From NCBI RefSeq assembly GCF_018977255.1, contig NW_024704755.1, positions 744,001-808,000 on the forward strand: a stretch of 64,000 bases of DNA, written 5' to 3'. Shown piece by piece: positions 1 to 64,000 of the stretch. Each line of letters begins with the position of its first letter. The first letter of the stretch is position 1. Source of the DNA: Callorhinchus milii. Its lineage: Eukaryota. A program made the position numbers and the translations under genes. A model generated the notes under the pieces. It was not told the origin of the DNA, did no database searches, and saw only the letters and a program-made list of their open reading frames with translations.

Positions 1-19940: not shown

Positions 19941-21891
19941 CTACGTGGCCTCAGCTTTGGGAGCTCGCCGCTGGTTGAAAGTGATGAGTTTGTAGGTCAA
20001 GTAAGCGTCAGCGAAGTAAAGACAAATGGCCGCAAATCCACAGACCTGGCATTAGACAGCGATAACAATGTAATAATATAATAATAATAATAATAATAAT
20101 AATCCTTGCATTTGATATAGCGCTTTTCACGTCGGGAGGACGTCCCAAAGCGCTTCACAGAATAGACTGTAAAGTGAATTGACTGTATATTTGTGGGCGA
20201 ACGCGGCAGCCAATTGCGCACAGCAATGTCCCACAAACAGTCGTAGATTGAAAATGACCAATTTTATTATTGTTTTTGGTTTTGGAGGGATTATTATTAG
20301 GCTCTGTGTGGAGTAAGGAAACTTGCCCGAGGTTTCGCCCTCTGCCTGGAATTGAACTCAGGTCTCTCACTTGCAAAGCGAGTGCTCTAACCACTGAGCT
20401 ACAGGACTCCACACTATAATAATCCTCGCATTTGATACAGCGCCTCATCACGTCTTCAAGACGTCTCAAAACACTTAACAGAATATACTTTAAAGTGAGT
20501 TGACTGTATATTGTGTGGACGAAATGCAGCAGGTCCTCCTCTCATACTGCCACCCCCCCCATCCCTCTCTCGCTGGTAGACTGCCCCCCCCCCCCTTTGC
20601 TGTCTCACTCACCGAGCCAGTCACGGCGCCCGCCGTTGTCTTGCTGACCAAAGCCGCGATGCAGATGATCAGGAGGAAGAGAGCAGCGAGCAGGGAGCTC
20701 AGTACATCCTGCGGGAGAGTCAGGGTTAGTGTTTTCTCTCACATTGATTTCAAGATCTGATTTCCATCAGTAGCTTTCCTCAGTGCACGGTGGGGGCTCT
20801 TGCGGAGGGCAGGTACTCACAGTGAGAGGCCAGAAGATGAGGGTGAGGGAGGAGTGGAGCTTCAGCAGGTAGAGCAGGTAGAAGGCCAGCGTGATGAGCA
20901 GCTCCAGCAGCGGGATGGCCACGTACGCCCCCGAGAAACAGGTCGCGAAGCTGACAAACGCCACAAATCCTACAGTCTGGGGAAACAATCAGTCTTCATT
21001 CACCCTCCCAGCTCCCATTCCCAGCTCCCGTTCCCAGCTCCCATTCCCAGCTCCCATTCCCAGCTCCCATTCCCAGCTCCCATCCATCCACTCCCAAAGT
21101 CCTGGGAATTGGGATACAGTCAACCCACCATTACCAAAGGGGCACACACCAAACCTGGGCACAAGTGGCTTCCAGTAGGGGGCGATTGTTGGGCCTCTCG
21201 GGCACTGACATCTGACACTGACAGTATTCCCCCCCCTCCCCCACAACCCTGCCCCATATTTCCCACCCCTCACTTCCCCTACAAACACCCCCATCCGATC
21301 CTCCACCCTCACCCCCTCCTGAAGAAATTCTGCCTTAGAACTGAGAGTTGGTGCCCCCAAAACAACGTTTACTCAAACCAGAAACCAATGTGTTCCTTTT
21401 ACTCCTTTGCTATTGTACACCACACCCCCCCACACCCCCTCCCTCCCCCACACCCCTCCCTCCCCCACACCTCCCCCACACCCCCCTCCCCCACCCCCTC
21501 CCTCCCCCACCCCCTCCCTCCCCCACCCCCTCCCTCCCCCACCCCCTCCCTCCCCCACACCTCCCCCACCCCCCTCCCCTCCCTCCCCCCACACCCCCCA
21601 CCCCCCCCCTCCCTCCCCCCCTCGCCCCCACCCCCCCTCCCCTCCACCCCCTCCCTCCCCCACACCTCCCCCACAACCCCCTCCCCCACCCCCTCCCACC
21701 CCCCACCCCCCACGCCTCCCCCACACCCCCCTTCGCCCCCATACCCCCTCTCCCCCCCCACACCTCCCCCTCTCCCTCCCCACACCCCTCTCCCCCCCCT
21801 CCCCTCCACCCCCTCCCCCCCCCCTCATTACCAGCTCTGAAAGCTTCAGCACTCCCCGGGTTGACTTGGCAAAGGCCAAGTTGAGCTCCAT
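19941..21891 (-). CDS. CKLF: Chemokine-like factor, MARVEL protein (4 exons, 138 aa)
   Basis: Exons 21891-21832, 20976-20821, 20708-20613, 20045-19941, all phase 0 GT-AG. Translation MELNLAFAKSTRGVLKLSEL/TVGF...LLYLLKLHSSLTLIFWPLT/DVLSSL...GS/VCGF...ADAYLTYKLITFN resembles human CKLF (LLYVLRL..WLFWPLLD..ADGALIYRKLLFN). It is head-to-head with TK2 as in human. Minus-strand AATAAA at 19573-19578. Confidence 0.85.
20085..20412 (-). mobile_element. Young tRNA-head SINE with L2-type tail and (TTA)n end (family A)
   Basis: Head with A box TAGCTCAGTGG and B box GAGTTCAATTCC. Near-identical copies at 23080-23375, 34016-34185, 40865-41077, 45716-45931 and 55887-56210. Older relatives at 1570-1910, 10180-10555, 13960-14255, 14410-14740, 30200-30450, 44898-45358, 53160-53405 and 62790-63085. 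Confidence 0.9.
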
Positions 21892-22289
21892 TCCGCCCCC
21901 GGTGTGTGCGGAGCTGTGGCGGTGCTGTGCTGTGGGGTTGGGGTGAAGCCGCTCCTCTCTGTGGTCCTCTCCCTCACAGTCTCTCTCCTCACTTCCTGCT
22001 CCAGGCGCTGGTGTCCGGGTGATGGTAACTGATGGTGTCGCTGCCCCTCCTGATCGGTGACTTCACTTCACACCTCACACAAACCACTCCGGGTTTACCT
22101 CGTCCCCACCAAAGGAAGTTGGGTTCTGCATTGCATCAGTTACCTGTGCGGAGCAGCGCCCCCACCCCGGGCGGCCCCCAGTAACAGCCCTCCATCCCCA
22201 CTGCCTCCTCCCTCTCCTCCTTCAGGGCCGTCTCAAGGCCTTTCCCTTTAACCTTCAGCCCTCAGCTCCGCTCTCGACTCTCTACCCCC

Positions 22290-22545
22290 TCCTCACCCCC
22301 TGACCATTCCCCCCCTCCTCGCCCCCTCCCTCCCCTCCCCTCCCCCCTGACCATTCCCCCCCTCCTCGCCCCCTCCCTCCCCTCCCCTCCCCCTGATCAT
22401 TCTCCCCCTCCTCGCCCCCTCCCTTCCCTCCCCTCCCCCTGACCATTCTCCCCCTCCTCACCCCCTCCCTTCCCTCCCCTCCCCCTGACCATTCCCCCCT
22501 CCTCGCCCCCTCCCTCCCCTCCCCTCACCCTGACCCCCCCCCCCA
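22290..22545. repeat. ~45-50 bp C-rich minisatellite (CCCCTGACCATTCCCCCCCTCCTCGCCCCCTCCCT...) between CKLF and TK2
   Basis: About five visible tandem copies. Confidence 0.85.
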
Positions 22546-23846
22546 ATGCTCGGGTCCTGACCCAACTGTCCAGCGCCTTGGGACGTCCTCCCGACATGAA
22601 AGGCGCTCTATAAATGGAATCTTGTTGTTGTTGTTGTTATTTCTCTCCTCCTTGCATTCAGTGTGTGGTGTGCCCCCCAACCGAATGATCAATTTCTGAT
22701 TTATTCTGATAATAATAATCCTAATAATTGTGGAGTCCTGTGCTTAGTGGTTGGGAGCGCTCACCTTGCAAGTGAGAGGATCTGAGGCCAATTCCTGAGA
22801 GGGGCGAAACGTTGGGCAAGTTTCCTTATTTCACACGGCTCTGTTTACTTCGCAGTAATTTGTCGCACTTTACAGTATATCCTGTGAACCACATTGCGAT
22901 GTCAACGACGTGATAAGGCGGCCACCCTCCTACCCTCTCTGCCCTCCACCCTCCCTGATCCCCCAACTCGCCCCCCGCTCGGGTCCTAATCTCTGACTGT
23001 TCAGCGCTTTGGGACGTCCTCCTGATGTGAAACACGCTTTACAAAAATAATGTTGTACTGTACTGTATATAATAATATAATAATAACCCTTGCATTTGAT
23101 ATAGCGCTTTTCACGTCGGGAGGATGTCCCAAAGCGCTTCACAGAACACACTGTAAAGTGAATTGACTGTATATTTGTGGGCGAACGCGGCAGTCAATTG
23201 CGCACAGCAATGTCCCCACAAACAGTCGTAGATTGAAAATGACCAATTTATTATTGTTTTTGGTTTTGGAGGGATTATTATTAGGCTCTGTGTGGAGTAA
23301 GGAAACTTGCCCAAGGTTTCGCCCTCTGCCGGGAATTGACCTCAGGTCTCTCACTTGCAAAGTGAGTGCTCTAATATATCAAATGCGAGGATTATTATTG
23401 TTGTTGTCGTGGACGTATCAAGCGTGAGGATTATTTTAATAATAATAAATCCTTGCACTTTATATAACGCCTTCATCACGTCGTTGAGACGTTTCAAAGC
23501 TCTTCAGAGGATATACTGTAAAGTGCAGTGACTGCGTGTTTTGTGAGCGAAACAAGAAAGGAAAACAGACGATGGGGGGAGCGAGGGGAGGGGGAGAGAA
23601 ACCTGGTCAAATATTAAAATAAAAATAATCAAAACACCCTCTGGTGTTTCTGTAAAATAAATATTTTTTGCCCGACATTTTATTGACGAACTTCCCCTTT
23701 AATAAAAGGGAGGGTTGGACACGGGGGAGAGATACATTGTAGCTGCGGCGGATGTGAGTGTGTCTGCGGCCCGCGGGCGAGGTGCGGCCCGCGTACTGCT
23801 GTGAGCGCTGCTGCGGGGACAGGAGGAGAGAGAGAGGGGCCGAGGG

Positions 23847-26800
23847 ATGTCGGTGTGTGTGTGGCGGTCACTGCGGCTCCGATGCTCGGCTTTCCCCGCC
23901 TGGTGCCGGCCCGGGGGCCGGAGGTTCAGGCTGAGCTGTGGCTATGGCGATGGTGGCGTCAACTGGAGGCGCTTTCACGGGGGGGTGAACCTCGCCAGGC
24001 GGCAGCTGTGCCCGGGAACAGGTCGGTGTCCTCCCCGGAGTGTGCCCTCCCCTCTCCTCCCCTCCCCGGCCAGGCAGCCAGAGCCACAGCATGTCTGTCT
24101 GTGTCTGTCTGCTCAGCTCACAGTCCGCCTCCTGCACACAGACAGTCCACCTCCTGCACACAGACAGTCCGCCTTCTGCAAATGGGGTGAGAGAGAGAGG
24201 GAAAGGCCGGACTGACTGCACCTTCACACACTTGTTTACTCCACATCTCCCTTTCCTAATGCTCTCCCCCCCACCCCCACCATAGCCTCCCCCCACCATA
24301 GCCTCCCCCCCCCCATAGCCTCCCCCCCACCATAGCCTCCCCCACCATAGCCTCCCCCCCCCATAGCCTCCCCCCCCCCATAGCCTCCCCCCCCCCATAG
24401 CCTCCCCCCCCCCCCCATAGCCTCCCCCCACCATAGCCACCCCCCTGTTCTCTTACAGTGGCTGTGTGTGTGTGTGTGTGTGAGTGTGTGTTTGCGAACT
24501 TTAGAAAAGCATCTGGAAACGGGAAACATAATAAAAAATAGTCAGCACAGATTTCAAAGAGGAAGGTCAGGCTTGACCAACCTCACTGGATTCTCTGAAG
24601 GGGTAACAGAGAGAGTAGATGAGGGGAATGCGGTGGATGTAATATATTTAGGTTTCCAAAAGACGTTCGATAAGGTACCAGATAACAGACTAAGGAACAA
24701 GGTGTATGTGGTGCAAATAGCAGAATGGATAGCAACTGCTGCAAAACGGCAAACAGAGAGTAGGGTATAAGGGTAACTACTCAGACTGGGGTGGGGGTGG
24801 GATGGTGTTTCACAATGATGGGCATTGGGACTCTGTTGTTCACAATATACATTAATGGTTTGGATTGGGGATCAGTAGGACAATTTCAAAATTTGCGGAC
24901 GACGCCAAATTGGGGGGAGTAGTTAATCCAGAGGAGGACGGCAACAAATTACAGCACGACATTAATAAACTCGCTGAGTGGGCATTTAAATGGCAAATGC
25001 ATTTAAATGTAGGAAAGTGTGAGGTGGTACATTTTGGTAGAAGGAATAAGGAAGTCACATACGTCCTGGAAAATAAAAACCTAAATGGGGAAGAGAGCAA
25101 AGGGACCGAGGGGTACACATACACAATTCACTAAAAGTAGCAACGCAGGTTAATAAGGCCATAAAAAAGGCAAACCAGACTTTGGGGTTCATTTCTAGAG
25201 GGATAGTTATGGTAAACTTCTGTAGAACCCTGGTTAGACCACACCTGGATACTGTGTGGGGGGGAACCCAGTGGGAAGACAGTGTGAGCGAGAGATCCAG
25301 GCTGGTGTTTACAGGATTGGTGTAAGGCTCTAATGGTGGATTTTCATTCTCTGCAGGTCAGCCCCTCGGAGGTGGGTCACAGGAGAAGAAGCCGGTGGTA
25401 CGTTGCCCAATCAGCTCTTTGTTGTTTACACTCAGGGAATCGGCAGCCGGGGTGGGGGGTGGAGGGAGGCAGAACACTGGAGTCACTTGTAAAGAATTCA
25501 GACTAGACAAAAGCTAAAGCCTAATTCTATTTAATAGAAAAAGCTCATTAGTCAGTTTCCCTGCCGGGCAACCCGAGTAACAGCAATAGTAAAAGACGCG
25601 TAATGAAACAATACTACCAGATGACTTGAGGACTTCCCTTCTATGGTCAGCACATTCACAGCTATTAACCCACGAACGAAGACAAGTCCAAAGTTCCAGT
25701 CTCACCCTTATTTATAATTAAGTGTCCCATTATCCTCCATATAAGGTTCTTCTTCGTGCAGGACACAACCGCTTTCTGTTTCCCACTCATCCTTCTGCTT
25801 TGCACTGCGACCTTGGTTCTGTTGTTCAGACTCGGCTGCCCGCATATCTTCCCACTCTTGTGTAGCCAAGGTCTCTGAATACCACATTCCTTCTCCATAA
25901 TCAGAATCCCGTACCCTCCTTATTATTCGTCAATCAACAAACTTACTCATAAGAGTGATAACAGCTTTTACAATTAACATCTTACATCTGCTTTGATTGT
26001 ATTTACTCATGGGACTGCTTTAACTACTATGGGATTATACAGCATATATTTTAAACATAACACACTTAAGAAACAGCGCAATGCTATAATGGTTGCAGGG
26101 TAAATGGGGGTTCTGGGATCCTGAAGTCAAAGGGCCATCTTCACCCCGAACCCGCTGGGAAGGAAGGAAGGGACGTGGAGTGAAGCTCAGTTTTGCTGTT
26201 GGTTTCAGATCTGCATCGAAGGGAATATTGCGAGTGGAAAGACCACCTGCCTGGAATATTTTGCGAAAACCAATAATATTGAGGTAAGTGTAGCCTGTGT
26301 GTGTGTGTTCGCGCGCGTGTGCCCGTGTGTGTGCATATGTGTGTGCATGTATATGTGCGTCTGCGTGCGTGTGTGAATGTATATGTGCGTGTGTGTGTGT
26401 GTATGTGTGTGTCTGTGTGGTGTGTGTATGTATGTGTGCCTGTATGTGTGTGTGTGAGCTTTTGTGACACCCCTTCCCATTCACTCCCAATTCCAATGGG
26501 CAAAATCTCTTCCCGGTGGTGCTGAGCTGTGTTCCTGGTCTCTCCGCAGGTTCTCCCGGAGCCTGTCTCGAAATGGAGGAATCTCAGGGGCCACAACCTG
26601 CTGGTACGTGAGCCACGCGGGTCTGATGGTAAAGACACTCACTGTCCAGGGTGTAGCTGAGCTGGACACTGCCCTGGGGACATCCCTGTGCTAAGCTCCT
26701 GTCTCAGCCGGGCAGGCAGTGGTCGGAAGTGGTCTCTGCACCCATGGGTTGGCGTGAGATAATCGCGGAGGGGGAGGCGGGATGGCCAGTGGGTGGAGTT

Positions 26801-28780
26801 GGAGGGGTGGGGGGGGGAACGATGCGCTGTGTAACCTGGTTGCTTTGCCGACAGGGTTTAATGTATGAGGACGTGTCTCGCTGGGCCATCACCTTGCAGA
26901 GCTACGTACAGCTCACCATGTTAGAGCAGCACACACTGCCACTGGTAAGTGAGCAAACTGCTGGCCGGTTGTTCCAGGGGTTCATATTCCCTTCCAAAAA
27001 AAAATTGATAATATGGTCATTCAATCCATTGTTTGTGGGACGCTGCTGGGCACAATTAGCTGCCGCGTTTCGCCCACAAAATATACAGTCACTACACTTT
27101 ATAATATATCCTGTGAAGCGCTTTGAGACGTCTCAGCGATGTGATGAGGCGTTCTATCAAATGCAACAATCATTATATATAATATAAATGTGTGGAATTA
27201 TTACCCAGGAGTTGCCCAACTCTGTGTCTCTCACAGACGGCACCGATCAGGATGATGGAGCGCTCCATCTACAGCGCCAAGTACATCTTCGTGGAGAATC
27301 ACTACCGCAGGCAAGGATGGGGCTGGGGTTGGGGGGCGTGTGTGTGTGCGTAACACTGTGGGGGGGTGGTCTGTGACACGAGATGTGTGTATGTCAGGGT
27401 GCATGTGTCGGGATGTGTAGAGCCAGGGGTGTGCGAGGGGGGGTTTGGTGTAACTTGGGTAAGGGTATGTATGATGTAGGGTGGGGGGGGGGTGACAAGT
27501 GGGGAGGGGTTTGTGTGATGGGGTGGGGGCACTGAGCTTGGAGTGTGTGTGGGCCCTGATGACTGTGCTGTGATTACAGCTGCCGGATGCCGGCTGTGGA
27601 CTATGAGGTGCTGAGCCAGTGGTTTCAGTGGATCATCAGTAACGTGAAGATCCAGATCGATCTAATTGGTGAGATCACTGCTGGGGGGTGGGGGGGGTCA
27701 CTCCCGGGAGGGTGAGGTCACTCCGGGGCAGGGTTACTTGTACGTGAAATGTGAACAGGAGTAACAAGGTGTTACGGGCTGTGCAATTCGTGGTGTGCGT
27801 GTACATGTACAGTATCGGTGTGTGTGTACATGTACAGTATGTAAATGTGTGTACATGTACAGTATATGTATGTGTACAGTATCTGTGTGTACAGTATCTG
27901 TATGTATGTGTACTTTATCTTTGTGTATGTACAGTATTGTGTGCGTGTGTACAGCATCTGTGTGCCTGTGTACGTGTACAGTGTGCGTGTGTACGTGTAC
28001 AGTGTGCGAGTGTGTACATGCACAGTGTGCAGGTGTACATGTACAATGTGTGTGTAACTGGAGCTCTCTTCCCCACAGTGTACCTACAGACATCACCTGA
28101 GGCTTGCTATAAGCGACTGCGGAATCGGTGCCGGGAGGAGGAGCAGATTGTTCCTCTGGTAAGAAGTGGGAGGATGTCTGGGGGGCATCGCTCCGCACCT
28201 CTCTGCCTGTTGCCAACACGGCCCCCTGCTCTCCGCTCCCCTTGTTGCTTTGCCCTCGTCTGCCTTGTTCCCATTGTGTATAATAATAATACTTGCATTG
28301 GATACAGCGCCTTATCACGTCGTTGAGATATCTCAAAGCGCTTCACAGAATACATTGTAAAGTGAATTGACTGTATATTTTGTGGGTGAAACTGTATAAC
28401 CGTGCAGTGAGTGTGACATACTCTCTCACTCTCTCTCTATCTCTCTCTCAGGAGTACCTGGTGGCTATCCATCAGCTGTACGAGGACTGGCTGATTAACC
28501 ACACACTGTTCACAATCCCGGCCCCGGTCCTTGTGAGTTACTTTATCATCAGAATCTTCCATTTCATTCACAACCCAAACCAACAACAATTTACAATTAT
28601 ATAGCTTGACTTGAGGAGGATGGGGTGTCTATGGGGGCTGTTAATTGTCCCCATTTCCCTCCCCCTCTCCCTCAGGTGATCCCGGCCGACCACGACCTTC
28701 AGAAGATGCTGAAACGGTACGAGAAGAACTGGGAACGGATCCTGTCACCGAGTCGAGGGCCGGTCACGTGTAGCCAGTAA
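23847..28780 (+). CDS. TK2: Thymidine kinase 2, mitochondrial (10 exons, 287 aa)
   Basis: Exons 23847-24021, 25357-25397, 26209-26283, 26550-26603, 26855-26944, 27237-27310, 27580-27668, 28079-28158, 28452-28532, 28676-28780. P-loop [22 protein letters not shown] and lid [10 protein letters not shown] motifs are present. The Arg-rich N-terminus suits mitochondrial targeting. Intron 6 starts with GC. Confidence 0.96.
24278..24445. repeat. CATAGCCT(C)n tandem repeat in TK2 intron 1
   Basis: About nine visible copies. Confidence 0.9.
24497..25258 (+). mobile_element. CR1-clade LINE fragment (reverse transcriptase region, degenerate)
   Basis: Peptides [42 protein letters not shown] and [16 protein letters not shown] are typical of CR1 ORF2. 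CR1 3' ends also occur at ~1090-1250, 35600-35770, 58170-58315, 59270-59500 and 60270-60480. Confidence 0.9.
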
Positions 28781-29845
28781 CCGGGGAATGTCACTGACTA
28801 TAACTTACACTGGCCGACAGCAGCGGGCAAGCAGGAACGAGTTATTCCGGTACCCGGAGTGTGCCTTACACACCGGAGCCGGCACTAAGACAGACACACA
28901 CCAACACAGACACCACCAGCCAGGAGGGAATCGGTCTCTTACCGGCTGAGCTCTGTATATTTTTTTGCTCTGACACATGCAGAAACCCATCACCATGCAT
29001 AAGAGTCTCCAAACCAAACTCAGATTGACAAGAGCCAAAACTTGGGGACCCCAGAGTGTGCGATGGGCTAACTGCTGGAGTCTAACCAGCTGAAACCGCA
29101 TAGCTTGCAATTGTTAGCACTGTCTGGCAAACTCTCCTGCTGCTTATCCAGCTGGGAGCATCCTACCCATTAGGGCTTTGGCTGCAGGGTTAACAGGACC
29201 TAAGTGGGAAGATTCCCTGCCCCCAGTGACTAGTTGGCCCTTCCAGGTCCTGCCAATGGGCCAGGCTGGGCTGTGCTGTCATCAGCAGTGAGTGCCCTGG
29301 GATACTGCAAACCCGCCTGGTGCAGGACCTGGACTAGAGACCGTCACCGGGAGTGGGCTTGATTCCGACATTCCATTGCCAAACATGTCACCTTGGCGCC
29401 AGTTCAGCTCTGAGGAGATGCCGCTTACCTCCAGGAGGGGGAAATGATGATCCTTGTATTTGGTATAGCTCCTTATCACGACGGAAGAACATCTCAAAGT
29501 GCTTCACAGGATTCACTGTGAAATGGAGTGACTTGTGTATTTGTGGGTGAAATATGGCAGCACAAGTGTGCACAGCAACGTCCCACAAATAGCCATGGAG
29601 TGAGTGACCAATTTTATTTATGGGATGGTTGGCCAGGACACCGGGAGAGAAAGAGAAACTCGCTACTCTTTTTGAATAGCGCCACGAGATCTTTAACGTT
29701 CAGGCAGACAGGATGTTGGCTTAACGTCTCATCCGAATCCCCATTGACTTGAGCTGTGGTGAGGGTGTGATGGGATCTGTGTTTTCTGACTGGGAACAAC
29801 TGAGGGGAACAGTTACATTTTATTTATTCGTGAAACTTAACAAAG

Positions 29846-29856
29846 AATAAAATAAA
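29846..29856 (+). terminator. Probable TK2 polyadenylation signals (overlapping AATAAA pair)
   Basis: AATAAAATAAA followed by T-rich sequence about 1.07 kb after the stop codon. Confidence 0.65.
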
Positions 29857-30484
29857 CGTCATTTTAATATTTTTTCAGCATTGGGAGAGGGAAGATGATT
29901 GATTATATACATATATATACACACACAATGTGAACAGTCTCGCTTGTTCATTCTGTTAGTTTAACCCAGTCTGGCTGGAGTTTGCAAGCCCTATAATTCC
30001 AGTGGGTCTCAGCCTGTCACGCTGTTTCTCCCCGCCCACCAGTTCATCAAAATTCAAAAACTGTTGTAAATTCCTGAACGCAGTCTTACCTGAGAGGCCG
30101 GTTCCTTCTCAGGGCTTTGGGAAAACCGGCGTCCGAGTTAAGTTGGGAATTTTTTGACATTTGATAATAATAATAATAATCCTTGCTTTTGATGTAAGAT
30201 AATAATAATCCTTGCATTTGATATAGCGCTTTTCACGTCTTCTAGACGTCCCAAAGCGATTCACAGAATATACTGTAAAGTGAATTGACTGTGTATTTTG
30301 TTACTGGTTTATTACCCCCCGGAAAAGGCTGCTTACTGCTCGGAGTGTGGAGTAAGGAAACTTGCCTAAGGCTTCGCCCGCCCGGGAATCAAACCCGTGC
30401 CCTCTTGCTTGCGAGGTGAGCGCTCTAACCATTAACCTACGGGACTCCACGTCGGCTCGCTGTGTGCCGGGTCAGCGTCCGGGG

Positions 30485-32357
30485 TCAGTGCCTGGGGTCT
30501 GGGCTGAGCTGGGCGCAGTGAGGGGTCTCGGTGGCTTTGCTGATCAGCACGAATGGATCCTCGCTGTCCGTCACCATCACCTCGGTGCGAAGCCAGTTGT
30601 TTTCATGGAGGGCCCGGCACATGTTCGCTGCTATGTCCCCACCACCGGGAGGTACTGATGAGCAGTCGGCCTGCAGGCTGAGTGGGGGGATGTAGTAGGA
30701 CTGCGGCGGCTCCCTAACTTCCTGCCCGGTGCCGGCCTGAGCCGAGCTGCCCGGCAAATCACAGGCGTCGGCAAGCAGGGCCACGGTGATTGGGCACACG
30801 CTGAGCTCCGTGATTGGCCAAACGCCATGCTCGGCAATTGGGCACACACTGTCCTCGGGGCCTGTGCCCGCGTGGTGTGGGTGGGCCGGCTCCGGCCCCA
30901 GGGTCTCGGCGATGGGGTAGGGAAGTCTCTCCCCACCCCCCAGCCACACCTCATTCGGGTATCGGCGGGCACTGCTGTGCCAGGCCTCCATGCTCTCCCG
31001 CTCCCGGCTCCCGAGGTGCAGCTCAGGCACTGTTACTGTTGGGTCGGGTGAGTCGGGGAATGAGGAGAGAGAGCGGGGCCCCTCGGGGAGCCGGGGCTCT
31101 GGGGTTACCGGGACGGTGTGTTTTGGCCTGGCCTCGGCTGCGATGTGGATGTCGGGGTATTCTGTGTACAGGTCGATGCTGTCCGAGAGGCTGGCTGGGA
31201 GCTCGGGGTGAGAGTCAGGCTGGGATGCCGGAGGGTCAGTGAGAGGGAGGGGGGCGTCAGAGTCAAGGGGAGGCTGGTCGTTGTCGGAGCCCCCTCCCTG
31301 GGGAGGCCCCCTCCCCTCGCCCCAGCTCAGGGGCAGTTGGCTCCGGGTCTGGATGACGGACAGGCAGCTGGAGCCTCCCACTCGCTCCAGGATTTCCCAC
31401 AGAACCTCGCACTCGCTCCGGGCCAGCAGGAACTCGAACGCCAGGTGCCCCAGGTCATCCACGTCCGGCGGCTGCCGCATCACGTACTCCTGGGAATCCC
31501 GCCGGGAGTATCCCAGCTTCTCTAGCATTCCCTGCATTCCATCCGCCGGGAACGCCGGCTGGAGGAAGTAGACGAAGGTACCAGTGAAGGTCTGGGGAAG
31601 AGAGAGAGAAACAGCGTTCAGTGCGCCTTCGGGCAGGCAGGAAATGGTTAATATACCCAATGTACTTCATGCCCTGGCACCTCCCTACCTCCCACCTGCT
31701 TACTCCCCACTTCAGCACCCGCTTGACTGGCTCCAGCCTCCTGCTTGTCCCTTGGCCCCTCCACTCCACCATCGGCAGCTGTGCTTTCAGCCACTACACC
31801 CCGAAACTTTGGAACTCTCTCCCCAATCCCTCTGCCTTGCTCCTTCCTTCCCCTTTTACAGATCACGACTGAAGACCATCCTCTCTGACCGTAATTAGTC
31901 ACCTCACCCCAGCTTGGAGTTAGCCTCTGCCACTGTTAAGCGCTTCAAGACGCTGCCCAGCGTGAAGGGTGCTGTGCACATAAATGCAGGCTGTTGTTGT
32001 CAGTAGAGGGACGGTCTTGTCACTAACCTTTAACGATCGGATCTCCTTCCTCCAGGGACAGAGGAACAGATTGACTGCGATCAACTCCAGGACCTCGAAA
32101 GCCTTTCCCAGAGCTCGGAAAGGATTCTCTCCTGGTCGCGGATCCACGCCTTTCACAAAGTCCCGGGCGATGCGGTAAAAGTCCAGGTGTGTGAAGCGGG
32201 AAGTGCCGGGGTGATAGGGAGTCTCCAGCACCTCCCTCACCTCCCTGCTCACCTCCTCCCCTGCCCAGGGAGACAGCTCCCCCGACAGATAGCTCTGCTG
32301 GTAAAACGCCCAGAAGTTTTGGTAAACTTTCTCTGCCACACAACTGGTGAGCTCCAT
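30485..32357 (-). CDS. SPATA2-family PUB-like domain protein, extra paralogue (2 coding exons, 478 aa)
   Basis: Exons 32357-32028 and 31591-30485, joined by a phase-0 GT-AG intron. Junction AFEVLELIAVNLFLCPWRKEIRSLK/TFTGTFVYFL...LGY...LAFEFLLARSECE matches the SPATA2/SPATA2L PUB domain, and the intron position agrees with recalled SPATA2. The frame is fully open. Confidence 0.9.
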
Positions 32358-32474
32358 CTCTTGGGCTCTGGCTCTCCCTCTCCCCCCCTCCGCTCTGTGC
32401 TGTGAACTCTCTCGCTGAGCGGAGCTGAGGTTCCTGCTCTATGTCTGCGTGTCTGCGTGAAGACAGGGCCTCAG

Positions 32475-32540
32475 GACAGAGGAAGCAGGAAGGTTGTGTT
32501 GTCTTTATGGCCAATCACGGTGAACGGAAAGTGAAAGCGT
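32475..32540 (-). promoter_or_regulatory. Putative promoter of the SPATA2-like gene with IRF/ISRE element, CCAAT box and ETS cores
   Basis: GAAAGTGAAAGC at 32527-32538, CCAAT at 32511-32515, CATAAA on the minus strand at ~32504-32509, and GGAAG cores at ~32481-32492. All lie 120-180 bp upstream of the ATG. Confidence 0.55.
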
Positions 32541-34823
32541 TCAGTCTCTCCCTCTCGTCTCTGTGGTTAGAATCAAGCCCAGTAACATACAGCCCCGACT
32601 GTGCCCTCGGGGTAACAACTGGAACACAGCACGGGGTTTGTGTGTGTGTGTGTGTGGGGGGGGGGGTGTAGGGGGATTTGACTGGTAAAGATTGATTTAC
32701 ACACGTGTTTTGAAAGCTTTGCAGTAATTGCTGCCCAGTGCAGTCAGCGACTGTTTTTTAAGCTCTTTCCCTCACACACTGCCAGAATATATATACAGTA
32801 CATAGGAACACAGGAACAGGAGGAGGCCATTCAGCCCCTCGAGCCTGTTCCGTCATTTTATAAGATCATGGCCTCAATACCTTGACTTCACAAACATCTA
32901 TCCACCTCAGTCTTGAAAATGTTAACGGATCCAGCAGCCGCAGCCTTTTATCCGAGGGTGGGGGCAATGGTTGAGGTGGCAGCGTGTGTGTGTGTGTGAG
33001 TGTGTGTGTGTGAGTGTGTGGAGTTGTTTTCTGGGACCTCGGGAGAAACTCCCTTCTCTTTTCCAATATCGTCACGGGATTTATTTAACCTTCGCTGGAC
33101 AGGCACAGGCTGCCGCTCAGCACTACCAGGCTCTACACTGACATTGGGCTTGACTGCCTTCCCTGTTCCCCTCCCACTTCTCTTCTTGCTCTGCGTTCCC
33201 CTAACGCTGACTGCGCTGTTAGCGCAGGGCACTGTAATACCTCTGCCTTGCGAGCATGGGGCGCTGCGCTCCCAGCTCCAGCACATCACCGGTCCAGACT
33301 GGGTTCATGCTGATGCTTTGTCCTTCCATTCCATCCACGTTTGCATCCCGTTTACCTAATTCCAAAGAGTATTAGCTGCAGGATTAGCAAGAGCCAAGGC
33401 TAAGGGACACCATAGTGTGTGTTGGGGGTAATTGCTGGAGTCTAACCATCTAAAACCACATATCGAACCACGTATTGATGTCACGGTCTGGGAAGCTTTC
33501 CCGTTGCTTGTCCAGCTGGGACCGCCCTACCTGTTAGGGCTTTGGCTTGCAGGGTTAACAGGAGCTGAGCGGGAGGATTCCCTGCCCCCAGTGACTGCAT
33601 TCATTCGTACTTTCTTCTCATTCTCTCTTATTCCTGTCCTCTCTGATTCTCTTCCCTCTCTCCACCCCCCCCACCCCCACTTCCCCACACCTTTTTTTTC
33701 CAGTTCCGGAAATAGTCAAACTGAACCACACAGAGCGTCAGATTCTGAAATTGAGATTATTTTTATTAAATAAAAACAAACAGACGATTTAAAAGACCAG
33801 ATGTGTGAGTGACGGTGACAAAGTGTGGGTGTAAATATCACCCCCGAATCTCACCGTGTGTCCAGCCCAGTGTGGAGCTGATCGGGGAGAGGAGGCGAGG
33901 CTGGACAGTGAGAGACAGACTCACTGTCATCCCCCAACCGGCCAACCTCGCCATCAAACAGTGCTCGGGTGAGGGGGTGTGGGCAGGAATAATAATAGTA
34001 ATAATCCTTGCATTTAATAATCCTTGCATTTGATATAGCGCTTTTCACGTCGGGAGGACGTCCCAAAGCGCTTCACAGAATAGACTGTAAAGTGAATTGA
34101 CTGTATATTTGTGGGCGAACGCGGCAGCCAATTGCGCACAGCAATGTCCCACAAACAGCCGTAGGTTGAGTGACCACATTTAAATTTTTTTAAAATTTGA
34201 TAAAGTGCCTGACCATTGGAACGTCTCAAAGCGCTTCACAGAATATACTGTAAAGTGGATTGTCTGTGTATTTTGTGGCGAAACGTGGGAGCCAATTGGG
34301 CACAGCAGTGTCCCCACATACAGCCGTAGGTTGAGTGACCACATTTAAATTTTTTTTTGAAGGGTTATTAACCCTGGAAAGCGATCCACCAATTGACTTA
34401 CTGCTGGGTAAACAGAGGTGTGTGGAGTAAGGAAACTTGCCTAAGGTTTCGCCCCGCCTGGGAATCAAACCCAGGTCCTCTCGCTTACGAGGCGAGCGCT
34501 CTAACCACTACACTACGGCACTGCACGTACGAGTTATCGGGATCTGTTGAGTTCAGCAACAAACTGAGCAAAAACAATAACATTCTAAAAAAATGTACAA
34601 TCATCAGAGAAACACAGCCATTAATCCAACACACTTCCCGTCTAGCTGCCAGCATCAGCGATTGTGATGAGGTCATTTTTTTATATAGGTGTCCCCGGTC
34701 TGGTCTACAAAATATGGTCACCCTACTTTCCCAGCCCCGCCCTACTTTCTCAGCCCCACCCTACTTTCCCAGGCTCAGCCCTTTTCTGGGTTCCCGGAAT
34801 TCTGTGCTGGGAAGGGTGATGTC

Positions 34824-37800
34824 TCAGCCGTTATGAGGGAGCAGGGGCAGGGGCTCACTCTGATCGCAGTGCTCGTACAGTGGGGGCGGGAGGAGCGGGG
34901 GACCTCCGACCCCATCCTCCTGCCTGGGGTCCGTCAGGGAATACGGTGGAGGGTCTTCACCAGGGACGTAGAGGCGAGGCTGGCTCGGCAATAGGCAGTC
35001 TTCATAGCTGTCAGATAAGGCAGGACATCAGTGAGGGAGGAAGGGAGGGAGGGAGGGAGGAAGGGAGTGAGCGAGTGAGCGAGGGACGGAGGGAGTGAGT
35101 GGGGTTAAGATTGGCTGTGTGCGGGGATGTGCCGGTGGGGTGGGAGAGGAGGGGAGGAGCGTTACTCACTGTGGTGGAGAGTCTGGGTACACATTGGCCT
35201 GTGACAGGGTCTCGAGGGAAGAGTCAAAATCAAAGGCTGGCGGGGAGTGCGGGTCGCACGAGGACCTCAGCTCCCCCTCTGATCCTCTGCACGAGAGCGT
35301 GTCCGGGGCTGCGGGAATCATCAGAGAGAGAGAGAGAGAGAGAGTGAGGCCGTCAGGCTGCTCAGTGTTAGAACATTCCTCGCAGCTGGAATGTACAAAT
35401 AGCGCAAAGCTTCAAATGGAATCACTTTGTACTGCCGCGGTGTGTGTGACTGTGCACGGGTCACTGTGTGTGCGTGTGTGTGTGTGAGACTGTACAGAGT
35501 CGCTGTGTACTCAGCAGGGAGAGGGTTAACAAGATGTGCTGAATGCTGTAACAGCTTTTAAGTCCCGGAGTGTGAGGAGGAGCGTAGCTGGCGGAATAAC
35601 ATCGAGGTGAAAGGTTTGCTGCATCAATTGAAGTTTTCCAGACTGAGGTGGACACATGTTTGTTAGGACAGGGGATCAAGGGATTTGGGGAGAAAGCCAG
35701 GTAATTGGAGTTGAGGTACAGATCAGTCATGGAGGGGCTGAATGGCCTCCTCCTGTTGCTATGTTCCTAAAGTCTCACCGTAGGCTGTATCGGAGCTGAT
35801 GTGTGCGCCCCGCAGGCTCCCCACGATGATGGTGACACAGGAGAGTAGCAGCACCGCCCCGATCACAATGCCGGCCACCACTAGCGGGGACACCAGAACA
35901 CTGCCCCCTGCCCCTGCCTCCCCGCCACCCCGCTCCGGGGACACCCCGCTCTGGTTACCAGCTATTTCTGAAGAGAGAACACAACAACAACATCAACACC
36001 AATATCATCAAAATCAACAAAGTGCATTTTTATAATAATAATCCTTGCATTTGACACAGCGCCCAATAACATCATTGAGACATCCCAAAACGCTTCACAT
36101 ACTGTAAAATGAATTGACTGTGGTTTTCATGGGTGAAACGCGGCAGCCAACTGCACACAGCAACGTCCCCACAAACAGTCGTAGATTGAGTGACCACATT
36201 TTTTTTTGAGGGATTATTACCTCCCACTTCGGAAAGCGATCTGCCAATTGACTAATATAGCGCCTGTCACATCGGGAGGAAGTCCCAAGATGCTGGTCAG
36301 TGAGGTTGGGGGCTGGAGTCAAGAGGGCTAGAGGGCAAGGGGCTGGGAGGGTAACTGAAGGCACAGTCGAAGAGGAAAGTCTTGAGACAGGACTTGAAGG
36401 AGACGAGGGAAGGGGCGAGGCAGTAGGGCTCTGGGATGGAGTTCTTGAGGTTGGGGGTGTGGTTGAGGGGCCCGCGGGGGTGAGGGGGATGGGGGAGAGG
36501 TAGCACTTACTTGAGCAGATGAGTTTGATGGAGGTGTACTCATTGCCACAATCCTTCTTATAATGGCATCGCAGCCAGTTGAGCAGACACAGCCCATTAC
36601 CACACTGAAGCTCCTCCTTTCTGCAGGGCAGCACACTCTGCTCGTCTGCTTAACCCAGAGATCAGCGTCAGACAGTCACAGTCGGAGGCACCGCAGTGAG
36701 AGCCACTCCCTAACCCAGCCGCCAACATCAACATCCCCTGTCACTCCCATTGCACACAGTCTCAATGGACCAAACTCTATCCTACTCAGTCTCACGTACG
36801 CACACACACACAGCCCGGCCTGGTTCATCAGCAGGACTTGGAAGGATAGACCAGTCACTGGGGGCAGGGAATCCTCCCACTCAGCTCCTGCAGCCAAAGC
36901 CCTAATGGGTAGGGTGGTCCTATCTGGACAAGCAGTGGGAAAGCTTGGCCATTACTTTAGACATGAAGTCTCTCTTGTAGATTGCTGGCCTGTTGTGCAT
37001 CCTAGTTTGTTTCTGCCTCAAACTCGTTTACAGTTACAGACAGATCAATCGAGGAACATAAGGGAGGAAATAAAAAGTTGATGTAAACCTTTTCAACTCT
37101 TTATGAATTTCTCATAAGTTTGTAGATCTGAGGAGGCCAAACTGAGCAGTGGGGGTGTGGGGAGAGGTTAGAGACAGCAATCAGTACCAGACACACAGCT
37201 CGTTCCCGCTCTCTCGGTCCCGTTCATTCCCTGTGTTACTTACATGATCCCGAGTTGTTGCCTCCCAGTCCGATGCGGATCGAACTCCCTGACACCAGAG
37301 GAAAGTGCAGAAGAATAGCTGGGGAGAAAAATCACAAATTACTTCACAGACTCGGAGGTGCTGACTTTCAGATGAGAAGTTAAACCAAGTTCCCCCGTCT
37401 GTGCCCTGTTCAGACGGACATTAAAGATCCCGCGGCGTTGTTGAAAAAGACAAGGGAGATTCTCTCGCACGGTCAACATCCTGGTCGACAATCCAGATAA
37501 AACTAATCACTCAGCAATGTTTGCAGGACATTGTTGTGTGCACATTGCCTGCTGTGTTTGTCTACAAAACACAGTCACTACACTGTACAGTGAATCCTGT
37601 GAAGCACTTTGAGACATCCTCCCGATATGAAAGGTGCTAACAAATGTAAATATCTTCTGTGAGACGTCTCAAAGATGTGATCAGGCGTCATATCAAATGT
37701 AAGGATTATTATTATTAATATGACTGGTAGTTATGGAGTGAGGGGGGAGTGAGAGAGAGAGCACTACTGCAGCACATTTTATTTCTGAATTAAACTGAAT

Positions 37801-38126
37801 ATTGTAATTTCATTCCCTGATGTACCTGTTAGCAGTGATGACACACACACACAGTAACAAAGCCAACACAAACACAAAGCACAATTCTCTGATCACACAC
37901 ACTCTCCTCTGCTAACACAAGCCGAGAGCTCTGTGGTTTAAAGATCTAGCGTTTGGGGGGGCAGGGGAAGGAGGAGGAGGGGGAGAGAGTGGGGGTGTGG
38001 GGTGGGGGCGGGGATGGAATCAACGAGAATCCCTTATTTTTCCCGGCAGGAATAATCCCCAACCCAGAATATAAACTTACATAAAACGCTCTCCTCACCT
38101 GTCCACAGGGACAAAGTCACCTCCAT
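34824..38126 (-). CDS. BEAN1: BEAN1 (brain-expressed, NEDD4-associated), with signal peptide, LDLa-like domain, TM helix and PPxY motifs (6 exons, ~249 aa)
   Basis: Exons 38126-38099, 37318-37244, 36645-36511 (alternative acceptor 36648), 35967-35779, 35308-35170, 35007-34824, with consistent phases. TM LVSPLVVAGIVIGAVLLLSCVTIIVGSLR and YPDSPPHYEDC...LYVPGEDPPPYSLTD match human BEAN1. The first two exons are less certain. Minus-strand AATAAA at 33762-33767. Confidence 0.88.
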
Positions 38127-41100
38127 ACGATAGAAATTCTCCTCTCAAGCCATCAGCTTTCATTTGCTGAAAAATATGATATAATACAAAGTATATACTG
38201 TATATACAGTGTTAAAGGAAAGGATTTCCTTTTGATGTTACTGCTCTTTTCTTCTCCTTCTTCACCTCTCCCTCTCCACCCGAAGAAAAAAAATGAAGGA
38301 ATTGATGATGGAATAATCTTCTCTCCCTCTCTCCGGCTGCTTTGTTGAGTGAATCCGTTCATACGATGGGATTCCCTCTCTCTCTCTCTCTCTCTCTCTG
38401 TTTCCAGTCAGCCTCTGTCACTCTCTCCTTTAACCTCAATCCATCAGCTGAGCTCCATCAGCACAGAGTAGCCTTTCCTCTCTCTCTCTCTCTCTATATA
38501 TAAATATACAGTATAGAAATAGAGATTCATTCACTTTATACCCCAAACTGTGTGTGGTTGCGGAGTGAGGGAGGGGAGAGAGAGTAGAGTCTTATTTGTG
38601 TAGTAAAATGTTTCTCAGTCTGAAATCACATCAATAGTTAATTTCCACTAACATCAGTCCCTGCTATACAGATGCTGAATTGCATAATGTGTCCACGCCT
38701 TCTCTCTCTCTCTCTCTCTCTGTGAAATACACAAATATTATTAAACCCCAACCGGTCACTTAACTCTGAAGCAAGCAAACCACATCACTAGTGCAGTGGG
38801 TAGATTTATAGGCAGATCGACTCTGTGTTTGAGTGTGTGTTGGGGGAGGGGAGAGAGGTTCTATCACCCACTTAGAACAAAATACAATTTTTTTCAACGC
38901 TCTCGCTCAGGGGGATACAACTGAGAGAGAGGGAGGGAGTGGGAAACGTTTAACTCCATCTGTTTTTAACATATTTAGAAATAAAATGAGTTTGTTCTCC
39001 GCAGAAAGGTCTGTTTTGTATCCTGCTCCACCTCCCCTTCTCTTTACAGACACACAGTGAAACCAGGCTGAAAGGTAGCGTCACTTACAATAACAGGCCT
39101 GGTATTTGATGCAGCAAAATGTCTTAGAGTCTCACAGGGAATTGGCTGTTGTTTCCTCCCTCCCCTTCCCTCGTTCGAGGCTTGTCTCAAGACCTATCTC
39201 TTTGCTCGAGCTTTCGGTCATCTTACTCCCCCACCATCTCTTCCCTCCCCCCCATCGACTCCCACCCACCAGCTCAGCCCAGCAATGTAACGTGGTTTGA
39301 GATGTCCTCCTGACATGAAAGGCGCTGTGCAAATGGAAACTGTGTTGTATTGTCTAGTGTGGTGTCCGGGCCGGCTGCTGGCGGGATGTTGCCCTCCTGA
39401 CATGAAAGGCGCTATACAAATGTAATTTGTTGTTGTTGTTTTTGCTGTGTGCAAATTTGGCTGCCGCATTCACCCACAGAACGCGCAGTCACTACACTTT
39501 ACAGAGAAACTCTGTGAAGCGCTTTGAGTTGTTCCATCACAATAGATGTTGTAGTATTTGAGCTCAGAGAATCCGACATTGGGGTTTGAATGCAGAACCT
39601 CCTGACGCGAGGCCAAGCCAGGCTGACACATTGCTTGGCAATGAGGATCAGGCAAGCCATCAGTGTAGTGTGGGCCTGTGTGTGTGGCAGCTGTCACTGA
39701 CTGCCTCGCCCCCCCCCCCACCCCTTGCCTCCGTCAAGGCTTGTCTCAACACCTTCCTTTTCAACTGTGCCTTTGGTCATCCTCCCGTCCTCTCTTGCCC
39801 TCCACCCCTCTTGACTGTCCAGTGCCTTGGGGGACGTCCTTCTATCATGAAAGATACTGTATGTAAATTTTTAATTTGTTGTTGGGTAAAAATGCAGTTA
39901 ACCAGAGAAAGAGAGAAAGACATAGGGAGACACACAGACAGACAAACAAACAAACAGAGGAGACAGAAAAACAGAGAGAGACTGAGGGATAGAGACACAG
40001 ACAGACAGAGAGATGCGCTAATAACAGGGATTAATCTAATGGTCTGTATCATTTGATCTTTATTCTCACTATTAAAAAAATACTTATTGGAGTGTCTGTC
40101 AGCTTAGCTGCTAACGGCTGAATAAAGCGCTCACACAGCATTAACCTGGATATCAGCCTCCAGCAGCAAAGCCCGTCTGACCTGCTCTCAGTACAGAGCA
40201 GCCTACCCACAGGAATCACTCACAGTGTGAGCCCCCGCACTCACACACACATATACATGCACACACACACATACACACACACATACACACACAGACACGC
40301 ACGCACACACACAGGGAGCTACAGGTTGGAGACTAATCCAGGGGCTTGGCGGGGGTGTGAGTGGGGACGTTATATATAGAATAATGCACCTCTCAAGTGA
40401 GTCACAGACTGGAGTATAATCCAGGAGTTTGGTGGTGGGGGTGTTACATATACAATAACACACCTCTTGAGCACCCCATGACCGGTTTGTGATGGGATGG
40501 GATGAGATTGGATCAGGATTAAGTGGGAAGGGATTACGTGAGGATCATGATTGTATTCGGATTAATCACTTTGCCAATCTTTGCTGCACTTGGACAATCG
40601 ATCGCCCAATGAAACCCGTCTCGGAGACGTGACGAGACACTAAACCAAATGCAAAGATTATTATTATTATTATGACATTGCGTCTGTGAATCTGGTTTCT
40701 AGTGAGTGTTTGGTGCGCTCCGGTGGGCACAGAGGGAATTACTATCCAACATTGACCCAGCCAGGCAGTCAGCAGTAACTGCCGCTTATAGTGACATGAT
40801 AATAATAATCCTTGCATTTAATGCAGCGCCTTGTTACACCTTTGCCACGTCTCAAAACCCCAGTCACTAATCCCTCCAAAAACAAAACAATAATAAATTG
40901 GTCATTTTCAACCCACGACTGTTTGTGGGACATTGCTGTGCGTAATTGGCTGCCGCGTTCGCCCACAAATATACAGTCAATTCACTTTACAGTGTGTTCT
41001 GTGAAGCGCTTTGGGACGTCCTCCCGACGTGAAAAGCGCTATATCAAATGCAAGGATTATTATTATTATTATTATTAAATCTTGCAAAGCTTTTTGAAAC

Positions 41101-41965
41101 GTCTTCCTGATGTCTGTTAGAGTTTATTTTGTTCTGTTAGATTTTAAAGCACTTTTACCTTGTTCCTGCCGGGGAGGGAAAGCATTCATTGGAAGAGTGA
41201 GTCTCGCCTCTTTGGGTGGGTGGGGCGGGCGGGCGGGCGGGGAGGTGGTGGGGCAGAGGTGGGAGAAGGGACACCTAATAATCGAGACGTTTGCTCCTTT
41301 CACACATCGCTTCTGACGGTTCTGAGTTTCCAGCGTTTTTTTTTATTCACAAAACATTCGTTGTTAAAAAAAGTACAAAATCAGTTGTTAAAAATACAGA
41401 TATAACAACGTAAAAACAATTTAAAAAAAACCCCCATAAGGAACTGAGTACATTACCACCGCACCCACCGTGAATAAAGAGTTAACAACATTGTTACAGG
41501 CTTATTCTGCTCCTGGTACAAACCCACTGTAAATCAGATTAAACAATGTCACCAAATCCCACACACGCCTTGACAGAAGGAATCTGCCAATGACTGCCAC
41601 ACAGCACCTCCATCATGAGGAGACATTAATAATAATTACTGTATAATAATAATAATAATGATCCTTATATTGATTTGATGCAGCTCCGTTGACGTCGGGA
41701 GGACGTCTCAAAGCGCTTCACACAAATGCCCAGTGTTTTACAGGAATGCCAGTGTTTTTTTGGAGCGGTTCCATATGATAGTTCCTAGATCTTGCCCCCC
41801 CCCACCCTCTCTAAACCCCCAGTCTCCAGTCTGCCCCCCCCTCGCCCTCTCCCCTCTCTTCCCTCCTCACCCTCTCCCCTCTCTTCCGCCCCGCTCGCCC
41901 TCCCCCCCCTTCCCCCCCTTGCCCTCTCCCCTCTCTAACCCTCCTACTCCCTTGCTCTCTCCTCG

Positions 41966-44900
41966 CTAACCCTCCAGGCTGCCCCCCCATGGGGTCTCGG
42001 CCCCGTACAGCTCGGCCAGCATGCGGAAGCGCGGCCCCCAGTCACTCAGGAAATCGTAGTCCTGCTCGGAGTCCGCGGACGAGGCCCCGAGGGAGCTGAG
42101 GCTGTCGGCCACCGAATTTGTGCCCTCCTCCCCGAACATGTGCAGAGTGTCATATGGCAGCAGGTCCTGATCGCTGTCTGCCTCCTGCTTCTTCATGGTG
42201 ACCACACAGCCCATGTCAGCCTGGGGCTTCCTAACTCTGGCGTACACAGGGACAGGCTCCGGCACCACCTCGGGGAGGGTCTCAGGGATGGGGCCCCTGG
42301 CCCCTCGTGGCCCCCGGGCCCTCAGCGAGTTCAGAACGCTGATGTCAAAGCTGTTGGTGTCCATCTCGCCTCCGCCTTCCTCGTCGTATCTCACCAGCTG
42401 CTCCTGGATCTCACTCGGCTTCATCACCGCAAACACAGGCTTCTTCTGTAGCTTCTGGTACAGGATCAGCACCACGATGGCTGAGAGACACAGACAGAGA
42501 GAGAGAGAGAGAGAGAGAGACGAACATAGCTCATTACATTGGCCTGGCTTCTGGGAATACCGAGATTNNNNNNNNNNNNNNNNNNNNNNNNNNNNNNNNN
42601 NNNNNNNNNNNNNNNNNNNNNNNNNNNNNNNNNNNNNNNNNNNNNNNNNNNNNNNNNNNNNNNNNNNNNNNNNNNNNNNNNNNNNNNNNNNNNNNNNNNN
42701 NNNNNNNNNNNNNNNNNNNNNNNNNNNNNNNNNNNNNNNNNNNNNNNNNAGTGTGTGTGCGTGTGTGTGAAAAGGTGAGTGAGTGTGTGTGTATGTGAGT
42801 GGATGTGTGTGTATGTGAGTGAGTGTGTGTGTATGTGAGTGTGTGTGTATGTGAGTGTATCAGTGTAAGTGTCTATGAGTGAGTGTGTGTGTATGTGAGT
42901 GAGTGTGCGTGACTTAATTCACCTTGATTACACCGGTGATACAGGGAAGCAGATGGAGCAGTGTGTGGGGAGGGGATGGGGGGAGTTGTGGGATAAGGTG
43001 CATGGGGGGCGGTGGGGGGCGCGGAGTGCACTCACCGATGAGGATGATGATAAAGAGGAAGCTGATGAGCAGGACGGTCAGGTTGACCTTGGAGGTGAGG
43101 GGTTGTCTAAGAGTCCGGCAGTCCCCAGCCTCTCCGGCCTGGTCACAGGGACACACAGTGATGTCCAGGCTGCCTGTGCTGCTCATTGACGGACGCCCAT
43201 TGTCACTGACCACAATCGGCAGCCGGTACCTCGGCTGCTCCTTGTGGTTAAACCCCCCCAGCCTCACCGTCACGTTAGCCGTGTTATCTGAGCAGCAAAC
43301 AAAGCACACGGCTCACATCGTGGAACAGACATATAACACAGTATAACATGGGACAGACATATAACACAGCACAGGACAGACATATCAATGTCTCTATTAT
43401 TGTAGCAAGAGACTACCAGGATGCTGTCGAGGTGAACTCCATGGACCTTGGTCTGTTTTTGTCTTGCGATTCCTATGTTTCTGGGACAGACAATATAACA
43501 CAAGACAAGACTCTGAGATCAGCTCAGGAATAAAGACCAGTTTCAAGTCGGCTGAACGTAACCTCAGGGGCTTTCACCAGTTTGGGTCACGGAGTCACCA
43601 AGATCTCCCGGCATTCTGCAGCACGTGTGCAAATGGCAATCCTGTCCCCCCCCACCGTCACTGATTTAATTCCCCTCACCCATGTGTCATGGCCCCCTCG
43701 TGTCCCCCCTCATGTCGCAACCCCCCACCCCACCGTGTCCCCCTCCCACCCTCCATATCGCGGTCTCACTCACCCCCGTTGTTGCTCAGTGTGAAGTTAC
43801 TGTCTCTGGTGCCCAGGGAGAAATGGAACCTGACGGCCGTAGTCATTTCATCATCGTCCACAGCAGCGACAACCTGCACCAGCTGGGGGGCAGCGAGACC
43901 ACCGTCATCTCACAGTCGTTACAGAGTGGGCATCGCAAACCGCATCCCCCACAACCACCCCCTCCCCCACACACGCACAACCCCCCTCAAACCCCCCGCC
44001 CCACACACTCCATCCCCTTTCCCACACCCCCCGCGCACACACAGATACTTCCCAACACACACACACAGCCCATAACCCCACTTCCACACACACACACACA
44101 CACGTACAGCCTCCCCAACCCCCGCATCCCCAAATTAGAGCCTGGATTGTGATTACTCTGTGTTTCACAGAGGCAGATTTTAGCCGCCCGTCAGTTAATT
44201 GTGGTAAAGCCAGAGAGAGAGAACTCACCGAGCCCGGCCCCTGACGCTCACAGATAAATGGTCTGTAATCCTCTTTTAACCTCGGGGCATTGTCGTTCAC
44301 ATCCAGTACCTTGATGGCCACCAGGGCCTGTGAGTGGATCATCAACGAGACCCCTGAGACACACACACACACACGTGGGCAAAGGGCAAACAGTTACAGG
44401 GCGTCACAGCAACAACAACAACAACAAGATTCCATTTACAGAGCGCCTTTCACGTCGGGAGCAACACAACAGCAGGAGATAATTATTACAGTCAACCCAT
44501 TAGGGAATGTTACAACCTCCCCACACACTCCGTGTCCCTCGCCTGCAAAACACACAGTCACTACACTTGACAGTAAAACCCAGCAACGTGTCTTGGGATC
44601 GTCTCATTGATGTGATCCCGAGCGCAAGGACTGTTATTAATATTATTATGATCATAACCGTGGTCACTTACTGCCTTTAGAGACCTCGGTGGCTGTGACG
44701 GTGATGTTGTGCCAGGCGTGTGTCTCCCGGTCCAGCGAGACTCTGGTGTAGATGTTGCCGCTATCCGGTGCGATTCGGAAAAAACTGCCACCGGTCTTCA
44801 GCCTGTACCTGTACACAGGTAAAGCTCACAGTCACGCCTGTGCTCACTGCCACCTTGTGATGTCCTCCCGATGTGAAAGGTGCAATACAAATTTGTCATG

Positions 44901-45294
44901 GAGTCCTGTAGCTCAGTGGTTAGAGCCCTCGCCTCACAAGCGAGAGGACCCGGGTTCGATTCCCAGGCGAAACGTTGGGCAAATTTCCTTACTCCACAAG
45001 CCTCTGTTTACCCAGAAGTGAGTAGGAACCCGGCTGTTAGTCTATTGGAGGATCGCTTTTCCGGGGATAATAATCCTTCCCGGACAAAAAATTATTTAAA
45101 AAAAATTTGGTCACTCAATCCACGGCTGTTTGTGGGGACGCTGCTGTGCGCGATTGGCTGCCGCGTTTCACCCACAAAATACACAGTCAATTCACTTTAC
45201 AGTGTATCCTGTGAAGCGCTTTGAGGCGTCTCGAAGACGTGATGAGGCGCTGTGTCAAATGCGAGGATTATTATTATTATTATTATTATTATTA

Positions 45295-45358
<64 letters not shown>

Positions 45359-48300
45359 CTTACTGAATGGCGTTTCTGGCCTGATCCGGGTCTTTGGCCT
45401 TGACCTGTCCCACCTGGGTGTCTGCCGGCTGGTTCTCTGAGACGCTGAAGCTGTAGAAGGGGTGGCTGAAAACAGGCGGCTCATCCACATCCAACACAGT
45501 GACCAGCAGCTCAGCTTTCGTCTTGGTCATCCAACTGCCCGGTGTGGGGTTATCCGCCTCCACCTCTATTTTGTACCTGTTCAGCTTCTCAAAGTCCAGG
45601 GGCTGCGAGACCATAACCAGTGTTATCATAATAAGACACATTAAAGCTCCCTCTACACTGTGCGTCCACTCTCCCAGGTCAGGGTTAGAGACACAGTAAA
45701 GCTCCCTCTACACTGTCCCTCCAATCCCTCCAAAACAAAAAACAATAATAAATTGGTCATTTTCAATCTACGACTGTTTATGGGACATTGTTGTGCGCAA
45801 TTGGCTGCCGCGTTCGCCCACAAATATACAGTCAATTCACTTTACAGTGTGTTCTATCAAGCGCTTTGGGACGTCCTCCCGACGTGAAAAGCGCTATATC
45901 AAATGCAAGGATTATTATTATTATTATTATTAGTATGTGCATCCACACTCCCAGGTCAGGGTTAGAGACACAGTAAAGCTCCCTCTACATTATGTGTCCA
46001 CATGCCTGGGTCACTTTCCGATCTCCCTTTACCTTCTTCAGTGTAATTACTCCCTCCTGAGTATTTGCGTCAGTTTTGATAGTGAAGAAGTTGCTATTCG
46101 GGATGAAGGTGTAAATTATTCGGGCATTCTCCCCCTCGTCACCATCCTCCGCCTTCACCCGGCCGATCTCCTGTCCTACTATCTTGTCCTCCGACACATT
46201 GAACTTGTACTGGGCTGTCCAGGAAGGTGAGACATTGAATTTATGAAACGGTCTCATTTCTCTCTCTCTCTCTCTCTCTCTCTCCCTTACTTCCCTAATC
46301 CAGAGAGTATTCTATACCAACCTGTCTGCTCTCTCTGCTCAGCAGAGTTCTGCCTGTTCCATGTCCCCCCACTGTCCGCGCCCCCCACACCATCGGTGGC
46401 TGGGACTTCCGCCTCCCTGCCCCAACCTTTTGGAGCTCCATCCCACAGTCCCCTTGCCTCACCCCCCCTCCCTTGCTTCCTTCAAGCCCCGTCTTCAAGA
46501 TCCTCCCTCCTCTTCGACCGCGCCTTCGGTCACCCTCCTACCTCTACCCTCCCTGCCATCCACAGGGATCCTGATCCCAACCGCCAGCTCGGAATTAAAG
46601 CTTTGACTGTCCAGCGCCTTGGGACACCCTCCCGAGGTGAAAGGCGCTGTGTGAGTGTCATTTGTTGTTGTTATTGGAGCCGGGGCTGGGCAACAAGCAG
46701 ACACTCACTATGTGAGAAGTGGGGCGGGTTGTCATTGATGTCGGTCAGACTGATGAGGACAGTGGCCGTGGAGCTGAAGCCCCCGTTTTGGGTGCCCATG
46801 TCCTTGGCCTGGACAAACACTTCATAGTCTTTCTTCTGCTCCCGGTCCATGTTCGGCGACTTAACGCGTATGATTCCTGGGAAAAGAGGAGGGAGGGAGA
46901 GGAGAGAGATTGTTAGGTTTCCGCTGGGGTCTTTAAGCTCCAGTGTATTGCTGGGGTGGGAGTGAGGGGGATTGCGGCGTTCTGCAGATGAGATGATAAA
47001 CTGCGCTCCCCATCCGTGCCCTGTTCAGGTGGACGTTAAAGATCCTGCAACACTGTTGGAAAAGAGAAGGGAGTTTCTCTTTCTCTCTCCCAGCGTCCTG
47101 ACTGACAATCTTTCCTCCCCCACCCCAGATAAAATCGCTCATTCACTGATTATAGGGAAACTGGCTGTCGCGTTCATCCACAAAACACATAGTCACTACA
47201 CTTTACAGTAAAATGCTGCAAAGCGCTTTGAGACATCTTCCTGATGAGAAAGCGGCCATATCAATTGCAAGACTTATTTTATTATTATCAGTCTGTTAGA
47301 AAAGAAAACAGCTTCCAGATTAAGCCTGGATATTAGAGATTTTCCACTGTTTTACCTGTAGCAATACAAACCTGCTCCCCCCCAGCATTGCCCACCCCCA
47401 CCTTCTCAATCCACGACTGTTTGTGGGACGCTGTTGTGCGCAATTGGCTGCTGCGTTTCACCCCAAAAATTCACAGTCAATTCACTTTACAGTGTATTCT
47501 GTGAAGCGCTTTGAGACAATTCAAAGACATTTTGAGGCGTTCTATCAAATGCAAGGATTATTATTATTATTATTATTATAAATCGAGCCAAAGAAGCGAG
47601 TGGCGGGTACCTGAGAATGTTTCGATGATGAAGTTCTGTTCTTTTCCCAGTAGCTGGTATGTTATTTTTGTGTGTGAGCCCACCGTGGGGTCATCAGCGT
47701 CATGAGCTGTTACTTTCAGAACAGAGGTGCCTGCGGGAGAGATTTGGAGTTTCAGATTACACGCCTGACCACCCCCCGGTCACGCGAGGGTTGCGGGGTG
47801 AAGAAGACCCTGCGGCTCATTTCATCTCGTCCTTACAGAATGCCCGTCCGTCCCCACCTCACAGCGTCCAGCTGCTTCTTAAATGAGTCCCAGTTTCCCT
47901 GGCCTCCCCCCCCCCCCTCCCTGGTCAACCCCCCCACCCCTTCCATCCAGCTGTTTGTTAGTCTGGCCAACAGCTGGCGTGTTCTCGCTGACAATCCCTC
48001 CCCCCAAATAAAATCGGCCGCTCACTTCACGGCTGTCTGCAGTGACTGCACTGTGCGCAAAATTGAGCTGTCGTGTTGGCCCACACAACACACAGTCACT
48101 ACACCTTATGGTATGATTTTTTCTGGTTCTCCCTCTTGCACCTCACGAGCTCTTACCATTAGGGGACATCTCAGGGATGGACCCCTTAAACACCTCCTGA
48201 GTAAACTTGGGGGCGTTGTCGTTAATGTCTGACACAGATATGGTGAAATTTGTAGCGAGGCCCAAAATATCTTTGCTGATCGAGCTCCTCACAAAAGCTT

Positions 48301-49316
48301 GCAGGAAATACTTGGTCTTCTCTTCCCGGTCCAGAGTCCTGTACACAGCGATGGATCCGTTGTTGGGGTTCACCTTAAATAAAATCCCCGCCCCATCTCC
48401 CTCCAGGATGTACGTGGTGTTCCCGGGTTTGTGCAACTTGGAATAGATCTTCAAAACACAATTGGCCAGTTTGTCACATTTTGTTTCTTGGATCATAGAG
48501 AATACAGGAAGAGGAGGAGGCCATTCAGCCCACCAAGCCTGTTCCACCAGTTTAATAGGACTTGGTAGATCTTTTAACCTCATTGCCTGCACCCCCCTCC
48601 CACCCCTCCCCATCCTTTCACCATTCCCCATAATTAATACCTGTCCTACCCCAATCTCTGTCTATCTTTCTCCTTCACAAATCTCGATTGATTCCAGCTC
48701 TACAGCTTCCTGGGGCCCAGAATTCCACATCCTCACAAGGCTCTGCGTGAGGAATCTCTGGCTACCCTCAGTTCTCACCTTCCAGCTTTGAGTTTAAGGC
48801 TCCGCTCCTTGCAATGATCCCTCCACCAAAGGAAAGAGTCATCTGCTCCCTAACTCGTCAATTCCTCTCATTATTTTACACACTTCAAATCACATCACCG
48901 CGTGACCTCCTCTGCCCTGAGGAATATAATCTGAGTCTCCCCAGCCTCTCATCATTACTCAGCCCCTTCAGCCCAGGTTTTCATTTAGTGAGCAGTCCAT
49001 GTCTTCCTGTCAGATTATAGAAAGACTCAGGGAGGAAGGTTATAAGAAATCCTTTCCACACAGAGGGTTATTAGAACATGCAATGCCTTGCCACTGAACG
49101 TCAGAGCACAACTTACAGAAAAATACTATTGATGGTAACAAATATAGAGTTTGGTGGCCTTACCCTCCCGATGTTCTTAGGAAATGGCCCTTCATAGTTC
49201 TCGAACTCGTGCAGGTTGTTCCACACCCAGTCCTCGCTCACCGTGTTCGGAGGCTGTTGGGTCACGCAGCTCACGGTGGTGACCAAGGCAAGAAGCAGAC
49301 AGGTGGCTCCCAACAT
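41966..49316 (-). CDS. CDH5: Cadherin-5 / VE-cadherin (11 coding exons, 763 aa)
   Basis: Exons 49316-49164, 48448-48157, 47730-47611, 46876-46709, 46214-46033, 45602-45364, 44808-44672, 44353-44229, 43882-43774, 43287-43036, 42480-41966. Type II start DWVWN and Ca motifs LDRE, DINDNAP and AHDADD are present. Tail [16 protein letters not shown]...VYARVRK...[14 protein letters not shown] is CDH5-like, and the gene is syntenic with BEAN1. Minus-strand AATAAA at 41342-41347. Confidence 0.95.
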
Positions 49317-49523
49317 TCTGCCCTTGGAGACCTGGGCACACGGTCAGGTTAATACCATGGGTTACAATAGCCACACAGCCTCGTGGTAACACACCGTTTG
49401 GGTTCGAAAACCCCATCGTGGCCTGGACTGTAGGAATTTCCCCGCCCGACAGACACTGCATTGTGAATGGCTGGTTTCCTTTGTTAGAACCGCAGAATAA
49501 TACCTTCCAACTTCCAAATCATG

Positions 49524-49577
<54 letters not shown>

Positions 49578-50824
49578 ATGATTTATTATTATGATCATTA
49601 TTTATAATCATTTATTATTTTATTTATTATTCTATAGAATGATTTAACCTGTAATAACATAATGATAGTAAGAATATTTTGATGTAGAGCCTCACACATC
49701 AGGAGGATTCATCGTAGAGCACCCATAAGTGCTCTAAGACACTATAATAATAATAATAAATACAAATTGTTGTTGTTGTAGAGTGTAGTGACTATGCATT
49801 TTGCTCGGGTAATTTGGACCAAATTCAGACGGGATTGTTACCAATCTCAATTGCCAGGCCAGATGGGCTCACTGGCTAAGGCTGGGCTCGGGATAAGTGC
49901 GTTCTCTGGGCCACACATGTCCTCTGCTTCCCTTTGTCTCAGACAGGAAATTCCTAGCATTGAAACCATCCTGGGATCATACAGTATTGGCCAACCAAGA
50001 GGCTGTCGGTTGGGTCATTCCTCGCTGTATTTGTATAAAGCTGACGTACACTATTTTTAACTCAGAGACACATGAAACCTTTTGAACTGCCCTGCTGCTC
50101 TGACACACGCCCTTCCTGCCATTTATAACTGGGGGGAAAGAAACCCTCCAGTGCATTCATTCCTTATCAATCATCTCCATGTCCGTTCTCTTCCACTGCA
50201 GTTGGGGAAGGGACCAGCCAGTCTCTAACGGGCCACTTTTTGAAATTGGTCTCATCTTGCGACATATCCTATGGACACTATTGGAAAAGAGAAGGGAGTT
50301 CCTCTCTCCCTCCTGGTGTCCTGGTCGACAATCCCCCAAATAAAATTGATCACTCACTCCATTTGTGGGATCTTGCTATGCACAAATTGGCTCCTGCATT
50401 TGCCCTCAAAATACGACAAACACTACACTTTACATTATATCCTGTGAAGAGCTTTGGGACATCTAATCCCATTGCCCTACTATATCCCCATTGTATCTGT
50501 GCTGGTTCTTGCTCCCTCACTAGAGCTCTCTACGCTAACCCCATTCCCTGCTCTCTCCTCGCACCCTTTAATGTTAGTTATCCAATTCCTTTGGAAATCC
50601 TGTCACTGACCCGGTTTCTAACAGCCATTTACACTGAGGCATCCGATGTTCAAACAACTCCTCACTTAAAATAAATCCTTTCTTCGTGTAGTGACAAGAA
50701 TTCACTTTATCCCCACTTGTTACTACTGAGCTGCTGATCAGTGCAGATAATCTCTCTCTATTTACCCTATTAAAGCCACTCACAGTTGTGAAAACATAAC
50801 TTGTATTGATAGTGTCAGTGGAAA

Positions 50825-51492
50825 GTGTGTGGGTGTGTTGTGTTGTGTATGTGGTGTTTGTGTCTGTGTTGTGTGGGTGTGTGGGTATGGGTGTGTGTGG
50901 GTGTGCGTTGTGTGGGTATGGGTGCGTGTGTGTTGTGTGGGTGTGTGTTATGTGGGTGTGTCGGTATGGGTGTGTGTGGGTGTGTGGATATGGATGTGTG
51001 TGGGCATGTGTTATGTGGGTGTGCGCGGGTGTGTTGTGTGGGTGTGTGTGGGTGTGTGTGTGGGGGTATGTGTGGGTGTGTGGTATGGGTGTGTGGGTAT
51101 GTGGGTGTGCGGGTGTGGGTGTGTGTGTGTGGATATGGGTGTGTGTGGGTGCNNNNNNNNNNNNNNNNNNNNNNNNNNNNNNNNNNNNNNNNNNNNNNNN
51201 NNNNNNNNNNNNNNNNNNNNNNNNNNNNNNNNNNNNNNNNNNNNNNNNNNNNNNNNNNNNNNNNNNNNNNNNNNNNNNNNNNNNNNNNNNNNNNNNNNNN
51301 NNNNNNNNNNNNNNNNNNNNNNNNNNNNNNNNNNNNNNNNNNNNNNNNNNNNNNNNNNNNNNNNNNNNNNNNNNNNNNNNNNNNNNNNNNNNNNNNNNNN
51401 NNNNNNNNNNNNNNNNNNNNNNNNNNNNNNNNNNNNNNNNNNNNNNNNNNNNNNNNNNNNNNNNNNNNNNGTGGGTATGGGTGTGTGTGGGT
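50825..51492. repeat. GT-rich low-complexity satellite in the CDH5 first intron
   Basis: Visible (GT)/(GGT) array around an N gap. Confidence 0.9.
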
Positions 51493-52518
51493 TAGTGACC
51501 AGACACCAGTCTCATTCCCAAATTGTGAAACCAAACATGAAAAACGTTTTGATTTTGTTCTCTCTGTTATACAGTGAGTATAGCAGTGAGAAAGCTGGTC
51601 AGACAGCGCTCTCAATGGTAAACTATGCGGTTTCGCTGGTTAGACTCCAGCAGTTACCCCAACGCACACTCTGGGGTCCCCCCAAACCTTGGCTCTTGCC
51701 AACCTGTGCCTAATACTCTCCCGAATTAGGTAAGCGGGATGTGTCCCTCCAGAGAGCGAGAAAGAGAGAGCGCATTCCATTCCAATAATTTATCTCGGAA
51801 ATTTCCATGTGTAACAACAACAAAAGGATTGCATTTATAGAGCGCCTTTCACGTCGGGAGGACGTCCCATGGAATAGTCCCGTGGAATACTTGCAATTCT
51901 CAACTTAGTTTGGATAGTTTTAAACCCGGTGATGGGTTTCCACCTGTGCCAGACACCCAGCCGGTCAAAACAAAATACTGTTAGTTACGTGTCAGCCTGG
52001 CTTTGCCAGTAACACTTGCCTCTGGGTCAGAAAGTTACAGACTCAAGCCCTAACCGCAGGGACTTTGAGCTCACAGTCTCGGTGCAGTGCCGGGGGAGGA
52101 GAGAGAAGGTGGTGGGGGTGGGGGAGCGCTGTATTGTTGGATACGCCACTCTTCAGATTAGACATTAGACTGAGGTCCCATCCGTGTCTGTTCAGGTGGA
52201 TGTTAAAACTCCCATGACCGTTTCTGGAAAGGGAATCTCTCCCTGTGTCCCGAGCGGCCGGTGATCTCCCAGATAAACCAGGTCACTGACCGAATGGCTG
52301 TTTACGGGATGTTGGTGCGCGCAAGTTGGCTGCTGCGTTTTTGCCTACAGATAAACAGTCACTACACCTGAGCGTGATTCCCTGCTGAGCGCTTTGGGGT
52401 GTTTAGACTTGATGTTCTAGGAGCCGTATCAAATGCCGGGATTAGTATTACATTTCCGATATAAACTCGGAATGGTGTGGGCATTTAGTCACTCCTGGGA
52501 CACGCACAGAGCACTTAC

Positions 52519-52760
52519 CCCGCGTGTCTCTCCCGCTCCTCCGCACGTGGGGCTGTGTGTTTTCTGCTCGGTGGAGAAATCCAAAGGAGAAGCTTGAGAT
52601 TTTGAGGAAGCCAAAGGCTGTGAGATTGGAGTTGGGTTTGAGGGCTGCGCTGTGTGATGTGGTTTACGAACTCCCTCCCCGGCCGGACGCACGACTGGTG
52701 AGGTACTCACTGCACTCCCAGCACTCAGCCTGGTCTGCTGGTTTCCTGTCATTGTTCAGC
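52519..52760 (-). promoter_or_regulatory. Putative CDH5 proximal promoter and non-coding exon 1
   Basis: Minus-strand GAACAATGACAGGAAACC (52757-52740) is a SOX plus ETS composite. A strong donor GGG|GTAAGT lies at 52519/52518, and the matching acceptor at 49332-49334 precedes the ATG exon. Confidence 0.65.
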
Positions 52761-54854
52761 CCAGTGATATCAGAGCCCAGAGATGAGAATGACGGAAACC
52801 AGATAAATTGAGAGTAATTAGTGTATTTAAAAAAAACTACTCTCTGGGCTGAGCGGGGATAAGTCAGATGTTAATGTTAAATGGTCGTGTTGTATGCCAG
52901 TCGCTGTCAACTCAAACAACTACAACTAATCTCACCCAGCGAGCGTCACCCGAAAGGAAAAATCAAACGTTTTCATGAAGAATAATTACTTTTTTTTATT
53001 TTGGAAAAAAAAGCTGTTTCTTTTTGAAAATCGGAGTCGTGATGATATTTGAGGGTTTGAGGCATGTGTTTGGAGCGCTGGCGGAGGCTCACTCCCTCCC
53101 ATGGCAGGTGGAAGGTGTCACAAGGGGCCGGGAGCTGAGGGTGGACACTGGAAGAGTTAATAGTAATAATAATAATCCTTGCCTTTGATACAGCGCCTTA
53201 TCACATCATTGAGACTTCTCAAAGATATACTGTAAAGTGAAATGACTGCGTATTTTCTGGGTGAAACGCGGCAGCCAATTGCGCATAAACAGTCGTGGAT
53301 TGAGTGACCGAATGTTTTTTTGGGGGAAGGATTATTACCCCCTGGAAAGCGATCCACCAATCGAATAACAACCGGGTTCTTACTTACTGCTCGGTAAACA
53401 GAGGGGCTTATTGCTGGCATTGGGCAACTTCGCACACATTAACTTTGCACATTGAGTAATCGAAATGTGGAATGTTTAGTCCCAGGTGCCACCCAATCTT
53501 TGATCAATCAAACCTAAGATTTCTTTATAAACACACACGCTGACACACACACACACGCTGGCTCACACACACGCACAATCATGCACACATGCATGCACAG
53601 ACACACATGCACACGCACACGGGCACCGACTCACACACATACAGCCACACATTGACACACACACACACAATGAGGCAGTGAGTTGCTGATTGTAACTGAG
53701 GTGGAAATGGCCAGGTCACATTGTGAGGCTAGAGTCTCGCTCCCTGGGGAATGACCTACACAATCCCAACTCCACACTGACTTCCTGTTCCCGCAGCTGA
53801 GAGAGAGAGAGGATGTTGGTGTGAATTTCCATTCAGCTGCCTGTTCAAATAAACAGCCACAAGTTACCGGCCCAGCTCAAACCAGGGTAATTTTACCTCC
53901 ACCCCCACCATCAAATCCCCCCTTCCCTGCCTCTCATCCCTGAAATTCCACAGCATGTGGGACCATTTTTCCTTATAATGCAACATCGTCCAGGACTGTG
54001 GAAAATTCTCAATTCCAGTCTGGGGCCATTACTTCCACAAGTCTGAAAAGAAAACAGCTTCCAGATTAAGCCAGGATTTGAGAGATCTGCCACTATTTTA
54101 CCCCTAAACAATATAGCCACGCTCTCTGCGCCCCCCCACCCCCCTCATTCTATGACTGTTTGTGGGGACACTGCTGTGTGCAATTGGCTGTCGTGTTTCG
54201 CCCACAAAATGCACAGTCAATCCACTTTACAGTATATCGTGTGAAGCGCTTTGAGGCGTCTCAATCACGTGATATGGTGTTGTATCAAATGCAAGGATTA
54301 TTATTACAGCCTGGAGCGTGAGCTCAAACCCTGACCTTTGGTTATTGGGTTTAAATCCCTACAACACAGAACGCTTCTGACCAAGCAAACAGCAGCAGTT
54401 TGTGCGAGTGAGTGAGTGAATGTAATGACTGGGTTACTTGGGGATAAACGCCTTTGGTGCTCACACTGTGTCAGACACTGAGCAGCGACTGACACTGACC
54501 TCGGAGTAGGGGGGCAGTTTATCTCAGTTTAATCCCAGACTGAGGTCAGTTCACCAGCGGGCACAGCTCAGAACTCAAGTGCTCGGTTCCTGCCAGTCTG
54601 TTGGCAAACACCAGTTCCTCAACTGTTCTGCTTACCGCTGCATCTCTCCACGAGACGACTTCCTCCTCCCCCCCATCCTCTCGCTCCCTCCCATCGCTCC
54701 CGTCTCCTCCCAGAGACACACTCACTCACGTCTGGTTTCACTTCTGTGTTGTGAAATGATTACAGCGTCCATCACGTCAAAAACGTTCAATGGTAACTGC
54801 TGTGGGAGCAGTGATGAGATGGGGGGGGGAGCAATAACGGGGGCTGGGAGGGGG

Positions 54855-55147
54855 GCTCCAGTGGGGGAGTGAACACTGGCACAGACACGATGGGGGGGCG
54901 AGAGCAGGGAATGGGGTTAGAGTAGAGAGCTCCAGTGGGGGAGTGAGCACCGGCACGGACACGATGTGGGGGGGGGGGTGCGAGAGCAGGGAATGGGGTT
55001 AGACTAGAGAGCTCGGGTGGGGGAGTGAGCACCGGCACAGACACGATGGGGGGGGGGGCGAGAGCAGGGAATGGGGTTAGACTAGAGAGCTCCCATGTGT
55101 GGGTGGGGGGGAGGAGGTGGGTAGGAATGAGCACCATCACAGACACG
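54855..55147 (+). repeat. ~75-80 bp minisatellite (3-4 copies) resembling a CR1 3' end
   Basis: Unit GCTCCAGTGGGGGAGTGAGCACCGGCACAGACACGATGGG...GGAATGGGGTTAGACTAGAGA. A single inverted copy lies at ~63500-63570. Confidence 0.8.
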
Positions 55148-57014
55148 TTGAGCGAATGCCTTCGTCCTTTGCTGTAAACATTCTGTGGTTTCACTGAGTG
55201 AACACAGTTGAATTTCACTACATAAAGAGATGTTTAGTGTCAGATTACACTGAAGACATTCCTGGGCAGAGCACTCTGTAACAAGAGATCAAAGGCTCGG
55301 GCGCTCTTAAACCTCAATAATTATTTTTTTCCCCTTTTAAGCACTGCCCCCCCCCACGCGCTTTCCTCCTCTCCTCTCGCAGAGCCATCACCGCTCAGTG
55401 ACACAAGGTCAGGCAGTCACCAACAGCTCAGCCCTGGCTTCCTGCCCGGGAACAAAGCCTTCACCATGTTCACCTCTAACAGCTTCAGCATGTGTGGAGC
55501 TCACGCTGGCCCGAACCAGACAATAACAACCCTCACATCTGACAAACGCCTTTCACATCGGGAGGACGTCCCTAGGAGCTGGGATTTGCACCCGAGCTGG
55601 GGGTTGGAATCAAGAGGGTGGGAGCGTGACCGAAGGCACGGTTAAAGACAAAGGTCTTGAGACGGGCCTTGAAGGTGGCGAGGCAGTGGGCGAGGTGGAG
55701 AGGCTCCAGGATGGAGTTCAGAGAATCACAGGATTCACTGTAAAGTGCAGTGACTGTGGATTTGCGGGTGAATGCAGAAGCTACGTTGCGCACAACAACG
55801 CGCCACAAACAGGCATGAATGAATGACTGATTTTATCTGGGGGGGTTTGTTGGCAAGGACACTGGGAGAGAGAGAAACTCCCTTCTAATAATAATAATAA
55901 TCCTTGCATTTGATATAGCACTTTTCACGTCGGGAGGACGTCCCAAAGCGCTTCACAGAACACACTGTAAAGTGAATTGACTGTATATTTGTGGGCGAAC
56001 GCGGCAGCCAATTGCGCACAGCAATGTCCCACAAACAGTCGTAGATTGAAAATGACCAATTTATTATTGTTTTTGGTTTTGGAGGTATTATTATTAGGCT
56101 CTGTGTGGAGTAAGGAAACTTGCCCAAGGTTTCGCCCTCTGCCTGGAATTGAACTCAGGTCTCTCACTTGCAAAGCGAGTGCTCTAACCACTGAGCTACA
56201 GGATGACACACTTCTCTTTACCAATAGTGGCCATAGGATCTTTCCCACCTGAACAGACTTTGTTTAATTTCTCATCTGAAAGATGGCAACTCCCACAAGA
56301 CAACATCCCCCTAACATTGCATTTGAGCGTCAGCTTGGACAATGTGATTCCATGTCCTGGCGTGGGGGCTTGAACCCACAACCTTCTGACTCAGAGGCGA
56401 GAGAGAGAGAGAGAGAGAGAGAGAGTGATAGCCACTGAGCCAGGTTGATATACAAAGGATTGAAGGAGTGTGGGGTTAGAGAGGACAGTGGGATTCAATG
56501 AACAGCCCACTCTGAGAGCCGGGGTGGGCTCGATGGGCTTAATGGCCTCGAACTGCACTGTAAATGTCTGTGATTGTGAGAGGGAACTAAAGAGAGGTTT
56601 CATTACAATACAAAAGTGGAAGGGAACACAATTCCTTTCGGTCACCTCTCACCCTCCTGATTCCTTCTCTAATTCCCTTTTCAGAAGTGATTCCAGATTC
56701 TGCCTCAGTCAGTGGTTTTGGTCTGGAATTGTGTGTGCTGATCATGCTCCATGTGTACAAAAACTATTCCAGCCTCTCACTGGGTTATTTTCAGTGAATA
56801 TGAAATCAATGCCCTCTGATTACCCACTCAGCCACCAACGGAGAGAGTCTCTCTCAGAATCCCGTCATGTCACCCAGTCACCACACAAACACCTTTTCCT
56901 GGCTGTGTCCTGGAAACAACAATAGCCGAGCACCGAGGCAGGAAACAGAGCTGGAGCAACTGGTCACATCCTTCCTCTGGTGACTGAGTGTGAGAGACGT
57001 CTGCCACCAGTCCA

Positions 57015-57602
57015 CGCACACTGAGACACAGAGACACAAACACCAAGAAACACACACTGAGACACAGACACTGAGAAACACACACTGAGACACAGACACT
57101 GAGAAACACACACTGAGACACAGACACTGAGAAACACACACTGAGACACAGACACTGAGAAACACACACTGAGACATAGACACTGAGACACAGACACTGA
57201 GACACAAACACCAAGAAACACACACTGAGACAAGACACTGAGACACACACACTGAGACACACACTGAGAAACACACACTGAGACATAGACACTGAGACAC
57301 AGACACTGAGACACAAACACCAAGAAACACACACTGAGACACAGACACTGAGAAACACACACTGAGACACAGACACTGAGACACAGACACTGAGAAACAC
57401 ACACTGAGACACAGACACTGAGAAACACACACTGAGACACAGACACTGAGAAACACACACTGAGACACAGACACTGAGAAACACACACTGAGACACAGAC
57501 ACTGAGACACAGACACTGAGACACAGACACTGAGACACAGACACTGAGACACAGACACTGAGACACAGACACTGAGGAATGTAAACACTGGGAGACACTG
57601 AG
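57015..57602. repeat. ACACTGAG-based satellite (ACACAGACACTGAG / AAACACACACTGAG)
   Basis: Visible tandem array. Source of the SVCVSQC ORFs. Confidence 0.95.
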
Positions 57603-60509
57603 AATTTCAGACTTGGTTAACTGTGGCTCTGAGATTGTGGGTTTGATCCTCCTCACTGACGGGGGTTTGAGCTCACAGTCCAGGCTGACGCTCAGCGCAG
57701 TAACAGAGGGATGTGGGGAGTGGGAGTGGGGAGTGGGAACGCCGCAGTGTTGGACGTGCCGTGGTTTAGGTGGGAGCTAAACCGAGGCCCAGCTTGAATA
57801 TTTTCCAGGACTTTTAAGGTCCTGTGATGTGACCAGGAAAAGAGATGCGAGTTTCTCCAGGTTCTCTGGCCGGCATTCCCCCAAATAATGGGTCGTTCAC
57901 CTCCTTCCCAATGTGTGGGACCAGAGGCATTCCCAGGATTAATGTGGGGAGAATGGCGCCCTCCTGTGGCCACGATGCACATTTCACCAGTGTTTCCAAC
58001 TCGATGGGCAAATGCGCAACAGAATGTCATTTGTGGGAATTTCTTAACAGGAAAATCCTGATGGAAGTCACTCCGAGGAGTTGAAGACCTGGGGTTTCCA
58101 GGGGTTGGTTTTGAGGTACTTCTGGCTACTGAAAGGGTTCCCCACCCCCAACAACATTTAAGAGAGAAGTTGATAATTATTTGGGGAGGACAAGTTTGCA
58201 GGGCTATGGGGAGAGCGCGGGGGAGTGGGATTGATTTGGAAGCTCTTTTCAAAGAGCAGTACAGACACGATGGGCCGAATGACCTCCTTCTGTGCTGTAT
58301 AATTCTATGATTTTATAATTTCATCCACTGGCTTTCCTATAATCAGGAAACTTGCATTTTAGAAGAAATACCTCATTGTAGAGCTCTGCCTTTGTTACTG
58401 ATTCTCTCCAAAAAGGGGAGGGCGGTTAGTGGCTAAGACTATTGACACATGATTAAACACAGAAACACACAGCAACTGAGTAATGCACTGACACACACAG
58501 AATCACACAGAAACTACTACTAACAATAATCCTTGCATTTGATATAACCCCTTATCACATCTTCGAGACTTCTCAAAGCACTTCACAGGATATACTGTTA
58601 AGTGAATTGACTGTATATACACAATGTGGGCGAAACACGGCAGTTTGGATTCCAAAATGAGATATACACCAACACACACTGAGACACAGAAACACGCATT
58701 GAGACAGATATAAAATATACACATTGACACTCAAACGCACTGATCTCAGTGAAGCATTGAGCCATTGGAGCCACTAGAGGACGGCGCTGCACCACATGCT
58801 GCCATTGTATCTCTGTTTAAGCACAATGTTTGGTTTCAGCACTGAATCCTAAACCATTGCCCCCCCCTCCCACACACACCCAACCATTTATCATTTCAAT
58901 CTATATATATATAGAGAGAGAGAAAGAAATTTATTTGGTTAGCATCCTGACTATTTTACACTGCCTCAGTGCAGAAATCGGGAGCAGAAAGCTGAGTAGA
59001 CAGTGATTGAAGCCCCAGTGATTGGGGCTGTGTTGTCAATGTGGTTCTCTTGCCACAAATGTGTGGAATTTTGTAACTTGGTCTTTGAGTTTATCTGTGG
59101 CTTTGACTTTACGCCGTTCAACTGACTGGAGCGTTGCACATTTCATTTCACAAAAAGCATTGATTGACCCCCACCAGAGGTTAATAATACCAGACCTCTC
59201 CTCCCCGTATCCAGAACAAGGGATAATAATCTTAATATTAGAGCTACGACATTTGGGAGTGAAATCAGGAGGCACTTTTGTAAATAGTGAAAATCTGGAA
59301 CTCTCTCCCCCAAAAAGCTGTGGATTGTGGGTGGATCCATTCACATTGTCAAGACTGAGGTGGAGAGATGTGTGTTAGGTCGGGGTATCAAGGGATATGG
59401 GGGCAAAAGGGGGTAATTGGAGTTGAGATACAGATCAGCCATGATGTAATAGAATGGTGGAATTGCCTTGAGGGTTTGAATGGCCTCCTGTTCCTATGTT
59501 CCATGTCATACATATTCGTCGTCTTTGTATTTTAATATAAAGAAAAGGCCTGAATTGAATTTAAGATTTATTTTGTTTTAACCCTTTCATGCCAATGCCG
59601 AGTAAGAGAACGACACCGACCGACTTTTGTACGAAGCGTTAAACCGAGCTCCCAGTCCGTCCTGTTCAGGGCAGACGTTGATGATCCCGGGATCCCAGGA
59701 CGCTGCCTGGAAAAGAAGGAGACGGGAGTTTCTCTCTCCCGGTGTCCAGGCTGAAGATCCCCACCTCCCCTCTCCCCCCGAGCGGGAGCCTGGCCTGGCT
59801 TTACCGGCCGGTGAGATCTGCCCACACTGTGACATGGCTACAATAAGCCAGACTCCACGACGCTCACTAATATCCCGGGACTGTCCCTCCCTCCCTCCCT
59901 CCCTCAGAGATGAGGACATGCAGCTTCCCTGAACTGGTATTGCTGCTCTCTCTTATATTCTCCCTTTCACAATCCTGTCGTGGATCCGCTGGGTTATCCT
60001 GTTAGAGGAAGCTAATGGGATCTGGTTGTGGTTTTACATGGAGGCTTACAGTGGGGGGGTGGGGGGGGGGGGGGGTTGTGCATGCTCCAGGCTGACCAAC
60101 GCTGCAACATTGCCTCTGGGTGGTCCTCACTTCAGCTTCTGTCAAACAGACTTGGAATCAGTAACTGCCTCAGAGGAAGGAGGGAGAGAGGGGGCATGTG
60201 AGTGAGACAGGAACGAGAGAGTGAGTGAATGAATGGATGAATGAGTGAGAGAGTCAGGGAACTATTTCAAGCCGAGGGAAGAGAGATTTTGGAACTCGCT
60301 ACCTGAAGTGGTGATGGAAGCAGATAGTGTAGATGCTTTCAAGAGGGAACTTGTCCCTCACATGGGGAAAAGGGGAAAAGAAGTGTGTGGTAGGGAGTGA
60401 GGAATAGGTGAAGATTATAAACACTGGCGAGGACTGGTTGGGCCGAATGGTCTGTTTCTGTGCTGTACAGTCTGTGTAATCTTCTTTGAAAGAGAGAGCG
60501 AATGATTCA

Positions 60510-60836
60510 GTAAGTGAGTGAATTCAGAGAGCGAGTGAGTGAAAGAGAGTGAGTGAGTGAGAATGTGAGTGAGTGAGTAAGAGTGTGAGTGGTATGAGTG
60601 AGTGAAAGAGAGAGTGAGTGAGTGAAAGAGTGAGTGAGTGAGCGAGAGTGTGAGTGAGTGAAAGAGAGTGAGTGAGTGAGTGTCAATGAGCGAAAGAGAG
60701 TGAGTGAGAGTGTGAGTGAGCGAAAAAGAGTGTGAGTGAGTGAGAGTGCGAGTGAGTGAGTGAGAGTGCGAGTGAGTGAGTGAGTGAGAGTGTGAGTGAG
60801 TGAAAGAGAGTGAGTGCATGAGAGTGTGAGTGAGTC
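60510..60836. repeat. (GAGT)n-like microsatellite
   Basis: Visible degenerate tetranucleotide array. Confidence 0.9.
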
Positions 60837-62683
60837 AGGAGAGCAGGCTTCAGGCTTGACTTGACGAGACACATCTGGCTGTTCATTTCTTCTGGTTAAA
60901 ATAAACAAACCGAGGTTTGCGCAGAGATGAACAACATGGGGGCTGCCGTTCCCCTCCTCGGAATCCACATCTGTTCTGGCCGCAGAGCTGAGGGGGAGAT
61001 CAGCTCCTGGTCTGGTCAGGAAGCTGGTTCCTGTGTCTGTAACACGGTCAGTCTGAGTTAAGGCAACATGTGCCATGGAAATGCGAGAGAAAGAGACTGA
61101 CCACAAGGAGTAACTGAAACCATATGAAAGTCTCTAATGTGCCTTTTCTGGCTAATTGATCTGTTGCGGGTCAGGACTGTGTCTGTGTCAGTGTCTGTGT
61201 CAGTGTCTGTGTCAGTATCAATGTCTGTGTCTGTGTCAGGGTCTGTGTCTGGCCTCACACCAGCCCCGCGTTCGAGAGCCCCCTGTAAACCTGCCGTGTC
61301 CCGAGCCTGAAATTCCACCCAGTCTCAGCCTGTGCAACAACAATAACAATAACAATATTCCTTATCACATTATTGCGACGTCTCAAAGTGAATATTTTGT
61401 TGCCGAAACTTTACCAACAACATCCACAGCAAATTGCATTTATGTAGTGCCTTTCATATTCGGAAGGATGTCCCAAGGCGATGAACAGGGGTTTGGATCC
61501 GAGCTGGGGGCTGGAATCAAGAGTGTGTGGGAGGCTTTGTGAAGGCCAACTCCCCCCACCCCTCTGGCTTGGGTCAGTGCCCAGCCAGTTATATGAATCA
61601 CTTTCAGACGTCCTCCTAATGTGAAAGGCGCCGTGTTAAGTGCAAGGATTATTATGATCATGATTATTATTATTATATTATTACAGTTTAAATCACTTGC
61701 TTGAGGTAATTTCTAAATGGTGTTCAGTGAAGGGTCAGCCAGACCAATAACACTGCCACCTCACATAGGAACGGATGTTATTTTTCTTAGTATGTTTGAA
61801 TCTCCTAAAATAGCTGATTTTTGCAGGAGGCTGAGATTTAGTTCACCGGCATGTTCAGGCATTGTGTCTCTAACCTCTGCCCCAATAAAACCTAGTCAGC
61901 ACTTTCATGTCAGGAGGATGTCTCAAAGCGCTTGGGGATGGGGTTTGGGGATGAGGATGGGAGCTGAGGGGGAGCTGGAGGGGAAAGAAAGATACACGAA
62001 AACGTGGACAAATAGGTAGGTCTTGACACATGCCATGAATGAGGGGGAGGGAGGCTCGGAGTGAGTTGGAGAGACTGTGGGACGGAGTACTAGAGGAGGA
62101 TGAGGAATAATAAACAGGGAACCCTCTGGGTGGGGGTTGGGTAGGATTGGGGAGATGGTTTTCAAATGGAGTTTAAATTTCAAACTGCACTTAATCTCAT
62201 CCGTAACAGACAGCAGACATCATTAAAATTCTAAAGTTAACATATGTTTCACAAGGCAATGTAGAGCTGTCATAGAGAGAGAGACTGGGTGAGTGACTAA
62301 CATGAGCGAGAGATGGAGAGGGACTGACTGACTGATTGACTAACACCCTGATCTGAGCAGAGGCCACACTCTCGCTCTCTCTCACTCGCTCTCCCTCTCC
62401 CCCTCCCGTGTGCTCTTGTCTGATTGCAAACCCGGAGGGTAACTGCAGTCAGTCCTGGACTCTGTGAATTGCACTGCAGGCTAATGAGATAATTACAGAC
62501 AAACCAGAAATATGGTTTACAGTCTATTTAAGTGGAGATTTATCTTGGAAACTGCCTGCCTGGCACTGACCGCTTGCACTTACTGCCAATAATCCTCTGT
62601 TCTCGGGAGTTCATCCCCACGAAACAGTGGGTCTAGTTTTCTTCCCACATTTACTTATTAATGATAATAATAATAATCCTTGC

Positions 62684-62788
62684 GTTCTGAAGAAGGGTTG
62701 TGGACTCGAAACGTTGACTCACTTTTCTTTCTCCTTAGATGCTGCCTGACCTGCTGAGTGTTCCCAGCGACTTCTGTTTCTGTTGTTG
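62684..62788 (+). mobile_element. Penelope-type retroelement fragment with a minimal hammerhead-like core
   Basis: CTGAAGA-A-GGGT-tgtgg-ACTC-GAAAC-GTT followed by GATGCTGCCTGACCTGCTGAG. Flanked by a 14-bp direct repeat ATAATAATCCTTGC (62670-62683 and 62789-62802). Confidence 0.6.
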
Positions 62789-64000
62789 ATAATAATCCTT
62801 GCATTTGATACAGCGCCTTATCACATCGTTGAGATGTCTCAGAGCGCTTCACAGAATATATTGTAAAGTCAATTGACTGTACATTTTGTGGGCGAAACAT
62901 GGCAGACAATTGAGTACAGCAGCGTCCCTCAAACAGTTGGGATTGATTGACCACATTTTTTTTTGAAGGAATTATTACCCCGGAAAGCAATCCACCAATC
63001 AACTAACAACCGGGTTCCGGTCTGGCTTGCTCCAACTCTGGCTCGCGTGGCAAGTGCTGTAACCACTGAGCTACAGGACTCCACTTTACTGGCGTCTCCA
63101 TGACTCTGGCTGTGCTGAGAAGAATGATGGACCACACACACACTGCTCAGTTATTAATATCTCACTCATTACTCTATGAGCAGGTGTTTGGGCCAGAAAC
63201 CATGCCATCAAAATTGCAACCCCCACCACATACACACGGACACACACAGCTCCCCGCAATCCCCCACCCCACACACACAGCATCCCCCTCCCCCCCCCCC
63301 CACACACACAGCACCCGCTCCACACACACAGCCCGTCCCCTCCCTCCCTCCAGCAGAGTGATTGCTGTCTCTGGTCCCACTGTCTTACAGAGATTCTCAC
63401 TGACAGCGCTGCTGATCAGATGCCCAACTTGTCCTTAACCCTTTCACGCCCTCCAACAAGGCAACCAAGACATTGGCTTCAGCACTGAGGGAGGCCATTT
63501 ACCCCATCATGTCTGTGCTGGTGCTCGCACCCCCACTGGAGCTCTCTATCCTAATCCCATTTCTTGCTAACTCCCCACTGATGAAGTGGAGTGAAATAAG
63601 GCTCATTCCTTAATTAAGTTCCTCTCTCCCACCCTCCACACCCCTCCCACTCCACAGCTCTCCCCCCACCACCTCCCACCCAGAGCCAGTGCTCTCACTC
63701 AGACACAGTGGGATGTGATCGGTGGCTGTTGTCTTTGGCAGTGAGTGTGGACGGTACCAGCACAGACTTTGTCTTACAGCCAATTTAATCATTCACTCAG
63801 CGTCGCTTCCCAAGCAGTGAGCAGGAGACATGCAGATCTGTACACAGGAGTAATTACACTGCGACTGTCCCACTGCGGCTTCCAGCCTGTGCCAGCCTCA
63901 CACAACAGCCAGGGGCCATAGCAGGACAGGTGTGTCCAGGTGCTTGTGTGTCTGTACAAGTGTGTACAGGTGAGTGTGTGTGTACAGGTGAGTGTGTGTG

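What the first reader, a model, noticed from the sequence alone, without database searches (positions are those of the whole stretch)
30485..32357. Extra SPATA2-family gene between TK2 and BEAN1: candidate third CYLD-LUBAC adaptor absent from the human locus
Seen: an intact two-exon 478-aa ORF whose first ~200 aa are a SPATA2-type PUB-like domain (VNLFLCPWRKEIRSLK/TFTGTFVY, LAFEFLLARSECE). A disordered Pro/Ser/acidic tail follows, with no Cys-rich zinc-finger end. Known: SPATA2 uses this domain to bind the deubiquitinase CYLD and bridges it to HOIP/LUBAC in TNF signalling. Human SPATA2 (20q13) and SPATA2L (16q24) lie elsewhere, and human TK2 and BEAN1 are direct neighbours. Inference: this is a distinct paralogue lost in mammals. 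By eye its PUB is closer to SPATA2 than SPATA2L, keeping the Asn98 and Thr115-Gly116 equivalents with Tyr114 replaced by Phe. Uncharacterised orthologues may already be annotated in fish.
Basis: partly seen in the sequence, partly recalled or inferred. Interest (0 to 1): 0.82.

Follow-up and report, generated by a model that had tools for sequence, protein, structure and literature searches.

The report
Unnamed third SPATA2-family gene beside BEAN1
This is a real, spliced elephant-shark gene from an old, unstudied third branch of the SPATA2 family, which sits beside BEAN1 and is kept in many mammals too.

Summary
On the minus strand, exons 32357..32028 and 31591..30485 encode a 478-aa protein. 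Both exons match Pfam SPATA2_PUB-like collinearly. Intron-less contigs from three RNA-like runs of one study carry exactly this junction. The same protein is already a predicted Callorhinchus milii record, A0A4W3JUY3. NCBI's XP_042196314.1 uses other splice sites and is named 'SPATA2-like'.

It is neither SPATA2 nor SPATA2L. A careful PUB tree puts it in a third clade (support 98/97) with shark, coelacanth, amphibian, reptile, ray-finned-fish and mammal proteins. NCBI names two of these after zebrafish si:ch211-189a15.5. AU tests reject placing it with SPATA2L (p 0.006) or SPATA2 (p 0.019). C. milii has its own SPATA2L.

'Lost in mammals' is wrong. One search named 26 mammal species, often with the gene fused to BEAN1 in gene models. 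Human was not examined.

The clade shares tail motifs (Y-P/S-D-L/I, YPxEET, REPPxSxYIPP). The SPATA2-type HOIP-binding motif DLYT is kept only in cartilaginous fishes, coelacanth and sturgeon-like fishes.

Binding to CYLD and HOIP is inferred, not shown. No paper found names this gene.

The parts
32028..32357 (-). Coding exon 1 (residues 1-110), the first half of the PUB-like domain. It ends ...RSLK and is followed by a GT donor at 32027-32026.
   Evidence: PF21388, 39.2 bits, profile 44-98; 5LJM; joint 31591->32028 in X1, X2 and X3.
31592..32027 (-). Intron of 436 bases, phase 0, GT..AG.
   Evidence: sequence; one contig in each of X1, X2 and X3 skips it, and X8 reads through it.
30485..31591 (-). 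Coding exon 2 (residues 111-478 plus the stop at 30485-30487).
   Evidence: PF21388, 52.1 bits, profile 99-183; (100% identical over its whole length to public protein P0001).
31322..31591 (-). Second half of the PUB-like domain (residues 111-200).
   Evidence: pLDDT about 79-98 over residues 1-200; best structural match is 5LJM, the SPATA2 PUB domain (E 1.8e-9, TM 0.79 by target, rmsd 2.4 over 190 columns).
31148..31180 (-). SIDLYTEYPDI. It combines the SPATA2-type PIM core Asp-Leu-Tyr-Thr with the clade's invariant Tyr255 and near-invariant Asp257.
   Evidence: translation; definition of the PIM in SPATA2; conservation.
30902..30925 (-). LPYPIAET, the chimaera and shark form of the clade's motif L-x-Y-P-[IV]-E-E-T.
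30683..30715 (-). REPPQSYYIPP, the clade's signature motif REPPxSxYIPP.
   Evidence: the pattern occurs in 39 of 135 tree rows, all inside the third clade. E404, P405, P406, Y410, P412 and P413 are at least 90% conserved.
30536..30595 (-). C-terminal acidic-hydrophobic stretch WLRTEVMVTDSEDPFVLISK, modelled as a beta hairpin. It matches the clade's ...[YF]V[ILVM][IV] end.
   Evidence: (strands 443-448 and 457-462, pLDDT 62-69).
32358..32467 (-). 5' untranslated stretch seen in spliced contigs.
   Evidence: X1 record 6 reaches 32411 and X2 record 13 reaches 32467.
30401..30484 (-). 3' untranslated stretch seen in contigs. It runs into a tRNA-like repeat, where the contigs stop.
   Evidence: X1 record 6 starts at 30401 and X2 record 11 at 30402.
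33241..33400 (-). Alternative upstream exon. A GT donor follows at 33240-33239. In one contig it is joined to an internal acceptor at 32297 (codon 21). It is not in frame with the coding sequence.
   Evidence: X3 record 19 has 597 further letters beyond my stretch; sequence; by my reading a TGA lies 15 codons before the junction.
34827..35944 (-). Neighbour: BEAN1-like coding exons (35944-35762, 35321-35169, 34991-34827), upstream of the gene on the same strand.
   Evidence: collinear matches to residues 79-115, 196-233 and 241-260 of the BEAN1 part of the armadillo fusion model P0182.
26860..28780 (+). Neighbour: TK2-type deoxynucleoside kinase exons, converging on the 3' end of the gene.
   Evidence: PF01712 dNK matches, each below the cut-off alone, at profile positions 44-73, 72-98 and 126-153, in order along the plus strand. 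(ORFs).

Best explanation
The gene is the Callorhinchus milii orthologue of an ancient third paralogue of the SPATA2 family. Its relatives are named after zebrafish si:ch211-189a15.5, or are 'uncharacterized LOC...', or are mis-named SPATA2L or BEAN1 isoforms. The paralogue arose before cartilaginous and bony vertebrates split. It has stayed directly downstream of BEAN1, facing the 3' end of TK2.

Shown here: Its N-terminal 200 residues model as a SPATA2-type PUB-like fold. Its disordered tail keeps four short motifs that define the clade.

Inferred: like SPATA2 and SPATA2L, it binds the deubiquitinase CYLD through the PUB-like domain. The Thr115-Gly116 equivalents are invariant, and the Tyr114 position holds Phe or Tyr, as in SPATA2 itself. 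In cartilaginous fishes the exact Asp-Leu-Tyr-Thr motif could dock it onto the PUB domain of HOIP. The other conserved motifs (Y-P/S-D-L/I, YPxEET, REPPxSxYIPP, C-terminal hairpin) would recruit partners of its own, still unknown.

My odds: about 0.9 for identity as a third paralogue, about 0.5 for CYLD binding, and about 0.35 for HOIP binding by the chimaera protein.
For: - Gene model.
- Public record identical to the model.
- Exhaustive search: 213 relatives at E<=0.001.
- Quick tree of 135 rows: a third clade of 75 rows, SH-aLRT 93.
- Careful tree of 45 rows rooted on Limulus: third clade 98/97, SPATA2L 99/98, the window protein with two sharks 99/98. The branching inside the clade follows the species tree.
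- AU tests reject joining the chimaera and shark proteins to SPATA2L (p 0.006) or to SPATA2 (p 0.019).
- C. milii has a separate SPATA2L, P0072.
- Named members of the clade.
- Position beside BEAN1: in the window, and in mammals through fused gene models P0182, P0200, P0207, P0210 and P0211.
- Fold.
- Motifs.
- Key PUB residues: read against the mutagenesis in Elliott et al. 2016 (PMC5031558; passages and section 13 read).
Against: - No binding was or could be tested here.
[quoted passage not shown] The effect of Phe is unknown.
- The PIM tyrosine is replaced in tetrapods ([DE]-F-L) and teleosts (E-M-[QR]). Y338F abolished HOIP binding in SPATA2. LUBAC docking therefore cannot be the conserved job of the clade.
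- The chimaera protein sits on a long branch (0.65 against 0.15 and 0.31 for the sharks). It is 159 residues shorter than the shark proteins. It lacks their C-terminal CxxC pairs.
- The runs are only guessed to be RNA, and all three come from one study.
- The sister relation to SPATA2 has moderate support only (94/87).
Confidence: 0.7

Rival explanations
1. It is simply the SPATA2L orthologue of C. milii, moved next to TK2/BEAN1, as NCBI's name 'spermatogenesis-associated protein 2-like protein' implies.
For: NCBI's name for XP_042196314.1. Seven mammal relatives carry the same name. The gene and the true SPATA2L appear to lie on one scaffold, because both records show a contig of 18,121,395 bases.
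Against: C. milii has another protein, P0072, that sits inside the SPATA2L clade (99/98) with the shark SPATA2L proteins. The AU test rejects the union (p 0.006). SPATA2L has Ser at the Thr115 position and 'SGxYVH' in 11 of 11 rows, whereas this protein has 'TGTFVY'. The tail motifs are absent from SPATA2L rows.
Confidence: 0.02
2. It is not an independent gene. It is a set of 3' exons of a BEAN1 read-through transcription unit, and the product is a BEAN1-PUB fusion or a non-coding tail of BEAN1 transcripts.
For: It lies about 2.5 kb downstream of the last BEAN1-like coding exon on the same strand. Five of 37 relatives are named BEAN1 or a BEAN1 isoform, and four carry both Pfam families. Models P0210 and P0211 join BEAN1 exons to the exon-2 acceptor. 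One contig (X3 record 19) joins an upstream exon at 33241 to position 32297 inside exon 1. In man, 3'-RACE found further BEAN1 exons downstream towards TK2 (PMC9968654, passages read).
Against: Contigs X1 record 6 and X2 record 13 end 54 and 110 bases upstream of the ATG without any upstream exon. By my reading, the upstream exon of the X3 contig has an in-frame TGA 15 codons before the junction, so it cannot carry a BEAN1 frame into the PUB domain. The start Met is invariant in the 26-row alignment. Shark, coelacanth, amphibian and fish records are stand-alone proteins. Fused models may come from gene predictors merging neighbours: P0182 reads straight through the intergenic DNA.
Confidence: 0.1
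3. In C. milii the copy is decaying: a relaxed or dying gene that still looks intact by chance.
For: The end branch is long (0.65). There are large deletions in the linker, and the shark C-terminal Cys pairs are lost. Only 49-50% identity to sharks in the PUB domain.
Against: A 478-codon open frame across a correctly spliced intron. All residues invariant in the 26-row alignment are kept, since invariance includes this row, and every clade motif is present. The PUB model is confident. Spliced contigs occur in three runs.
Confidence: 0.05
4. It is a real third paralogue, but it works apart from CYLD and LUBAC. The PUB-like domain and the tail motifs bind other partners, and the DLYT in cartilaginous fishes is an ancestral leftover.
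For: The PIM tyrosine is absent from 93 of 102 rows. It is present in 6 rows: 3 DLY, 2 DIY, and the coelacanth (which the pattern mis-hit; DLY is seen). No match was found in 3 rows. The strongly conserved parts are clade-specific motifs with no counterpart in SPATA2. According to Elliott et al., SPATA2L could not replace SPATA2 at TNFR1, so paralogues do differ in use.
Against: Both characterised paralogues bind CYLD. The lower-wall residues that mattered for CYLD binding are kept.
Confidence: 0.3

Closest known systems
SPATA2 (human structure 5LJM; Elliott et al. 2016, PMC5031558)
   Same: The N-terminal PUB-like domain has the same fold. It keeps the Asn98, Thr115 and Gly116 equivalents and 'TFTGxFVY'. 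It has an internal Asp-Leu-Tyr-Thr motif in a disordered tail. It is the sister clade in the rooted tree (94/87).
   Different: It is a separate clade. Pfam scores are 110 bits for this protein against 255-335 for true SPATA2. It has no C-terminal CxxC-rich end. It carries YPxEET-type and REPPxSxYIPP motifs and a C-terminal hydrophobic hairpin that SPATA2 lacks. It has Leu in place of Thr94.
SPATA2L
   Same: Same family domain. Apparently the same chromosome or scaffold in C. milii, two sharks and coelacanth, judged from equal contig lengths. Often given the same name by annotation pipelines.
   Different: A different clade (99/98 for SPATA2L, AU p 0.006). SPATA2L has Ser at the Thr115 position and 'SGxYVH'. 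It lacks the clade's tail motifs. C. milii has its own SPATA2L, P0072.
Predicted proteins named after zebrafish si:ch211-189a15.5 (e.g. Heptranchias perlo XP_067854271.1, Latimeria chalumnae XP_006003979.1) and 'uncharacterized LOC...' records
   Same: Same clade, same domain order, same four tail motifs. This is the group the window gene belongs to.
   Different: The chimaera protein is shorter (478 aa against 517-637 in most). It has 'YPIAET' instead of 'YPIEET', as the sharks do. Together with sharks, coelacanth and sturgeon-like fishes, it keeps the D-[LI]-Y form of the motif that tetrapods and teleosts changed.

Membership tests
SPATA2 family (Pfam PF21388, SPATA2_PUB-like) | Sequence match to the PUB-like domain above Pfam's gathering score | tested here: met
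   Exon 1 scores 39.2 bits and exon 2 scores 52.1 bits, each above the 27-bit cut-off. The public record P0001 scores 109.6 bits.
SPATA2 family (Pfam PF21388, SPATA2_PUB-like) | PUB-like fold as in the solved SPATA2 domain | tested here: met
   AlphaFold2 model with pLDDT about 79-98 over residues 1-200. Foldseek best hit is 5LJM (E 1.8e-9, TM 0.79 by target, rmsd 2.4), followed by HOIP PUB domains.
SPATA2 family (Pfam PF21388, SPATA2_PUB-like) | Residues whose mutation weakened CYLD binding in SPATA2 (Tyr114, Thr115) | tested here: inconclusive
   The Thr115 and Gly116 equivalents are kept in 24 of 24 clade rows. The Tyr114 position is Phe here, in 20 of 24 clade rows, and also in 6 of 8 SPATA2 rows. 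The effect of Phe was not measured.
SPATA2 family (Pfam PF21388, SPATA2_PUB-like) | Physical binding to the CYLD USP/B-box domain | not testable with these tools
SPATA2 proper (orthologue) | Falls inside the SPATA2 clade | tested here: not met
   It lies in a separate clade with support 98/97. The AU test of the union gives p 0.019.
SPATA2 proper (orthologue) | C-terminal Cys-rich (B-box-type) end | tested here: not met
   No CxxC...CxxC...CxxC pattern in the protein. In the 135-row tree, 8 of the 12 rows with the pattern lie in the SPATA2 clade. Pfam named no zinc finger in any of the 9 proteins scanned, the two SPATA2 rows included, so Pfam does not decide this.
SPATA2 proper (orthologue) | Internal PIM Asp-Leu-Tyr-Thr that binds the HOIP PUB domain | tested here: inconclusive
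   The exact four residues are present at 250-253 (definition). Binding is not testable. The motif is not conserved across the clade.
SPATA2L (orthologue) | Falls inside the SPATA2L clade and is the species' only such gene | tested here: not met
   The SPATA2L clade (99/98) excludes it. AU p 0.006. C. milii P0072 is the SPATA2L orthologue.
Third paralogue (si:ch211-189a15.5 group) | Falls inside the clade, with chimaera and sharks basal | tested here: met
   Clade support 98/97. The window protein with Heptranchias and Mustelus has support 99/98. In the quick tree the clade has 75 of 135 rows, SH-aLRT 93.
Third paralogue (si:ch211-189a15.5 group) | Tail motifs Y-[PS]-D-[LI], YPxEET-type, REPPxSxYIPP and the C-terminal [YF]V[ILVM][IV] end | tested here: met
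   All four are present. Y255 is invariant in the 26-row alignment, and D257, E339, E404, P405, P406, Y410, P412 and P413 are at least 90% conserved.
Third paralogue (si:ch211-189a15.5 group) | Position directly downstream of BEAN1 | tested here: met
   Shown in the window. In mammals it is inferred from fused gene models.

The most novel reading that the evidence does not exclude
The third paralogue and BEAN1 form a conserved functional pair. In some lineages read-through splicing makes a membrane-anchored BEAN1-PUB protein, which would join BEAN1's PPxY-type motifs (NEDD4-binding by the gene's name, recalled) to a PUB-like module that may bind CYLD. In apes the gene has broken up, and its exon 2 survives only as one of the 'downstream BEAN1 exons'. 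These lie in the BEAN1-TK2 interval that also holds the SCA31 repeat insertion. If so, the family was overlooked because man and mouse lack an intact copy. Pig, cattle, dog-like carnivores, horse and zebrafish would be the species in which to study it.
Probability: 0.15. Interest if true: 0.75.

Novelty: new member of a known kind. Interest (0 to 1): 0.55.

Why it matters
SPATA2 is the adaptor that brings the deubiquitinase CYLD to LUBAC in TNF and NOD2 signalling, and SPATA2L is a second CYLD partner (PMC5031558). A third family member would add an unstudied player to CYLD biology. It is as old as jawed vertebrates, and it is kept with its own conserved docking motifs in sharks, fishes, amphibians, reptiles and many mammals, farm and companion-animal lineages among them.

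Its apparent lack of an intact copy in the usual model species would explain why it is missing from the literature. It also warns that pathway maps drawn from man and mouse may be incomplete for other vertebrates.

On the practical side, annotation is inconsistent. The same gene is variously called SPATA2L, BEAN1 isoform, WIPF1-like or 'uncharacterized'. The NCBI model for C. milii inserts 24 residues into the PUB domain, and the transcript contigs do not support that insertion.

Tried and rejected
- The word-index search with exon 2 found only the protein itself (1 of 6235 candidates). The exhaustive search was needed.
- Pfam gave nothing for the three BEAN1-like ORFs. I compared them with the BEAN1 part of an armadillo fusion model instead.
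- The TK2-type exons reach only sub-threshold dNK scores one by one. They count because they are collinear.
- The two Atlas look-ups added nothing beyond the family name.
- Literature: 0 papers hold 'ch211-189a15.5'. The searches 'SPATA2 + SPATA2L + paralog' (10 papers), 'BEAN1 + SPATA2' (8 papers), 'SPATA2 + ohnolog' (1 paper) and a five-term search listed nothing on a third paralogue. I judged these from titles and abstract starts only.
- I considered NCBI's 500-aa model P0002 and rejected it. It replaces 'LK' with 24 residues in the middle of the PUB domain, which breaks collinearity with Pfam and 5LJM. No listed joint supports it, though 240 further joints were not shown.
- I considered a TRAF-type reading of 'YPIEET' from memory. 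I dropped it because the chimaera and shark forms read 'YPIAET' and nothing here tests it.
- Birds: no bird appeared among the names I could look up. That is no evidence of absence.
- Rows dropped. One search aligned 141 of 150 proteins (those of 250 aa or more) and kept the 135 with at least 130 residues in the PUB region. The 45 rows were picked by hand (24, 11, 8 and 2 per group), and 9 of them carry no species name.
I added the two shark rows to the window row after seeing the quick tree.
Full report
**The feature**

On the minus strand an ATG at 32357 opens a 110-codon exon. It ends ...EIRSLK at 32028 and is followed by gttagt. A second exon starts at 31591 behind ...ttccccag and runs 368 codons to a stop at 30485-30487.

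I searched the two exon products apart and did not join them myself. Each exon alone passes Pfam's cut-off for PF21388, SPATA2_PUB-like. The two matches abut in the profile, at positions 44-98 and 99-183. The solved human SPATA2 PUB domain 5LJM aligns in the same way, chain 55-108 and 109-193. Homology therefore fixes the splice junction to the codon.

**Transcripts**

One search for runs found three small runs of one study (X1-X3, labelled 'RNA?', a guess). They hold 0.57-0.73 of the sampled words, close to the exonic share of the stretch. It also found larger runs of another study holding 0.79-0.88.

I laid four runs on 29900-33400. One contig in each of X1, X2 and X3 skips exactly 31592-32027, with ends CT..AC, which is GT..AG on the minus strand. 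Run X8 reads through the intron and behaves like DNA.

- The spliced contigs reach 54 and 110 bases upstream of the ATG and 84 bases beyond the stop.
- One X3 contig instead joins an exon ending at 33241 (GT donor) to an AG acceptor at 32297, which is codon 21. By my reading, that exon has a TGA 15 codons before the junction in the frame that continues into the gene. It is therefore an untranslated or N-truncating variant, not a fusion frame.
- Limits: the data are contigs and not reads, they come from one study, and the RNA label is a guess.

**Already in databases**

The exon-2 search returned one protein, 100% identical over its whole length.

NCBI's XP_042196314.1 has 500 aa and is named 'spermatogenesis-associated protein 2-like protein'. 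It uses other splice sites and puts 24 residues in place of 'LK' inside the PUB domain. The collinearity and the contigs favour the 478-aa form.

**Which paralogue**

An exhaustive HMMER search gave 213 relatives at E<=0.001. A quick tree of the PUB region used 135 rows, after dropping rows shorter than 250 aa or with fewer than 130 PUB residues. It showed three groups:
- SPATA2L plus two arthropod-like rows;
- SPATA2;
- a third group of 75 rows (SH-aLRT 93) that holds the window protein.

Names from two cluster look-ups and two word searches identify the groups. The third group holds:
- Heptranchias perlo and Latimeria proteins named 'uncharacterized protein si:ch211-189a15.5', and a Mustelus LOC record;
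- a caecilian, newts and frogs;
- a gecko and the tuatara;
- sturgeons, Megalops and Centroberyx;
- many mammals.

Latimeria also has a SPATA2L (P0069/P0160). Pristimantis also has a SPATA2. C. milii has a SPATA2L of its own (P0072).

A careful tree of 45 hand-picked rows, rooted on Limulus, gives the third clade support 98/97 and SPATA2L 99/98. The window protein with the two sharks has 99/98, and the third clade is sister to SPATA2 at 94/87. The branching inside the third clade follows the species tree.

AU tests reject placing the chimaera and shark proteins with SPATA2L (p 0.006) or with SPATA2 (p 0.019).

**Mammals**

The claim of loss in mammals does not stand. The armadillo protein P0054 lies in the clade. 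A search with it returned 37 proteins at E<=1e-5:
- 26 are named mammal species: xenarthrans, afrotherians, carnivores, rhinoceros, horses, pig, ruminants, hippopotamus, cetaceans and one gibbon;
- 2 are newts;
- 9 are unnamed.

Seven are named SPATA2L, five are named BEAN1 or a BEAN1 isoform, and four carry both PF21388 and a BEAN1 family (PF28336).

No rodent, rabbit or bat appears, and no primate other than the gibbon. However, only the 8000 candidates sharing most words were scored, so this is a lead and not a finding. The gibbon model joins BEAN1 exons to the exon-2 half of the PUB domain only. I examined no human sequence, so 'absent from the human locus' remains open.

**Neighbourhood**

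- Plus strand: collinear deoxynucleoside-kinase exons at 26.8-28.8 kb, each below Pfam's cut-off alone.
- Minus strand: three ORFs at 35944-35762, 35321-35169 and 34991-34827. They match, in order, residues 79-115, 196-233 and 241-260 of the BEAN1 part of the armadillo fusion model P0182.
- Minus strand: cadherin exons at 42-48.6 kb.

The order is therefore TK2-type (+), this gene (-), BEAN1 (-), cadherin (-). The gene lies about 2.5 kb downstream of BEAN1.

The mammal fusion models show the same adjacency. P0210, P0211 and the unspliced P0213 show that the intron sits at the same codon (...RSLK | T[FY]TG) in mammals.

**Anatomy and likely working**

The AlphaFold2 model, built from a 150-row alignment, is confident over residues 1-200 and mostly below pLDDT 50 beyond that. 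Its best structural match is the SPATA2 PUB domain (E 1.8e-9, TM 0.79 by target), followed by HOIP PUB domains.

Elliott et al. (PMC5031558; passages and section 13 read) report three points that matter here:
- Y114A, T115N and T115A weakened CYLD binding, while N98A and T94K had little effect.
- The SPATA2 PIM is Asp336-Leu-Tyr-Thr339.
- Y338A and Y338F largely abolished HOIP binding.

In the 45-row alignment the Thr115 and Gly116 equivalents are invariant in the third clade (24 of 24). SPATA2L has Ser at the Thr115 position (11 of 11). The Tyr114 position is Phe in 20 of 24 third-clade rows, and also in 6 of 8 SPATA2 rows. So the Phe is not a mark of divergence, and the CYLD-facing wall looks SPATA2-like.

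The tail holds SIDLYTEYPDI, LPYPIAET, REPPQSYYIPP and a C-terminal WLRTEVMV...FVLISK hairpin. In a 26-row alignment of the clade, Y255 is invariant. D257, P322, E339, E404, P405, P406, Y410, P412 and P413 are at least 90% conserved. The REPPxSxYIPP-type pattern occurs in 39 of 135 tree rows, all inside the clade.

The PIM tyrosine is another matter. Of 102 clade rows scanned:
- 3 have DLY (chimaera and two sharks) and 2 have DIY (sturgeon and one unnamed);
- the coelacanth has DLY by the alignment, although the pattern mis-hit it;
- 51 tetrapod rows have [DE]-F-[LIMV];
- 38 teleost-type rows have E-[MIL]-[QRH];
- the remaining 4 matched rows have other triplets, and 3 gave no match.

The conserved core of this motif is therefore Y-[PS]-D-[LI], not the PIM.

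My reading is this. The family is a CYLD-type adaptor with partners of its own. LUBAC docking is possible in cartilaginous fishes but is not the clade's common function. None of the binding steps is shown here.

**Novelty and score**

The window gene is a predicted record in two databases, and its clade is widely, if inconsistently, annotated. I found no paper that names it, and the listings showed none either. Supplements were not open.

It is a new, uncharacterised member group of a known family. It is of moderate interest to people who work on CYLD and LUBAC. Its conserved place beside BEAN1, in the interval known in man for the SCA31 insertion and for extra downstream BEAN1 exons (PMC9968654, passages read), adds some further interest.

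Noticed in passing
Other scaffolds (no window coordinates); proteins P0002/P0072, P0003/P0214, P0004/P0218, P0005/P0160: In four species the third paralogue and SPATA2L show the same 'longest contig' length: C. milii 18,121,395; Heptranchias 66,547,297; Mustelus 152,903,374; Latimeria 188,107,785. They therefore probably share a chromosome. That sits oddly with a simple whole-genome-duplication origin, given that the tree pairs the third clade with SPATA2.
   Followed up: partly
window 33241-33400 and beyond (minus strand), joined to 32297: One contig (X3 record 19, 1950 letters) splices an upstream exon into an internal acceptor at codon 21 of exon 1. A further 597 of its letters lie beyond the stretch I laid, towards the 3' end of BEAN1. 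This may be a BEAN1 read-through or a second promoter.
   Followed up: partly
window 31660-32033 (minus strand): NCBI's model XP_042196314.1 uses an upstream acceptor and a donor a few bases inside exon 1, which adds 24 residues within the PUB domain. Homology and the contigs favour the 478-aa model.
   Followed up: yes
proteins P0182, P0200, P0207, P0210, P0211 (mammals): Gene models fuse BEAN1 with the third paralogue. They do so either by reading through the spacer or by splicing BEAN1 exons to the exon-2 acceptor. The gibbon model keeps only the second half of the PUB domain.
   Followed up: partly
proteins P0003 and P0004 (sharks), C-terminal 90 residues: The shark orthologues carry CxxC pairs after the REPPxSFYIPP motif, and a final CNRC, which the chimaera protein lacks. 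They may be what is left of a zinc-binding end like that of SPATA2 and shark SPATA2L.
   Followed up: no
window 30120-30450, 31655-31890, 32710-33175: Contig depth is very high at these places in all four runs. tRNA-like SINE-type repeats flank the gene and lie in its intron, and contigs break at them.
   Followed up: no
window 4700-6000, 16800-19300, 21400-21900: There are long low-complexity GC-rich tracts (poly-Pro/Gly/Cys-Val in translation) and several N runs upstream of the TK2-type exons. The many long ORFs there are artefacts of composition.
   Followed up: no
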